NCBI GenBank assembly: GCA_041641295.1
Contig: JBEPYO010000001.1
Location: 672,001 to 736,000, forward strand
Reading direction: 5' to 3'
From: Nitrososphaerota archaeon
GTDB lineage: Archaea > Thermoproteota > Nitrososphaeria_A > Caldarchaeales > Calditenuaceae
DNA: 64,000 bases
Shown here: positions 1 to 64,000 of the stretch, piece after piece
Layout: the number at the start of each line of letters is the position of its first letter
Numbering within the stretch: position 1 is the first letter of the stretch
Made by a program: the position numbers and the translations under genes
Notes under the pieces: model-generated
What the model saw: only the letters and a program-made list of their open reading frames with translations
What the model was told of the DNA's origin: nothing
Database searches by the model: none

Positions 1-558
1 CTGGCGGACATACCTCATAATCTCTTGAATGTCGCTGCTCACTTCTCCGCGAGCTTCTTCTGAGAAGAGCTGGCTCACATCCTCGATGGTCTTGTGTATC
101 GCTGGGAAGACTAGGTGGCTTGGCTTCTCGCGGGCAAGCTGTATTATCCTCTCGCCCAAGTCTGTCTCGACGACATTGAGGCCTTGGGCCTCAAGCCCCT
201 CGTTGAGTAGAATCTCCTCACTGGTCAGAGATTTAGACTTGGCTACTAGTCTTGCGCGGGCATCCCTTGCTATCCCCGCTATTATTTTGACCGCCTCATC
301 TCCGTCGCGGGCGAAATAGACCCTCACCCCCCGCTCCTCAGCATTTCTGGAAAAGACGTCTACCAGCTCGGAGAGCCTCTCGATACTTCTCTCCTTTATC
401 CTCCTCGCCTCACTCCTGAAGGCCTCATAGTCCCCCATCTCGGCAATGGCTTTCGCCCTGCCCCTGAGGCCTCTAAGCATCGCGGCGTACAGGCCTCTTA
501 CTGGCCCCTGCCTGAGCCTCCGCCTCACCCTCTCCTCCAGAGCACCGTAAGGTGTCAA
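1..558 (-). CDS. lutB: Lactate utilization protein B (LutB/LldF, LUD domain), 3' end beyond the window edge
   Basis: Not in the ORF track. Manual translation from TTG at 558 gives MTPYGALEERV...VAKSKSLTSEEI...ETDLGERIIQLAREKPSHLVFPAIHKT, the LutB signature. The frame is open to base 1 and lies directly downstream of lutC. Confidence 0.9.
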   Translation of the reverse strand, partial: MTPYGALEERVRRRLRQGPVRGLYAAMLRGLRGRAKAIAEMGDYEAFRSEARRIKERSIERLSELVDVFSRNAEERGVRVYFARDGDEAVKIIAGIARDARARLVAKSKSLTSEEILLNEGLEAQGLNVVETDLGERIIQLAREKPSHLVFPAIHKTIEDVSQLFSEEARGEVSSDIQEIMRYVRQ

Positions 559-564
559 CTCAGC

Positions 565-1107
565 CTACACCTCGAGTATGACCTTGACGATGTGCGGTCC
601 ATGGACTCCTATAACCTGTCTTAGCTCGATATCGGCGGTCCTACTTGGCCCTGATATTATTGTGGCTGCGAAGGCTTTTTGCTTAGATGCCCGTCTTATG
701 AGTGGGGCAGCATCCAGCAGTCCTTCCAAGATTTTTGAAGACTCTAGGTATGCGATGTGGGTTGGGGGCAGGGTTGAGACCAGTCTGTCGGAGTCGTCGT
801 AGCAGATCTCCAGGATTGAGCCTGTCTCGGCTATTCCAGCCTCTGGGAAGGATATGCCTAGGCTGCAGTTAGCTATCTCGGTGGGTTGGGCATGGGGTCC
901 AACAAGCCTAGATACCCCGTCCAGACTATTCCTGATGCTTTCGAGACGTTTTTCATCGCATGTGGCTATTGCTTCTGGGCCGGAAGAGGCCCTCGCCTCC
1001 CTCACGATGAAGTCTAGGACCTCGTCCCAGCTCTGCACAAGCTCCACCACACCCCCCTGCTCCCTAAACCTCTCGATGAAGAGGCCCACTCTCTCGCTTA
1101 TGCGCAT
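565..1107 (-). CDS. lutC: Lactate utilization protein C (LutC/YkgG, LUD domain)
   Basis: IAETGSI, RLVSTLPPTHIA and ISGPSRTADIE...GVHGP motifs. Confidence 0.92.
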   Translation of the reverse strand: MRISERVGLFIERFREQGGVVELVQSWDEVLDFIVREARASSGPEAIATCDEKRLESIRNSLDGVSRLVGPHAQPTEIANCSLGISFPEAGIAETGSILEICYDDSDRLVSTLPPTHIAYLESSKILEGLLDAAPLIRRASKQKAFAATIISGPSRTADIELRQVIGVHGPHIVKVILEV

Positions 1108-1229
1108 ATGACCATCAAGGCTAAAATTCCTCTATATATGAGCGTTACCATCTCACGGAACTCTAGCAGACCATGCATCTAAACTGTGTGAGAGAACCTT
1201 TAAAACGCCTCAAAGTGCAGATATCTGGT

Positions 1230-3722
1230 GTGCGCCTGTTCATCAAGGTTTTGGAGGACTATCCCGAACTCTTCGGCGTAAAGGAGGTTAATGGTCGGAG
1301 GGTCTCTGTGGAGGAGTTGATTGAGAAGATCGCTCTCGAGCTTGGGCCCGAGATTGACAGGGTTCTTGAGGAGAGGAGAAGGTGGCTTGAGGATGATCGG
1401 CCCCTCTCGGCGAAGGGTGCATTCCCCGACTGGGGAGAAGTGTTCATGGATGCGGATGGGAACAGGAGAACCTTCCGAGAGATAGTCCAAGGAATGATCG
1501 ACAACTTTCTCGGACGAGACACGTCGCTTAGGTGGAGGCTCAACGAGAACGTCCCGATACCTGACGATGCGCATCCGCTCAAGAATCCTGGCCTGGAGAT
1601 CACTGGGCCTTGGCATCCGCTTAGCAGGGCGATAAACCAGATCAATTCTGACGTCGCGGTGGCTTTCGAGGATGAGGAGGACGCTTCTCCCGCCATGTAT
1701 ATTCCCTACGGCTCCAAGGATAAGTGTGCTGCTGTCTGGGAGGCTAGGAGGAATGTTAAGAGGGTTCTAGCGGGTGAGCTGCCCTCCGAGTATGTTGAGC
1801 GTGGGAAAATATACAGGGTGGAGAAGCCGCGGCATAGGTGGCCGACAGTCTTCCACAGGCTGCCGGGAATACATCTGCTGGACTTTGACGTCCTCTTGGA
1901 CGGGAAGCCTATACCATCCATTATTACCTCGGCGGTCATCTACACTCTGAACAACTACGAGTCTCTGAAGAGAGCGGGCTCCGGTGTCTACTTCTACATC
2001 CCCAAGATTCAGACGCCAAGTGAGGCACTGGTTGTAGAGAAGCTCCTGAGGATGATAGAGGGCGCAATAGGTGTCCAGTATGGCACCATCAAGATCGCCA
2101 TGCTCTATGAGGAGGGGCAGGCAGGCCGGTATCTTCCAGCAATACTCTGGGTCTGGAGGGAGAGGCTCATCAAGTCGAGTAATGGTAGGTGGGACTACCT
2201 CGGCAGCCTGATAGAGATGTGGAAGGAGGAGAGGGTCTTCCCTGATCCGCAGAACATTACGATGAGCTCGCCGAACATGATAGTATACCAGAGGTATAAT
2301 GCGCTCATGATGCTAATGGCTGGTCTGAGGAACGGCGAGGCAGATTCGGCTCCTGTGGGCGGTATGGCGGCAGTCATGCTCTACCCAGCCACAGACCCCT
2401 ACCGCCGCAACAAATACAACCTCAAAGCCCTCAGGGACATAAAGCTCGACAAACTCCGCGAGCGCCTACTCGGCCTGATATTTGTCCCAGAGGAGCCGTT
2501 GCTTGAGGGCCGCAAAGTCACCCTCGAGGACGTCCTCTCAGGCAGGGTCAGGGGAAAGCTCTACGACGTGTTCAGGCAGAGCTGGGTTGCAACTAAGGAG
2601 GAGTCCTACGTCGCCGCGGGAAATGAGCCGCTGCGAGCAGACGTGTCTATGCTCCAGCGGATAATAGACGCCGAGGTCAGGCTTGAGAATGTTGAGGGGA
2701 TGGTGCTACCCACGGTGGACAGCGGGCTGACAGAGGGTGAGAGGAAGAGGTTTCAGATGCTTGGACTGCTGGACTCTGATGGAAGGATTATGCCATGGGT
2801 CATTCCTAGGGAGGAGGTGGAGACGCCTGAGAAGCTCTTCTCAAGCCGTATCTGGGGAGATAAGGACCTGTGGCACGGCCTATACGACCCACCAAGCGGA
2901 GACATAACAGTCGAGCATATCCAGCACGCATTCTACATGGCAGCCAACTACGGCTTCCAAGTCCTAAACGGAAACCTCGCAGCAGCCATCGACGACTACG
3001 AGCTCAGGCAGAGATTCATGAACGACCTCGCAACCTACAGAATCTTCGTCTCTTGGCTCTGGACTCTGATACGCCACCGCGCAAAGATCACCAAGCCAGG
3101 GAGTCTTAAGGCCCCTAGCCTCACGGAGATTGGCGTCATACCCGCGATTGATAAGGTTAGGGTCGAGGATGGGACTGTCTTTTCTGAAGAGCTCTTCAAC
3201 ACTCTCTGGGAGCTTCACAACGAGTGGGTTAAGGCCTTCTACGAGGAGCAAGACAGGTTGGCCGCCACTAGGATTGTGTCTGGGGTTCTTGGGGCGGGAG
3301 CAGTGCGTAGCGAGCTTGTGGAGCTGATACTCCCGGTTATTAGGCGGGCCTATGGGGTAGGCCCCTTCAGAGACCTATCACTGGAAGAGGCTGCGAAGGC
3401 GGTAGCCGCGATGCTCAACGTCGATTCCCGCACTGCTCAGAGAGAAGTTGAGCTTAACGCACCCCGCTTCGACAGGTCTAAGGCGCCCATCATAATGGAG
3501 GTTCTCAGGAGGCAGCTAACCTCGCCCCGCTATATACAGCACAGCGCCAGACTCCTCTTCACCATGGCCAGCATGAGTGATGAAGAGGGAAAGCACCTCC
3601 TCGAGGCGGTCTTCGCTCCATCGAGAAGCGAAGTCGTTGATAAGGTTAGGCGCGGCCTGCTCGATAAGAGATACCTCGAGTTACACGACTACATCTACGA
3701 CTACAGGCCGATTGGAGTCTAA
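1230..3722 (+). CDS. Malate synthase, long (~830 aa) archaeal type
   Basis: LEITGP, FEDEEDA, YFYIPKIQ, GRWDY, PVGGMAA and FMNDLAT motifs. The ORF track starts at 1173; GTG at 1230 lies ~25 nt after TTTAAA (~1199-1204) and is the likelier start. Confidence 0.85.
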   Translation: MRLFIKVLEDYPELFGVKEVNGRRVSVEELIEKIALELGPEIDRVLEERRRWLEDDRPLSAKGAFPDWGEVFMDADGNRRTFREIVQGMIDNFLGRDTSLRWRLNENVPIPDDAHPLKNPGLEITGPWHPLSRAINQINSDVAVAFEDEEDASPAMYIPYGSKDKCAAVWEARRNVKRVLAGELPSEYVERGKIYRVEKPRHRWPTVFHRLPGIHLLDFDVLLDGKPIPSIITSAVIYTLNNYESLKRAGSGVYFYIPKIQTPSEALVVEKLLRMIEGAIGVQYGTIKIAMLYEEGQAGRYLPAILWVWRERLIKSSNGRWDYLGSLIEMWKEERVFPDPQNITMSSPNMIVYQRYNALMMLMAGLRNGEADSAPVGGMAAVMLYPATDPYRRNKYNLKALRDIKLDKLRERLLGLIFVPEEPLLEGRKVTLEDVLSGRVRGKLYDVFRQSWVATKEESYVAAGNEPLRADVSMLQRIIDAEVRLENVEGMVLPTVDSGLTEGERKRFQMLGLLDSDGRIMPWVIPREEVETPEKLFSSRIWGDKDLWHGLYDPPSGDITVEHIQHAFYMAANYGFQVLNGNLAAAIDDYELRQRFMNDLATYRIFVSWLWTLIRHRAKITKPGSLKAPSLTEIGVIPAIDKVRVEDGTVFSEELFNTLWELHNEWVKAFYEEQDRLAATRIVSGVLGAGAVRSELVELILPVIRRAYGVGPFRDLSLEEAAKAVAAMLNVDSRTAQREVELNAPRFDRSKAPIIMEVLRRQLTSPRYIQHSARLLFTMASMSDEEGKHLLEAVFAPSRSEVVDKVRRGLLDKRYLELHDYIYDYRPIGV

Positions 3723-5669
3723 CTATCTACCGGATTTCTTAGGTGGCGCTCGCTTCCAGTAGTCTATGAGGGGGAGCCAGACGGTCATAACCGAGTCACC
3801 CCTATTCGCCCACGCATAGTAGGGGATAGCGTTCACCCTAGTCTTTCTCCTACCCAGCATAGGGGCTTCGACGCTCCTGTAGAGCCGCCCAGACCAGCCC
3901 GCAGAGTCTGCCACCCAAGCATCAAAGGAGAGCGTGGCTACCCCTCCGAGCAACTCTCTCCGAAACCTCTCCCGGAAGACTGTGCCCCTCTCCAACGCCA
4001 CCAGCCTCGGGTCTACCCTATTGTCAACACTCTCAAGGCAGTAGACAGTAGGGCCCCGCGCCAGCGCTACATGTCCTACATTATTCCGCACGTAGGGGTG
4101 TGAGGCAATCTTTCTAACCTTCATAGGGAAGCTGGCTTTGACTGTAGTCCTACCCCTCCACTTCCTCCTAAGCTCGAAGTATGTCGAAGGCCTCGGCCGG
4201 TAGACCCGGCCATCCACATTTACACGCGGCTCATCACACCAGCCCGGAACCCTGAGGAGGAGTGAGAAGGTTGCAGGCTCTTCACACTCGACCGTCATCT
4301 TAACCTCACCCCGCCAAGGATAGTCGGTCTCCTGCCTAAACACCACCCCAACGCCATCCAGATTCACGGTGGCTTTGCTCGAGCCATAGAGGTGTACCCA
4401 TAAACCCCTCTCAGAGGTTGAGTAGAAGTAGCCTGGAAGAGAGGTAAGCAGCCTCGCGATGTTTGGAGGGCAGCAAGCACATGGGAACCAAGGCGACCTA
4501 GAGTATCCTCCGCTCGAGGCCAAGGGGTTCATGTAGAAGTACCTTGTTCCGTCCAAGGATATGCCGGATAGGATAGAGTTGTAGAGAGCTAGCTCCATTA
4601 TGTCCGCAAACCTAGCCTCGCCCATCGCGAGAAGCATCCGCCAGTTCCACATGAAGCTCGCTATGGAGGCGCATGTCTCGGCATAGGCCCTCTCATTCGG
4701 GAGTTCATAATCATCGCCGAATGCCTCTGAGACATATCTGGACCCAGCCGCCCCCGTGATGTACATCTTTCTCTCTACGAAGTTGCGCCAGAGCCGCTCC
4801 ATCGCATCTAAGAGACTCCTCTCGCCCGTCTCCATGTAGAGGTCAGTGACTCCACAGTTTAGGTAGAGTGCCCTAACGGCGTGGCCGACGATCTCGCTGA
4901 GTTCGCGGACGGGAGCGTGGTCGACAAAATATGACGCGCCACCAAATATCCTGTAGAGGGCGTTGCTTAACCGGTCCTCCGGCGGAGGCCTCAGACTGTC
5001 TCTACCCCTCTCGTTTATGAAGAACTCGGCCGTCTCGAGGTATCTTTTCTCGCCCGTCTCTCTGTAGAGCTCTATTAGCGCCATCTCAATCTCTGGGTGT
5101 CCGCACACACCCCTTATCCCATCAGGGTTGAAGGTCTCGGCTATCAGGTTGGCAAACTTGACTGCAGCCCAGAAGAGCTTCTCCTCACCGACAGACCTGT
5201 GAAGCGCTATTGCCCCCTGAATCAGGTGGCCTGCACAGTAAAGCTCATGGTCAAATGTCAGGTTCTGCCAGCGACGCTCAGGCGCGCCGTGGTGCTCGGT
5301 GAAGAGGTAGCCATCCTCCTCCTGTGCGGCTACGATGTCGTCTATAACACTCTCTACAACCCCTTTTAGCTCGTCCTCCTTTCTTTTGGCGAGGTAGTAG
5401 CCGCACGCCTCCAACCACTTGTAAACGTCCGAGTCATCGAAGACGAAGAGTGAGCGTAGAGGCCTCTCAGAAGTCCTTCCAGCCGCCCACCTAAACCTCT
5501 TAAGCCTGTCACTCTCCTCCAGCATCCTATACTGGTGCCAGATCGCTTCTCTGGCAGTCTCTCCCACCCATCTCCCCCAGAACCCACCAACAATATCGAC
5601 ATTGTCTATAGGTACAGGCCTTAAACAGGCGTGAGGGCTCCTCGAAACATTAACCACGTTGACTGGCAT
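3723..5669 (-). CDS. Glycoside hydrolase family 127 (beta-L-arabinofuranosidase-like)
   Basis: DSDVYKWLE, HELYCAGH, GHPEIEMAL, GHAVRALY, ETCAS, CACCPPN and IPYYAWANR motifs. Confidence 0.92.
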   Translation of the reverse strand: MPVNVVNVSRSPHACLRPVPIDNVDIVGGFWGRWVGETAREAIWHQYRMLEESDRLKRFRWAAGRTSERPLRSLFVFDDSDVYKWLEACGYYLAKRKEDELKGVVESVIDDIVAAQEEDGYLFTEHHGAPERRWQNLTFDHELYCAGHLIQGAIALHRSVGEEKLFWAAVKFANLIAETFNPDGIRGVCGHPEIEMALIELYRETGEKRYLETAEFFINERGRDSLRPPPEDRLSNALYRIFGGASYFVDHAPVRELSEIVGHAVRALYLNCGVTDLYMETGERSLLDAMERLWRNFVERKMYITGAAGSRYVSEAFGDDYELPNERAYAETCASIASFMWNWRMLLAMGEARFADIMELALYNSILSGISLDGTRYFYMNPLASSGGYSRSPWFPCACCPPNIARLLTSLPGYFYSTSERGLWVHLYGSSKATVNLDGVGVVFRQETDYPWRGEVKMTVECEEPATFSLLLRVPGWCDEPRVNVDGRVYRPRPSTYFELRRKWRGRTTVKASFPMKVRKIASHPYVRNNVGHVALARGPTVYCLESVDNRVDPRLVALERGTVFRERFRRELLGGVATLSFDAWVADSAGWSGRLYRSVEAPMLGRRKTRVNAIPYYAWANRGDSVMTVWLPLIDYWKRAPPKKSGR

Positions 5670-5757
5670 TCGAAAATTCCTTGAACCCTACTCCAAAATA
5701 TGTCTTTAATCGATGACCCAGTGTGGCTGAGACACACGAACAATCCGCGACGCATAG

Positions 5758-7147
<1,390 letters not shown>

Positions 7148-7234
7148 GCATCTGGTGAACGTGTTATGCCGAATTTATACTGGTGGTTGAAATTTTGTCT
7201 TTTATGCTGTAAAATTATTGTTAAAGGCGTAAAG

Positions 7235-7253
7235 TTAAATATAACGGCGTTAT
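7235..7253 (+). promoter_or_regulatory. TATA box and palindromic operator upstream of phnDCE
   Basis: TTAAATA (7235-7241) is followed by the perfect inverted repeat ATAACG-G-CGTTAT (7241-7253); the ATG is at 7267. Confidence 0.5.
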
Positions 7254-7266
7254 CAGAAGCCATGCG

Positions 7267-8205
7267 ATGGAGAAAAAGAAGGTAATTGCTCTAACTATCG
7301 CAGCAGCTGTAATATTCGTCGCGGCTGCTCTTCTAAGCCTTCAAACCCTCACACCGAGACCTGGAATTACAAAGATAATACTGGCTATACAGCCGACACA
7401 AAACCCCCTAGACATAGCCGAGTCGTCCAAGAATCTTAAGGAGTTTCTCGAGAAGAGGCTGGGACTCCGGGTAGAAGTGTATATACCGACCGACTATGCA
7501 GGCGTCATAGAGGGGCTTAGGTTCAAAAATGTCCACGTCGCCCTTATGGGGTCCTGGCCCGCATACCTAGCAGTCAAGAATGCGGGCGCCGAGCTCCTAC
7601 TCGCAGAGGTTAGGACTGTCGCGGTGGGGGATCAAAAAGTCAACGCGACCTACTATTACTCGTACTGGATTGTTCTAAAGGATAGCCCATACAAGTCGAT
7701 CGAGGAGCTAAAAGGGAAGCGCGCCTGCTTCCCCAGCCCCATATCCTCTTCAGGCTTCCTAGCCCCTATGGCGCGGCTGGTTGAGCTTGGCCTTCTCAAG
7801 CGTGGAAGCGGAGAGCCTGTAAACCCGCGCGAATTCTTCGGCGAAGTCATCTTCGGTGGAGGGTATGGCCAGTGTTGGGAGGCACTTCGCGCGGGGCAGG
7901 TTGACGTAACAGTAATGGCGGGCGACGTGTCATACGAGCTCTACACCAAGGCCATGGGCTCGTCAAGAGTTCTAGAGACTCAAGGCCCCCTGCCTTCACA
8001 TGGTGTAGTAGTCTCATCGGACCTGCCCGACAGCCTCAAACAGAGGATAAAGGAGGCGTTCCTAGAGCTTTCAAAGCCCGAGTACAGGGATTTGATGAAA
8101 CGGCTAGTCTCGGCCCTGTTTGTAGGATTTGAGCCTAAGACCACCAGCGACCACCTCGGCACTCTTGAGAAATACATTGAGGAGACGGGGTTACAGTATA
8201 CTTGA
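7267..8205 (+). CDS. phnD: Phosphate/phosphite/phosphonate ABC transporter substrate-binding protein
   Basis: N-terminal TM anchor; DYAGVIEGL, Y.SYWIV.KDSPYKSIEELKGK and SSSGFLAP (STSG-like) motifs. Confidence 0.88.
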   Translation: MEKKKVIALTIAAAVIFVAAALLSLQTLTPRPGITKIILAIQPTQNPLDIAESSKNLKEFLEKRLGLRVEVYIPTDYAGVIEGLRFKNVHVALMGSWPAYLAVKNAGAELLLAEVRTVAVGDQKVNATYYYSYWIVLKDSPYKSIEELKGKRACFPSPISSSGFLAPMARLVELGLLKRGSGEPVNPREFFGEVIFGGGYGQCWEALRAGQVDVTVMAGDVSYELYTKAMGSSRVLETQGPLPSHGVVVSSDLPDSLKQRIKEAFLELSKPEYRDLMKRLVSALFVGFEPKTTSDHLGTLEKYIEETGLQYT

Positions 8206-8936
8206 GTAGCATCTTAGAAGCGAAGAATGTATGGTTCACGTACGATTCTAGAAACTATACACTCAAGGATATTTCGCTATCCATCGAGGCTGGTAAAATA
8301 TACATGGTGTTTGGTAGAAGCGGTGCAGGTAAGTCAACACTCCTAAAGATACTGAAAGGAATACTCAAACCATCACGCGGTGAAGTACTCTTTATGGGGC
8401 GGCCCACAACTTCAATCGATACAGCCAAGAGAGCATATAGCGTCATAGGATATATTCCCCAGGGATTCGGCATAGTCTCCAACATCTCCGTGCTTGACAA
8501 CGTCTTAGTAGGTGCTCTCGCCAGGGTTCCTCTACTCCACTCCATCTTAGGGCAATTCCCCAAGGAAGAGAGAGATAGGGCTGAGGAGATATTGGAAATG
8601 ATGGGGCTCGCCCAGTTTAAGTACCAGAAAGTCTCCCAGCTGAGCGGGGGTCAGAGGCAGCGAGTAGCTATTGCGAGAGCTTTGATGCAGAAGCCCCAGG
8701 TCATACTGGCTGACGAGTTTGTGAGCCAGCTTGACCCACTGACTGCCCTAGAGGTGCTAGACGTTTTCCGCGAACTCGCTGACAAGAGGGGAATAGCCAC
8801 AGTCATAACAAGCCACGACATCCACCTCGCCTCAAGGTATGCGGACAAAGTATTGGTCCTGAGGGATGGTCAATTTAAGCTCTGTAAGGATGGGCGAAGC
8901 GTCTCCGAGTCAGACTTAATCGCAGCCATGAGGTGA
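8202..8936 (+). CDS. phnC: Phosphonate-type ABC transporter ATP-binding protein
   Basis: GRSGAGKST, LSGGQRQRVAIARALMQ.P.VILADE and NVLVGAL motifs. Confidence 0.88.
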   Translation: MSSILEAKNVWFTYDSRNYTLKDISLSIEAGKIYMVFGRSGAGKSTLLKILKGILKPSRGEVLFMGRPTTSIDTAKRAYSVIGYIPQGFGIVSNISVLDNVLVGALARVPLLHSILGQFPKEERDRAEEILEMMGLAQFKYQKVSQLSGGQRQRVAIARALMQKPQVILADEFVSQLDPLTALEVLDVFRELADKRGIATVITSHDIHLASRYADKVLVLRDGQFKLCKDGRSVSESDLIAAMR

Positions 8937-9694
8937 GGCTCTTCTTGAAAATCAAATATAGCGGGCGAATAATCATACTAGTGCTATTCTTTTTCTCGCT
9001 GTGGCAGACAGGATTTTTCGACCCAGACCGCGTCGCGAGGATACAGAATATTGGGCCATTCTTAGCTGGAATGCTTCCACCAGACCTCACGATTATCCCA
9101 CAAGTCCTCTCCGCAGTTTACGAGACAGTCGTCATGGCTTTCGCTGGAACACTAATGGGTGGCGCGCTTGCCCTGGCCCTAGCAATATTCAGTACGAGGC
9201 TTCTATTTCCCCCGCCTATCATGGCTCTTTTCCGGACAATACTCGCCCTGATAAGGACTATACCAGCGATACTATGGGCCTTGATATTCGTAGTCATAGC
9301 TGGCTTCGGCCCTTTCGCTGGAGTGCTAGCCATAACATTCTACACTACGGGCTATCTTGGAAAACTCTTCTACGAAGCCTTCGACTCTGTGAGTAGTGAA
9401 GTCTTGGAGGCGGTTAGGGGGGTTGGAGCCTCGAGACTCCAGCAGCTAAGATTCGCAATCCTCCCGGAGTCAGCGAACTACATCCTTAGCCAGCTACTCT
9501 TCATCTTCGAATACAATGTCAGAGCCTCCACTATCGTCGGCCTAGTAGGTGCAGGAGGGGTAGGATACCTGATACTAGCCCTAGTCCAGTCGCTGAGATA
9601 CAGCGGCCTCCTAACAACCATACTGATACTGCTAGCATTTGTACTCGCGATAGATTTTATCAGCTCGAAGGTTAGGTCGAGATACTTCACCTGA
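8933..9694 (+). CDS. phnE: Phosphonate-type ABC transporter permease
   Basis: RTIPAILWAL, GPFAGVLA and FEYNVRASTIVGLVGAGG motifs. Confidence 0.9.
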   Translation: MRLFLKIKYSGRIIILVLFFFSLWQTGFFDPDRVARIQNIGPFLAGMLPPDLTIIPQVLSAVYETVVMAFAGTLMGGALALALAIFSTRLLFPPPIMALFRTILALIRTIPAILWALIFVVIAGFGPFAGVLAITFYTTGYLGKLFYEAFDSVSSEVLEAVRGVGASRLQQLRFAILPESANYILSQLLFIFEYNVRASTIVGLVGAGGVGYLILALVQSLRYSGLLTTILILLAFVLAIDFISSKVRSRYFT

Positions 9695-9837
9695 GCGATC
9701 TAAGCCGTGAGACATAGTTCTAGGCATGACCTTCCTCTGGACCCTGTATGACACGCCTTACAGGCTCACACCCCGACAACACTCCCATCCCTGCTAAGCG
9801 TCTCCACGCTCTTTTACATCCCTGAACCACTGATACT

Positions 9838-9909
9838 TGGGGCCGGTGGGAATCGAACCCACGACCTCCGCCGCGTCAGGGCGGCGTCATACCGCTAGAC
9901 CACGGCCCC
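9838..9909 (-). tRNA. tRNA-Val(GAC), intronless, CCA not encoded
   Basis: Reverse complement GGGGCCG TGGTCTAGCGGTATGAC G CCGCC CT-GAC-GC GGCGG AGGTC GTGGG TTCGATT CCCAC CGGCCCC A folds into a full cloverleaf. Confidence 0.96.
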
Positions 9910-9976
9910 AACTGCATCAGACCGATTCAGCACTCTTTATTTTTAGTCTTTTGCTTTTCTGCGGGGGGTAAACTTG

Positions 9977-10867
9977 TTAAAGCGTCTTGGCGTGGCAGTC
10001 TATCCTAATTTTGGGCAGTTGTGTGAGGCTTGTCTTCCTTGCGTAGCTGATTTCTGAGAGGGCCCAGAACCTATCATTCACATCGCAAAGCCAAACCTGA
10101 GACAGCCCTATTGTTTTCCTCCTAACCGCAAGACCCTTTGGATGGATGGGGTAGGCTACGGCTTGGTGAGCACCCTCTTCACGGGCGGCGAGCGGCTCAC
10201 GGCCTATAAACACCTTATATTTTTCGAGTAGCTTTGAGTGGAATTTCTTGAGCCACTGTGTCATCTCGAGTCCGAGGGCGGCTGCGGGCCCCGCCCTTTC
10301 TATCACCACCACATTATTCTCATCTTCTAGGACCAGGGAGAACATGCCTGTAGTAGAGTTTATGGCGCTTATCCAGAGCGTGGAGGGGGCGAGTATTTGG
10401 AACTCGTAGAGACTTAGGAGCATCATGCCATCGCTCCGGTGGCATTTAAGACTTCTGAAGATGGCTGCCCAGTCTTCACTTTCCTGCTGGAGGTTCAGCT
10501 TGAAAAATTTCAACACCCCCGAGCACGCCCACGCATAGGCTATAAAACGACCTGCCTCTACGCGGCCAGTAATCTTCAGAGCCCTGTGCCCAAATATCTC
10601 GCCCTCGTATTTTTCGACATCTGCCCACTTCTCAGCCTGTCTACTCTTGATGAGCCTCTCAACCCACTGGGCGAGCCCTACGGCATCGTAGTTCTTAGAC
10701 CTGTCAACTATAATCTCCACTCTAGGATAACCTTTGTCAGAGAATACTGAGTAGGAGCTGTGCGGCCCTATCCTCTCCGCGGCTAGCCTTAATGTCTCGG
10801 GTGCGAGAAACTCTATGCCACGCCAACCGATGAGTGTCTGATTAGCTATATCCGATGTGTTAGACAA
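9977..10867 (-). CDS. Hypothetical protein with two-fold internal repeat
   Basis: 296-aa ORF overlapping the upstream stop; each half has an 'LAPxTL' motif and a W-x-C...CH ending. Confidence 0.75.
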   Translation of the reverse strand: MSNTSDIANQTLIGWRGIEFLAPETLRLAAERIGPHSSYSVFSDKGYPRVEIIVDRSKNYDAVGLAQWVERLIKSRQAEKWADVEKYEGEIFGHRALKITGRVEAGRFIAYAWACSGVLKFFKLNLQQESEDWAAIFRSLKCHRSDGMMLLSLYEFQILAPSTLWISAINSTTGMFSLVLEDENNVVVIERAGPAAALGLEMTQWLKKFHSKLLEKYKVFIGREPLAAREEGAHQAVAYPIHPKGLAVRRKTIGLSQVWLCDVNDRFWALSEISYARKTSLTQLPKIRIDCHAKTL

Positions 10868-11879
10868 GACCCATCAATGTCATTAGCGAGAAGGCTGCGG
10901 CCCACGCAGCGCCAGCCCTAAACCTCCCCAACCCATACACCACGTTAAGTGCATATGCCCCTAGGCCCGAAATCCAGAGCCAAGCAACCGGGGAGAGCGC
11001 CCTTCTAATATAGGTCAAGGCGAGCTCATCGCTTGACATCTCTGACAGCCCCATTATCGTCGCATCAATATATCTGTACGTCTCAACCTCGGCGGAACTC
11101 CAGTTCAAATATAGCGGAGTAACTTGAGAAATGTTGAAGGGGACAGCTATTCTGTCCACACCATTAACTACTGCCTCACTGAGCATCAGCCCTTCAATGG
11201 TTATCCTTTGACGACCTCCCTCCAAGGCCCTCCTTTTTTCAGCATCGCTCAAACCTGTGAGGTTTACCCTTAACCCCGAGGAGTCTAAGACCTCCGCCTT
11301 CAGAGTCAAGGCACGCGCCAGAGGAGCATAAATAGCTGAGCCGTTGGACAATATGTCCTCTCTAACACCCGCCGGGACTTCGACACCCTCATAGATCCCA
11401 GTGACTGAAAGGTCGCGAAAACCAACACCATTTGCCTCATATCCATAAACGATGATGGTGGATGGTGGGAGAAGGAGGCTAATTAGTGAGCCGACGGCAA
11501 TGAAGATGAAGAGTATCAGGAATCCGTTCAGTATGGATGAAAGGATAGATAACAGGTTTCCATTCTTCTTTTTGAGGAAGAACGAGAAGACCCACAGTAC
11601 TCCGAACAACACTCCTATGGCTAGGAAGAAGTAGGCAATCTGCCGAGCAATGACAAACCTTATGTCTACGGTGGGTGTCGGAATCTTCTCATCAAAAACA
11701 TTGATTATCTCGAGCCTAGGCAAGGACACTAACGTATCTAAGGTGATGCTGGATGCCACTACGAGGAAGAAGATGAGCATTGCTACTCCAGTACCTGGTC
11801 TCTCAGAGATCTCTGAAATCACCTTTCCCGGGCTGTGTATTATCCTGATGGGGCGTGTGAGCAGGGATGTGAAAGACAT
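10860..11879 (-). CDS. Yip1-like multi-pass membrane protein with large soluble insert
   Basis: N-terminal 'IIHSPGKVISEISERP' resembles the Yip1 amphipathic motif; 3 TM, ~150-aa soluble region, then 2 TM. Confidence 0.65.
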   Translation of the reverse strand: MSFTSLLTRPIRIIHSPGKVISEISERPGTGVAMLIFFLVVASSITLDTLVSLPRLEIINVFDEKIPTPTVDIRFVIARQIAYFFLAIGVLFGVLWVFSFFLKKKNGNLLSILSSILNGFLILFIFIAVGSLISLLLPPSTIIVYGYEANGVGFRDLSVTGIYEGVEVPAGVREDILSNGSAIYAPLARALTLKAEVLDSSGLRVNLTGLSDAEKRRALEGGRQRITIEGLMLSEAVVNGVDRIAVPFNISQVTPLYLNWSSAEVETYRYIDATIMGLSEMSSDELALTYIRRALSPVAWLWISGLGAYALNVVYGLGRFRAGAAWAAAFSLMTLMGLV

Positions 11880-11892
11880 GGCAGCGTTACAC

Positions 11893-14800
11893 TTAATCTA
11901 TCTGCTCCTTGATAAGTCCTTTCGAGAACTCTAAGTACCTGTTCCTCTCCTCGACGGTTATTGCCCTCCAGATTAGGACCTGCTTTCTGAGGTCGTCTGC
12001 AAAGAAGTATGCCTGGGTAGCCCACATCGCGTCTGCTCCGCTGATCTTTGTCATGATTAGCTCGAACGAGTATCTCTTGGCAGACTCCTCGTAGATGGAG
12101 GCTATCTCTACGTGCTGGTTTATGCCCTGTTCGTAGGGGGCCAGCGAGACATCCAGCCGCAGCCTCATTTCGCCCCTATTGTTTAATACTGGTGGCATGA
12201 CCTCTCTCACGGTGTAGCTGGGCTTCTGCGCACCAGCTCCGACATAATACTCGTATAGGAAGGCCATGAATGCCGCTGCCTCGTCCCTGTTGTCGATGCT
12301 TAGTGGGAGTGGGAGGCGCCATACCCCCTGCTTGGGCTTTGTGGGTGGCTTCCACTTCCTCTCGAGGGAGGGTGTGACCAGCATGGCGGCAATTCTTGAT
12401 GGGTATACTGAGGCAAGCATGGCGGCTAATATCACGATGCCGAGGGAGAGCATTATGAAGATGGAGGCATAGTTGAGAGTGTAGACTCTTGGCAGGAGCC
12501 CGAATTCTATGAAGGCCCTGTTCAACACGAATCCATTTAGATACCCGATGAGAGCGCCTAGCGAGGCGTAGACGGCAGATTCTACGAAGAAGAGGAAGCT
12601 GGAGCCTAGAGGCGGCAAGCCTAACACAGAGTAGACCGATATCTCCCGCCTCCTCTCCTCCACACTGCCCATGAGGTTAATTACCGTATTTAGTGCGCCG
12701 ATGACAATCAGCGCCGGCACAATCTCCCACCCAACGGTCTTAAAGCTCGTGACACGGGAGCCCCTATATGTCGAGCCGCCCTCACCCACGTATACCGCGA
12801 GGTCTGTAACCATGCTCAAGTCTCTGGCGAGCTGGCGCATACTCTCGCCGGCCCCACCTTCCGCGGGATAAATGTTGTAGGACGCCGTGTATCCGCCGAG
12901 GCTGGTAACTAGTCCGTATGGAGCGATAATCAGCCTGTCCCACGAGAGGGGAGGCGGAATCTGCTGTGCGGGCACAGTTGCGCCAAAGGCTATGGATCCT
13001 ACATAGTATGGATTTATAGGCGCCATTGAGAAGCCGCTGATCTCGAACAGTTTTTCAGCTTCGGCAGCAGAGTATATGCCTACTACTTTTAAGGGGAGGC
13101 CCATGGCATAGAGCCTGTCACCGACCTGAACTCCAAGCATCTCTGCCAACGTATCAGGGACAAGTATCTCGTAGGCGTATTCACTACTGAAGATGCTGCT
13201 GGGGCCCTTTGATTGAATTATGCAGCAGGCTCCTAGTTGTACGACTGAGCTATTCTCATTCCCTACTAGCTGCGCAACTGTTCGCTCAAGGTCAGGTCCT
13301 GTGAGGCCTAGTATTGCATGGATGTTGTAGAAATTTCCTGAGAGCGGGTCCTTGCTGAGCTGGAGTATTGGGCCCACCGCAGGGTAGATTGAGACTGGGT
13401 AGTACCATGCCCTAGGTGCCACCACCATGCCCTGCGCCTCGTAAGCCTTCAGCACCTCACGCCCCTCATCACCCATGACGCCTCCAACTGGGATACCATA
13501 GCCAATCCTCACCGAGACCCCATCTGTTGGTGCACTCTGTGGTAGCGACGGGAATGCAACATCAACCGAGGGAGCGACTGAGGTGAAGATTGAGAGTCCG
13601 AGTGTCACACCTATGATTGAGCCGATTATCAGCGTAGTCCTCAACCTCCTTCTCCTCATGTTTTCTACGGCTGTGTTATATGCGACAGCCATTATCCCCA
13701 CGCGGCCAATCTCAAGAACGTGAGACCCAAGCATCCTGTAGGATATGCTACGCCTTACGCGCTCAACTTCGTTACCCAAGACCGAGAGAACAATCATGTA
13801 CAGCACTATTGTGAGGAGGCCGAAGACTGCCATTAGAGCTGTGCTCATAACACTGAATGCGGGGTGAACCTCGGTGAAGATTAGGAAGAGGACAGCGCCC
13901 ACAGATATTATCGATAGAAGCCTCTTCTTCCCTTCAGCATGTATGACCAGACGCTCTACGAAGACGCTGCTCAAGACTATTAAGCCTATAAAGAATAGGC
14001 TTGTGTTTGAGGAGTCGTTTATAAGACCCATAACCTCGTTGTACGCCCTGTATGCCCAGCCCCACGCAAGCATTGAGTAGGACTGGAAGAGGGAGTACTT
14101 TCTATTGGAGTAGGCCTCCTCGGCCAGACGTAGATACTTCTCAACCTGCTCCAGCTTCTGCTCGATGCTAATGGTCTTAACATTCTTGGAGCTCAGCGCA
14201 TCATACCTGCCCTTGGTTATTCTGTACATATCGAGCGCAATTCTGTAGGCTGTGTTGTGAACCACCAGCTCGTGTTCAGACTTGAAGCCTACACCCTCCG
14301 TCTCCCTCTCAGTCGAGTTTACGAGGGCTATGTATGGCACACGGGAGAGGGCTACTCCAGCCCCACCAAGCCTGCCAAGAACCATGAAGACTTCGCCGGG
14401 CTGAGTGAAGACTACACCCACAGGCTCATACATGTTAAAGTAAACTCCATAGAAGAGCAGATCGCCTCTGATTCGGAAGTTGAGGGGGACTATCTGGGCG
14501 CCGGCTGTATGATACCACCCACCTCCGAGCCCAGCTTGCCCGCCTGTCGTCGGCGCTGCCCACCCCGCCAGGTGCGGGTCAGGCATTAGTGCCGGCCTGA
14601 AGTTGGTGAGGTCTATGACGTCGAAGATGTAGGTTGGCACAGCCCTGAAGACGACTACTGAGACCTCGTCATAGGGTGAGAGGGGAGAAATTGTCGGCGG
14701 AATTGACCTAGCACCATAGATGCCGAGGTCGGGGGCGTATATTATCTCCCCAGTCTCATCATCGAATCCCCATGCCTCGACGAAATATCTGCTGCCCGGG

Positions 14801-16638
14801 ACGAATGGATAAGGCACAAGACCCTTAATAGTGAACATTCCATTCTCATCGGCGAAGGTCATCATCTTGTTGAAGGGATATGGTAGTGGCCAGTAGCCTG
14901 CGCTGAGGCCGCCTCCCACCGCCGTCCCACCTCCAGGTCCATAGACAACTGAGGCGGTGGGTGTGAAGCCTACATAGACCCTGACTAGGAGCTTGGGAAC
15001 CGGCCTATACCATCCAACCGATGCGTTATAGGTGATAACCTTCCCCCTAAGCTCGATGAAGCCTGCATATTCTGCAAAGCCTCCGGGCTGTATGAATAGG
15101 CGAGAGGGTGAGACGCTCTGCCAGCTAATTCCAAGGCTTTTCTCATTCAGGAATGAGTCGATGATGTGGGCTATTGTGTAGAGCTGGGGACGGAGGCGCT
15201 CCAAATCCACTAGAGAGAGGTCGCTAACAGGAGTTCCTATCCAAGACAGTGATGTCTGGGAGGATTGTATTGTGAAGGCTATGCCCCTCGTCTGCTCTGC
15301 AGGCTCTGTATCAAGCATGCTTGGATACTGCTGAGAACCCCAGTACATCGTGTTGGTGAAGAACTCCTTTACAAAAGAGTCGGATTTTATACCAGTCATC
15401 TTTTGAAGATTCGAGACAAAGTCTTCATCATGAATATAGCTGGTGAATATCTGTCTCCTTATCCAAGAGTATCTCACAGTTATTCCTCCAGCGTTGCCTG
15501 TCGTCGCGTAAAGGTTAAGCGCGCTCCCTCTCAGCAGGTCAAGCCCTATTCCATAGGGGTCTAGTTCTCCGATTCCTATCATGAGGATCGGTCTGAACCT
15601 GCCCTCCGCAACCTCCCGGGAGAAGTAGAAATTATCCACGAAGTTCCTCGGACCGGCTAGCCCCTGCCAATGCCCGCTAAAGAAGACGAACCAGGCATTC
15701 CAGTACGGCTTATTCTCTGAATAGTATCTTGCAAGCTCTAGGAGGAATGCTGGGGGAACTGCCTCCATTGCTGCCGGGGAGAGTGCGGGGACGGCTGACC
15801 AGCTATCAAACCGCGCGGTGAAGATCATGGTTGTCGGATCGGCACTATTCGTGCCGTTTAGCGCGCCGATCACATTATAGGCCGTGGTCTCGATGTATCT
15901 CATTCTAACGAAGACAGTTACCCTCGCACCTTTTTCAGCAGCTTCTTTCAGTCTTTCTCCTGTTTCACTTGTGACGTAGAGTCGGGGAAAGTTAAGTGGG
16001 GCGTCGATGAACTTTTTTAGAGAGTCTAGGTAGTGTGGGACTGCTGGTGGCTCGATAAAGATTACAGCGCGTGCTCCAAGCTTCGCAGCGTTTAGCCAGT
16101 TGGAGCCGCTAGTATAATCCATGAGAACAATGCTTCCGACAACATCTTTCCCGTCAAAATCCTCCAGCTCTCCACGCCCCACATATATTAAGTGTCCACG
16201 TACCCCCTCTTTCCTTGTCATGGAGGTGTGGGGCCCGTTTGGCCAGACGGCATATGCTTCAAGCCTCGTCCTCTCTCCTCTTGATTCAAGCTCGATGTAT
16301 GAGCCCTCGTCGATCGGTACTACAACACTGTAATTCTGAATAATCACTTTGAGGCCCATCTCCCTAAGCCTGTCAGCGATATATTGTGCGGCCTTGTAGT
16401 GTCCGGGATAACCCGTCACGCGGCTTCCAAGGCTACTTAGATACTCTATATGCTGGGCCATTAGGGAAGTGTTTATGTCGTTAGGCGAGACTTTCTTTAG
16501 AGGTGTTTCCTGGGCCTCTGCTATTGGGACGTGGGTAAGAGAGAATGTTGACACAAGTAGCAATAGGGTTAGAGCTATTGTGATGCTGTGTCTGAGGTGC
16601 CTCGGACGAGTGCAGGAAAGCATTTCTTTCGGGTACAT
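11893..16638 (-). CDS. Giant membrane protein: signal + PA domain + degenerate M28 peptidase + Ig-like domain + MacB/FtsX-type permease
   Basis: GSRVTGYPG and NVIGAL (M28 fold); GHLIYVGRG...GKDVVGSIVL (PA); NMRRRRLRTTL (MacB TM1 lead-in); GSVEERRREISVYSVLG and ASVYPSRIAA (FtsX domain). Confidence 0.85.
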   Translation of the reverse strand: MYPKEMLSCTRPRHLRHSITIALTLLLLVSTFSLTHVPIAEAQETPLKKVSPNDINTSLMAQHIEYLSSLGSRVTGYPGHYKAAQYIADRLREMGLKVIIQNYSVVVPIDEGSYIELESRGERTRLEAYAVWPNGPHTSMTRKEGVRGHLIYVGRGELEDFDGKDVVGSIVLMDYTSGSNWLNAAKLGARAVIFIEPPAVPHYLDSLKKFIDAPLNFPRLYVTSETGERLKEAAEKGARVTVFVRMRYIETTAYNVIGALNGTNSADPTTMIFTARFDSWSAVPALSPAAMEAVPPAFLLELARYYSENKPYWNAWFVFFSGHWQGLAGPRNFVDNFYFSREVAEGRFRPILMIGIGELDPYGIGLDLLRGSALNLYATTGNAGGITVRYSWIRRQIFTSYIHDEDFVSNLQKMTGIKSDSFVKEFFTNTMYWGSQQYPSMLDTEPAEQTRGIAFTIQSSQTSLSWIGTPVSDLSLVDLERLRPQLYTIAHIIDSFLNEKSLGISWQSVSPSRLFIQPGGFAEYAGFIELRGKVITYNASVGWYRPVPKLLVRVYVGFTPTASVVYGPGGGTAVGGGLSAGYWPLPYPFNKMMTFADENGMFTIKGLVPYPFVPGSRYFVEAWGFDDETGEIIYAPDLGIYGARSIPPTISPLSPYDEVSVVVFRAVPTYIFDVIDLTNFRPALMPDPHLAGWAAPTTGGQAGLGGGWYHTAGAQIVPLNFRIRGDLLFYGVYFNMYEPVGVVFTQPGEVFMVLGRLGGAGVALSRVPYIALVNSTERETEGVGFKSEHELVVHNTAYRIALDMYRITKGRYDALSSKNVKTISIEQKLEQVEKYLRLAEEAYSNRKYSLFQSYSMLAWGWAYRAYNEVMGLINDSSNTSLFFIGLIVLSSVFVERLVIHAEGKKRLLSIISVGAVLFLIFTEVHPAFSVMSTALMAVFGLLTIVLYMIVLSVLGNEVERVRRSISYRMLGSHVLEIGRVGIMAVAYNTAVENMRRRRLRTTLIIGSIIGVTLGLSIFTSVAPSVDVAFPSLPQSAPTDGVSVRIGYGIPVGGVMGDEGREVLKAYEAQGMVVAPRAWYYPVSIYPAVGPILQLSKDPLSGNFYNIHAILGLTGPDLERTVAQLVGNENSSVVQLGACCIIQSKGPSSIFSSEYAYEILVPDTLAEMLGVQVGDRLYAMGLPLKVVGIYSAAEAEKLFEISGFSMAPINPYYVGSIAFGATVPAQQIPPPLSWDRLIIAPYGLVTSLGGYTASYNIYPAEGGAGESMRQLARDLSMVTDLAVYVGEGGSTYRGSRVTSFKTVGWEIVPALIVIGALNTVINLMGSVEERRREISVYSVLGLPPLGSSFLFFVESAVYASLGALIGYLNGFVLNRAFIEFGLLPRVYTLNYASIFIMLSLGIVILAAMLASVYPSRIAAMLVTPSLERKWKPPTKPKQGVWRLPLPLSIDNRDEAAAFMAFLYEYYVGAGAQKPSYTVREVMPPVLNNRGEMRLRLDVSLAPYEQGINQHVEIASIYEESAKRYSFELIMTKISGADAMWATQAYFFADDLRKQVLIWRAITVEERNRYLEFSKGLIKEQID

Positions 16639-16758
16639 TCACGCTAAACGTGTTTATCAACCTTTCCATCAAAAGCTATTTAACAGCATCTACACTCTCT
16701 TTGGCTCGCACAGGTTGAAGATTTTTTAATAACATTTAGATGGCTATATTCGCGCCTG

Positions 16759-17835
16759 GTGAGGGAGTTGGGGGAAATTAAGGTCGGGATTATAGGTTGT
16801 GGGGGTATTGCGCAAAATGCTCACATTCCGGGCTATCAGCGTCTCGCGAATGTGAAGGTCGTGGCTTGCTGTGATGTTGTGGAGTCTGTCGCAAGGACGG
16901 TTGCTGAGAAGTTCAGTATTCCGCGTTACTTTACTGACTATGAAAAGATGCTTAAGAGTGTGGAGTTGGATGCCGTCAGTGTCTGCACACCTAACGCCCT
17001 CCATAAGGAGCCGACAATAATGGCACTTGAGCGCGGCGTACATGTCCTAGTAGAGAAGCCCATTGCCACGAGTGCAGAGGATGGGGCCGCGATGGTTCGT
17101 GCCGCTAGGAAGGCTGGTAGGATACTGATTGTTGGCTTTCAGGAGCGCTTCAACCCTTACGGGATGGTGGTTAAGAAATTTGTGGAGCGTGGGGACTTGG
17201 GGTGGGTTTACTATAACAGGGCAGTTTATCTGAGGAGGAGGGGAGTGCCGACTTGGGGAGCCTTCCTGAACAGGGAGCTGCAGGGAGGTGGAGCCCTGAT
17301 AGATATCGGCGTCCACGCCCTTGACCTAGCGATGTATCTTCAGGGGTTCAAAAAGCCTGTTAGCGTGCTGGGCAGAGCCTACACCCTCTTCGGAAAGGAC
17401 AGGGAGGCTGCTGAAGCAAATATTTGGGGCGCATGGGATACTGAGAAGTTTGAGGTAGACGATAACGCATTCGCTGTAGTGACCATGGAGGATGGCTCAT
17501 TCCTAGTACTTGAGACTTCTTGGGCCAGCCACATCAAGTCGCAGGGCCTCTTCAACGTCTATCTCCGAGGGACGAGGGGTGGTGCACAGCTTGACCCTCC
17601 AGAAATATATATGGATAGGAATGGAGTTGCCTTTGATATGACACCTGTTATTAACACTAAGCCGGATTGGAGGGAGCAGTCCTACATTAAGATAAAGAAA
17701 TTTATCGAGTCGATTGAGGTTGGGAAGCCTCTCTACGCGCCGGGCGAGGAGGGAGTGGTTGTGCAGAGCGTCATCGACGCCATCTATAGGTCGACTGAGA
17801 CGGGCAAGGTCGAGCCAGTACACATACCCCTATAG
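16759..17835 (+). CDS. Gfo/Idh/MocA family oxidoreductase
   Basis: GIIGCGGIA, CTPNALH, HVLVEKP and GGGALIDIGVH motifs. Confidence 0.93.
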   Translation: MRELGEIKVGIIGCGGIAQNAHIPGYQRLANVKVVACCDVVESVARTVAEKFSIPRYFTDYEKMLKSVELDAVSVCTPNALHKEPTIMALERGVHVLVEKPIATSAEDGAAMVRAARKAGRILIVGFQERFNPYGMVVKKFVERGDLGWVYYNRAVYLRRRGVPTWGAFLNRELQGGGALIDIGVHALDLAMYLQGFKKPVSVLGRAYTLFGKDREAAEANIWGAWDTEKFEVDDNAFAVVTMEDGSFLVLETSWASHIKSQGLFNVYLRGTRGGAQLDPPEIYMDRNGVAFDMTPVINTKPDWREQSYIKIKKFIESIEVGKPLYAPGEEGVVVQSVIDAIYRSTETGKVEPVHIPL

Positions 17836-17858
17836 CCTCGTGGCGGAGGTGCCCCCGT

Positions 17859-18842
17859 ATGGAGTACGTTAATCTGGGCAGGGCAGGGGTCAAGGTCTCT
17901 AGAATCTGTCTAGGATGCCTCAACTTTGGCAATGCCCGTGAATGGATGGTTGAGTATGATGGCGCGAAGAAGGTCTTTGAGAAGGCGTGGGATTTGGGCA
18001 TCAACTTCTTCGATACCGCTAATGTCTATTCGCGGGGAAGGTCTGAGGAGATTCTCGGGATGCTGCTGGAGGGGAGGAGGGATGACGCCGTGGTGGCCAC
18101 TAAGGTGTTTGGCAGAATGGGTGAGGGCCCGAACCAGGCAGGATTGTCAAGAAAGCATATCATGTGGCAGGTCCGCGAGTCTCTTAGGAGGCTTAGGACA
18201 GACTACATAGACCTATACCAGATACATAGATGGGACTATGAGACGCCGATTGAAGAGACGTTAGCGACACTTAACGACTTAGTCAGGGCAGGTAAGGTCC
18301 ACTACATCGGCGCCTCGAGCATGTGGGCTTGGCAGTTCACCAAGGCAATATACATCAGCAGGATGAAGGGCTACGCCGAGTTCGTCAGCATGCAGAACGT
18401 CTACAACCTGTTATACAGGGAGGAGGAGAGGGAGATGATCCCATTCTGTAAGAGTGAGGGCATAGCGATAATCCCATGGAGCCCCCTAGCGGTAGGAGTC
18501 CTAAGCGGGAAATACTATGTGAACGGCAGGCTGGTAGTGACGGAGAAGGATTTTGAGCGTATAAGGCCCGGCACGAATGACTATAACGCGTACATCGCGC
18601 CACCTGAGAATGCCGAGATTGTAAGGAGGGTGATTGAGGTGGCGCAGAATAAGGGTGTGAAGCCATCCCAGATAGCCTTGGCTTGGTTGTTTAAGAAGGG
18701 TGTGACAGCGCCCATCATAGGGACGAATAATCCGGCCCATGTGGAGGAGGCTGTTGAGGCTCTCAAGATAAATCTCAGCGACGATGAGGTCAAGTATCTG
18801 GAGGAGCCCTACAGACCTAAGCCTGTCTTCGGGCACAGGTAA
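17859..18842 (+). CDS. Aldo/keto reductase
   Basis: FFDTANVY, VVATK, DYIDLYQIH and PWSPL motifs. Confidence 0.95.
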   Translation: MEYVNLGRAGVKVSRICLGCLNFGNAREWMVEYDGAKKVFEKAWDLGINFFDTANVYSRGRSEEILGMLLEGRRDDAVVATKVFGRMGEGPNQAGLSRKHIMWQVRESLRRLRTDYIDLYQIHRWDYETPIEETLATLNDLVRAGKVHYIGASSMWAWQFTKAIYISRMKGYAEFVSMQNVYNLLYREEEREMIPFCKSEGIAIIPWSPLAVGVLSGKYYVNGRLVVTEKDFERIRPGTNDYNAYIAPPENAEIVRRVIEVAQNKGVKPSQIALAWLFKKGVTAPIIGTNNPAHVEEAVEALKINLSDDEVKYLEEPYRPKPVFGHR

Positions 18843-18844
18843 TA

Positions 18845-20230
18845 TTACAGCATAATACCAGGGTTCAGGATATTGTTGGGGTCGAAGAGTTCTTTAAGCC
18901 TCTTCATGAGGTCTAGCACTTCGCGGTGCTGCTCCAACATGAATTCCTTCTTCTCCACGCCTACTCCGTGCTCCGCCGAGAGAGCTCCGCCAACCTCTAT
19001 GGCGTATCTGGTCAGCTCCGCATTAGCCCGCAGCGCCCTCTCCCACTCATCCCTATTACGCCTGTCCGTCAGCCAGTTGGCGTGGATGTTCCCATCACCC
19101 AAGTGGCCCATTACCCCTACCCTCACTCCATATTTTTTCGCGAGTTCGTAGGCCTTGTTTACGGCGTCGAGGAGGCGTGAGAGTGGAACTATTATGTCGC
19201 CTATGATTGGGGACCTGCAGGCCTTCAGGATTGAGGGATAAGCTCCTCGCCTAGCCTCCCATATCCTCTCAGCCTCCGCCTCGTCTTTAGGGACTATAAT
19301 GCTGACCGCCCCGCCCTCCCTCAGCAGGCTAGTCGCGTCTGCAACCTCCTCCTCCAGCCCAGCCCTCGAGTAGCTATGGAACTCGAGAATGATCATGCAC
19401 TCGTGGTCTGGGAGGCTTAGACCCGACCACTCAGATATGAGCTTCAGATGCGTCCTGTCAAGAAACTCGATGGCGCCCGGCTCTAACCCAGAGAGCCTGA
19501 CCCTCCCTATACACCTTACTCCATCTTCGATCGAGTCAAAGTAGGCCGCTATTGTCTTACGGTGTCTTGGGAGGGGGCGGAGCCTTAGCGTGGCCTCGGT
19601 TATCACCCCCAACGTCCCCTCGGACCCGACAAGCATTCTCGCCAAGTCATACCCTATAGAGTATTTGAAGACGCGAGAGCCTAGACGGAGGTCGAGGCCC
19701 ACTGGGAAGACGACCCTCAGGGCCAGAACATAGTCTCTCGTCGCCCCGTATCTCACAGCTTTGAGCCCTGAGGCATTGTTAGCGATCATTCCACCAATGG
19801 TACATGATTTGCCGCTGGCCGGGTCGGGTGGGAAGAAGAGGCCGTAGGGTTCCAGCTCCTTGTTGAGCTGGTCGTAGATTACTCCGGGCTCCACGTCGAC
19901 CTGCATGTCATACTGCCTGACCTCCAAGATCCTGTTCATCTTCATCATGTTCATGACTATGCCCCCAAACCTGGGTGTTGATGCGCCAGTGAGCCCTGTC
20001 CCTCCACCCCTAACAGTCACTGGTATCCGCCGCCTCGAAGCATACTTGAGGACCTCCAAGACCTCTGAGCTGTTCTCGGGCCAGACAACTGCCTCGGGCA
20101 GCACCGACTCACCGGCGAAAGCGTCCAAAGCGTTGGTAACTAGGTCGTAGTCCTCGTTGGAGACGTCTGAGGCGCCTACGATGGAGGCGAGCGCCGCAAG
20201 GTCTTCAGGTCTAACCCTGTTATACTCCAT
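18845..20230 (-). CDS. glcD: FAD-linked 2-hydroxyacid oxidoreductase (GlcD / D-lactate dehydrogenase family)
   Basis: RGGGTGLTG, PPDPAS, TIGGMIANNASG, GSEGTLG, GHLGDGNIH, AEHGVG and DPNNILNPG motifs. Start trimmed to ATG 20230 because the longer ORF overlaps the upstream gene. Confidence 0.85.
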   Translation of the reverse strand: MEYNRVRPEDLAALASIVGASDVSNEDYDLVTNALDAFAGESVLPEAVVWPENSSEVLEVLKYASRRRIPVTVRGGGTGLTGASTPRFGGIVMNMMKMNRILEVRQYDMQVDVEPGVIYDQLNKELEPYGLFFPPDPASGKSCTIGGMIANNASGLKAVRYGATRDYVLALRVVFPVGLDLRLGSRVFKYSIGYDLARMLVGSEGTLGVITEATLRLRPLPRHRKTIAAYFDSIEDGVRCIGRVRLSGLEPGAIEFLDRTHLKLISEWSGLSLPDHECMIILEFHSYSRAGLEEEVADATSLLREGGAVSIIVPKDEAEAERIWEARRGAYPSILKACRSPIIGDIIVPLSRLLDAVNKAYELAKKYGVRVGVMGHLGDGNIHANWLTDRRNRDEWERALRANAELTRYAIEVGGALSAEHGVGVEKKEFMLEQHREVLDLMKRLKELFDPNNILNPGIML

Positions 20231-20276
20231 CCGCCCTATCATGGTATGACTTGTTAAAAACTGATACGCATCTGAG

Positions 20277-20684
20277 CTAACTGGATTCCCACCTTTCCTC
20301 GAGAGCTTTTCTAAGGTCTTTCGTCTCACCCTTCCTGTGGACCATTACCCTCGACTCCACTTGGACCTTGAGACCCAGTCTCCTGAACAGAATCAATAGG
20401 TCTCCAGCGTCTATAGGAGCTTCAATCTTGCCCTCTTTTAGGGCTTTGAGGAGAGCGGCGGAGACCTTCCGTACTAGGTCCGGATTCTCGGAGAGCGCTG
20501 CGGCTAAGACCTCGTCGCCCCTCTCTGAGACGTGTTTTTTCAGCTCCTCTACCGGGTCAGGCTCCGCCACCTGTTTCTCCTCAGGGGCGGGTGTTTCCCT
20601 CGACTTGGCTAACTGGGCCATTAGGCTTCTCATCTTCTTCATTTTTATGAGTTTGAGGCTGATGTCTTCGTCCTCCAAATCCAT
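20277..20684 (-). CDS. PDCD5-like double-stranded DNA-binding protein
   Basis: Helical 135 aa: D.L..I...K...L N-terminus and P.LVRKV...L....G.I...ID...L core; co-oriented behind priL. Confidence 0.6.
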   Translation of the reverse strand: MDLEDEDISLKLIKMKKMRSLMAQLAKSRETPAPEEKQVAEPDPVEELKKHVSERGDEVLAAALSENPDLVRKVSAALLKALKEGKIEAPIDAGDLLILFRRLGLKVQVESRVMVHRKGETKDLRKALEERWESS

Positions 20685-20690
20685 CGCCCT

Positions 20691-21800
20691 CTAGGTTGAT
20701 GTGGCTAAAAAACCTCCTCCGCCCTCACGCCCCTCCTCTCCACCACTCTTCTGTTCTCTCTTTTTTCTAAGGGCCGCCCGCCTAGCCTCCCGGCGATAGT
20801 ATTGTATAGGGTTCTTGATGCCTGGACAAAGTCTTCCATCCTCGACGCAGAGGCCGTGTGTCTTCATTGTGCTGCATGAGGGGGGTGTGTATTTGACCCT
20901 GCTACCCCTCTGCCCCGCTATATGCTCTGTCTGGTAGCGCGCGATTTTTTCGTTGAAGTCGCTTCTCTGAGAGTACATGGCTAGGACCTGCTCTTGGGTG
21001 TATCCTGCCGTGAGCATGAAGGCGGCTAGGGCAAAGTTGGCGAAGTGGCCTACACCAAGCCCTGCGAGGAGTTCTTTCTTTATCTTAGCCATGCAGGGGG
21101 GCCAGTATTCTTCGCTTACCTGCCCCACCTCAGCCTCATAACTCCTCTTCACCGCAAGCATCTCCCTGATCCTCTTCGCAACAGTTGAGAGTGAGTCAGG
21201 AAGCGGGGTTCCTCGGGCATCCTCATAGCGGCTCATAATCCGCTTCTGGATCGCCTCGACGGCAACCCTTGCAAGCTCCTTCGGGGTTACATAGACCCAG
21301 CCCTTCCTCACAACCCTATTCACCAGCTTCCACTCAAGAGAGTCTATCCGCGCGGTCAGGGCTAGATAGTGGGGGACCCAGACCTTGTATGCTCCGAGCT
21401 CAGACTCAGTGGGCGGTGAGGGCTCAACCTTGATGCCTAGCTCTGATTTGAGGAGTTCCGCCACGACCTCGGGGACCTCCTCCTCTAAGAATCTACCGCA
21501 TCTGAGGGACTCGGCCAAGGCCCACCGCCGAGCTAGCCAGTTATCACCGATGGAGGCCACGAGCAGTAGTGCTATGGCGAAGCTGAGAACCTCGACCTCC
21601 TCGTCCTGATGTAGCCCGATCACGGCTTCCTCCCCTCTCTCCAGCGCCTCAGCTATCCTGCTTAGAGCCCTCTCTACGTCGCGCCCAAACCTCTCTGAGC
21701 CCAGCTCGTCAATGGAGATTCCCCTTCTCGCCAAGTAGTCCCTAGCTGCGGCTATGAATGGGTACTTGGCCAGCATCCTCTCAGAGCGTAGCATAGACAA
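20691..21800 (-). CDS. priL: DNA primase large subunit
   Basis: KYPF, WKLVNR.V.KGWVY, PPCM, DFNEKIARYQ.EH and Y.PPSC..MK..GLC (Fe-S Cys) motifs. Confidence 0.95.
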   Translation of the reverse strand: MSMLRSERMLAKYPFIAAARDYLARRGISIDELGSERFGRDVERALSRIAEALERGEEAVIGLHQDEEVEVLSFAIALLLVASIGDNWLARRWALAESLRCGRFLEEEVPEVVAELLKSELGIKVEPSPPTESELGAYKVWVPHYLALTARIDSLEWKLVNRVVRKGWVYVTPKELARVAVEAIQKRIMSRYEDARGTPLPDSLSTVAKRIREMLAVKRSYEAEVGQVSEEYWPPCMAKIKKELLAGLGVGHFANFALAAFMLTAGYTQEQVLAMYSQRSDFNEKIARYQTEHIAGQRGSRVKYTPPSCSTMKTHGLCVEDGRLCPGIKNPIQYYRREARRAALRKKREQKSGGEEGREGGGGFLATST

Positions 21801-21956
21801 GAGGGGCTACCACCCAGCCATCGTGAGTGTGTAGGCACTGCTTAAATAGGCTACACCTCGACAACCTCCTCATGGGATTATCTTTCGGCGAGGTGTGGGT
21901 AAACGTTTTTAGACCACATACCGCGACTTGGGCCCCAGAAAGGGTAGCCCGGCGGG

Positions 21957-22649
21957 ATGCGGTATCTTGGGCCGCTAGACAAGATAGTAGGCCACTTCTG
22001 TGGTGAGGGGTATTCAGTCTCGGTGGGAGACGGGATTGTCTGGCTGAGCAGGGACGGCTTCAAGGGCGCGGTATGGGTCGTACCGATCGGCGGGGGGCTA
22101 GACGAGATTCTCTGGGCCGTAATGGGCGCGACAGAGTACGCTAACAAGTTTGGAAATTCGTATGTCGCCCTACCCGTAAACCTCGCCAAACGAATAGACG
22201 AGAGCCACTTCTGGACCTATGGCATCGGACTAGTCGTCTACGACGAGGAGACGGTTAAGGAGATACTCCAGCCACGCCCAAGAGCCGAGCCCAGAGAACA
22301 GTCCATCACCACCTATTCTGAACAGAGAGATATCAAGACAGATGAGGAGAGTGGTCGCCTAGATAACGCGTTGCTTGAGGAGTTGCTTAGACGAGTCGAA
22401 AGGCTTGAGAGGGAGATTGCTAGGCTCGAGGAGCTGGAATTGCTGATGGCTAGGGTCGAGGCGTTGGAAAGCAGGGCTGAAAACAGAGAGAAAGCATATC
22501 ATAAGCCCTCACCACAAGTCGCGCCAGCCACAATACAATACCAAACCACGACAACACACGCTACAAGTAGTCGGAGCCGCTCAGAGGACAGGCTCCCATC
22601 CTACCTCCAAGACAATCCCTGGATAGAAGTTCTGGCGTCTAAAAGGTAG
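21957..22649 (+). CDS. Hypothetical protein: nuclease-like N-domain, coiled coil, low-complexity linker, short C-terminal motif
   Basis: SYVALP...GIGLVVYD; heptad region LLRRVERLEREIARLEE; C-terminal LPSYLQDNPWIEVL. Confidence 0.7.
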   Translation: MRYLGPLDKIVGHFCGEGYSVSVGDGIVWLSRDGFKGAVWVVPIGGGLDEILWAVMGATEYANKFGNSYVALPVNLAKRIDESHFWTYGIGLVVYDEETVKEILQPRPRAEPREQSITTYSEQRDIKTDEESGRLDNALLEELLRRVERLEREIARLEELELLMARVEALESRAENREKAYHKPSPQVAPATIQYQTTTTHATSSRSRSEDRLPSYLQDNPWIEVLASKR

Positions 22650-22657
22650 GAGATAGC

Positions 22658-23992
22658 CTATCTTATCTCGATATACTGGTAAGCCTCGGTCAGGTTGCTG
22701 AATGCGTAGTGGACCTTGTTGTAGTCTTTCCTGAACTCGGCGACCTCCTGCCTAATCCTCTTAGGATCCTCACCCCGGACGACTACCCTAGCTATGAACC
22801 GGGCTATCTCCTTCATCTCGCTCGGCCCCATCCCCAGCCTCGTGACCTCCTGCACACCTATCCTGATACCGCTCGGATTCCTATAATCCGTCTTCAACTC
22901 ATAGTCCTTTGGTATGAGGTTTCTGTTCAACACAATCCCCGCCTCCTCCAGCTTTACCTCCGCATCCCTACCACCCATGAACTTGCTCACATCTATCAAG
23001 ACTATGTGCGACTCTGTGTATCCCAGCTCCTCGTACAGTGGGGATAGACCCTCCTCGTGCAGGGCCTCTGCGATGGCTTTTGCATTTCTTACGATGTCGC
23101 GGGCATACTGGTGGTAGAAGGCCAGCGCCTCTGCGAGGGCTATCGTGACTCCGGCTACTGCGTGGAGGTGGTGGTTGCTGTGCAGTGGCGGGAACATTAC
23201 ATTCTTGAGCGGCTCCGCATACTTTTCATTGCTGACAACCATCCCATGCTGCGGGCCAGCCAGCGTCTTGTGCGTACTCATAGTCATCACATCAGCCCCC
23301 TCAGCCAGCGGCTTCTGAAAGACTCCACCCGCGATTAGCCCAGCCACGTGGGCTGCGTCATAGACCACGGCAGCCCCATACTCTGAGGCAAGCTCAGCAA
23401 CCTCCCTTACAGGGTGTGGGAAGAGGAATACGCTTGCGCCGAGCATGAAGATTTTGGGCCTCAACCCGCCCTCCTTCTCGAGACGCCTCCTAGTCCCATC
23501 CACGTCGATATTGAACCTCTCGTAGTCAAACTCGTATCTAACCACCTCTAACCCCCTGACCCTTCCAGCAGTCCCATTCCACGAACGCTTACCATGGCTT
23601 ATGTGGCCTCCATGTGGCACAGCGAGGGCAACCATCACGTCCCCCGGCTCCGCGAGAGCGGTATAGGCCGCAAGATTAGCTACAACTCCCGATATAGGCC
23701 TCAGGTCTGCAAAAGGCGCATCGAAAACTTTCTTCGCAAGCTCAACACCCATAAGTTCCACCTCGTCAATCCACCTACAACCGGCGTAGAGCCTCTCGCC
23801 CGGATACCCCTCCGCATACCGGTTACCAAAATCGCTGGCGAGAGCCTCCCTCACAGCCGGGCTGGGGACATTCTCGCTTGCGACCAGAGGGATAGCGCTC
23901 CTGAAAAACTCGTGATGCGCCCTCAAACACTCTAAGACCCTCCTGAAGTACCTGTATCCTAACTCGTAATTCTCCTTAAACTGCAGCTCCAC
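22658..23992 (-). CDS. glyA: Serine hydroxymethyltransferase
   Basis: LVASEN, RYAEGYPG.R.Y.G, GGHISH, DAAH, STHKTLAGP and SGIRIG motifs. Confidence 0.97.
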   Translation of the reverse strand: MELQFKENYELGYRYFRRVLECLRAHHEFFRSAIPLVASENVPSPAVREALASDFGNRYAEGYPGERLYAGCRWIDEVELMGVELAKKVFDAPFADLRPISGVVANLAAYTALAEPGDVMVALAVPHGGHISHGKRSWNGTAGRVRGLEVVRYEFDYERFNIDVDGTRRRLEKEGGLRPKIFMLGASVFLFPHPVREVAELASEYGAAVVYDAAHVAGLIAGGVFQKPLAEGADVMTMSTHKTLAGPQHGMVVSNEKYAEPLKNVMFPPLHSNHHLHAVAGVTIALAEALAFYHQYARDIVRNAKAIAEALHEEGLSPLYEELGYTESHIVLIDVSKFMGGRDAEVKLEEAGIVLNRNLIPKDYELKTDYRNPSGIRIGVQEVTRLGMGPSEMKEIARFIARVVVRGEDPKRIRQEVAEFRKDYNKVHYAFSNLTEAYQYIEIR

Positions 23993-24093
23993 TCCGTCTC
24001 ACGAAGTGGCGAGTCAAAACCTCTTATTTAAGGGTTCAGAGCCACATAACCCTGTTCGGACCACCGGCTCTTGGCATCCTCAGCCTAGAGACC

Positions 24094-25119
24094 CTATCTA
24101 TGCCTCGCTAATGCCCTTATCCCCTTCCTTATACAGCCATACTTGAAGCTCATAATACTGCTAATAACTAGGTTAGAGACTGATATTGTAAGGAAGAACA
24201 GTATTACAATGCCTGCCGCATTGACGCTGCCAAGCAGCAATATCTGCAGCGGCACGTAGAACGGGAATAACATGCTTGCCAACGGGCCCGCAAAGTACAT
24301 TACGGCAAAGCCTGACGCAGACGCGCTACTCCTCTCCCTATCTATCCGAAGCCCTAAGGCAATAAACAGTATCCTGTACTGCGGGCTTATCTTCAACGCT
24401 CTAACCAAGTTTGATATGCCGATGTAGAAGTTGGAGAATCTTACACCCACTAGCGCACCAACTATGAGATGGGATAGATCGTGTGTAAAGAACCATAGTA
24501 GGAGCCATGAAACTCCACTTGCTATGAACAGCAAGAGCTGGCCGAGATTAAGATACAGAGCGTATATGGGAATAAGTAGACCTAGTATTGTCATTACCAG
24601 GCTTAATGCTATTCCTTTACCGAGGCCTATAACGGTGGGGTCGTCATATCTCACCGTAAGGCTGCTATCCGCCTCCAACAGCTTCCGGATCATCTGGTTT
24701 CTGTATTTCAGTATGCTCGCGATTATCCTCCCAGCGAATCTATCCCCTATAGGCCCGAGGACTGCCCTGAACTCTATCCTATCCTCTATAACGCATCTAT
24801 GCCCGCCCTCATATTCACCACCCGCCTCCCTTACACTATGTGCATGTCTCCAGAGAAGGAAAGGCAAGCCAATGGCCTCATCGGTGAACCCCCTACCCTC
24901 TTCGTAATCCTTAACTATGGAGTACCATTCAAACCTCTGGCCTAGAAGCCTAGCCTCCATCCTTATCTTAGATCCATTAGATATCTTCTCAGGTGCTTCA
25001 AGTACTCTGAACCTAAGAGTCTCAGGATATACGAGTTCTATATTTTTTGGATTTGCTATGAACCTGAATGCCGTGTTAGCGTCTATTCCAACTTCTACAC
25101 GCGCTGAGACAACGCCCAT
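24094..25119 (-). CDS. SRPBCC domain fused to an M50-peptidase-like membrane domain
   Basis: N-half F.D....PF..W.H.H (SRPBCC); C-half TM helices with HDLSH and AGP. Confidence 0.7.
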   Translation of the reverse strand: MGVVSARVEVGIDANTAFRFIANPKNIELVYPETLRFRVLEAPEKISNGSKIRMEARLLGQRFEWYSIVKDYEEGRGFTDEAIGLPFLLWRHAHSVREAGGEYEGGHRCVIEDRIEFRAVLGPIGDRFAGRIIASILKYRNQMIRKLLEADSSLTVRYDDPTVIGLGKGIALSLVMTILGLLIPIYALYLNLGQLLLFIASGVSWLLLWFFTHDLSHLIVGALVGVRFSNFYIGISNLVRALKISPQYRILFIALGLRIDRERSSASASGFAVMYFAGPLASMLFPFYVPLQILLLGSVNAAGIVILFFLTISVSNLVISSIMSFKYGCIRKGIRALARHR

Positions 25120-25277
25120 TCCTTCTCATCTTTATGGATTGGCACTTATAACACTATTATAAATTCAGACTCTTTACAATCTTCGAGTTTATGCTGTAGA
25201 TGCTGCCCACAGCTCAGATTTAAGGCTCTTATACCTAGTGCGGCCTGCCTTATCCTCGGAGCCGGGGGTGAAGGTGT

Positions 25278-25835
25278 CTGGGCAAGAAGTACGGGCGCGG
25301 AGACAGCGGCATGACAGACCTATTCGGCGGGGGAAGGGTTTCTAAGAGCGACCTGAGGGTTGAGTGTTATGGCGAGGTCGACGAGCTATCGTCGATCATA
25401 GGCCTCTGTAGATCGTTGCTGGGTGAAAAGTATCCCGAGATTAGCAAGATGCTGCAAGATGTCCAGACTGCCTTGTTTAGGATGGCGGCTGAGCTGGCGA
25501 GCGGGGATTCGGGAAAGCTTGGGCTGGAGTTGATAGGGGAGCGTGATGTAGCTGTCCTCGATGAGCACGTGGAGAGGATAGAGTCTAGGCTTCCACCTCT
25601 GAGACACTTCATCTATCCGGGCGGATCCCTTCCTGCCAGTATGCTCCACGTTGCTAGGGCCGTCGCGAGGCGGGTTGAGCGGAGAGCTGTAGCATTAAAC
25701 AATAGGGAGGGTATTAACCCCTATATCCTCAGCTATCTCAACAGGCTATCCACGCTTTTCTTCGCATTGGCCAGATATGTGAACATGATGGAGGGTGTCT
25801 CAGAGGATACTTGGCCTGGAAGAGGAATAGAATAG
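25278..25835 (+). CDS. pduO: ATP:cob(I)alamin adenosyltransferase, PduO type
   Basis: GRGDSG.T.L..G.RVSK...R...YGEVDELSS, FIYPGG, RAVARRVER and YLNRLS motifs. The conserved N-terminal motif lies upstream of ATG 25311, implying a CTG start at 25278. Confidence 0.93.
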   Translation: MGKKYGRGDSGMTDLFGGGRVSKSDLRVECYGEVDELSSIIGLCRSLLGEKYPEISKMLQDVQTALFRMAAELASGDSGKLGLELIGERDVAVLDEHVERIESRLPPLRHFIYPGGSLPASMLHVARAVARRVERRAVALNNREGINPYILSYLNRLSTLFFALARYVNMMEGVSEDTWPGRGIE

Positions 25836-25840
25836 CTGCA

Positions 25841-26473
25841 TTATGTTGGCTTCGAGCCCTTCTTCTTCGCCTTGACAAGCTCGGAGACTAGGTACTCGGC
25901 CGAGTCGACCGCCTCCTCTGCGGTGAAGATGCCGAGGTATGAAGAGCTGAACATAATGTTTGCAGTTGGGGACCTGTATATTCTCTCATCACCGACCCAG
26001 AGCTGGAGTAGGAGCTTCACCATGGGGAATAGGTTGAAGGAGTAGCTTAGGCCGCCGAACTTTTCCTTTTCACCGTCAATGGCCCGACAGGCAGCATCGA
26101 ATCCCACCGGATCGTAGCCAAAATGGTCGATTAGGGGTCTATAGACCCGCCTCATCATATTCCCGGCGTATGATTGGCCGTTTGGGAACTTCTCCAGTGG
26201 GATCCACTCTCCCGGCTTGGCCCCCATATACTTGGCCAGATATTTTATGAGTAGATGCGCCAGCTTGGGCTGTGATGGCTTGTGAGTTACAGCATCCGTG
26301 ACTACTCCAGAAGCCAGGTCTAGGACAAATGAGCCGTTAAGGACGTTTACTAGGAACCTGTCCCCTTTCCCCTCTCTTGGAGGGAGGTGGACGACGTGGC
26401 AGAGTTTTACAACCTGCTCGGGTGGGCGCTGTTTAAGCTCGGCTAAAAGGGCGTCCAACTCCTCCCCTTGCAT
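25841..26473 (-). CDS. DUF3786-like protein
   Basis: L.IKYL, WIP....PNG..Y, F..AC..I.G, FP...L....W.GDE and ANI.F patterns. Confidence 0.7.
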   Translation of the reverse strand: MQGEELDALLAELKQRPPEQVVKLCHVVHLPPREGKGDRFLVNVLNGSFVLDLASGVVTDAVTHKPSQPKLAHLLIKYLAKYMGAKPGEWIPLEKFPNGQSYAGNMMRRVYRPLIDHFGYDPVGFDAACRAIDGEKEKFGGLSYSFNLFPMVKLLLQLWVGDERIYRSPTANIMFSSSYLGIFTAEEAVDSAEYLVSELVKAKKKGSKPT

Positions 26474-26551
26474 ACATTTTTGGAGGTTTAGCCTGCATAA
26501 AATGATTTTATGACCGGCCGCCTAGATTATTAGCCCCGGCCGACGGCAACC

Positions 26552-27085
26552 CTAATAGTGCCCCATATGCGATTCCTCTGCCGGGGTCTCTAAGTGCTGC
26601 TCCCTCGCCTCGAAATCTATTTCAGCCCCGCTGCCCAGTATCAGTCTAACCCTAACATATTGTACATCCTCAGGTATCTTCCCTATCAGCATGACATGAT
26701 ACCCATCACCCTCGACGCCAAGGGCCCGAACCTCTCCCCCCGGCGGAATACATATCTTCTCAACCCCCTGCATCTTAGCAACGCCATTCTCGATGACCGT
26801 GCGGTGCAGCTCAGCCCTAATTCCTGACGGCTCAAGAGCCTCGACGCCAACAATGCACGCCTCCACCAAACCATGGTTATACGCTATAAAGAACACTCCC
26901 CCACCCATCGCCCCCCTTCTAAAGAAGGCCCCATGCACTTCAACACTCTCACCACTCTGGGATGAGAGTAGGAGAAAGGCGCCAACCACCACAGCCGCAA
27001 CAATCACTACAGAGACAGATACCAGCCACATCCTCTGGAGACCATCCACGCGGCCAAGCTTGTTGCCACGGGATAAATCAGCCAA
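26552..27085 (-). CDS. Copper chaperone PCu(A)C family, membrane anchored
   Basis: ELH.T...NGV.KM...GYHVML Cu(I) motif; N-terminal TM. The true start may be ~27031. Confidence 0.82.
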   Translation of the reverse strand: MADLSRGNKLGRVDGLQRMWLVSVSVVIVAAVVVGAFLLLSSQSGESVEVHGAFFRRGAMGGGVFFIAYNHGLVEACIVGVEALEPSGIRAELHRTVIENGVAKMQGVEKICIPPGGEVRALGVEGDGYHVMLIGKIPEDVQYVRVRLILGSGAEIDFEAREQHLETPAEESHMGHY

Positions 27086-27194
27086 AGCTTCCCAGCCCGC
27101 AATAATAACCCCTCCAGTTTAAAAGCATTCTACACTTCACGACAAACGGGTTCCACAAACATGTTAAAATGCTATTCATATAGTATCGGTTAGA

Positions 27195-28283
27195 ATGCCT
27201 CTCCGAGTTGTCGGAATAGATCCCGGTACCAAGAGTTTTGATGTCTTTGGACTGGAAGATGAGCATGTGATTGTTGATGTCTCCATTCCATCTGGAGAGG
27301 TTGCTTTAAATCCGAAGATCCTCGTAGACCTGCTCCACGGACTGGAGCCCCTTGACCTAGTGGTTGGTCCCTCAGGCTATGGGGTCCCACTCAAACACAT
27401 CTCGGAGATTAGTAGCGAGGACCTCTTCTTCATGACACTTGTCAGACCAGATGATAAAGACATACCGGTTCTAGTCGGGCTGAGCAAGGTCGTACAAGAG
27501 CTGAAGAAACATGCCTTCAACATCTACTTCATACCGGGGGTGATACATCTCCCCACAGTCCCACCCCACAGAAAGGTTAACTCCATAGACCTCGGGACTG
27601 CTGACAAACTCTGTGTTGCGGCCCTCGCAGTTTACGACTACTCTAGAAGGCATGGTGTGCCGCTAGGAGACGTGTCTATACTGGTTGTGGAGGTTGGTTA
27701 TGGCTACAACGCCGTAATGGCGGTTGACGGTGGAGTGGTAGTTGATGGGGTTGGGGGTACGAAGGCGGGTCCAGGATTTCTTACGGCGGGCGGGCTCGAC
27801 GGCGAGGTCGCATATCTCTTAGGCACTCTGAGGAAGGAGATGCTCTTCAAGGGTGGTGTAAAGAGTATAGCGGGTATAGACGTAGAGCCCGAAAACTTCT
27901 ATGGGCTGGCCCAAAGGAGCAGGTCTGTGAAGATCGCGTGGGATGCTTTCATCGAGGGTATAGAGAAGACGGCCTGGTCCCTAACTCCTGTTCTCAGCAA
28001 GGTTGACGCGGTACTAGTCTCTGGGAGGCTGAGTAGAGTCGAGCCAATATACAGTGAGTTATCGAGACGCCTGAAACGTATAGCCCCAGTCGAGAGGGTT
28101 AGTGGCTTCGGGGCTAGGTCAAAAGAGGCTGCACAGGGCGCTGCACTAATAGCAAATGGATTGGCGGGCGGCTTCGCAAAAGAGTTAGTCGAGCGACTGA
28201 GGATCAGGGAGTCGGGGGGGACGGTGCTGGACTATGTATATATCGAGAATTTGAAAGAAAAGATGACTACTTACCATGTTTGA
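27195..28283 (+). CDS. DUF1464 family ASKHA-fold (kinase-like) protein
   Basis: GIDPGTKSFD, GPSGYG, PGVIHLPTVP..RK.N.ID.GTADK and KEAAQGAA motifs. Confidence 0.82.
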   Translation: MPLRVVGIDPGTKSFDVFGLEDEHVIVDVSIPSGEVALNPKILVDLLHGLEPLDLVVGPSGYGVPLKHISEISSEDLFFMTLVRPDDKDIPVLVGLSKVVQELKKHAFNIYFIPGVIHLPTVPPHRKVNSIDLGTADKLCVAALAVYDYSRRHGVPLGDVSILVVEVGYGYNAVMAVDGGVVVDGVGGTKAGPGFLTAGGLDGEVAYLLGTLRKEMLFKGGVKSIAGIDVEPENFYGLAQRSRSVKIAWDAFIEGIEKTAWSLTPVLSKVDAVLVSGRLSRVEPIYSELSRRLKRIAPVERVSGFGARSKEAAQGAALIANGLAGGFAKELVERLRIRESGGTVLDYVYIENLKEKMTTYHV

Positions 28284-28394
28284 CTGTATAATGTTTAATT
28301 CAAGTTACGTTAAATGTTTAGATTACTAAGCCGAGACGACGCGTCATCTTCACATATATATCGTGGCTGGTCTGCCTAAACCACGAGGACAGGA

Positions 28395-31049
28395 TTGAGC
28401 AGGGTTTATCTCTTCCACGAGGCCAAAGGTTTGACGCGGTTCGAGCTAGGAGGCAAGGGCTACGGCCTCGTTGAAATGACTGCTGCGGGTTTACCAGTAC
28501 CTCCGGGATTCACGATACTTACATCAGCGTGTAAGGAATACTACTCGAATGGAGGGAAGATTCCCAGCGGGCTGCTGGATGAGGTCCGCGAGAAGCTGAA
28601 GAAGCTGGAGGAGATGACTGGGAAGAGGTTTAACGACCCTGAGAGGCCTTTGCTCGTCTCTGTGAGATCTGGTGCACCCTACTCTATGCCCGGAATGATG
28701 GACACGATACTCAACCTCGGACTGAACGACAGGGTTGTGGAGGGGCTTGCGAAGCTGACGGGAGACCGCCGATTCGCATACGACGCTTACCGCCGATTCA
28801 TCCAGATGTTTGCAAGGATAGCTATGGGTGTTAAGGGCGAGCTATTCGAGCAGGCTCTAGAGAGAACGAAACACAGGCTGGGCGTGAAACACGACTATGA
28901 GATCCCAGCCTCAGAGCTTGAGAAGCTTGTGAGCGAGTTTAAGGAAATTGTGAGGAGGGAGACGGGGAGGGATTTCCCACAGGACCCCTGGGACCAGCTC
29001 GTCATGGCTATCGAGGCCGTCTTCAAGTCCTGGAATAATCCACGCGCAATAGAGTATAGACGCTACTATAAGATTCCGGACGACCTCGGCACTGCCGTCA
29101 ACGTACAGATGATGGTTTTCGGCAACATGGGCATGGACTCGGGCTCGGGCGTCGGATTCACTAGGAACCCATCGACTGGCGAGGCGAAGCTCTACGGCGA
29201 ATACCTCCCCAACTCTCAGGGTGAGGACGTAGTTGCGGGGATAAGGACCCCCATCCCAATTGACAAGGTTGATCCAGTAATCTATAAGCAGCTGGTCGAG
29301 ATTGCGGGGAAGCTTGAAAGATACTTCAAGGATATGCAGGATTTCGAGTTTACGGTGGAGCGCGGGAAGCTCTACATGCTCCAGACGAGGAATGGTAAGC
29401 GCACAGCCCAGGCGGCTGTGAAGATTGCTGTAGACATGGTGAGGGAGGGGCTCATAACCAAGGAGGAGGCGTTGTCCAGGATTGAGCCCAACGATCTAAA
29501 CCAGCTGCTACACCGCAGGCTTGACCCGAAGGCCAAGGTTGACCCGATAGCGAAGGGGCTGAATGCGTCCCCCGGAGTAGCCACTGGAAAGGTAATCTTC
29601 GACACGGACGAGGCCGCTGAACTCGGCGGGAAGGGTGAGAAGATAATACTCGTCAGGCCTGAGACGACGCCGGAGGACATTAAGGGTGTTATCGCTGCTC
29701 AGGGGGTTCTCACTAGCAGGGGCGGTATGACCAGTCATGCGGCTGTCGTCGCGAGGGGTATGGGGAAGCCCGCGGTTGTCGGCTGTGAGAGCATTAAGAT
29801 AAACATGGAGGAGGGCTACTTCGTAACAGATAAGGGAGTCCGCGTCAACAAGGGCGACATAATAACGATAGACGGAACCTCCGGCTACGTTATCCTCGGA
29901 GAGGCTCCGACAATCGAGCCTGAGCTGACAGAAGAGTTCAGGCTCCTGCTCTCATGGGCTAACGAGGTCAAGAGGCTGGGTGTTAGGGCTAACGCTGACA
30001 CACCTGAGGCGGCTGCAAAGGCTCGCGAATTCGGCGCTGAGGGTATTGGCCTCTGCAGGACGGAGAGGATGTTCAACGCTCCAGACAGGCTCCCGATTGT
30101 GAGGGAGATGATCATGGCTGAGACAGAAGAGGAGAGGAGGAGGGCACTTGAGAAGCTCTTCCCACTCCAGCTGGGCGACTTCATCGAGATATTCAAGATA
30201 ATGAAGGGCCTGCCAGTGACTGTTAGGCTCCTCGACCTCCCGCTCCACGAGTTCCTACCATCCGAAGCACAGCTACTCACAGAGATCTATGAGCTAAGGT
30301 CCAAGGGCGCGCCCCAGAAGGAGATAGACGAGAAGATGAAGATACTCCAGAAGGTCCGCCAGCTCCAAGAGCACAACCCCATGATCGGGCATAGGGGCTG
30401 CAGACTAGCCATAAGATACCCCGAGATATACGAGATGCAGGTCAGGGCGATACTCACAGCGGCGATAAAGGTGTTAAAGTCTGAGGGAGAGACTGTTCAT
30501 GTCCAGATAATGATTCCACTCGTCTCGGAGGCCTCTGAGCTAGCATACCTCAGGGAGATAATCGATAAGACGGCTGAGAAGGTCTTCCAGGAGCAGGGGA
30601 TCAGGATACCGTACAAGGTGGGCACCATGATAGAGACTCCGAGAGCCGCGCTGACAGCCGCAAAGATAGCTCAGGTGGCAGACTTCTTCTCATTCGGGAC
30701 AAACGACCTGACACAGACGACTTTCGGGTTTAGCAGGGATGACGTGGAGGCTAAGTTCATGGCTGATTATCTTGAGAAGAAGATATTGAAGGAGAATCCG
30801 TTCGAGGTGCTCGACACCGATGGTGTTGGAAGGCTTGTGAAGCTCGCGACAGAGGAGGGGAAGAGAGCTAATCCACACTTGGAGGTTGGAATCTGCGGCG
30901 AGCACGGCGGAGAGCCTAACAGCGTGAAATTCTTCCACTCGGCTGGGCTCGACTATGTAAGCTGCTCACCCTACAGGATACCAATAGCGCGGATAGCTGC
31001 AGCCCAGGCGGCGATAGCGGTAAAAGAGAAGGCGCCCATCACAATATAG
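28395..31049 (+). CDS. ppdK: Pyruvate, phosphate dikinase
   Basis: LGGKG, VSVRSGA..SMPGMM, GGMTSHAAVVAR, GLCRTE, FSFGTNDL and GICGEHGG motifs. Confidence 0.97.
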   Translation: MSRVYLFHEAKGLTRFELGGKGYGLVEMTAAGLPVPPGFTILTSACKEYYSNGGKIPSGLLDEVREKLKKLEEMTGKRFNDPERPLLVSVRSGAPYSMPGMMDTILNLGLNDRVVEGLAKLTGDRRFAYDAYRRFIQMFARIAMGVKGELFEQALERTKHRLGVKHDYEIPASELEKLVSEFKEIVRRETGRDFPQDPWDQLVMAIEAVFKSWNNPRAIEYRRYYKIPDDLGTAVNVQMMVFGNMGMDSGSGVGFTRNPSTGEAKLYGEYLPNSQGEDVVAGIRTPIPIDKVDPVIYKQLVEIAGKLERYFKDMQDFEFTVERGKLYMLQTRNGKRTAQAAVKIAVDMVREGLITKEEALSRIEPNDLNQLLHRRLDPKAKVDPIAKGLNASPGVATGKVIFDTDEAAELGGKGEKIILVRPETTPEDIKGVIAAQGVLTSRGGMTSHAAVVARGMGKPAVVGCESIKINMEEGYFVTDKGVRVNKGDIITIDGTSGYVILGEAPTIEPELTEEFRLLLSWANEVKRLGVRANADTPEAAAKAREFGAEGIGLCRTERMFNAPDRLPIVREMIMAETEEERRRALEKLFPLQLGDFIEIFKIMKGLPVTVRLLDLPLHEFLPSEAQLLTEIYELRSKGAPQKEIDEKMKILQKVRQLQEHNPMIGHRGCRLAIRYPEIYEMQVRAILTAAIKVLKSEGETVHVQIMIPLVSEASELAYLREIIDKTAEKVFQEQGIRIPYKVGTMIETPRAALTAAKIAQVADFFSFGTNDLTQTTFGFSRDDVEAKFMADYLEKKILKENPFEVLDTDGVGRLVKLATEEGKRANPHLEVGICGEHGGEPNSVKFFHSAGLDYVSCSPYRIPIARIAAAQAAIAVKEKAPITI

Positions 31050-31190
31050 AAAATATTTCCGCTCCCACTAGTAGCTTTTCTAGAGTTTTACAGTTTATTA
31101 TAGCTAGGTGTGCAAGCTCAGAGTCTAGTGATGCGCCATGCCAGTTCCACTCTTAACGATGAGCATCGAAACCAAATAGGCGCAAACCCT

Positions 31191-31640
31191 TTAATCTAAA
31201 TTTTTTCCATCGCTCCTTTTTGCCCACATGCTGGCTATGTCGCTCTCACCGACTTTCTCTTCTCCAGTTATAAGATTGGGGCTCATATTGTTCTCTCTGC
31301 GTATAGCCCACTTCTCACCCCAGTCTCTAAGATACTCCAAGAGCGGTCTGAGGTCCATCGCTATCTCCGTCAACGAGTACCTTACGGTGAAGGGCTGGGT
31401 GCTCACAATTTCCCTAGACACTAGCCCTGTCTGTTGCAGCGATTTCAGCGTTCTTGAGAGGGTTTTTGAATTTATTCCGGGTACTGTCCTCAACAGCTCG
31501 TTAAAGCTTTTCGGACCATCTAGGAGGTAGCTGATAATTACGAGGGACCACATGCTCCTCAATAGTTTGGAGGCGGCTAGGACAGGGCAGATCCTCTCCC
31601 CGTCTTTTCTGAGAACCCACCCGCATCGCGGCTTAGCCAT
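31191..31640 (-). CDS. HxlR family transcriptional regulator
   Basis: CPV..., WSLVII..L..GP..FNEL, LS..LK.L...GLV.R and Y.LT motifs. Start trimmed to ATG 31640. Confidence 0.9.
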   Translation of the reverse strand: MAKPRCGWVLRKDGERICPVLAASKLLRSMWSLVIISYLLDGPKSFNELLRTVPGINSKTLSRTLKSLQQTGLVSREIVSTQPFTVRYSLTEIAMDLRPLLEYLRDWGEKWAIRRENNMSPNLITGEEKVGESDIASMWAKRSDGKNLD

Positions 31641-31642
31641 CT

Positions 31643-31660
31643 GGTGGCATATATGCCGCC
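31643..31660. promoter_or_regulatory. Palindromic operator in the hxlR/doxX divergent promoter
   Basis: GGTGGCATATATGCCGCC (one mismatched pair) next to TATTTAAAATA. Confidence 0.5.
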
Positions 31661-31715
31661 TACTATTTAAAATAATAGCATCTCGCCATCTAGTAGCGCT
31701 AGGTGAGTAGTAGGG

Positions 31716-32192
31716 ATGGTATTGCCCTATTTCCTCGCCCAATACGACGACGCCGCGCTACTGATAGTCAGGATAGCGCTGGGCTTCACGATGGTTGTCC
31801 ACGGATTCCCGAAGCTGGTCGGACCTGCGAGGCCTCATATGAGGTCTGGCATGGCCCAGTTGGGGATTCCGCCGCTCCTCTTCGACTTAGTCGGGCTACT
31901 GGAGCTTCTCGGAGGAATATTCCTGATAGCGGGATTCCTAACTAGGATAGTCGCAATACTCTTCGCCCTGCAGATGGTTGGCACAATAGCCCTCTACCTC
32001 TCAGTTCTGGGGAGGCTGGTTCCACCGCCCGAGGTGCTGAGCCAGATGGTAGCCAACTCTAGAAGGGTTATGCGCGGATTCATAGCTGGTGTTAGTGGAT
32101 GGGAGCTAGACTTGCTGATACTGGCGATGGCTCTCCTGCTGCTAACAACTGGTGCTGGCGCGCTCTCTATAGACGCTTTCCTAGGGATATAG
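31716..32192 (+). CDS. DoxX family membrane protein
   Basis: RI.LG.....HG..KL, ELLGG..L..G..TR and GWE.DL...GAG..S.D motifs. Confidence 0.9.
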   Translation: MVLPYFLAQYDDAALLIVRIALGFTMVVHGFPKLVGPARPHMRSGMAQLGIPPLLFDLVGLLELLGGIFLIAGFLTRIVAILFALQMVGTIALYLSVLGRLVPPPEVLSQMVANSRRVMRGFIAGVSGWELDLLILAMALLLLTTGAGALSIDAFLGI

Positions 32193-32270
32193 CTGGATAA
32201 CCGCGATAGCAATATACAGCTAGGCTAATCCCTTTACATCTCTAACACGTTTTTTACGGCCACTGCAATC

Positions 32271-34208
32271 CTAGCGTGACCGCTTGACTGCCTGTGCAAG
32301 TGCTTCGCCCTGCTGAAGCATAATCCTCCTCTCGGCCCTCTTGATAATCTCTAGGAGCATGCGCCTGTATGTCCACCCCATGTAGCTGCACGCCTTGCGG
32401 AGGTGGCCATCCCACACCCACCCCGGGTTGGGATTTGCCTCTAAAAAGTAGGGCACCCCGTCGCTGCCCAGCCTCCAGTCAAACCGCGCATAGTCCCTAC
32501 ACTCCAGCCTCCTAAACAGTTGGATGGACCATTTCGTCATCATGGATTTTATGCTTGGTGGTAGGCGAGCAGGCACGGATCTCACTGCGCCATAGCTGCT
32601 CGCAGGTATCCATTTTGCTTGATAGGTGCATATCCTAGGCAGGCTGGCTGGGACTCCACTGTAGTCCTCCCTCAGTATTGGGGCTACAACATAGTCGTGT
32701 GGTGGGTTGCCTATGATGGAGACGGTTAAGTCCTCACCCTCGATATACTCCTCCACGAGGATAGGGCCGCTGTAGCCCCATCCTCTACGCAGGTTCTCGA
32801 TGGCTGCTACAAGATCCTCCGCGCTCCTAGCTATACTCTTCTCAGTTATGCCCCAGCTATTGTCTCCGAAGTTGGGCTTGACTACGAGAGGATACCTCAG
32901 GCCCTTAACGCGGAATGGAGCCTCTCCCGGCTCCAGCAATACAGACCGTGGTGTAGGTATCCCCATCTGGTGGGCCACCAGTTTCACCAAGTTCTTATCG
33001 TAACACAGTGTGAGACAGCGCTGGCCCGCACCGGTATATGATAGGCCGAGCATATCGAGTATTGCGGGTATGTGCGGCTCTTTGAATGGGTCGTTGCAGA
33101 ACCCATCGTCGCAGAGATTCAGTACTAGGTGTATTCTGTCGCGATTTTGCTCTAAGATTCTAAGCATCTCGGAGTGGTTGTCTATGAGCCTGAACTTGTA
33201 GCCTTTTATGCCATAGAGGGCAGACTTGAGCTCATTCACCGCATACTGGTCATCCTCATCGAATACTGAGCCGGGCTTCACGGGATTGGGGATGCGCGGG
33301 TCACCCAGCAGAACATACACCTCCTTGCCCCCCTCCTGCCCCCCATCTTCCTTGCCCGCTAGAGCCGTCACCATCATACGCGTAGCCATCAATCCAGGGT
33401 CGCTACTCGAGTCCTCAGAATCCATAAGCATTCTAAGGGTCACGTTGACGAATCCCACCGACTCGAGGAGATTCTTGAGTTCAGCAAAAGAGTAAAGCCT
33501 AACGGCGTAGATATTGTCGGCGCGGACCCCGCCCTCCACGTCTATTACAATCTCTCTTGTTATGATTCTTTCACCATCCAACGACATCTCCCTCTCCCTC
33601 ACCACGATAGTCCTGTCGTCCACCCATTCCCAGCTCCTCTTCTCATAACTTCGCCTTATTGCGTCGCCGGCTGCTATGTCTAAGAGCAGCCTCCCGTGAG
33701 GCCTCAGGACTCTGTGGACCTCTTTGAGCAGCTTGATGTCGTCATTCTTGTCTGTAAAGTAGCCGAAGCTGTTTCCCATTAGTAATACTGCGTCGAATGT
33801 GTTGTTTGGGTATGGTGTACTCCGCGCGTCTCCCACCCTGAATGTGGCTTTAACGCCCTGTTGTCGGGCCGCTTTCTGGGCCAGCCTGATTAGGTATTCC
33901 GATAGGTCGAGCCCCTCGACGTTTCTGAAGCCTCTTTTAGCCAGCTCTATGGAGTGCCTCCCCTGTCCACAGCATAGGTCCAGTATTTTCTCAGAGGGCT
34001 CGAGGTCTAGCATCTGGACTATGAGGTCTACCTCTCTCTTCGTGAGCCCCTCATTCATCACGATGCTTGAGTCTGTCTTTAGATAGAATTCGTTGAAGAT
34101 CTTTGACCACCACTCAGGGTCTAGCAGCTGCTCCAGCGGAGTCCCCGCACACCTGCCTCTAAATGGTCTGGATATAGGAGATGTAGGGGGATTCCCCAAC
34201 TGGCTCAC
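32271..34208 (-). CDS. Class I SAM methyltransferase fused to a D-Ala-D-Ala-ligase-like ATP-grasp domain
   Basis: ILDLCCGQGRH and MGNSFGYF (methyltransferase); VVKP...DNS.GI, LVEEYIEG, YQAKW, YARFD.R and LEANPNPG (ATP-grasp). Confidence 0.88.
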   Translation of the reverse strand: MSQLGNPPTSPISRPFRGRCAGTPLEQLLDPEWWSKIFNEFYLKTDSSIVMNEGLTKREVDLIVQMLDLEPSEKILDLCCGQGRHSIELAKRGFRNVEGLDLSEYLIRLAQKAARQQGVKATFRVGDARSTPYPNNTFDAVLLMGNSFGYFTDKNDDIKLLKEVHRVLRPHGRLLLDIAAGDAIRRSYEKRSWEWVDDRTIVVREREMSLDGERIITREIVIDVEGGVRADNIYAVRLYSFAELKNLLESVGFVNVTLRMLMDSEDSSSDPGLMATRMMVTALAGKEDGGQEGGKEVYVLLGDPRIPNPVKPGSVFDEDDQYAVNELKSALYGIKGYKFRLIDNHSEMLRILEQNRDRIHLVLNLCDDGFCNDPFKEPHIPAILDMLGLSYTGAGQRCLTLCYDKNLVKLVAHQMGIPTPRSVLLEPGEAPFRVKGLRYPLVVKPNFGDNSWGITEKSIARSAEDLVAAIENLRRGWGYSGPILVEEYIEGEDLTVSIIGNPPHDYVVAPILREDYSGVPASLPRICTYQAKWIPASSYGAVRSVPARLPPSIKSMMTKWSIQLFRRLECRDYARFDWRLGSDGVPYFLEANPNPGWVWDGHLRKACSYMGWTYRRMLLEIIKRAERRIMLQQGEALAQAVKRSR

Positions 34209-34302
34209 CAGCTACCATAGCCACACCAGCTTTCACGCTCACCACCAAATGGGATGTATTAAGGTTCATTGAATTATTGCAACTTAAACTGAAATATACT
34301 TA

Positions 34303-34749
34303 TTAAGACCCGTCCATTTTCTTTAGCTTCTCAATATTCGACCTCTCGCTTTCATCGATCCTCTCTACTGCAAGCCAAGCGTCTATTATCTCCCGCGCAA
34401 CCTCAGGGGTTGTTAGCCTCCCACTCAGTGCGAGGACATTGGCGTCGTTCCAGAGGCGGGCCCCTCTCGCGGTTTGGGCGTCGAAGCAGAGGGCAGCCCG
34501 CACACCCTTGACCTTGTTCGCTGCGATAGAGACGCCTGTACCGGTGTAGCACACTATTATTCCGAAATCCACTTTACCTTCCGCAACCAGTCGCCCAACC
34601 TCGAAGCCAACTTCGGGCCATGGTTCAACCTTCCCGCTCTTCAGGGAGCCCACCTCGACCACCTCAAACCCCTTCTCTGCAAGATACTTAGCCGCCTCTA
34701 CAGCCGCGGCATATCGGTCATCAGAGCCGACAGCCACTCGCTTCCGCAC
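34303..34749 (-). CDS. rpiB: RpiB/LacA/LacB family sugar-phosphate isomerase
   Basis: VGSD, CYTGTGVSIAANKVKGVRAA and A.GAR.WNDANVL motifs. GTG 34749 lies ~26 nt after TTTAAA. Confidence 0.88.
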   Translation of the reverse strand: MRKRVAVGSDDRYAAAVEAAKYLAEKGFEVVEVGSLKSGKVEPWPEVGFEVGRLVAEGKVDFGIIVCYTGTGVSIAANKVKGVRAALCFDAQTARGARLWNDANVLALSGRLTTPEVAREIIDAWLAVERIDESERSNIEKLKKMDGS

Positions 34750-34841
34750 AGATACTCTATCTCCCCTCCTAGGCTTTAAAGGATTTAGCCCGGCAAACCC
34801 CGACATAGACTAGTCCGTCATCGAGTGGCAGGGAGGGGTGG

Positions 34842-35393
34842 ATGCCTCTTCTGCGGATCGAGCCGCACAGGTTTAGGCACTACAAGGCGGAGCTGGTCGA
34901 GGCTTTTACAAGACATGTAGGCAGAGTTCTGGAGATCGGGTGCGGGCTACGGCTGTATGAGAGCTACTGTAGGGGTCTTGAGTATGTTGGGGTGGATGTA
35001 GACGCGTCGGTAAGGCCGAATATTCTCGCCGACGCCGTGAAGCTGCCATTCCGCGACTCTTGTTTCGAAATAATCATTATGCTGGATTCCCTCGAGCATG
35101 TGGCAGATGCGGATGCCGCCGTGAGGGAGTGTGTACGGGTCCTCAAGGACGGTGGCAGGCTACTAATCACGACACCCAACACCCGCGGGTTTGGGTTTTA
35201 CGACAGCTTCGCCGACAGGACACACATACACCACTTCAACTGGTCTAGCCTAGAAAAGGTGCTTAGGAGAAATGGGCTTAAGGTGGAGAAACGGGTACCA
35301 CTCCACCTACACATATACTGGCCCCTACGTCTCCTACGCTCCCGGCTACTAGTCCCACTGCAACAGTCAATCTGCGTGGTGGCTAGGAGATGA
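34842..35393 (+). CDS. Class I SAM-dependent methyltransferase (type 11)
   Basis: VLEIGCG, LPF.D..F, LEHV and RVLK.GG.L.ITTPN motifs. Confidence 0.88.
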   Translation: MPLLRIEPHRFRHYKAELVEAFTRHVGRVLEIGCGLRLYESYCRGLEYVGVDVDASVRPNILADAVKLPFRDSCFEIIIMLDSLEHVADADAAVRECVRVLKDGGRLLITTPNTRGFGFYDSFADRTHIHHFNWSSLEKVLRRNGLKVEKRVPLHLHIYWPLRLLRSRLLVPLQQSICVVARR

Positions 35394-36415
35394 GTAGGAT
35401 TAGACAGCTCCTCAAGAGATCCCTAGCCGGCCTCATAGTCAGCATAGGCATAACACTCCTCATAGCCACGCTGTTCAATATACCGCTGGCCACACTACTC
35501 TCTATCCCGCCCTCCCTTCTACTTCTGTCCTTGGGCCTGTGCCTAGCGAGGCTATTGGCACAGGGGGTCAGATTCCATCTCCTAGTGCAGCACCTCTCAG
35601 CCACGCCTATGAGTATGGGTGAGGCGTTTATGATTAGGAGCGTGAGCGAGTTCTTCGCACTCACAACCATCCCCTTCATAGCAGACGAGGCGGTCAGGGC
35701 CTGGATACTGATCGAGAAGGGAGAGAACCCTGTCGTAGCCATCTGGATAGCATTCATCGAGCTAATCCTAGACGTGCTAGTATCAGCCCCGATAGCCCTC
35801 CTAGCAGGTGCAGCTGCCTTGTCCCGCGGCGCGATAAGCGTGGCACTGATGCTGATCATCATACCTGCTCTACAGCTCATACTGGTCACCACCCTCCTCA
35901 AGCAGTCTAGGCATCAGGGGTTAGAAAGCCTCCGCAGACTGACGAGCCGACTAGAGGGACGGCTACCAGTATTTAGAAGAGTGTTAAACACGCTTAAACA
36001 GCCGGGCCCGAACCAAGCGAGCCTTCTCAAGACGCTGAGTTTTAGCCGGATCAAAACCATCTCCGCAGGCCTCCTAGCCGCTACGGTGGCCGTGATGCTT
36101 ATACCAGCCATCACGCTCTATGCAGTCTTCTCAAGCTATACGGCAATAGGCTTCATAGAGGCAATTTTTGCTTTCCACGCAGGGAATACGCTGGGCGTCC
36201 TTCCGGTAACTGTTGGGGGTGCAGGCCTGACTGAGGCAGGAGTTTACCTCTTCTCCAGCAGAGTCTTGGGGGTTTACTCGTGGATTGCAGTAGTTCTATG
36301 GCGGATACTCACATATTACTTGACGCTAATAGTGAGTGGCGCGATTCTTATCTACTATGTGTTGAAGAGGCTGAGAGAGGGTATTAAAAGCTCTCGAGAT
36401 GCGAAGAGTGTTTGA
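35390..36415 (+). CDS. Lysylphosphatidylglycerol-synthase-TM / UPF0104 flippase-like membrane protein
   Basis: ~8 TM; P.T.GGAG..E and WR..TYY motifs. Confidence 0.8.
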   Translation: MSRIRQLLKRSLAGLIVSIGITLLIATLFNIPLATLLSIPPSLLLLSLGLCLARLLAQGVRFHLLVQHLSATPMSMGEAFMIRSVSEFFALTTIPFIADEAVRAWILIEKGENPVVAIWIAFIELILDVLVSAPIALLAGAAALSRGAISVALMLIIIPALQLILVTTLLKQSRHQGLESLRRLTSRLEGRLPVFRRVLNTLKQPGPNQASLLKTLSFSRIKTISAGLLAATVAVMLIPAITLYAVFSSYTAIGFIEAIFAFHAGNTLGVLPVTVGGAGLTEAGVYLFSSRVLGVYSWIAVVLWRILTYYLTLIVSGAILIYYVLKRLREGIKSSRDAKSV

Positions 36416-36448
36416 AGACCCTCTCTATTAGAGTGTCGAGCCGCAGCC

Positions 36449-37024
36449 TCAGAGGTATCTGGCCTTCAGGGAGTTTACAACCGTGTCCAGCCGCCTAGCC
36501 CTTGTCTCTAGAGGCCTAGCTGGAGTAGAAGCTGGTGCACTAAGCCGCGGAGTATATTTGTAGAGCCTATGCAGTTTTCCGTCACTGCTCGACCAAGCCT
36601 CCAAAACCTCGACAGGTCTCCAACCTAGGATAGGATAGTTATGCGTCACGATTACTGCGTCCTTTGGCGCAGTTAATAGCACGTGCTCAATCTCCTTTAA
36701 CGCTCTGCTTGTAAGATAGGCTACAATGTGTGTGACCCCCTCCAAGCTGACCGTCCTCACGTCGGTGTTTAGGAAGGCTACATTCTCTAGTCCAAGCGCC
36801 CTAGCCCTTCTGTTAGCTATCTCTACGAGCTGGGGGTTGAGTTCAATACCCATCGAGAGAGAGCCGCATCTCTTGGCCGCCTCGATGACGAGCCTTCCAT
36901 CTCCTGATCCTAGGTCAACGATTATAGAGTCTTCGCCGGGTCCCGCGAAGTCGATGATCTTGCCGACCATGTCCCAGCCTGTTGGGACGAAGGGGTCTAG
37001 CCTTGGATGCCGCCTATTAAGCAT
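36449..37024 (-). CDS. Class I SAM methyltransferase, FAM173/archaeal protein-lysine methyltransferase-like
   Basis: PFVPT, DLGSGDGR.VI.AA, GIELN and W.P motifs. Confidence 0.75.
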   Translation of the reverse strand: MLNRRHPRLDPFVPTGWDMVGKIIDFAGPGEDSIIVDLGSGDGRLVIEAAKRCGSLSMGIELNPQLVEIANRRARALGLENVAFLNTDVRTVSLEGVTHIVAYLTSRALKEIEHVLLTAPKDAVIVTHNYPILGWRPVEVLEAWSSSDGKLHRLYKYTPRLSAPASTPARPLETRARRLDTVVNSLKARYL

Positions 37025-37123
37025 CCATCTATTGGAGAGCCGCCTCTCCTCTTATCCTTATCCCCCTCAAAACGCACTCCTCTCACCTGATAAATAGTCC
37101 CTGTCAATCTATTACTTGACGGA

Positions 37124-38971
37124 TTGGGCAGGGAGAAGATAGTCCCGGACACTAGTGTGCTGATTAACCGGATCCTCTCCTCCATGTTGGAGCGCGGAGA
37201 ACTGAGGGATGCTGAGATTGTTATTCCGATGGCCGCGCTTGATGAGCTTCAGGCGCAGGCTTCGAGGGGGAGGGCTGAAGGGTTTGTCGGGATTAATGAG
37301 GTGAAGCGGATTAGGGAGCTTGCCGCGGCTCATGGGGTTGAGGTTAGGTTTGCAGGTGAGAGGCCGAGCCTCGAGGATATCCGGTTAGCGCGGGGTGGGA
37401 GGATAGACGCTCTTATCCGGGATGTAGCCCGTATGGAGGGCGGAACTCTCTACACCTCAGACTATGTACAGTATCTTGTGGCGGAGGCTGAGGGTGTAGC
37501 GGCTAGACATTTTAAAGTTACGGAGCCGAGGAGGGAGCCTCCCTTCCAGCAATACTTTACGGAAGACACTATGAGCCTCCACCTGAAGGTTGGTGCGCCG
37601 CCAATGGCGAAGAGGGGTAGGCCCGGGAACTTCACACTCGTCAAACTCAGAGAAGAGCCCTTCACCCGCGAAGAGGCGGAAGCCATGATAAACGATATCA
37701 TGTGGCTGGTACAGCACAGCGAAGACTCATCAATAGAGATCTCCCGGAGTGGGGCATCAGTCATCCAGATGGGCCAGTACCGCATCTCAATGACTAGGCC
37801 TCCGTTCAGCGACGATATCGAGATAACTGTTGTCAGACCAATAACCAAGCTCACAATATACGACTACAACCTGTCGGAGAAGCTTTTCCAACGCTTGTCC
37901 ACCAAGGCGGAGGGAATACTCATAGCCGGGCCTCCCGGCTCGGGCAAGACAACTTTCGCCTCAAGCCTCGCCGAGTACTACTGGAGCCTCGGAAAGATTG
38001 TCAAGACATTTGAGTCGCCGCGAGACCTTCAGGTCGGCCCGGAGATAACACAGTTCGGACCGCTGGAGGGCGACTTCGAGAAGAGCGCCGAGATCCTCCT
38101 CCTAATCAGGCCTGACTTCACCATATTCGACGAGATGAGGAAGCAGAGGGACTTCCAAGTCTACGTCGACATGAGGCTTGCCGGTGTGGGGATGGTCGGC
38201 GTAATACATGCGAGCGACCCCATAGACGCGATTCAGCGCTTCATCTCCAAGGTAGACCTAGGACTCCTCCCCTACATAGTCGACACAGTCATCTTCATCA
38301 GGAATGGCCGGGTTGAAAGGGTCTACGAGCTAAGGCAAACCGTTCGTGTTCCAACGGGCATGTCTGACAGAGACTTGGCGAGACCAATAGTCGAGGTAGT
38401 CGACCTAGAAACCTCGAGGCTTGAGTATGAAATCTACGTCTTCGGAGAGCAGGTTACAGTGGTTAAGCTGGCAGACCGAGAAGTAAAGACAGTTGACGTT
38501 GACAGAGCTGTGAACATGGTTTCAAGGGCCTTGGGACGCCTCCTCAGAGATTTTCAAGTCTCCCTAGAAGATGGAAAGGTTGTGGTCAGGTGCGAGCGGG
38601 AGGACTTGGCGAGGCTCCTCAAATACCATGCCAAGAGCATTAGGAGGCTTGAAAAGAGGCTTGGGGTCGAGATCGAACTGGTCCCTAAGCTCCTGACCAT
38701 GGGGGAGGAGATAGAGTGTACTGTGAGCGAGGGTGGCGCCTCGGTTGAGCTCAGGCTACCGGAGGAGAGGGAGGGTGAGAGGGTCGCGGTATATGTTGGG
38801 GACAAGTTCGTAACTCTGGCTACAGTCGGTAAGGGAGGGAGAATCAGGCTCTCAAAGAAGGGAGACGCAGGAGCGGAGATCATGAAGAATCTCATGAAGG
38901 GGGAGAGAGTACGTGTATTCAGCATAAGCGGTAGGGAGAGACCGAACGCGTCTAAATTGCAGAAAAGCTAG
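37124..38971 (+). CDS. PIN-domain ATPase (PINA) with KH-like domain
   Basis: VPDTS (PIN), GPPGSGKTT, ESPRDLQ, FDE.R and D.RLAGVG.VGV.HA motifs. Confidence 0.92.
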   Translation: MGREKIVPDTSVLINRILSSMLERGELRDAEIVIPMAALDELQAQASRGRAEGFVGINEVKRIRELAAAHGVEVRFAGERPSLEDIRLARGGRIDALIRDVARMEGGTLYTSDYVQYLVAEAEGVAARHFKVTEPRREPPFQQYFTEDTMSLHLKVGAPPMAKRGRPGNFTLVKLREEPFTREEAEAMINDIMWLVQHSEDSSIEISRSGASVIQMGQYRISMTRPPFSDDIEITVVRPITKLTIYDYNLSEKLFQRLSTKAEGILIAGPPGSGKTTFASSLAEYYWSLGKIVKTFESPRDLQVGPEITQFGPLEGDFEKSAEILLLIRPDFTIFDEMRKQRDFQVYVDMRLAGVGMVGVIHASDPIDAIQRFISKVDLGLLPYIVDTVIFIRNGRVERVYELRQTVRVPTGMSDRDLARPIVEVVDLETSRLEYEIYVFGEQVTVVKLADREVKTVDVDRAVNMVSRALGRLLRDFQVSLEDGKVVVRCEREDLARLLKYHAKSIRRLEKRLGVEIELVPKLLTMGEEIECTVSEGGASVELRLPEEREGERVAVYVGDKFVTLATVGKGGRIRLSKKGDAGAEIMKNLMKGERVRVFSISGRERPNASKLQKS

Positions 38972-38989
38972 ATGAGACGGCTTTGAGAG

Positions 38990-39322
38990 ATGCGGAGGCT
39001 GGGTGCTGGCTCGGGTATGGCGCCAGTTGAGGGGGGCCGTCCACGTGGAGGGAAAGAATACAGGTCTCGGCTTAGAATCTACGTAGATATCTTAGAGTCT
39101 GTCTCCAATGAGGGCGCAGCCCGAGTAACCACTATCATGAGGGATGCGAATCTACCGTATGACAGGCTTGTTAAGTATTTGGACGAACTTGTGAGCCGCG
39201 GCCTCCTCGAGAGACGGGATGGTGGCCAACCCGTCTATACCCTAACGGCGAGCGGGGCCAAGTTTATAGAAGAGTTTAGGCGTTTCGAGGCCCTTGCCCG
39301 AGCCTTTGGGATAAAACCATAA
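38990..39322 (+). CDS. Winged-helix DNA-binding protein (archaeal HTH_45-like)
   Basis: YRS.L.IY.DIL, T.IM..ANL.Y....YL..L...GL and Y.LT..G motifs. Confidence 0.85.
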   Translation: MRRLGAGSGMAPVEGGRPRGGKEYRSRLRIYVDILESVSNEGAARVTTIMRDANLPYDRLVKYLDELVSRGLLERRDGGQPVYTLTASGAKFIEEFRRFEALARAFGIKP

Positions 39323-39402
39323 TTCCTTCACTGGGCTGCTATGGAAATTTTTTCTGGTATAGGCTTAAATCCGCGCCAACTGTACGAGTTGGTGGGTTAG
39401 TT

Positions 39403-40395
39403 TTGCCCTCATCGATAAGTGGGGGTCGAGGTGGTGAATCCCCGCTGGGACTCAAAAACACTCTCGCCGGCCGGGACATTATTAGCTGCAGAGACCTAAG
39501 CCGCGAGGATGCAGAGCTAGTCTTCAGCCTAGCGGAGGAAGTCAATTCGGGCACCATTCATTTAGAAGATACGCTCGCCGGTAAGAAAGTTGCGTTAATC
39601 TTTGTCGAGCCTTCAACAAGGACTTTCCAGAGCTTCTACGTGGCTGCGAGGTCGCTCGGCGCAGAGGTCCTCTCGATACACGACCCCGCGGTATCCTCTA
39701 TTGCGAAGGGAGAGACACTCTATGATACTGTGAAGATGATTGAGGGTTATGGGGCGGACTGTATCGTTTTGAGACATCCTGCACGCGGGTCGGCAAGGTT
39801 TGCGGCGGAGGCAGCCGCCGTGCCTGTCATCAACGCGGGCAGCGGTAGCCAAGAGCACCCAACACAGGCCCTACTTGATGTATTCACAATCAAGTCTAGG
39901 CTTGGCCAGGTCGACGGGGTCAAGATAGGCATGTTGGGAGATCTCAGATACTCGAGGACCATCCCCTCGCTCTGCTATCTCCTAGCAAAATATAACGGGG
40001 TCAAGATATTCTTCATGGCACCACCTCTTCTCCAAGTCAGAAGAGAGGTAGAACTCTACCTCGCCGAGAAGGGTGTGACTTATAGGAAGGCCGTAGAGGC
40101 TGATGAGATTAAAGAAATGATGCCTGAGCTGGATGTCTTGTATGTGACACGCATCCAGAAGGAGAGGTTTCCCGACCCGACAGAGTATGAGCGTGTGAGG
40201 GGGTCATACGTCGTCGACGCCAAACTCCTAGCTTATGGCAGGAGGGATTTGGGGGTCATGCATCCGCTCCCTAGGGTTGATGAGCTATCCCCTGAAGTGG
40301 ATAAGCTCCCCAACGCGTGGTATTTCGAGCAGGCTAGGAATGGCCTTCCTATTAGGAAGGCACTCCTACACCTGGTGCTCGGTGGGGCGGGATGA
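39403..40395 (+). CDS. pyrB: Aspartate carbamoyltransferase catalytic subunit
   Basis: EPSTRT, KGETL.DT, INAG.G..EHPTQ, RIQKERF and HPLPR motifs. The start may be CTG 39445. Confidence 0.97.
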   Translation: MPSSISGGRGGESPLGLKNTLAGRDIISCRDLSREDAELVFSLAEEVNSGTIHLEDTLAGKKVALIFVEPSTRTFQSFYVAARSLGAEVLSIHDPAVSSIAKGETLYDTVKMIEGYGADCIVLRHPARGSARFAAEAAAVPVINAGSGSQEHPTQALLDVFTIKSRLGQVDGVKIGMLGDLRYSRTIPSLCYLLAKYNGVKIFFMAPPLLQVRREVELYLAEKGVTYRKAVEADEIKEMMPELDVLYVTRIQKERFPDPTEYERVRGSYVVDAKLLAYGRRDLGVMHPLPRVDELSPEVDKLPNAWYFEQARNGLPIRKALLHLVLGGAG

Positions 40396-40868
40396 GCGGC
40401 GAGTCGCTCCTAGTGAGAAAGATTGACTGGGGCACCGTACTCGACCACATACCGGCCTGGAAGGCAGACCAAGTGATAAAACTCCTGAACTTAGAGTCTC
40501 TTAAACAAAACCCCGACGTCTCAGTCATAGTGCTCCACAACGTCCCAAGCAAAAAGCTAGGCAGGAAAGACATTGTGAAGCTATACCACTATATGGTCAG
40601 TGAGGATGAGGCCGAGATACTCGCACTAGTCCTCCCCCAGATAACTATCAACTACATCAGGGACTGGAAGGTCGAGAAGCATAGTCCAGGTCTGCCTGAG
40701 AAGATTGTGGGGAAGATACGCTGTCCTGAGACTACTTGCATTACAAACGTGGAGAGGGAGCCTGCGACTCCACGCTACATTGTTATGAAGGAGCATGGCG
40801 TTATAGCCTGCGAGTACTGCGACACCCTGCTAGAGATAGAGCGGATTCCAGATTTTCTGGTCGGCTAG
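40392..40868 (+). CDS. pyrI: Aspartate carbamoyltransferase regulatory subunit
   Basis: GTVLDHI, NVPS.K.GRKDI.K and C....CI...C.YC motifs. Confidence 0.95.
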   Translation: MSGESLLVRKIDWGTVLDHIPAWKADQVIKLLNLESLKQNPDVSVIVLHNVPSKKLGRKDIVKLYHYMVSEDEAEILALVLPQITINYIRDWKVEKHSPGLPEKIVGKIRCPETTCITNVEREPATPRYIVMKEHGVIACEYCDTLLEIERIPDFLVG

Positions 40869-40878
40869 TGAGTCCCGT

Positions 40879-41850
40879 TTGGCCCCGGAATGGAGATGTA
40901 TTGATCCACACGTGCATTGCAGGGATTGGAAGGAGGCCTACAAGTCGACAATCGGGGAGGTCGCTGAACTTGCTAGGAGTCAGGGAGTGGTAGCTATCCT
41001 CGACATGCCGAATACTGACCCACCGATCACTAGCTTGGAGCTTGCGGAGAGGCGGCTAGAGACCGCGAGGCGAGAGGGCGTAGAGAGGGGCTACTACCTA
41101 TACCTAGCGGCCACTCCGGATGAAGGACAGCTCGAGAGGGCCGTGGATGCAGCCAAGAAGCTGAGACGGGTGGCCGGGTTCAAAATGTATACAGCACCGA
41201 TGAAGGGCTTGGAGGCCAAGGAGCTAGAGAGTCAACGCCTCGTCTACCGAAAGCTGAGCGAGCTGGGCTACAGGGGCGTTATAGCGGTTCACTGTGAGAA
41301 GGTGAGTCTCTTTCGCGAAGACCTGTGGGACCCAAAACAGCCTTGGACATGGAATCTCTGTAGACCCCCGGAGGCGGAGGCCGAGTCTGTCAAGGACCAG
41401 ATATCGCTCGCAATTGAGACAGGTTTCTCCGGGACTCTCTACCTAGTCCACATAAGCAACCCAGTGTCCCTAGACCACATAAACAGGGGGAGGGAGCAGG
41501 GCCTCCGCGTAGTCTGTGGAGTAACGCCTCACCACCTCATGCTGAGCGTCGAGGATATGGCCGGGCCTGGCGGCGTAGCACTTAAGGTGAATCCGCCGCT
41601 TAGGGAGAAGAGGCTTGCTAAGGAGCTTCTCGAACGGGTCAAGAACGGTGAGGTTGACTTCCTCGAGACGGACCACGCACCGCACGCGCCGTGGGAGAAG
41701 TATGGGCCGCCATACCTATCAGGGATAAGAAGCCTCGAGAGCTACTCGAAGTGTGTCAGATGGCTCATGGAGAATCATATACCCGAGAAGACTCTCAGAG
41801 AGATGACCTACGATAATGCAAAGCGGGTATTCCCGATGATTGAGGAATGA
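40879..41850 (+). CDS. pyrC: Dihydroorotase
   Basis: IDPHVH.R, DMPNT.P, TPHHL, KVNPPLR and TDHAPH motifs; operon with pyrBI. Confidence 0.93.
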   Translation: MAPEWRCIDPHVHCRDWKEAYKSTIGEVAELARSQGVVAILDMPNTDPPITSLELAERRLETARREGVERGYYLYLAATPDEGQLERAVDAAKKLRRVAGFKMYTAPMKGLEAKELESQRLVYRKLSELGYRGVIAVHCEKVSLFREDLWDPKQPWTWNLCRPPEAEAESVKDQISLAIETGFSGTLYLVHISNPVSLDHINRGREQGLRVVCGVTPHHLMLSVEDMAGPGGVALKVNPPLREKRLAKELLERVKNGEVDFLETDHAPHAPWEKYGPPYLSGIRSLESYSKCVRWLMENHIPEKTLREMTYDNAKRVFPMIEE

Positions 41851-41860
41851 GATATCGCGT

Positions 41861-42694
41861 CTAAGCGGCTGAAAGGGCTTTCAGAGAGTCTAACATCCTC
41901 TGGTGGATGGTGCAGAGTCTCCCGTTCCTGATCTGGGCCTCAACTAGTTCCTCATGAGTGTGGGCGTTGTATAGTCTGCACCTCATGTCGCTACAGAATG
42001 CCTCGCCGAAGAGGTAGTAGAAGACCCCCATAAGCGCGTAGCCCTTAACAACCTCGGTTAGCCTCTCATCATCTGGGGAGAGGACCTCTTCCCCTAGCTT
42101 TCGCCTCTCCTCCTCGAGGATGAGCTGCTGCATATCTGGACTCCTTAAGAGCTGGAGCTTGACGTAGACGTCCCTCGGGAGGGCTGGAGCCTCTACGAGA
42201 CCCGTCGTCGATATGAGGACGGGCTGGCCAAGTATTATGGTCCTAGCGTGGCCTCTCCCCTCGCCCAGCTCCTTCGTGACTAGCATCCTCTGAGTCAGTA
42301 TAGTGTGTAGCGTACCGTATCTCAGCTCGTCGGGTGGTATGAGTGATCGGAAGAGGGTTTGTAGCATGTAGCCCTCGTAGAGGATGCCTCCAACCCTCCT
42401 GGCAGGGTTTAACAACATTCTCTCCTCGAAGGCAACCTCACCTGGCAGCGGTTCACCCACAGGCTCACACATCAAAACATCAACAACCCTCGCGGCGGCT
42501 ATAGATGATGAGAGGCGCCTCGGCTCCGCGCCCCAGTGCTCTCGAGCGTGTGTCAGGAATTCGCCTCTTATCTCGACGCTGCAGAGGGGTATCTGTCCCT
42601 GAAGGTACTCGGCCAGCTCGGAGTATCTGATTACACGCGTTGATGGGTCTTTGTAGATGTATAGCTTGAGCCTTCTATAGGGCTTGAGGGTCAA
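41861..42694 (-). CDS. DUF6775-like / archaemetzincin-like protein
   Basis: IST.G.VEAPA.PR..Y and FC....C...NAH...Q.....LC..H motifs; no HExxH. Confidence 0.65.
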   Translation of the reverse strand: MTLKPYRRLKLYIYKDPSTRVIRYSELAEYLQGQIPLCSVEIRGEFLTHAREHWGAEPRRLSSSIAAARVVDVLMCEPVGEPLPGEVAFEERMLLNPARRVGGILYEGYMLQTLFRSLIPPDELRYGTLHTILTQRMLVTKELGEGRGHARTIILGQPVLISTTGLVEAPALPRDVYVKLQLLRSPDMQQLILEEERRKLGEEVLSPDDERLTEVVKGYALMGVFYYLFGEAFCSDMRCRLYNAHTHEELVEAQIRNGRLCTIHQRMLDSLKALSAA

Positions 42695-42709
42695 ACAGTT
42701 CCCAGCGCG

Positions 42710-43507
42710 CTAGACGGCCTCGGCCTCCAGCTTCTTGAGCTCTTCTAGAGCTATCTCTGCCGCCCTCTTTCCTGATAATAGCATCGCCCCGAAGGTCGGC
42801 CCCATCCTCGGCAGACCATAGGTCTCCACCACGGCCATCCCCGCAACTATCAGCCCCGGGTAGACGACACCGGTATACTCGACCACTGCGTCCTCAGACC
42901 TCTCCACCCACATCGCCCCCATACCCCGAATCTTAACAAGACCCCGCGCCTCGAGCTTCTTCACGGCAGCGGCGTCATGCCCAGAGGCGTCAATCACAAG
43001 GCTAGCCTCCAAGGCTATCGGATCGACACAGGTAATCTGTCTTGGAAGGCCCTCGACTGGTGTCCAGTTAACCACGACGCCCCTAACTGCATTATCTCTC
43101 ACCACCACGTCGTCGAGCTTTGTAAGGTTGAGGAATTTGACGCCGGCGTCGCAGGCGGAGGCTATGAGTTTGGAGCATGCATGGGGTCCATGAGCGACGT
43201 ACAGTCCCTCGACATATTTCTTATATGGGACTCCGAGCTCGTCTAGTATCTCTTGAGCTGGGGCCCTGAAGGTTACAGGATTCATCAGGTATCCGCCGAT
43301 CCAGAACCCCCCGCCGAGGTAGTTGTTCTGCTCAATCACTAGGACACGCACCCCATTCTTCGCCAGTTCCCTAGCCGCCATCAGACCCGCAGGACCGGCA
43401 CCCACCACTATCACGTCACTCCGCGCATACTCGCTGAACATTTCTATGAATGATGAGGCTATGGCCCTTGTAATGTCCGACTCTTTAACAGGGCTGAAGA
43501 TTGGCAC
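42710..43507 (-). CDS. thi4: Thiazole synthase Thi4 (Cys-type)
   Basis: GAGPAG, GGG.W.GG, CVDP, GHD and PRMGP.FG.M..SG motifs. Confidence 0.96.
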
Positions 43508-43927
43508 GATGCTCCTTTGTGGCGCCTAGGCTTTAAACTAGGATATAAGTCGGTTATGGGTTCAGAGCTGCGTTTTATCTAGCGGGTATGGTTGACGCCT
43601 ACAAAACTAGGCAGGAAGGGTGAGGGGAGAAATATTAGAAAAGCTGCGAGCCGCTGCTTAGCCATCTAAGCTCCGTGTCATGGTCTTGGGCTTCGACCCC
43701 TCACCCCTTTCCCTTTTAAATACGAGCTGAAACCCAATCCCCACACCAATTTCTACACCCATGGCTTGACGGTATTCTCCCCCAAGTTGGCTTTTGAGCC
43801 TGTCTATTCTAGTCCGTCCCCCTGATGACTACTATTTCCTAGGTATAGCCAGCATAGGCTTCCCCCACAACTATAGCCAAATATTTTAAGTGAGGAGGTT
43901 TACAATTATAGCTGGAAGGGGAGTACC

Positions 43928-44683
43928 ATGTTTACTATGAGGCTTCCCAACGCAGATTACGCTGCAGACCTCTTTAAGGCGGTAGCCGCAGTAGTTGACG
44001 AGGCCTCATTCAAGGTTACTCAGGACTCGTTAAGGCTCGTGTCTATGGATCCCGCGCATGTGAGTCTTGTAGACTTTGAGCTGAGGAAGGAGGCCGCAGA
44101 GGAGTTCGTGGCAGACAAGGAGACGGAGCTGACAGTCAACCTTCAGGAGCTGCTCAAATTCCTCAAAAGGGCGAAGAAGGGCGAGTCACTGACACTCGTC
44201 TACGAGGAGGAGAAGAGGAAGCTGAACATAATACTGACAGACCCGACCAAGTCGCGGGAGAGGAGGTACCAGCTCAACACCCTCGAGCCCGTAGCCGGTA
44301 CTAGCGCCTCTCCCAAGCTAGTCTTCGAGGCTAGGGCGAGGGTAAACTCTGAGGCACTGTGGGAGGCCGTCGAGGACGCAAGCCTAGTCTCAGACTCTGT
44401 CAAGATAATCATCCAGCCCTCCGCTGTGATATTGATGGCTAAAGGCGACATGGGAGTGGTTGAGAACAAGCTCTCAAGGGATGGCGCGCTAGTGTATGAG
44501 GTGGAGGCCCCCCACGAGGTTGTAGCAAGCTTCAGCCTCGCCTACCTAGAGCGGATAGTCAAGCCGGGGCGGGACTTATCCGAGGAGACGCTCATACAGC
44601 TTAGCAGCAACAAGCCGATAAAGCTGACCTTCACTCTTCCCGCAGGCAGGCTTGAATACCTCATAGCGCCTAGGCTGGAGTGA
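43928..44683 (+). CDS. pcn: DNA polymerase sliding clamp PCNA
   Basis: MDPAHVSLV, FSL.YL and Y.IAPR motifs. Confidence 0.95.
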   Translation: MFTMRLPNADYAADLFKAVAAVVDEASFKVTQDSLRLVSMDPAHVSLVDFELRKEAAEEFVADKETELTVNLQELLKFLKRAKKGESLTLVYEEEKRKLNIILTDPTKSRERRYQLNTLEPVAGTSASPKLVFEARARVNSEALWEAVEDASLVSDSVKIIIQPSAVILMAKGDMGVVENKLSRDGALVYEVEAPHEVVASFSLAYLERIVKPGRDLSEETLIQLSSNKPIKLTFTLPAGRLEYLIAPRLE

Positions 44684-44799
44684 GGCCGGATACCCTTTCT
44701 TTCATCCCTGCAGGAAATCACTTTCTGTGAAATGTTTTTAAGTGGATTACGCAAGCTGCGGTAGGCTTTAATGACAAGACAACACCTACATATTTATCA

Positions 44800-45498
44800 G
44801 TGAGCAGAGACCAGCCGGGTGAGCGGGAGGTAGCCAAGCAGGCTGATAGGCCTTCTGAGAGTGATTTTGCGAGGGACATTAACGCGCTAGTGGAGAGGCT
44901 AGCAGAGGTACTGGGCCAGTCTCTCAGGGACCAGCTCTCCAAGATTGGGGCTAAGCTCATAGACATGCATCAGAGAGGGCTTGTTAAGATCAACCATTCC
45001 GTAATGGAGGTTATCTGTGCGGGCCACTTGGCGAGGCTGGGATACGAGGTGGACGTGGAGAGGTATCTCGGCGATGCGCTCGTCTGCGACGTCTTTGGCG
45101 AGAGGGGAGGTAGCACCCAGATCATCGAGATAGAAACTGGCTTCGCCCCGCCCGAGGCCGCCCTCGACCCCCAGAGGTATCTACGGGCACGCGTGGTTAG
45201 CAAGGTTGCGCGATATAGCAAATATGCAGACAAGTTCAGCCTAGCAACACCCCGCTACAACGTGCTAGAGATCCCGGAGCCCCTATTAAAGCCGCCGAGG
45301 CTTAGAGAGGCTGGAGAAGTAGAGTCGCTGAAGAGGCTCTGCGACATCTACTACAGCAGACCACCCATCCAGATAGACGAGCTGCGCAACTGCAGAATAC
45401 ACTCCATAATAGTCATCAACATCGACGATCTCGAGATGATAGAATATTCGCCGGAACAGTATTACGAGAAAGTCCTCAGACACGTGTTGGCTCCGTAA
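44800..45498 (+). CDS. Hypothetical protein, PD-(D/E)XK-like
   Basis: HS..E....GYEVDVE.....CDV.......IIEIETGF, followed by K.ARYS. Confidence 0.75.
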   Translation: MSRDQPGEREVAKQADRPSESDFARDINALVERLAEVLGQSLRDQLSKIGAKLIDMHQRGLVKINHSVMEVICAGHLARLGYEVDVERYLGDALVCDVFGERGGSTQIIEIETGFAPPEAALDPQRYLRARVVSKVARYSKYADKFSLATPRYNVLEIPEPLLKPPRLREAGEVESLKRLCDIYYSRPPIQIDELRNCRIHSIIVINIDDLEMIEYSPEQYYEKVLRHVLAP

Positions 45499-45504
45499 AA
45501 TAGG

Positions 45505-45687
45505 TGGGGCGCCTTTCGGGGAGGGCGCGCGACGTGCGTGTTAGACCCCTAGGCCCCACGCACACCGTGAGCACCATCCCCAATCTCTTTGCCCACGGTT
45601 TCCCGATGGGTCCACGAGACTGGAGATTCCTCGAGACGCCAGGCTATCCTGACGCCTCTTGGATCTCCCCTGTCCCGGGCGCCCCGC
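45505..45687 (-). ncRNA. Unassigned ~183-nt highly structured ncRNA (closing helix + three hairpins)
   Basis: Four helices of 8-12 bp, G-U pairs that work only on the minus strand, a GAAA tetraloop, TTTATATA ~23 nt upstream and TATTTT immediately downstream. Confidence 0.8.
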
Positions 45688-45709
45688 TGCATAGGAAACT
45701 AGGGTCTCC

Positions 45710-45717
45710 TATATAAA
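45710..45717 (-). promoter_or_regulatory. TATA box of the putative ncRNA
   Basis: TTTATATA preceded by GCAAAC (BRE-like); canonical spacing to G45687. Confidence 0.7.
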
Positions 45718-45758
45718 CGTTTGCATCAACTTATTTAGAATAATACGCAATTATTACT

Positions 45759-48056
45759 TCAAGCCGGCTTTACGGGTTTTTCTCGTATTATTCGCCAAAT
45801 CTGGTAGGGTGTTAGCGGCGTATCCACTACCCTGACGCCGAGTGGCGCCAGCGCATCCTCGACAGCGTTTACCACCGCCTGCGTCAAGCCAATTGTCGCG
45901 GCCTCCCCGACACCTTTAGCCCCTAACGGGTTAGGAGCAGGTGTCTCGGTCCTCTCCGTCAGGATTTCAGGTATCTCCACAGCGGTGGGGATGAGGTAGT
46001 CTCCGAAGTTGGAGTTGACGAGGTTTCCGTCGCTGTCGTAGAAGGCCTCCTCGTAGAGGGCCTGGGCTAGTGCTTGGACTGCTCCACCAATCACCTGCCC
46101 CTCCACCAGAAGCGGGTTAACAACCCTTCCACAGTCATCGACAAGCACTAGCCTCTTCACCTCCACCCTACCCGTCTCCGTATCTATCTCGACCACCGCC
46201 ACATGCGTCCCAAACGGATACGTCAGCTGCGGACTGTAGCCCGCCTCCGCTGACAGCCCGGGTTCCATACCCGCAGGCAGTGCCGAAGGGTCATACGCTA
46301 GGGCGGCGACCTCCTTGATCGTCACGGACTTCTCTGGGACACCCTTCACGCGAGCCTTCCCATCAACAAGCTCTAAGTCCTCCGGCCTGGCCTCCAGCAT
46401 ATGAGCCGCAAGCCTCAGTATCTTTTCTCTCACCTTCATAGAGGCTTGTAGGACCGCGTTACCGCCAGAAGCCAGCGTCCAGCTACCGGCCGTCCCAGGT
46501 CCCCATCCGATCAGAGAAGTATCACCAAATATTACGTCGACATCCTTTATGTCCACGCCCAGTGCGTCAGCGGCTATCTGTGCGAAGGCGGTCTCCTCAC
46601 CCTGACCATGTGGCAGCGTTCCAGAAATCACTTTAACCCTGCCATCCTTCTCCACACTCACTATAGCAGGAGTGGGAGCAAAGTTACATACCTCGATGTA
46701 GCTTGAGATTCCTATTCCCAACAGCTTGCCCACCGCCCTCAGCTCGGACTGTTTTCGCCTAAGCTCCTCATAGCCCACAATCTCGAGCGCCTTGTTAAGA
46801 GCCTGCTCATAGTTCCCAGAGTCATACTTGTGACCGGTTATAGTCTCGTAGGGGAACTCATCCGGCCTGATGAAATTCCTTCTCCTAACCTCCGCAGGAT
46901 CGATTCCCAGCTCCCTCGCAATCCTATCCATAGTCCGCTCAATTATGTATGAGGCCTCTGGCCTACCCGCGCCCCTATACGCCGCGGTTGGAACTTTATT
47001 GGTGAAGACACCGGTGACCTCGGCCTCCAAGCCCTTCAGCTTATAGCAACCCGGCAGCATTCCGACAATCCCCTCAGGAACCTGTATCGTAGAGAAGTAT
47101 GGATAAGCGCCGAGATCCGTCAAGATTCTAGCCCTAACCCCGAGAAGCCGGCCATCACTCTTCACAGCCGCCTCGACCCAAGCAGCAGTACCCCGCCCAT
47201 GAGTTGTAGTGTGGAAGTTCTCACTACGCGTCTCAATCCACTTTATAGGCCGCCCAAGAAGTTTGGCCAAGAGAGGGATCACAACATCTTCAGGATAGTG
47301 CTCAAGTTTCGAGCCAAAGGCCCCGCCTATGTCTGGTGCTATAACCTGAATCTTAGACTCAGGTATTCCAAGGGCCTCTGCAGTCCAGCTGCGAAAGTCG
47401 TGTGGGAACTGCTTAGTGGCCCAGATCCTCAGGTAACCGACCCCCTCGTCAAAAACCGCCACCACTCCGCGACACTCCATCGCAGCGGGGACAAGCCTCT
47501 GTATTCTCAGCTGGACATCGACGACCCTGTCGGCCTCCCTGAAGGCCGCCTCGGCATCACCATAGACACGCTTCCTTGTGAAGCAGACATTGTCTGGGAA
47601 GTCATCATGTATGACAGGCGCGCCAGGCCTAGAAGCTTCAAGTGGGTCTACAACCGGCTCAAGCCTCTCGTAATCCACGCTGATGTATTCTAGAGCGTCC
47701 CGCGCCGTGTAGGGGTCGTTAGCCACTACAACTGCAACAGGCTCGCCAACATACCTAACCTTTCCCTCCGCGAGAGGTTTAACCACAAAACCCCTCCGCC
47801 CCCGCGGTACATCCACATGTATACCACCACACATCTTGTTAAGCTCCTCGCCTGTGAAGGCGGCCACCGCGCCATTTTGAAGTGCACCAGACACATCGAT
47901 ACTAGTTATTCTCGCGTGGGCGAATGGGCTCCTAAGAAAGGCCGCATAAAGCATTCGCGGGATACTTATATCATCTATGTATCTTCCCCTCCCGGTTAAA
48001 AACCTCAGATCCTCCTTTCGCGGGATGGGCTTACCAACGTAGGTCGCTGACTGCAC
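45759..48056 (-). CDS. Xanthine dehydrogenase family Mo-binding large subunit (CoxL form II / aldehyde oxidoreductase-like)
   Basis: R.ED.RFLTG.G.Y, GGAFGSK, AYRGAGRPEA, HGQG.ET and GAKGVGE motifs. Confidence 0.92.
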   Translation of the reverse strand: MQSATYVGKPIPRKEDLRFLTGRGRYIDDISIPRMLYAAFLRSPFAHARITSIDVSGALQNGAVAAFTGEELNKMCGGIHVDVPRGRRGFVVKPLAEGKVRYVGEPVAVVVANDPYTARDALEYISVDYERLEPVVDPLEASRPGAPVIHDDFPDNVCFTRKRVYGDAEAAFREADRVVDVQLRIQRLVPAAMECRGVVAVFDEGVGYLRIWATKQFPHDFRSWTAEALGIPESKIQVIAPDIGGAFGSKLEHYPEDVVIPLLAKLLGRPIKWIETRSENFHTTTHGRGTAAWVEAAVKSDGRLLGVRARILTDLGAYPYFSTIQVPEGIVGMLPGCYKLKGLEAEVTGVFTNKVPTAAYRGAGRPEASYIIERTMDRIARELGIDPAEVRRRNFIRPDEFPYETITGHKYDSGNYEQALNKALEIVGYEELRRKQSELRAVGKLLGIGISSYIEVCNFAPTPAIVSVEKDGRVKVISGTLPHGQGEETAFAQIAADALGVDIKDVDVIFGDTSLIGWGPGTAGSWTLASGGNAVLQASMKVREKILRLAAHMLEARPEDLELVDGKARVKGVPEKSVTIKEVAALAYDPSALPAGMEPGLSAEAGYSPQLTYPFGTHVAVVEIDTETGRVEVKRLVLVDDCGRVVNPLLVEGQVIGGAVQALAQALYEEAFYDSDGNLVNSNFGDYLIPTAVEIPEILTERTETPAPNPLGAKGVGEAATIGLTQAVVNAVEDALAPLGVRVVDTPLTPYQIWRIIREKPVKPA

Positions 48057-48226
48057 GGATGAAAACTATTAGAACCTCACCTAAATATTTACTTCCCACG
48101 GCAGAGCGAAAGGAGCTATACCTCAGTCCACAAGCCCCCTATAAGCGCTGGCACGATTTGAATAATGTTTAACGAATACCCTTATTTGAGGTAAAATTGT
48201 TCACTTTATCCTGTATTTATCGCCCC

Positions 48227-48247
48227 TGTCAATGACACATTTAAATA
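48227..48247 (+). promoter_or_regulatory. Palindrome + TATA box upstream of the glnA unit
   Basis: TGTCA-A-TGACA (48227-48237) directly before TTTAAATA (48240-48247). Confidence 0.5.
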
Positions 48248-48272
48248 TGACTTATTATCCAATGTTCGCAAA

Positions 48273-48404
48273 ATGATGGTCCGTAAAACGGTAGGGTGCG
48301 GAGAAATTATAGCAGATGGACACGAAGTAGCCTGTATCTACGGCTATACAGTCAACGCGCTCGCGGAAGCTCCTCTGCCCACTTCCTTAATCGGGGGGTG
48401 TTGA
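48273..48404 (+). CDS. Putative small protein / leader ORF (43 aa) upstream of glnA
   Basis: MMVRKTVGCGEIIADGHEVACIYGYTVNALAEAPLPTSLIGGC*; the ATG is at the expected TSS and the stop is 4 nt before the glnA ATG. Confidence 0.35.
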   Translation: MMVRKTVGCGEIIADGHEVACIYGYTVNALAEAPLPTSLIGGC

Positions 48405-48408
48405 AGGC

Positions 48409-49926
48409 ATGCCGTTTATCTTTGAGAACGGAGAACTCATCCCGTGGAGGATGACCATAGACCAAGTACTGGAGAACATTAAAAGGAATGGCATAAAATA
48501 CATCGACCTCCAGTTCACTGATGTTCCAGGCAGGCTCCAGCACGTAACAATTCCGACCAAATTCCTTGACGAGGATGCATTCTCCTCAGGTGTCCCAAAG
48601 CTCGACGGCTCATCAATCAGAGGATTCGTAGATATACACGAGTCCGACCTAGTACTTTATCCAGACCCCTCAACCTACGCCATCATACCATGGATACCCG
48701 ACCACGTAAAGACGGCTAGGATGATATGTAATGTGGGCTGGGGGATGGCGCGCGGAAGGCTAGAGAAGGACCCGCGATATATAGCTCAGAGGGCGGAGAT
48801 GTACGCGGCCGAGCAGGGATATGACCTCTCCCTCTGGGGACCCGAAATCGAGTTCTTCGTCTTCGACAAAGTCCACTGGGATGTCCTAGACGCCTATAGA
48901 GGCCAGTCCTACAGCATAGAGTCGAAAGAAGCGGCGTGGAGCAGCGCCGGAACCAACTACCCCATCAGGTTTAAGGAGGGCTACTACCCCGCACCACCGC
49001 ATGACACGTTGATGGTCTTCAGGTCCGAGTGCGTCAACATACTCACTGACTATTTCCACATACCCTGCGACGCCCACCACCACGAAGTAGCAACTGCAGG
49101 ACAGTGCGAGATAGACATGTATAGAGACACCCTCACAAACATGGCCGACAACTCCATAACATACAAATTCGTTGTCAAGAACCTAGCCGCCCAGAACGGA
49201 ATGATAGCCACATTTATGCCAAAGCCCATATTCGGCGATAACGCATCAGGCATGCATACCCATGTTAGCCTATGGAGAAGTAGTGGTAAGGTCAAGTCAA
49301 ACCCCGGCCACGCCATCCTACAACTAGACGGGCATGAGAACCTCTTCTACGACGAGAATGACGACTACGCCGAGTTAAGCCAGCTCGGCAGATACTTCGG
49401 TGGAGGGCTGCTAGAGCATAGCAGAGCCCTCTGCGCAATAGTGGCACCCACGACCAACAGCTACAGGAGACTCGTGCCTGGATATGAGGCGCCAGTCTTC
49501 ATAGCCTGGAGCAGAAGCAACAGGTCAGCAAACGTGAGAGTACCGGTATATCATAAAGGCCGCGCAGCGAGCGCCAAAAAGAGAATCGAGTTCAGGACAC
49601 CAGACCCATCATGCAACCCATACCTCTGCTTCGCGGCAATAATGGCTGCAGGGCTTGACGGAATCAAGAAAAAGATCGATATAGGAGACCCTGTCGACGA
49701 GGACATATACAAGCTAACCCCGGAGAAGAGGAGGCAGCTTGGAATCAAGCAACTCCCAGGAAGCCTGAAAGAGGCGATCGAAGAGCTCGAGTCAGACCAC
49801 GACTTTCTTAAACCCATATTCCCGAGCGAGCTCATAGACACAATAATAGAGAACGGTGTGAGAGAGCATACGCAGGTCTCCGCACGACCACACCCCTACG
49901 AATTCTACCTATACTTCGACATCTAG
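48409..49926 (+). CDS. glnA: Glutamine synthetase type I
   Basis: DGSSI.GF..I.ESD, GPE.EFF, HHEVA..GQ.E, TFMPKP.FGDN.SGMH, NSYRRLVPGYEAP and RIEFR.PD motifs. Confidence 0.98.
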   Translation: MPFIFENGELIPWRMTIDQVLENIKRNGIKYIDLQFTDVPGRLQHVTIPTKFLDEDAFSSGVPKLDGSSIRGFVDIHESDLVLYPDPSTYAIIPWIPDHVKTARMICNVGWGMARGRLEKDPRYIAQRAEMYAAEQGYDLSLWGPEIEFFVFDKVHWDVLDAYRGQSYSIESKEAAWSSAGTNYPIRFKEGYYPAPPHDTLMVFRSECVNILTDYFHIPCDAHHHEVATAGQCEIDMYRDTLTNMADNSITYKFVVKNLAAQNGMIATFMPKPIFGDNASGMHTHVSLWRSSGKVKSNPGHAILQLDGHENLFYDENDDYAELSQLGRYFGGGLLEHSRALCAIVAPTTNSYRRLVPGYEAPVFIAWSRSNRSANVRVPVYHKGRAASAKKRIEFRTPDPSCNPYLCFAAIMAAGLDGIKKKIDIGDPVDEDIYKLTPEKRRQLGIKQLPGSLKEAIEELESDHDFLKPIFPSELIDTIIENGVREHTQVSARPHPYEFYLYFDI

Positions 49927-50037
49927 AACTCTATTCTAATTCCAAGGACACCGAATTAATTTATGACGACCATTAAAATATCTAACTATGGGGCGGCATA
50001 TCAGGGCTTATGCATAATGAGCATTAAGGTTAGACTA

Positions 50038-50766
50038 TCATCTCAGACCGATTAGGAAACTCGCAGCCATTATCAGAAGGATCACACCACTCAGCTTGGG
50101 TATGAGGCTTTCATACCTCTTGAGCCTCTCTTCAACCCTGCCATATACCATGACAGCGGCCATAGTCACGCCAACCAAACCCGCCGTCACAGCCAAGCTG
50201 TAGATCAGCATAAGAGCCAGCGGGTCTACCCCGCCGACGGCAAGGGCTAAGAGAGCGAACTCCTCCTCATGGGCAAACCCTAAGAAGAAAGCAGAGACGG
50301 CTATCCCCCAGAGACCAGTCAAAACTCTATTCCCACATCTGTGAGGGTGCGTATGTCTTATGCCGCCGGGATGCTCGTGTTCATGCCCATGCACACCTCC
50401 TTCGAAATCACCGTGAAGATGCCCATGAGCCTTCTTGGAATTATCTCCCGGCCTCTCTAACAAATACTTGATACCTAGGATGAGAAGAGCAGCTCCCGCG
50501 ACGTAGTTCAGGTATGGTAAGGAAAAGTCTATAGCCGCCTTCAGAACCATGTACGCCGCAACCACCGCCAAAGAGGAGATCAAGTGGAAATATGAAATCA
50601 CTACAGAGCCAACAAATGCCCTTAGAGGGCGGCTCGCCGGCCCCCTTGAACGAGGATTGGCCGCATATAGAAGAGCGAGAGGCCAGCCATGCCCCGGATC
50701 CAAACCGTGCAGCAAGCCTATGAACGCAACGGCGAAATAAACAGCTTCAACCATTGGAATTGCCAT
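50038..50766 (-). CDS. Nickel/cobalt transporter (NicO/RcnA-like, His-rich loop)
   Basis: GLLHGLDPGHGW; His-rich loop HGHLHG...HGHEHEHP...HTHPH; ~6 TM. Confidence 0.8.
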   Translation of the reverse strand: MAIPMVEAVYFAVAFIGLLHGLDPGHGWPLALLYAANPRSRGPASRPLRAFVGSVVISYFHLISSLAVVAAYMVLKAAIDFSLPYLNYVAGAALLILGIKYLLERPGDNSKKAHGHLHGDFEGGVHGHEHEHPGGIRHTHPHRCGNRVLTGLWGIAVSAFFLGFAHEEEFALLALAVGGVDPLALMLIYSLAVTAGLVGVTMAAVMVYGRVEERLKRYESLIPKLSGVILLIMAASFLIGLR

Positions 50767-50771
50767 TGATT

Positions 50772-50791
50772 CGCAATTATTAATTATTACG
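50772..50791. promoter_or_regulatory. Imperfect 20-bp palindrome (candidate metal-regulator operator)
   Basis: CGCAATTATTAATTATTACG (16/20 symmetric), between the TATA-like TTAAAG (~50803-50808, minus) and the transporter start. Confidence 0.5.
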
Positions 50792-51051
50792 CAGCCTTCA
50801 GACTTTAAGCATCATATCTCCTCAAGAACTAGCGTACAACAAACTTATACTCAGATACATGCAGATTGAGTTGGGAAAGCTTTGGAAAAGATATCTCTGA
50901 AATTGACGAGAATGTTCAGAATTGACCGTCACCTACTGATTTAGAATGCTTTAATCAGCCCACTATAAACACCGCCATAGGTTTCATACACTCACAACGT
51001 ACGCAATGCTGAATATATCCAAGCCCAATCACTCAACCTTAATTTTCATCA

Positions 51052-52056
51052 TCAGGGACGCAATGAATGTAGGCTTTGAGCCTTTTTGAAGAGTAGGTCT
51101 CTATAAGCGAATATAGCAGGTATGCCTCCCGTATGTATAAAAACTACGTTCTCATGGGCGCCAATCATGCCCTGTTGGATCATATAGATTAGACCGGCCA
51201 TGGCTTTCCCTGAGTATACGGGGTCGAGAATTATTCCTTCGAGCCTTGCCGTAAGTAGTATGGCGTCGATGACTTCCTTGGTGGCTTCACCATAATCGCC
51301 ATACCCATCTAGTACTTCTACGGTACTAGGTAGTTTTTCTTTGTCTAAGTTGATAAGCTCGGCCCCTTTCTCTATAAAGTTGCGTATCCGTGATATGGTT
51401 GTGGCTCGATCATATGCTGCTGAATTTACTCCTATAACCTTAACCCTTTTTCCCGCGGCTGCGAATCCGAGGACTAGGCCAGGCTGCGTCGGCCCACCAC
51501 TAGTGGCATGCACTACATAGTCTACCTCCACGCCAAGCCGCGCCGACTGCTCCACTATTTCTCGTGCACAATCATAGTACCCCAAGACACCGACCACAGG
51601 CTCATCAGTGATTATAGCAGGATTATGCCCCTTAGCTCTATACTCTTCTGCGACCTCTTGCATCACACTTGTGACATCATCTCTTATTGAGGCCTCTACT
51701 ATTCGCACATCCGCCCCCATCAAATAGTCTAGAAACAGGTTGCCAGTATAGTCAATATTCGCTCCTTTAAACTGGGCAGTCCTCAGGACTAATACCGGCT
51801 TGATTCCAAGCATTCTCGCAGCCGCTGTGATTTGTCTAGCCCAATTAGATTGAATCCCAGATGTGGCAATCACTACATCGGCTCCCCTGCTCAGAATCTC
51901 CCCCAGCACGTATTCTAATATGCGAGTCTTATTCCCCCCAAGTGCAAGACCAGTCAAGTCGTCCCTCTTTACATATATCCGCGGTCCCTTGAGATGGCTG
52001 GACAAGTTATTCATAGGGTGGAAGGGAGTAGGATAAAACCCAAGATTTACCTTCAA
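51052..52056 (-). CDS. D-cysteine desulfhydrase family PLP enzyme
   Basis: PTP, KRDD......GGNK.R, QSN, LDPVYSGKA and HTGG motifs. Confidence 0.88.
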   Translation of the reverse strand: MKVNLGFYPTPFHPMNNLSSHLKGPRIYVKRDDLTGLALGGNKTRILEYVLGEILSRGADVVIATSGIQSNWARQITAAARMLGIKPVLVLRTAQFKGANIDYTGNLFLDYLMGADVRIVEASIRDDVTSVMQEVAEEYRAKGHNPAIITDEPVVGVLGYYDCAREIVEQSARLGVEVDYVVHATSGGPTQPGLVLGFAAAGKRVKVIGVNSAAYDRATTISRIRNFIEKGAELINLDKEKLPSTVEVLDGYGDYGEATKEVIDAILLTARLEGIILDPVYSGKAMAGLIYMIQQGMIGAHENVVFIHTGGIPAIFAYRDLLFKKAQSLHSLRP

Positions 52057-52173
52057 ATCAATAACGTTCAGTATTAAGGTTGTATTTAAGGAGATTTGCT
52101 CTGTTTTTGTGGCTGATTAGCGAGGCATGAAAATCGACATTCAACATAATCTAACGAAATATGTAGCATCGTG

Positions 52174-53319
52174 TTAGAGGCAAATACGTCTTATGAGTTC
52201 TTCGTATATTGATTGTGCCTGGTGGAGCTGTTTTATCTCTACGTATTCGTTTGGAATGTGGGCTTGCTTTACGTTTCCGGGCCCAAGTATTACTGTGGGT
52301 ATATCCAGTTTCTGATATAATGGGCCTTCGGTGCCGTATGGAGCGGTTTCGGATGCTTGTCCAGTGATCTCTTCACATAGCTTTACAAAGGGATGGTCTC
52401 GCGGCGTATTGAGTGGATCGTAGCTGAATATTTCGGTTATAGTTAGATGGAGAGTGGGGAGTTTTTCTCTGAGCCTTGATGCCAACTCTTCGAGCCGCGA
52501 ACGAATATACTCGCTACTGTGAGCTGGGATCATACGGCAGTCAACTATCATCTGACAGCTTTCCGGTATTACATTCTCCTTTATCCCACCTTCGATAATT
52601 GTCGTGGAGAGTACCGACGATCCAAGATCCGGGTCCTGTAGCTCGCCTAGTTTTTCCCTCAGGCCTATCAGCTCTACTATGAAATGCGCCGCATTCTCTA
52701 TGGCGTTTATGCCCAAGTCGGGCCTACTTGAATGGGCGCTGCGGCCACGAGAAGTTATCTTGAATATTGCACCTCCCTTGTGAGCTCTGACCACGCGGAG
52801 CTCGGTAGGCTCCCCTATAACACCGTAAAGTGCATCACCATCTCTCAGTTTTCCATCTCTAATTAGTGCTTTGAGCCCGTCGAAGTCCTTTTCCTCACCG
52901 GCTGTTGCTATGAAGATTATTCCACGCTTCAATTCTTTATCCTTAAAGGTCTCGATAGCTTTTACCAGTGCAGCTACCCCACCCTTCATGTCAGCTGCAC
53001 CTCTACCATAGAGTCTTCCTTCACGGATTCTGGGCTCAAATGCTGGTGTGTCCCACATGTTTGGATCACCAGCTGGGACGACGTCGATATGTCCTGAGAA
53101 GAGGAGCCCAGCCCTGCCCAGAGGACCTATACGCACAATAAGATTTGCCCTCTTTTCAGCAAACCTGTGCATCTCAATCTCGCACTTCTCTATATCTAGG
53201 TCGTGGAAATAGTCCTTAAGATATGCAGCGCACTCCTCCTCATTCCCCGGCGGCATCTCCGTGGGAAACGATATCAACAGGGCAGCTAATTCCTCAACCT
53301 TCACAACGTTTTCACACAT
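52174..53319 (-). CDS. M20 family metallohydrolase (ArgE/DapE-like)
   Basis: GHIDVV, GRGAADMKGG, GEE, GEPT and AH..NE motifs. Confidence 0.92.
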   Translation of the reverse strand: MCENVVKVEELAALLISFPTEMPPGNEEECAAYLKDYFHDLDIEKCEIEMHRFAEKRANLIVRIGPLGRAGLLFSGHIDVVPAGDPNMWDTPAFEPRIREGRLYGRGAADMKGGVAALVKAIETFKDKELKRGIIFIATAGEEKDFDGLKALIRDGKLRDGDALYGVIGEPTELRVVRAHKGGAIFKITSRGRSAHSSRPDLGINAIENAAHFIVELIGLREKLGELQDPDLGSSVLSTTIIEGGIKENVIPESCQMIVDCRMIPAHSSEYIRSRLEELASRLREKLPTLHLTITEIFSYDPLNTPRDHPFVKLCEEITGQASETAPYGTEGPLYQKLDIPTVILGPGNVKQAHIPNEYVEIKQLHQAQSIYEELIRRICL

Positions 53320-53483
53320 TAGACGAATATAAAAATAGAGAGATGAGAGAGGAGATTGCTATTGCCGAGATAGATTGTTCGCTAGTTCTAAGCATCTGCT
53401 GTCTAGGTAGACGTCCGTTTCGGGGTCCCATGTCGGTGTCCATTAGTAAAAGGTTTTTAGCATATATTCAGTTTCTAGATTTG

Positions 53484-53903
53484 ATGGGAAGAGCCCTTCA
53501 TTTGATTCTATTTTGTGGCTCTATCGCGTCGCTGACTGTGAACTGGATTTGGGTTAATCTTCCCTTCTCTTTTATGGGTTTAAGAGGGCGCCAAGCCGTC
53601 CTATTCGGCGACTTCACCTTACTCCAGACATTTCTCCTCCCCCACCCATACCTTGCTCTCTGGATTACTGGGTTTTTGTCACAGGCAGTTTCAACGGCAT
53701 TACTCCTCCCGGCTAATGTAGGTTCAAAACGCTATGTAGGCATTCTCCTGATATTCTCAGGCGTTATGACGACTACACTCACCATGCTTATCATGTGGAG
53801 GTGGCTATTCAGTCCCAACCTAGTCATGATGTACACCTTAGGCCTAGTGTGTGGACTGACTCCAATAGTTCTAGGGTTTATCCATTTGATAGTCAATAGG
53901 TAG
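53484..53903 (+). CDS. Hypothetical ~4-TM membrane protein
   Basis: Hydrophobic C-terminal ~140 aa of ORF 53223-53903. The start is trimmed because the long form overlaps the divergent M20 gene. Confidence 0.45.
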   Translation: MGRALHLILFCGSIASLTVNWIWVNLPFSFMGLRGRQAVLFGDFTLLQTFLLPHPYLALWITGFLSQAVSTALLLPANVGSKRYVGILLIFSGVMTTTLTMLIMWRWLFSPNLVMMYTLGLVCGLTPIVLGFIHLIVNR

Positions 53904-54079
53904 CCGTAAGCACGCATGAAAACTATTTTCAGCAGCTAGGGAGCGTGACGGCTGAAGGGCTTGTAAATGTATTGTTAGTAAGTTAGTCATCCAATACCTG
54001 CCGAAAACAGCATCGCGTATAGTAACTAGTGCCTGTAGTAAAAATTTATATGCCGCCACCGTTGTTCACAACTCCGAAT

Positions 54080-55393
54080 ATGACTGAAAAACCAAAGTCG
54101 AATAGGCGTGCCTTTCTAGGAACCGTCGCAGGGACTGTAGGCGGGTTAGTCGTCGGCGCCGCCTTGGGATCTTTAGCTTTCCCACAGCGGATCGTCCAAG
54201 AAGTAACACGGGAGGTTGAGGTGCCTGTTGCTAAGAAGGGCTGGGAGGGCAGACGCTGGATACCAATCGTTAACAAGTATATGACCTTCAAAGAGGTTCA
54301 GGACACGTTAGCGAGTGAAGGAAAGCTTATAATGGCTAATTGGACATACTGGGGCTTGGTCGATACGGCCTTCGTCCAAGAGTTTAAGGATTATGTGGCT
54401 ATGATGTACGATGTGAATGTCGATATTGACATTCTTGGGACCCAAGAGGCTAAGGGTGGATTCATGTTCCAGCTTTATTCAGCATATTCGGCAGGTCTTA
54501 AAGCACCATACGACATAATGCACATCGAAGAGAATTTCTTCGAAGAGGCTGTTGCAAAAGGAATAGCCGTGCCCTTCCTACCATCACCCCTAGTGCCTAA
54601 CACAGCAATGGTTGACTATTACTTCTTAAGAATGCCGTACGGAATACAGTTTCAGCAGCATGGCCTCGCGAATTTCACTGTGAACACGAAGCAGGTAGGT
54701 GATTGGTTTAATTCTTGGCGTGCGCTGGCAGACAAGAGGCTTGAGGGGAAAATAACGTTATGGGTGTTTGAGGACAACGGCTTCTGGGGATGGCTCGTCG
54801 TAATGGCGCAGGAACTGGGCAAGAACTACAAGAATCCCCAGGAGATGAGGGAGGTGCTTAAGTGGATAGCCGATAACATCCATCCGAACGTATTAAAGTA
54901 TACCAGTGATGAAGCCGAGTTAGATGAGCTGCTTGGCAGGGACATAAGTTGGGCTTCTGCATACTGGTGTGCCCTAGGTGAGGGATACTCTGTAACTAGA
55001 CCAGAGCTTAAGGGAAGCCAAGTTTTACCTTGGAAGTTTAACAGCCAGCACCCGAACCTGCCGGGCGTCCTATGGATTCCGAAGGATGTTGAGCATCCTC
55101 TCCTCGCACAGGTGGCTGCTGACTGGTTGATTAGCCCACTCCACCAACTCCCCGACATAAACAAATACAAACAATACACTAAAGAACTCTGGCTAAGGGC
55201 AGAGGAAGGACCACTGGGCCCCGATTATGAGCAATATGTGCCCGATTGGGTTAACGCTCTTGGACCCAAAGGCATATATGAAGTCTACCCAACAATCGAG
55301 GAAGCACGAAAGTTCCCGAAGATCGATTGGCTCTATGTGAATGAGCATGCCCCAGAATGGATCAATATCTATAAAGAATTGATAGGCGCCTAA
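54080..55393 (+). CDS. ABC transporter substrate-binding protein (PotD-like) with twin-arginine signal
   Basis: SNRRAFLG Tat motif + hydrophobic stretch; SW..L.D..L.GKI; TATA-like TTTATA ~30 nt upstream of ATG 54080. Confidence 0.85.
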   Translation: MTEKPKSNRRAFLGTVAGTVGGLVVGAALGSLAFPQRIVQEVTREVEVPVAKKGWEGRRWIPIVNKYMTFKEVQDTLASEGKLIMANWTYWGLVDTAFVQEFKDYVAMMYDVNVDIDILGTQEAKGGFMFQLYSAYSAGLKAPYDIMHIEENFFEEAVAKGIAVPFLPSPLVPNTAMVDYYFLRMPYGIQFQQHGLANFTVNTKQVGDWFNSWRALADKRLEGKITLWVFEDNGFWGWLVVMAQELGKNYKNPQEMREVLKWIADNIHPNVLKYTSDEAELDELLGRDISWASAYWCALGEGYSVTRPELKGSQVLPWKFNSQHPNLPGVLWIPKDVEHPLLAQVAADWLISPLHQLPDINKYKQYTKELWLRAEEGPLGPDYEQYVPDWVNALGPKGIYEVYPTIEEARKFPKIDWLYVNEHAPEWINIYKELIGA

Positions 55394-55405
55394 AGATACA
55401 TTGAG

Positions 55406-56248
55406 GTGACGACATCGGTGGGGCGTCGCTGGGCAACGCTCCCTCTGATAACCCCCGCTATAGCCCTCCAATCACTCTTTTTCTTTTTGCCACTTATCAT
55501 GATCTTAATTGTGAGCTTTACATATAGGGACACATTCTTTTTTTCACCGGTTTATACTCTTGATAATTATGTCAAGATGTTTCGAATATATAGGATAGAT
55601 TTTCAGAACACATTCTTCTTGGCAGGCATGGCCGGTCTAATAGATATAATAATAGGCTACCCATTCGCCTATATCCTTCTCCGCAAAGTCACACGGTTTG
55701 CAGATGTATTCAGGGCGATACTAATCATACCCCTCTTCGGCGAGCTTTACATAGCATATGGTCTTCTTTACCTGATCCTTCCAGGCGGACCGGTTTCACG
55801 CCTCCTCGACACACTCGGCATATCACCTCTAGATGTCTTATACTCAGCCCCTATGGCGATATTTGGAATGTCGCTTTATACTCTGCCATTCGTTGTATAC
55901 AACATCGGCATATCTTTACAGGGGATAGACCGCTCTTATGAAGAGGCGGCAAGATGCTTAGGGGCTAGCAGGCTGAAGACATTTCTGAGGGTGACTCTAC
56001 CGCTAAGTCTTCCAGGAATAATAACTGGCTGGCTGACAAGTTTTGGATGGAACCTTGGAACACTTGCAATACCTGTACTTCTCGGCGGACCAATACTTGG
56101 AACCAGAGTCTTATCCAACCAAATATGGACAACCAGCCTAGTTACGTCCGACTTCGGAATGGGAGCTGCCATCGGCGTCATGGTCGTAGCAATAACTATG
56201 GTTGTCTTCTATGTTGTAGTTAAGTTTAGCAGGGGTGTCCTAATCTGA
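55406..56248 (+). CDS. ABC transporter permease (PotB-like)
   Basis: GYPFAY, EEAARCLGA and TLPLSLPG motifs. Confidence 0.9.
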   Translation: MTTSVGRRWATLPLITPAIALQSLFFFLPLIMILIVSFTYRDTFFFSPVYTLDNYVKMFRIYRIDFQNTFFLAGMAGLIDIIIGYPFAYILLRKVTRFADVFRAILIIPLFGELYIAYGLLYLILPGGPVSRLLDTLGISPLDVLYSAPMAIFGMSLYTLPFVVYNIGISLQGIDRSYEEAARCLGASRLKTFLRVTLPLSLPGIITGWLTSFGWNLGTLAIPVLLGGPILGTRVLSNQIWTTSLVTSDFGMGAAIGVMVVAITMVVFYVVVKFSRGVLI

Positions 56249-57060
56249 TGGGCAGAGGAATGTATGAAAGGCTCTCATCCATCCTATCTTATCTTTACCT
56301 CATCCTTGTCTGTACGGCAATACTCCTACCCCTTTCAATAACTCTATACAGGGCTATTGTCGTCTATAATCCTGACGGAAGCATAACTATATCGTTCCAA
56401 TCCTACACAATGATATCCGAGGCATTTTGGGATAAAGTGCTCGTAAACGTTTCAATATCGCTGCTTACTGTGGCGATAGATGTTGCTATAGCAGTTCCGG
56501 CAGCCTATGCTCTTGTAAAATATGAACTAAAGGCCAAGAGATTAATCTTTACTTATCTTAACGGCGTCTGGTATGTTCCTGGCATATCATACGGTCTCGC
56601 ACTTGTACTAAGTTACTATTTTGTCTATAAGTTCCTCTTAGGTTTTTGGGGGTTTGTAGTTGCATATTCCACTGGCTTCATGCTTTTAGCACTCTTAACA
56701 GCGATAGTGGCCTTCAGGAACCTCGACCCTGTCTATGAAGAGGCGGCTAGGTGTCTTGGGGCTGGGAGGCTGAAAACCTTCTTCAAAGTAACGCTACCCC
56801 TTGTTGGCCCCGGCATAACAGCTGGTGTCGTCCTAATTCTTGTATTATCACTGAATGAATTCATCACAGCCCTGTTATTGTCCGGCCCCACTAGGGTTAA
56901 AACGGCCCCGCTTCAGGTTTTCAGCGACATTAGACACGCGGGGATTCAACCGTTCGTTGCCGCAGAGGCGACCGTTCTCCAACTAGTATCACTTGCCATC
57001 GTGATTCTCTATCTAAAATTCTTTGGGACAAAATATTTGAGGGGGGCCATAATGATCTAA
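56248..57060 (+). CDS. ABC transporter permease (PotC-like)
   Basis: PAAYAL, EEAARCLGA and S.NEF motifs. Confidence 0.9.
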   Translation: MGRGMYERLSSILSYLYLILVCTAILLPLSITLYRAIVVYNPDGSITISFQSYTMISEAFWDKVLVNVSISLLTVAIDVAIAVPAAYALVKYELKAKRLIFTYLNGVWYVPGISYGLALVLSYYFVYKFLLGFWGFVVAYSTGFMLLALLTAIVAFRNLDPVYEEAARCLGAGRLKTFFKVTLPLVGPGITAGVVLILVLSLNEFITALLLSGPTRVKTAPLQVFSDIRHAGIQPFVAAEATVLQLVSLAIVILYLKFFGTKYLRGAIMI

Positions 57061-57065
57061 TCTAG

Positions 57066-58154
57066 GTGGAACTGATGACAAGAGTGGAGGCTATAGACCT
57101 CGTCAAGAGATATGGCTCATTCGTCGCTGTAGACAAAGTTACTCTCAGGGCGCGAGAAGGAGAGTTAGTAACTATCCTCGGTCCAAGTGGTTGTGGCAAA
57201 TCCACAACGCTGCGTATGCTCGCGGGTCTCATACAGCCTGATGGGGGGCGAATATTCTTCGATGAGAGAGACGTCACTTCTCTCCCTCCAGATAAGCGGA
57301 ATATAGGATTCGTATTTCAACGAGTAGCTCTATTTCCACACATGAATGTATACAAAAATGTAGCGTTTGGATTGGAAATGAGGAAAATGCCGAAAAGAGT
57401 GATTCAGGAAAGAGTGAAAGAAGCTCTGCGGCTGGTACATATGGAGGGGTATGAGGATAGAATGCCCTCCCAGCTAAGCGGTGGTCAAGCTCAAAGGGTG
57501 GAAATCGCACGCGTTCTAGCCACCGATCCTGAAGTCCTCCTCTTTGACGAGCCTCTCAGCAATATAGACGCGAAACTCAAGGACGAGCTGAAGTACGAGA
57601 TTAGAAGGATTCAGAGAGAGACTAGGAAGACATTGATATACGTGACCCACGACCAAGCTGAGGCTTTCGCTATATCAGACAGAGTTTACGTCATGAACAA
57701 TGGAAGAATAGAACAAGAAGGAACTCCACTTGAGATATACACTAACCCGAGAACACCTTTCATCGCCTCATTCATAGGGACAACTAACTTCATAGAGACG
57801 AGTTTAAAGGACTATGACGAGAAGGGTGGGATCGCGACACTTGAGGCCTCTGGACTAGAGATAAGAGTCAGGCATCCAAGCATCCTATTAGATAGGCGGA
57901 GGAGATACTTCATCAGCATAAGACCCGAAGACATAAAAGTGATTAATCCCGATGACCAGAAAAGCTATCTAAATTCTTTTAAGGGCACTGTTGAAGACGC
58001 CATCTTTATTGGAACAACCGTGAGACTGAACATAAACGTTAACGGGCTACTTCTAAAGGTTGACACTTACGGCGCTGAACGGTTCAACTTTTTGGACTCT
58101 AAGGGCAAGGAGGTTGTTATTGGGTTTGACAGCTGCACCATACTAAACATGTAA
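57066..58154 (+). CDS. ABC transporter ATP-binding protein (PotA-like, TOBE domain)
   Basis: GPSGCGKST, ALFPHM, LSGGQ, DEPLS and VTHDQ.EA motifs. Confidence 0.93.
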   Translation: MELMTRVEAIDLVKRYGSFVAVDKVTLRAREGELVTILGPSGCGKSTTLRMLAGLIQPDGGRIFFDERDVTSLPPDKRNIGFVFQRVALFPHMNVYKNVAFGLEMRKMPKRVIQERVKEALRLVHMEGYEDRMPSQLSGGQAQRVEIARVLATDPEVLLFDEPLSNIDAKLKDELKYEIRRIQRETRKTLIYVTHDQAEAFAISDRVYVMNNGRIEQEGTPLEIYTNPRTPFIASFIGTTNFIETSLKDYDEKGGIATLEASGLEIRVRHPSILLDRRRRYFISIRPEDIKVINPDDQKSYLNSFKGTVEDAIFIGTTVRLNINVNGLLLKVDTYGAERFNFLDSKGKEVVIGFDSCTILNM

Positions 58155-58229
58155 TTACTAAATATATTTGTATAAATGCAGGTGTTGTTTAAGCTTCTCC
58201 CTATGCAGAGGAGTGGTGGCGCTTCAAGT

Positions 58230-59012
58230 TTAGGTTTTTAACTCTTTAAGTATTTTTACGATTGTCTTCGCTTTTTCTTCTTCTGAGCCCTCGAGGAACT
58301 TTCTCAGCCTCTGGGGTGGCGCTATTGACTGGAGCTCGATTACGTCTGTCCTTGACCCTGTCTTGCCTGTGAGGTTTAAATCCAGCTCGAGGTCGTTAGC
58401 AGTCCACACTGTTATTTTGAACTCTCGTTCGGCCCATCTCTTTCTCTTAAAGTCGGGAAATCTGGGCGTGTTGCTTCCTAGCTCTACTGACACTACTACA
58501 GGTAACGGTACTTTCACCACTTCATACCCGCCTCTTACCGTGCGTTTAGCTACTACAGCTCTATCCTCTATGCTAATTTGTGATACATAGGAGATGTTGT
58601 GGTATCCGAGCCACTCGGCTATCTGGGGAGGGACCTGAGATGTTCCTGAGTCAGAGGTACTCTCGCCGCAGAGGACTATGTCTGGCTTTAGCCTTTTTAT
58701 GGCCTGGGCTAAGACATATGATGTGGCGTATGTGTCTGCCCCCGCGAAGGCTTTGTCGGAGAGGAGTATCGCGTCGTCAGCGCCCATAGCTACGCACAGC
58801 TTTAGGAAGGGCTCAAAGAATGGTGGTCCCATAGACAACACTGTGACCTTCCCACCATGCCTGTCCTTGAGTTGCAGCGCTGCCTCGACGGCGTTTTTAT
58901 CTGCATCGTTCAGCTCATTCTCAGCCGATGCCCTGTCCACTGTCTTAGTTATTGGGTCAAACCTAACTTGCTCAACCTTTGGAACAACCTTAACACACAC
59001 CACTATGTCCAT
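58230..59012 (-). CDS. etfB: Electron transfer flavoprotein beta subunit (EtfB/FixA)
   Basis: IVVCVK.VP, SMGP, AMGAD, GADT.ATS and N.PR motifs. Start trimmed to ATG 59012. Confidence 0.92.
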   Translation of the reverse strand: MDIVVCVKVVPKVEQVRFDPITKTVDRASAENELNDADKNAVEAALQLKDRHGGKVTVLSMGPPFFEPFLKLCVAMGADDAILLSDKAFAGADTYATSYVLAQAIKRLKPDIVLCGESTSDSGTSQVPPQIAEWLGYHNISYVSQISIEDRAVVAKRTVRGGYEVVKVPLPVVVSVELGSNTPRFPDFKRKRWAEREFKITVWTANDLELDLNLTGKTGSRTDVIELQSIAPPQRLRKFLEGSEEEKAKTIVKILKELKT

Positions 59013-59013
59013 T

Positions 59014-59994
59014 TCATCCACCCTCCTTCTCAAGCTCCTCAACAATCCTTGGAACTAGTTTGAATAGGTCAGCTTCCACGCAGTAGTCGGAGAACTGGAA
59101 TATCGGGGCGTTTCTGTCGATGTTGACCGAGATTACTGTCTTCACATCGCGGATACCTGAGACGAAGTGTGACGCTCCACTAACTCCTAGGATTAAAGCA
59201 ATCTTAGATCTTAGGCTGACGCCTGTGGAGCCTACTTGAACGTCTCTGGGTGCAAGGCCTAGGTCTGCTAGGGGCCTCGTTACCGCCAGTTGTGCACCCA
59301 TTTTCTCGGCGAGCGTCTTGATGAGGGTGAGGTCTCCTCCGGTCCCCATCCCTGCCACAACAACTTTTTCAGCCCTCGTAATGTCCACCACCTTTGCCAC
59401 ATGCCTCTCAACTATTTTCCACCCATCTGTCGGATGGAGATCAGGGCTAAACCTTTGGATCTCCGCCTCACGCCCTGTTGGGCTCGGCTTCTCGAAAACT
59501 CCCGGCCTCACCGTCGCAATCTGTAGGACGCCTGGCCTGAATTTGCAGACAGCTACGATGCTCCCGCCAAAGCCCGGTACATGTCCTATTAGTCTCCCGT
59601 CTGAGGGGTCTATGCCGAGGTATGTTACATGGGCTATTAGTCCTGCCCCAGTCCTAACGGCCAGCCTAGCGGCTATGTCGACCCCATTATAGGTTGCTCC
59701 GAAAAGCACTGTCTCGGGTTTCTCCCTCTCAACCAGCTGGTGTAGGGCCATGGCGTGTTTCGCCGGGTCATAGACAGCCAGTTCACTGTGTTCAACATAG
59801 TACACTTTGTCGACGGGGTATCTTGAGACTTCTTTGACGATTTCTTCCATTCCCCAGCCTGTTAGGACGGCTGCAGTTCTCGTATTACTCTGAGCCCCAA
59901 GTTCAGCCGCTTTACCGATTATCTCCAATGATACATCCTCAATCCCTTCGGGCCCCACTTCCACGAAAGACCATATCTCACCCATCTTGACCAC
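59014..59994 (-). CDS. etfA: Electron transfer flavoprotein alpha subunit (EtfA/FixB)
   Basis: TVRPG, QVG.TG, G.SGA and N.D..APIF..DY motifs. Confidence 0.9.
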   Translation of the reverse strand: MVKMGEIWSFVEVGPEGIEDVSLEIIGKAAELGAQSNTRTAAVLTGWGMEEIVKEVSRYPVDKVYYVEHSELAVYDPAKHAMALHQLVEREKPETVLFGATYNGVDIAARLAVRTGAGLIAHVTYLGIDPSDGRLIGHVPGFGGSIVAVCKFRPGVLQIATVRPGVFEKPSPTGREAEIQRFSPDLHPTDGWKIVERHVAKVVDITRAEKVVVAGMGTGGDLTLIKTLAEKMGAQLAVTRPLADLGLAPRDVQVGSTGVSLRSKIALILGVSGASHFVSGIRDVKTVISVNIDRNAPIFQFSDYCVEADLFKLVPRIVEELEKEGG

Positions 59995-61117
59995 CTACCG
60001 CAGCTTCTAGAAGCTCCGCAACATCCATTACCCTAAGGGGTGCTTTCTGAACCTTTGCAGAGTCTTCGAAGTTTATTATGCAGTAGGGGCACGAGGTTAC
60101 CAAGATTTCTGACCCTGTTTCAACTGCTTGTTTTACCCTCATGTTTGATGGTCTCTCCTCGGGTTTTGACTCCAACAGTATCCGCCCCCCTCCTCCTCCG
60201 CAGCAGAGGGATAGTTCTTTTGAGAGGCTCATTTCTGAGAATGAAAGTTGTTTGACACTCTCTATCAGTCTTCGAGGCTGTTCGTATATCTTTGCGTATC
60301 TACCTAGATAGCATGGGTCGTGATAGGTTACTCTCGCATCTAGCTGTGCATTGAGTGATAGTTTCCCCGCGTCCATGAGCTCTGCGAGATACTCTGTGTA
60401 GTGGTGGACCTCATACTCTCCTCCATACTTGGGATAGATGTCCCGGAACATGATGTAGCAGTGGGGGGAGAGGGCTATTATCCTCCTGATACCTAGAGAG
60501 TTGAACTTGGCTATGTTCTCGCTGACCAGTTCTTCAAGGAAGTCTGTCTCACCGGCGTGAAAGACGGGGTCGCCGCAACACCTCTCTTCGTCTCCGAGGA
60601 CTGTGAAATCGACTCCTGCCTTAAGAAGGAGCTTCACTATCGCGGATGCTATTCTCTGGAGTCGTATATCGTAAGATGAGATGCATCCGATGTAGAGGAG
60701 CGTATCGCTTCTCTTCTTCGCTATGTTTGAGCCCAGCTTGTCGAGCCATTGGCCTCTTGTCCGGGAGGGGTAGCCCCACGGGTTTCCATCCTCATAGACC
60801 CTCCAGAGGGCTTGAGTGAGTTGTGCGGGGGTTCTGTTGCTCCTGAACCAGATTCTCCTCAACTCTTGAATTACTCTTGTGACTTTAACATTTCGCGGGC
60901 ATACTGATTCGCATGCCCTGCACATCATGCAGAGGTATGGGTCGATGTTTACTGGGAGGCCTAGCTGTATCCTTCGGAGAAGCTGTCTTGGGCTTAGTTT
61001 GGGGCCGTCAAATATGTTGAGGGGGCAGGCGGCCGTGCATGCTCCGCACTGGAAGCAGGCCGCAATGTTTTCGGCTAGATCCCTGTCTTTGACGAGGTCT
61101 GATAGTAGTTGGTACAT
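59978..61117 (-). CDS. HdrD/GlpC-like Fe-S oxidoreductase (2x[4Fe-4S] + two CCG domains)
   Basis: CFQCGACTAACP, CMMCRACESVCP, GNPW, ERCCG, YHDPCYLGR, CCGGGG and CPYC motifs. Confidence 0.9.
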   Translation of the reverse strand: MYQLLSDLVKDRDLAENIAACFQCGACTAACPLNIFDGPKLSPRQLLRRIQLGLPVNIDPYLCMMCRACESVCPRNVKVTRVIQELRRIWFRSNRTPAQLTQALWRVYEDGNPWGYPSRTRGQWLDKLGSNIAKKRSDTLLYIGCISSYDIRLQRIASAIVKLLLKAGVDFTVLGDEERCCGDPVFHAGETDFLEELVSENIAKFNSLGIRRIIALSPHCYIMFRDIYPKYGGEYEVHHYTEYLAELMDAGKLSLNAQLDARVTYHDPCYLGRYAKIYEQPRRLIESVKQLSFSEMSLSKELSLCCGGGGGRILLESKPEERPSNMRVKQAVETGSEILVTSCPYCIINFEDSAKVQKAPLRVMDVAELLEAAVGGQDG

Positions 61118-64000
61118 TTAGCCGCTCACCTCCATCTTCGCCTTTTTCAGACTCATCACGACCTCGTGGGCCTCAGTCATCTTCTCTGCAAACCTCTTGG
61201 CCTCTGCGGCGCTTATCCAGTGTAGCTGGAGCCTCTTCGGATCTATGTTGCGGGCCTGTATTATTTTGAGCCATTGCTCGTATCGTCTCTTAGTGTTGAG
61301 GTTGGCGTAGTTGTAGTGGCAGTCCTGTGGCCAACAGCCTGTTACGAAGACGGCCCCGGCACCCTTCTTGAATGCGTGCAAAATTAGCTTCTGCGAAACG
61401 CGTGCAGAGCACATTGTCCGTATGACCCTGCATGTAGGCGGGTACTGTATCTTGAGGATACCTGCTAGGTCTGCTCCTGCGTAGCTGCACCAGTTACAGG
61501 CGAAGACTATTGCCTTCTCCTCCGGGTTCTCAGCTAGCGCCGCGTCTATTTGCGCCATTATTTGCTCGTCTGTGAACCCAGGCATCGTTATAGCCCCCTC
61601 GACGTTACACTCGGCAACACATGCACCACATCCTTGGCAGAGGCCCGGAATGATCTCTATCCATTTTCTCAGTTCGCCTCTGATCGCACCATATGGGCAG
61701 ACCTGCGCGCACCTCATGCACTTAGTGCATTTTTGCGGGTCTATGACTGGGATGAAGGGCTCTTTCTCGAGCTGTGGTGATGTGAGGAGTGCGGCTGCCT
61801 TTGCGGCTGCGGCCAATCCCTGCGAGATGCTCTCCCTAACATCTTTGGGTCCTTGGGCGACCCCTGCGAGAAAGACGCCCTGTGTTATTGATTCAACAGG
61901 GCCCAGCTTTGGATGGAGTTCGAGGAAGAATCCCTCCGAGTCCTTGGCGACTCTGAGCTGCTGAGCCGCCGCAATCTCTCCCGGAGGATCTATGGCGGTA
62001 GCCAGCACGACGTAGTCTGCTGGTATATTTAGTGTCTCTCCAATTGTGATGTCTCGCACCGTTATGCCGCCCTCGCCTATTTGGACAAGGTCTTCAATCG
62101 GCTTTTCCGTTCCAACCCTGATGAATCTTACACCTTCTTCGCAGGCTTTCCTGTAAAGCTCCTCAGCCCCACGCCCATAGGTCCTCACGTCCTTGACAAT
62201 AACTGAGACGTTCTTTCCGCTCTTCCTAAGCTTGAGGGCGTGGTAGGTAATGGTCTGGCAGCAATATCTTGAGCACCCCCTATTCAGGTTCCTAGAACCC
62301 ACACATCCGATAAAGACTATGTTACTAGCATCCTTTGGAACGCCGTCCATCTCGTATTCAAGCAGTGTCACAACTTTTGGCCTGTCAGTTCCGATTATAG
62401 GCCAGTTTGGCTCGTGGACTTTACCGCCTGTGGCTAAGATTATGGCGCCTACGTCTAGTTCCTCGCCGTTGGATAGTTTTACGTGGTAGTTGCCGACGAA
62501 CCCTGTTACTTCTGTCACCTCTGTGCCCAAGTGGACCTTGGCACCAGACCTCTCAAGCTGTTTTATCTTCCACTGCAGGAAGCGCTGTGCATCTATGCCG
62601 GAGGGGGCAATTTCTTTAAGATGTCTGAGGAGGCCGCCTAGCTCGTGTTCCTTCTCAACTAGATGTGTCTCGAACCCCATCTCTGCAAGGGCGGTGGCGG
62701 CGGTTATCCCAGCCACACCTCCCCCGATTACTAGGGCCTTTTGCTGGACGGGGGTGAACAGCTTGGTCATTGGGTTTTGTCGGACCACTTTGGCGACCGC
62801 CATCGAGATTAGGTCTATGGCTTTCCTAGTTGCCTCTTCGGGTTGGTTCTTGTGAACCCAAGAGTTGAGGTTGCGTATGTTAGCCATCTCAATGAGGTAT
62901 GGGTTAAGCCCTGCCCTTGCACAGGCCCTCATGAAGGTTGGGCTATGGGTCTTCGGCGAACAGGCAGCTATAACAATCCTGTTGAGCCTCTTCTCCCTTA
63001 TCACATTCTCGATATGCTTCGTACCAGCTCCAGAGCATGAGAACCTCTGGTCCTCTACATGCACTACATAGGGTATTTTCTTGGACTGTTCAACGGCAGT
63101 TTTTATATCGACTACCCCAGCTATATTAGATCCGCAGTGGCAGATGAAGACCCCAACGCGGGGCTCCCCCAGGGCGTCTATCGTTTCCTCGAAAATTTCG
63201 GGTTCTACGGACCTTGAGGTCAGATGAGTTAGCGCCTTCGCAGCGGCCGCACCCGCCTCTGTAACACTGTCGGGAATGTCCTTGGGACCGCTCGCACATC
63301 CACAGACGTATATCCCTCTCCTCGATGTTCCGACGAAGTCTCCGTCAATCTCGTATGATTTGATGAAGCCGTCTTCTCCCACCTCTATCCCAAGGGTTTT
63401 AGCCAGTCTGTTTAATTCTTCTGATGGAACGAGGGCCGTTGAAAGGACAACCATGTCGAAGGTTTCTCTCCGCAGCTCTCCTGTGGTCGTGTCCTCATAG
63501 ACTACGTCTATGCCTTCGCCGTTGGGGATAACTCTTCCAGGCCTGCTCCGTATAAATCTGACACCACTCTTCTTCGCCCTCTCAAACATCTCGTCGAAGC
63601 CCTTTCCATAAGCCCTTATGTCCATGTAGAATATTGTGACGTCTTTGATTCCATGGTCGACAAGCTGCAGCGCCTCCTTAATACTGTACATGCAGCAGAC
63701 CCTGCTGCAGAAGCTGTAGAACCTTTTATCACGAGCACCAACGCATAGGATGAATGCTACTCTCTCCGGGTGGCGGTGGTTGCTGGGCTTTATGACCTCA
63801 CCCCTTGAAGGGCCGCTCGACTGCAGCAGTCTCTCGAGCTCCATCGCCGTGAGGATGTCGGGGTGTCTTCCATAGCCGAACTCAGGGATTAGCGAGGCGT
63901 CAAAGAGGTCCGAGCCAGCCGCAACTATTATTGCGCCTACATTCAGTTCATGGATCTTCTCCCTCATCTCGAAGTCTATGCATTTTGGCCCGCATGCCTC
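61118..64000 (-). CDS. hdrA: Multi-domain HdrA-family flavoprotein fused to MvhD, 5' end beyond the window edge
   Basis: Two CVG.R...CS..CC / D.R.YG repeats, FICHCG.NI, GGG.AG and ferredoxin motifs; C-terminal CNWCSY.GAD...MCS.R...GC...DCHY (MvhD). The frame stays open to 64000 (EACGPKCIDFE-MREK). Confidence 0.92.
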   Translation of the reverse strand, partial: EACGPKCIDFEMREKIHELNVGAIIVAAGSDLFDASLIPEFGYGRHPDILTAMELERLLQSSGPSRGEVIKPSNHRHPERVAFILCVGARDKRFYSFCSRVCCMYSIKEALQLVDHGIKDVTIFYMDIRAYGKGFDEMFERAKKSGVRFIRSRPGRVIPNGEGIDVVYEDTTTGELRRETFDMVVLSTALVPSEELNRLAKTLGIEVGEDGFIKSYEIDGDFVGTSRRGIYVCGCASGPKDIPDSVTEAGAAAAKALTHLTSRSVEPEIFEETIDALGEPRVGVFICHCGSNIAGVVDIKTAVEQSKKIPYVVHVEDQRFSCSGAGTKHIENVIREKRLNRIVIAACSPKTHSPTFMRACARAGLNPYLIEMANIRNLNSWVHKNQPEEATRKAIDLISMAVAKVVRQNPMTKLFTPVQQKALVIGGGVAGITAATALAEMGFETHLVEKEHELGGLLRHLKEIAPSGIDAQRFLQWKIKQLERSGAKVHLGTEVTEVTGFVGNYHVKLSNGEELDVGAIILATGGKVHEPNWPIIGTDRPKVVTLLEYEMDGVPKDASNIVFIGCVGSRNLNRGCSRYCCQTITYHALKLRKSGKNVSVIVKDVRTYGRGAEELYRKACEEGVRFIRVGTEKPIEDLVQIGEGGITVRDITIGETLNIPADYVVLATAIDPPGEIAAAQQLRVAKDSEGFFLELHPKLGPVESITQGVFLAGVAQGPKDVRESISQGLAAAAKAAALLTSPQLEKEPFIPVIDPQKCTKCMRCAQVCPYGAIRGELRKWIEIIPGLCQGCGACVAECNVEGAITMPGFTDEQIMAQIDAALAENPEEKAIVFACNWCSYAGADLAGILKIQYPPTCRVIRTMCSARVSQKLILHAFKKGAGAVFVTGCWPQDCHYNYANLNTKRRYEQWLKIIQARNIDPKRLQLHWISAAEAKRFAEKMTEAHEVVMSLKKAKMEVSG

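What the first reader, a model, noticed from the sequence alone, without database searches (positions are those of the whole stretch)
45505..45687. Candidate novel independently transcribed ~183-nt four-way-junction RNA
Seen on the minus strand. Closing helix: GGGGCGCC (45685-45678)/GGCGCCCC (45513-45506), continuing past an AAA bulge as CGGG/CCCG and AGGG/CCCT. Hairpin A: GAGGCGTCAGG-ATAG-CCTGGCGTCTC (11 bp). Hairpin B: ATCTCCAGTCTC/GAGATTGGGGAT (12 bp) extended by CCCA(T)CGG-GAAA-CCGTGGG. Hairpin C: GTGCGTG-GGGCC-TAGG-GGTCT-AA-CACGCAC. All six non-Watson-Crick positions in these stems are G-U on the minus strand (A-C on plus), and the GNRA loop is also minus-specific, which indicates selection at the RNA level. 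TTTATATA sits ~23 nt upstream and TATTTT follows the 3' end, which reads ...CCCC-A-CC like an acceptor stem. No downstream gene lies on this strand, so it is not a riboswitch leader. It lacks the T-loop of tRNA, the helix-8 motif of SRP RNA and the CR-V (ACAGAA) of RNase P RNA, although GAGGAATCTCC after hairpin A echoes RNase P CR-I. This is the best candidate in the window for an undescribed system.
Basis: seen in the sequence. Interest (0 to 1): 0.85.

Follow-up and report, generated by a model that had tools for sequence, protein, structure and literature searches.

The report
New archaeal RNA beside nuclease-like gene
This is a real, previously undescribed folded RNA gene of hot-spring archaea that keeps company with an uncharacterised nuclease-like protein gene, which suggests an unknown RNA-protein machine.

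Summary
It folds far better than shuffles (z -7.3). It is single-copy, has an archaeal TATA box about 25 nt upstream and a T-run downstream, and matches no Rfam 15 family. Canonical RNase P and SRP RNAs lie elsewhere in the genome.

I found 52 homologous loci in 51 genomes: 7 genera of Caldarchaeales plus three families outside that order. In 41 aligned RNAs 94% of predicted pair cells are paired, against 37-44% when partners are slid. 51 of 56 pairs show compensatory change.

New here: the RNA almost always abuts one gene, "c0" (window 44800-45498). c0 is a ~220-aa protein with no Pfam family and a predicted PD-(D/E)XK nuclease fold, found in 178 of 401 sampled Thermoproteota genomes. The two genes are convergent in Caldarchaeales and tandem elsewhere. 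One pair appears to have moved together into another family, and one is duplicated together.

Best reading: a new ncRNA family that works with c0 as an RNA-protein pair. The partnership and the function are inferred, not shown.

The parts
45710..45717 (-). TATA box (TTTATATA) of the RNA gene, about 25 nt upstream of P1
   Evidence: Sequence. The same element is aligned in 7 same-genus sequences. An AT-rich 8-mer lies at -42 to -24 in 28 of 41 RNA loci by a crude count. The g12 loci carry a weaker CGAAAGCCTTATYC element that this count misses, and one locus is masked. That an archaeal TATA box sits near -26 is recalled knowledge.
45506..45685 (-). The structured RNA, from the 5' strand of P1 to the 3' strand of P1 (180 nt). 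The true 5' and 3' ends are not mapped.
   Evidence: MFE -114.7 kcal/mol, z -7.26. R1 scores it 210 bits. R2, a model built only from other genera, scores it 37.3 bits, E 2e-7.
45678..45685 (-). P1, 5' strand (GGGGCGCC)
   Evidence: Pairs with 45506-45513. Across 41 RNAs, 7 of the 8 P1 pairs show two or more Watson-Crick types.
45671..45677 (-). J5, the conserved 7-nt purine-rich 5' loop (CGGGACA; family consensus [C/A]GGRANA)
   Evidence: In 41 RNAs the second G and both A positions are invariant (41 of 41); the first G is G in 40 of 41.
45665..45670 (-). P2, 5' strand (GGGGAG)
   Evidence: Pairs with 45518-45523. The third pair reads AU 27, GC 7, GU 3, UA 3 and 1 unpaired in 41 RNAs.
45633..45658 (-). 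Hairpin A (11 bp, AUAG loop). In most genera the apex reads YNGGGG-GNNG-CCYNR.
   Evidence: compensatory changes in 7 of its 11 pairs among 8 sequences; apex sequences.
45576..45627 (-). Hairpin B, with an internal loop and an apical GAAA-capped stem (45592-45610)
   Evidence: In 22 RNAs of other genera all 13 pairs of the outer stem show compensatory change.
45526..45571 (-). Hairpin C (core 45534-45563, GGGCC-UAGG-GGUCU with an AA bulge)
   Evidence: The core is invariant within the genus. This is the most variable domain between genera.
45514..45523 (-). P2, 3' strand (CUCCCC, 45518-45523) and J3 (GAAA, 45514-45517; family consensus GAAN)
   Evidence: G and the first A of J3 are invariant in 41 of 41.
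45506..45513 (-). P1, 3' strand (GGCGCCCC)
45497..45502 (-). T-run (TATTTT), the likely terminator of the RNA gene. It overlaps the stop codon of c0 on the other strand.
   Evidence: Sequence. A run of 4 or more T lies within 25 nt downstream in 33 of 41 RNA loci. That archaeal transcription terminates at T-runs is recalled knowledge.
44800..45498 (+). c0: a 232-aa protein gene convergent with the RNA; its stop codon lies 7 nt from P1. It is an uncharacterised family with a predicted PD-(D/E)XK nuclease fold. The start codon is uncertain, since homology begins near residue 20.
   Evidence: No Pfam, NCBIfam or PADLOC hit. 2514 homologues at E<=1e-3. AF2 pLDDT 90.5. Best fold matches are PD-(D/E)XK proteins at Z 9.0, 8.9 and 8.6. 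It abuts the RNA in 47 of the 52 RNA loci found.

Best explanation
The locus is a gene for a previously undescribed structured non-coding RNA, about 180 nt here and 175-225 nt in relatives. It is transcribed from its own archaeal promoter and ends at a T-run.

The RNA folds as a closing stem P1, then a conserved asymmetric purine-rich internal loop (5' [C/A]GGRANA, 3' GAAN), then a short stem P2 that opens into a four-way junction with three hairpins. Two of the hairpins usually end in GNRA-like or GNNG tetraloops.

It belongs to a family found in Caldarchaeales (Aigarchaeota) and in at least three other families of Thermoproteota.

The most likely mode of action is inferred, not shown. I propose that the RNA works in trans as the partner of the adjacent, equally uncharacterised c0 protein, a predicted PD-(D/E)XK-fold nuclease, forming an RNA-protein complex. 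In that complex the RNA would scaffold, target or control the nuclease. The conserved P1/J5/J3/P2 element and the hairpin A apex are the likeliest protein or tertiary contact sites.

Shown: the structure, its conservation, the strand, the copy number, the promoter and terminator motifs, the gene linkage, and the fold prediction for c0.
Inferred: transcription, binding between the RNA and c0, and any catalytic or targeting role.
For: RNA reality
- z -7.26 on the minus strand.
- Among 8 close relatives, 20 of 62 pairs show compensatory change.
- In 22 RNAs of three other genera, 36 of 56 pairs do. 95.1% of cells are paired against 38-44% when partners are slid, and 0 of 500 shuffles reach the observed covariation score.
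- In 41 RNAs aligned to model R2, 94.2% of cells are paired against 37-44% slid, and 51 of 56 pairs are compensatory against 22-31 slid. This alignment is fitted to the model, so it leans towards the structure.
- 1-2-nt indels between close relatives argue against coding.
- TATA-like elements and T-runs recur.

Not a known RNA
- No Rfam family matches this RNA or its variants.
- RNase P RNA and SRP RNA are elsewhere in the genome.

Linkage to c0
- The two genes are convergent and 0-80 nt apart in 39 Caldarchaeales genomes from g1, g4, g6, g9, g12, g14 and G054, although the other flanking genes differ.
- They are convergent in G131 of f17.
- They are tandem, with the RNA downstream of c0, in 4 of 4 f56 and 3 of 3 f73 genomes examined.
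- G069 carries a second RNA copy beside a second c0 that is interrupted by stops.
- In G054 (family f4) the RNA + c0 segment is absent from the other 17 f4 genomes, while the flanking RNase P RNA/Hsp20 segment is shared with 16 of them.
- G054's c0 is nested in family f1 as sister to g1 (support 99/96). Its RNA scores 135 bits with the g1 model, against 17-36 bits for g2. The two genes therefore share one history.
- Across 54 c0 loci of 27 families no other protein neighbour recurs. c0 clusters in 53 of the 54, and the next largest cluster has 7 members from two families.
- Within the order, genomes that lack c0 also gave no RNA hit: 17 of 18 f4, 3 of 3 g15, G007, G037 and G070.

c0 as a nucleic-acid enzyme
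- AF2 pLDDT is 90.5.
- The top structural matches are PD-(D/E)XK proteins.
- E70, D97, E110, E112, K135, R138 and Y139 are invariant in 30 homologues.
Against: - No transcript data exist: no RNA run holds the stretch.
- No test of binding was possible with these tools.
- Adjacency is not universal. In genus g2 the RNA and c0 sit on different contigs in the 3 genomes with a clear RNA hit; a fourth gave only a partial 16.8-bit match.
- In g5 (3 genomes), and at c0 loci of most other families examined, no RNA was found within about 1.2 kb. These include f5, f10, f15, f19, f33, f21 and f16.
- c0 is much more widespread (178 of 401 genomes) than the RNA as detected so far.
- The convergent arrangement means the two genes are not co-transcribed.
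- The co-absence evidence is weak, because the whole-genome model searches missed known positives.
- Related genomes are not independent observations.
- The fold matches of c0 are modest (Foldseek best E 2.7e-3; Z 9.0). The canonical lysine of the (D/E)xK motif is not in its usual place.
Confidence: 0.55

Rival explanations
1. This is a stand-alone trans-acting housekeeping or regulatory ncRNA whose function has nothing to do with c0. On this reading the adjacency is old synteny that has simply not yet been broken in most lineages.
For: - In genus g2 the RNA and c0 are unlinked, yet both are kept.
- c0 occurs in many lineages where no RNA was found beside it.
- The two genes are convergent, so they are not co-transcribed.
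Against: - Linkage persists across at least three orders while every other neighbour changes.
- Linkage survives a change of relative orientation, from convergent to tandem.
- The pair appears to have been transferred together and duplicated together.
Confidence: 0.24
2. This is a nuclease-plus-inhibitor RNA module resembling a type III toxin-antitoxin or defence pair. c0 would be a harmful nuclease held in check by the structured RNA.
For: - c0 has a nuclease fold, and one of the top Foldseek rows is a CdiA-CT toxin domain.
- c0 has a patchy distribution, 178 of 401 genomes, with whole families lacking it.
- There is one apparent horizontal transfer of the pair and one decaying second copy.
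Against: - The RNA has no tandem repeats. From recall, type III antitoxin RNAs are short tandem repeats upstream of the toxin on the same strand.
- The pair is single-copy.
- c0 is about 45-50% identical across classes. In the tree most genera form well-supported clades, though g6 and g5 fall outside the main Caldarchaeales clade.
- c0 has no PADLOC hit.
- No mobile-element genes were seen nearby.
Confidence: 0.1
3. This is a cis or antisense regulatory element of c0. Transcription of the RNA gene, or read-through from it, would control the 3' end of c0 or its expression.
For: - The RNA's T-run overlaps the c0 stop codon.
- In G054 the two genes overlap by 5 nt.
- The convergent layout is conserved in Caldarchaeales.
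Against: - An antisense device needs no conserved four-way junction with 51 of 56 covarying pairs.
- The RNA is tandem to c0, not convergent, in f56 and f73.
- The RNA is unlinked from c0 in g2.
Confidence: 0.06
4. This is a very divergent member of a known RNA class, such as a minimal RNase P RNA, an SRP-like RNA, a tRNA-like RNA, or a transposon guide RNA.
For: - The size and the closing stem recall the minimal (type T) RNase P RNA, which I know from memory.
Against: - No Rfam model matches at E<=0.1.
- RNaseP-T scores at most 13.2 bits anywhere in the genome, and not at this locus.
- A canonical RNase P RNA (156 bits) and SRP RNA (132 bits) are present.
- GAGGAA is not conserved and lies inside a covarying helix.
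- ARAGORN finds no tRNA here.
- The RNA is single-copy with no transposase beside it.
Confidence: 0.03

Closest known systems
Orphan structured ncRNAs known only from comparative genomics (for example GC-rich ncRNAs of hyperthermophiles such as HgcC, or OLE/ROOL-type RNAs; named from memory)
   Same: It is an independently transcribed RNA with an intricate, covarying fold and no known function. It was recognised from sequence and covariation, and it is GC-rich relative to its flanks (0.645 against about 0.49).
   Different: It matches none of the 4227 Rfam 15 models. It has its own architecture: P1, the J5/J3 internal loop, P2 and a four-way junction. It also has a specific conserved protein-gene neighbour.
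Archaeal RNase P RNA (Rfam RF00373) and the minimal type T form (RF02357)
   Same: It is a housekeeping-style archaeal RNA of about 200-300 nt, with a closing stem and a multi-helix junction, that could act with protein partners.
   Different: Neither model matches. No conserved CR-I or CR-V is present. A canonical RNase P RNA is present elsewhere in the same genome. In G054 it lies right beside the c0-RNA pair as a separate gene.
RNA-plus-nuclease gene pairs of mobile elements (omega RNA with TnpB/IscB; bridge RNA with IS110; recalled)
   Same: A structured RNA of 150-250 nt is encoded next to a nuclease or recombinase gene, and the two stay together when they move.
   Different: c0 has a predicted PD-(D/E)XK fold rather than a RuvC, HNH or DEDD fold. 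The pair is single-copy. No element ends or repeats were seen. The RNA has its own promoter and is usually convergent with the gene. The c0 tree keeps most genera together and shows little sign of frequent transfer.
Type III toxin-antitoxin systems (ToxIN-like; recalled)
   Same: A protein nuclease gene is paired with an RNA gene.
   Different: The RNA has no tandem repeats, is not upstream of c0 on the same strand, and has a complex fold. c0 has no PADLOC hit.

Membership tests
Archaeal RNase P RNA (RF00373) | Covariance-model match at or above the gathering score (84 bits) | tested here: not met
   The 601-nt region gives no match even at E<=10. The genome's only match above the cut-off is at C1:549082-549380, 156 bits.
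Archaeal RNase P RNA (RF00373) | Conserved CR-I and CR-V sequences forming P4 (definition recalled) | tested here: not met
   GAGGAA varies among the 8 relatives (GAGGAA, GAGGAG, TGGGAG, AAGAAG and others) and is absent in genus g6. The segment is the covarying 5' strand of hairpin B.
Minimal type T RNase P RNA (RF02357) | Covariance-model match (gathering score 60 bits) | tested here: not met
   The best score in the whole genome is 13.2 bits, E 1.2, at another place. Nothing matches at the locus.
Archaeal SRP RNA (RF01857) | Covariance-model match (gathering score 96.5 bits) | tested here: not met
   The only match is at C1:1255109-1255423, 132 bits. Nothing matches at the locus.
tRNA or tRNA-like RNA | Cloverleaf with T-loop; conserved discriminator and acceptor end | tested here: not met
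   ARAGORN and Rfam find only tRNA-Val at 9837-9910. The 3 nt after P1 differ in most of the 8 relatives.
Dispersed repeat (MITE) | Many copies per genome | tested here: not met
   The own genome has one full-length copy. The other 4 matches are at most 18 nt, E >= 0.5.
Transposon guide RNAs (omega RNA, bridge RNA) | Adjacent TnpB, IscB or IS110-type gene; Rfam HEARO-type match | tested here: not met
   The neighbours are c0 (no Pfam family) and a molybdopterin oxidoreductase. No Rfam match.
Type III toxin-antitoxin RNA | Tandem short repeats upstream of the toxin gene on the same strand (definition recalled) | tested here: not met
   No tandem repeat in 45300-45900. The RNA is convergent with c0.
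PD-(D/E)XK nuclease superfamily (for the neighbour c0) | Restriction-endonuclease-like alpha/beta core fold | tested here: met
   AF2 model pLDDT 90.5. VIA-align Z is 9.0 (3dnx), 8.9 (XisH, 2okf) and 8.6 (AF1548, 1y88), followed by NucS, Can2 and restriction enzymes. The Foldseek top rows are the same kind of protein, but the best E is only 2.7e-3. The tool notes that Z of 7-8 is common for models without a clear Foldseek match, so this is a fold assignment of moderate strength.
PD-(D/E)XK nuclease superfamily (for the neighbour c0) | Catalytic D ... (D/E)xK motif | tested here: inconclusive
   D97, E110 and E112 are invariant on the predicted second and third core strands, but the motif reads ExE. 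The nearest invariant lysine is K135, on the following helix.
PD-(D/E)XK nuclease superfamily (for the neighbour c0) | Sequence-profile match to a curated family | tested here: not met
   No Pfam or NCBIfam hit for c0 and no PADLOC hit. A profile of 30 homologues matches no PDB sequence at E<=10.

The most novel reading that the evidence does not exclude
The RNA and c0 form a previously unknown archaeal ribonucleoprotein nuclease. The four-way-junction RNA would be an obligate subunit (guide, scaffold or catalytic partner) of a PD-(D/E)XK-fold enzyme with a core cellular role such as RNA processing or DNA repair. The complex would be ancestral to a large part of Thermoproteota, with the RNA escaping detection in AT-rich lineages.
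Probability: 0.3. Interest if true: 0.92.

Novelty: categorically new. Interest (0 to 1): 0.78.

Why it matters
Archaea have very few known structured RNAs outside translation, RNase P, SRP and guide sRNAs. This RNA is well supported by covariation and carries a four-way junction. It has an independent promoter, occurs in several orders, and matches no curated family.

Its persistent linkage to a widely conserved but uncharacterised nuclease-fold protein gives a concrete, testable pairing. The experiment is to express c0, add the RNA, and look for binding and activity.

If the pair is a complex, it would add a new RNA-protein enzyme or control module to archaeal biology. It would also assign a first functional context to a protein family found in 178 of 401 sampled Thermoproteota genomes, among them families with small, near-complete single-contig genomes.

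Tried and rejected
Known RNA classes. RNase P (type A and type T), SRP RNA and tRNA were tested and rejected. Rfam was also run on variants from other genera and families, with no match to the RNA.

Repeats and coding. The MITE or repeat reading is rejected: one copy and no tandem repeat. Mechanical ORFs overlap the RNA (45504-45716 plus strand, 45549-45692 minus strand). Coding is rejected because of 1-2-nt indels between close relatives and the pattern of compensatory pair changes.

A chance hit. A short model and BLAST hit in G015 (L056) lies inside an Fe-S protein gene.

K-turn reading of J5/J3. I considered this by eye only. The required tandem G.A next to the closing stem is not there. 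No tool was used for this.

A mis-designed pattern scan. My gap between the hairpin A apex and J3 was too short. Only 1 known positive matched. 23 of 401 genomes matched, and the control (the pattern read backwards) matched at a similar rate. The result is noise and is not used.

Whole-genome searches with RNA models.
- (76 genomes) missed all g1 genomes, including the window's own.
- (151 genomes of G377's class) found nothing and missed G377 itself.
- Searches missed the positive controls G000 and G377.
Absences from these calls are therefore not evidence of absence. I used c0-anchored loci with filter-free model searches instead.

A wrong strand, corrected. I first folded the wrong strand of the G377 RNA. 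One search shows the RNA is on the c0 strand.

Expression. No RNA holder is listed for window 45300-45900. Read laying was not used, because only DNA contigs were on offer.

Literature.
- Searches for Aigarchaeota + non-coding RNA, Thaumarchaeota/structured RNA/covariation, archaea/novel RNA motif/Thermoproteota and Caldarchaeales + RNA listed nothing that describes this RNA or c0. I saw only listings and the starts of abstracts.
- For PMC12979851 I also saw two passages. Neither concerns ncRNA.
- Supplements were not open. I cannot exclude that the RNA or c0 appears in a supplementary table or in a subscription journal.

Other blanks. The bacterial promoter/terminator scan does not apply to archaea. 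The Atlas look-up of c0 gave only 'hypothetical protein' clusters.
Full report
THE OBSERVATION

- The strand folds to -114.7 kcal/mol, z = -7.26, with 0 of 200 dinucleotide shuffles as good.
- The plus strand is weaker: -95.9 kcal/mol, z = -5.20.
- TTTATATA lies at 45717-45710, about 25 nt before P1. TATTTT lies at 45502-45497.
- The region is more GC-rich than its flanks (0.645 against about 0.49).
- The own genome holds one full-length copy. The other 4 BLAST matches are at most 18 nt. There is no tandem repeat.

WHAT IT IS NOT

- Rfam 15 at gathering thresholds finds only a tRNA-Val elsewhere in the window.
- At E<=10 on the 601-nt region, the three matches are chance-level. The best is 22 bits against a cut-off of 47.4.
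- The window's genome is G000, 1.56 Mb and 93.8% complete. It has a canonical archaeal RNase P RNA (156 bits) and SRP RNA (132 bits) at other places.
- The minimal type T RNase P model scores at most 13.2 bits anywhere in the genome.
- Record titles of near-identical public contigs place the organism in Caldarchaeales/Calditenuaceae, formerly Aigarchaeota (L040-L046).

RELATIVES AND COVARIATION

Close relatives.
- BLAST finds the RNA in 6 of the 7 other genomes of the genus (75-95% identity) and in G054, which is binned in another family.
- In these 8 sequences RNAalifold predicts 62 pairs, of which 20 show compensatory change. Single-nucleotide indels rule out coding.
- A model from them (R1) also gave a weak hit in genus g6 (37 bits). 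That led to 7 of 7 g6 genomes by BLAST, with 75 predicted pairs and 9 compensatory.

Gene maps.
- Maps of 9 genomes show that the one constant neighbour is a ~220-230-aa gene, which I call c0 (window 44800-45498, plus strand). It is convergent with the RNA, while the gene on the other side differs between genera.
- Using c0 as an anchor, I found the same RNA architecture downstream of c0 in genera g4, g9, g12 and g14.
- That makes 39 Caldarchaeales genomes with the convergent pair: g1 7, G054 1, g4 2, g6 7, g12 12, g9 7, g14 3.

Covariation in other genera.
- For 22 RNAs of g12, g14 and g9, 36 of 56 pairs show compensatory change.
- 95.1% of cells are paired, against 38-44% when the 3' partners are slid by 1-3 columns.
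- 0 of 500 column shuffles reach the observed covariation score.

A second model.
- A model from these 22 RNAs (R2) recognises g6 (59-67 bits), g1 including the window (33-39 bits) and G012 of g4 (29.5 bits). G010 of g4 scores only 14.6 bits.
- After I removed 5 wrong-strand rows from the model-fitted alignment A7, 41 RNAs remained. They give 94.2% paired cells against 37-44% slid, and 51 of 56 pairs compensatory against 22-31 slid. This alignment leans towards the model's structure.

ARCHITECTURE

- The layout is P1 (8-13 bp); J5, consensus [C/A]GGRANA, with one G and both A positions invariant; P2, beginning GG; three hairpins; the 3' strand of P2, ending CC; J3, consensus GAAN, with G and the first A invariant in 41 of 41; and the 3' strand of P1.
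- The hairpin A apex reads YNGGGG-GNNG-CCYNR in most genera. In the window's genus it is shorter.
- Hairpin B carries an apical GNRA-type or UUCG-type capped stem above an internal loop.
- Hairpin C is the most variable domain.
- An AT-rich 8-mer lies at -42 to -24 in 28 of 41 loci by a crude count. That count misses the weaker CGAAAGCCTTATYC element of g12, and one locus is masked.
- A run of 4 or more T follows within 25 nt in 33 of 41 loci.

- Its fourth pair reads AU 29, GC 7, GU 2, UA 1 and unpaired 2 of 41.
- The matching P2 pair reads AU 27, GC 7, GU 3, UA 3 and unpaired 1.
- P2 is the better kept of the two. In genus g2 it is kept in all 3 RNAs, against 1 of 3 for the alternative.
- A switch or a base triple cannot be excluded.

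BEYOND THE ORDER

- c0 occurs in 178 of 401 sampled Thermoproteota genomes.
- I ran filter-free R2 searches of c0 loci in four batches. They found the RNA in:
  - f56: G377 at 52 bits, then G487, G491 and G537, which is 4 of 4.
  - f73: G511, G526 and G535 at 25-41 bits, which is 3 of 3.
  - f17: G131 at 23.6 bits.
- In f56 and f73 the RNA lies 100-220 nt downstream of c0 on the same strand. G377 has its own GTTTATATC element upstream of the RNA.
- In G131 the two genes are convergent.
- No RNA was detected within about 1.2 kb of c0 in the examined loci of f5 (5), f10 (5), f15 (2), f19 (3), f33 (2), f20 (4), f21 (2), f16 (2) and single or paired loci of a dozen further families.
- Other GC-rich structured stretches lie convergent to c0 in G371 (a 151-nt rod) and G329. 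I did not follow them up.

INSIDE THE ORDER: EXCEPTIONS AND CO-OCCURRENCE

- In genus g2 the region downstream of c0 is coding. The RNA exists on other contigs: G016 36.5 bits, G011 24.4 bits, G013 22.5 bits with R2, and 36.3, 25.2, 17.5 bits with R1. It carries the J5, J3 and apex hallmarks.
- There it sits beside the same molybdopterin oxidoreductase gene that flanks it in the window.
- In g5 (3 AT-rich genomes) nothing was found near c0.
- Of the 76 genomes of the order, 48 have c0.
- Genomes without c0 gave no RNA hit, with one exception, G071, which is 76% complete. The c0-free genomes are 17 of 18 f4, 3 of 3 g15, G007, G009, G014, G017, G028, G037 and G070.
- This co-absence is weak evidence, because whole-genome model searches missed known positives.

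SIGNS THAT THE TWO GENES TRAVEL TOGETHER

1. G069 has a second RNA copy (116 bits) about 220 nt from a second c0 that is broken by two stop codons.
2. G054 is binned in family f4.
   - The right part of its 2.8-kb contig holds RNase P RNA (157 bits) and Hsp20. All or part of that segment matches 16 of the 17 other f4 genomes at 72-85% identity.
   - The left part, with the RNA and c0, matches none of them.
   - Its c0 is sister to the g1 proteins, nested inside family f1 (ultrafast bootstrap 99, SH-aLRT 96).
   - Its RNA scores 135 bits with the g1 model, against 17-36 bits for g2 and 10-17 bits for g4.
   - Transfer of the pair, or a chimeric contig or binning error, would both explain this. 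Either way the RNA and c0 share one history.
3. In 54 c0 loci from 27 families, no protein-coding neighbour recurs across families. The c0 cluster has 53 members, and the next largest has 7 from f56 and f73 only.

THE NEIGHBOUR c0

- It has no Pfam, NCBIfam or PADLOC family.
- 2514 homologues at E<=1e-3 were found among 3431 candidates. Every source name shown among the 120 listed reads 'hypothetical protein'. Organism labels in those names include Nitrososphaerota, Nitrososphaerales, Aigarchaeota, Thermoproteota and Brockarchaeota; the Atlas adds Bathyarchaeota.
- A profile of 30 homologues matches no PDB sequence.
- The AlphaFold2 model is confident: pLDDT 90.5, pTM 0.85. It has an N-terminal helical hairpin followed by an alpha/beta core.
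- Foldseek's top rows are all PD-(D/E)XK-type proteins: CdiA-CT, SPO1766, XisH, EcoO109I, SfsA, Can2 and NucS. The scores are weak, with a best E of 2.7e-3.
- The Foldseek-independent search gives Z 9.0 (3dnx), 8.9 (XisH) and 8.6 (AF1548), followed by YaeQ, restriction enzymes, NucS and Can2.
- Invariant residues include K63, N65, H66, E70, D85, E87, D97, E110, E112, K135, R138 and Y139. This fits a metal-dependent nuclease site with an unusual ExE instead of ExK. That reading of the motif is mine.

HOW IT MOST LIKELY WORKS

Shown: a conserved, strand-specific, single-copy, promoter-bearing structured RNA, and its persistent genetic linkage to a predicted nuclease-fold protein.

Inferred: the RNA acts in trans and binds c0. 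The invariant J5/J3 internal loop next to P1 and the hairpin A apex are candidate contact or docking sites. The complex acts on nucleic acid.

I put 0.55 on the whole statement, that this is a new ncRNA family that partners with c0. I put about 0.95 on the RNA being a real structured RNA gene that is not in Rfam.

The rivals are a stand-alone RNA with inherited synteny (0.24), a nuclease-inhibitor pair (0.10), a cis or antisense element (0.06), and a divergent known class (0.03).

NOVELTY

- No Rfam 15 family matches.
- Four literature searches listed nothing relevant. I saw listings and abstract starts only. For PMC12979851 I also saw two passages.
- Supplements and subscription journals were not searchable.
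- I rate this RNA family, with its protein linkage, as categorically new, with that caveat.

LIMITS

- There are no expression data.
- There is no protein-RNA modelling tool.
- Whole-genome RNA searches were insensitive.
- Related genomes are not independent.
- Family and genus labels (f1, g1 and so on) are the tool's anonymous codes.

Noticed in passing
window 45665-45677 with 45514-45523 (A7 columns 9-18 and 348-351): J5 (CGGR) and the start of P2 (GGR) are both complementary to the same 3' strand (YCCG), and both covary with it. The two helices are mutually exclusive. This could be a conformational switch or a base triple.
   Followed up: partly
L017 (G054 contig) 1369-1659, minus strand: The RNase P RNA gene (157 bits) lies directly upstream of c0 on the same strand. 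In this genome the new RNA, c0, RNase P RNA and Hsp20 are packed into 2.1 kb. Other genomes of that family have different genes beside RNase P RNA.
   Followed up: partly
L141 1-186 and L142 1-188 (G062, G060; genus g14): The 5' end of the 16S rRNA gene lies about 300 nt from the RNA gene and is divergent from it. Seen only in this genus.
   Followed up: no
L126 (G371, family f55), about 150 nt convergent with c0: A different GC-rich 151-nt rod-like hairpin (MFE -117 kcal/mol) with a TATA-like element upstream and a T-run downstream lies where the four-way RNA lies in other lineages. A weak C/D-box sRNA-like hit (sR1, 24.7 bits, below the cut-off) is nearby at 819-873.
   Followed up: no
G069:C26:63615-63816 and 64040-64372: A second copy of the RNA (116 bits) lies next to a second c0 that is interrupted by one TGA and one TAG. 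It is either a decaying duplicate of the pair or contamination from another strain.
   Followed up: no
window 43928-44683 (+), 42710-43507 (-), 45759-48056 (-): The neighbouring genes are PCNA (directly upstream of c0 on the same strand in 3 of the 4 mapped genomes of the genus), Thi4 thiazole synthase, and a 765-aa molybdopterin aldehyde oxidase/xanthine dehydrogenase large subunit. In genus g2 the RNA stays beside the oxidoreductase gene while c0 is elsewhere.
   Followed up: partly
window 9837-9910 (-): tRNA-Val (GAC), 70 bits. It is the only Rfam match in the window.
   Followed up: no
c0 tree: The c0 proteins of genera g6 and g5 do not group with the other Caldarchaeales c0 proteins. They fall among other families with weak support. 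The g6 RNA also has a distinct hairpin C domain.
   Followed up: no
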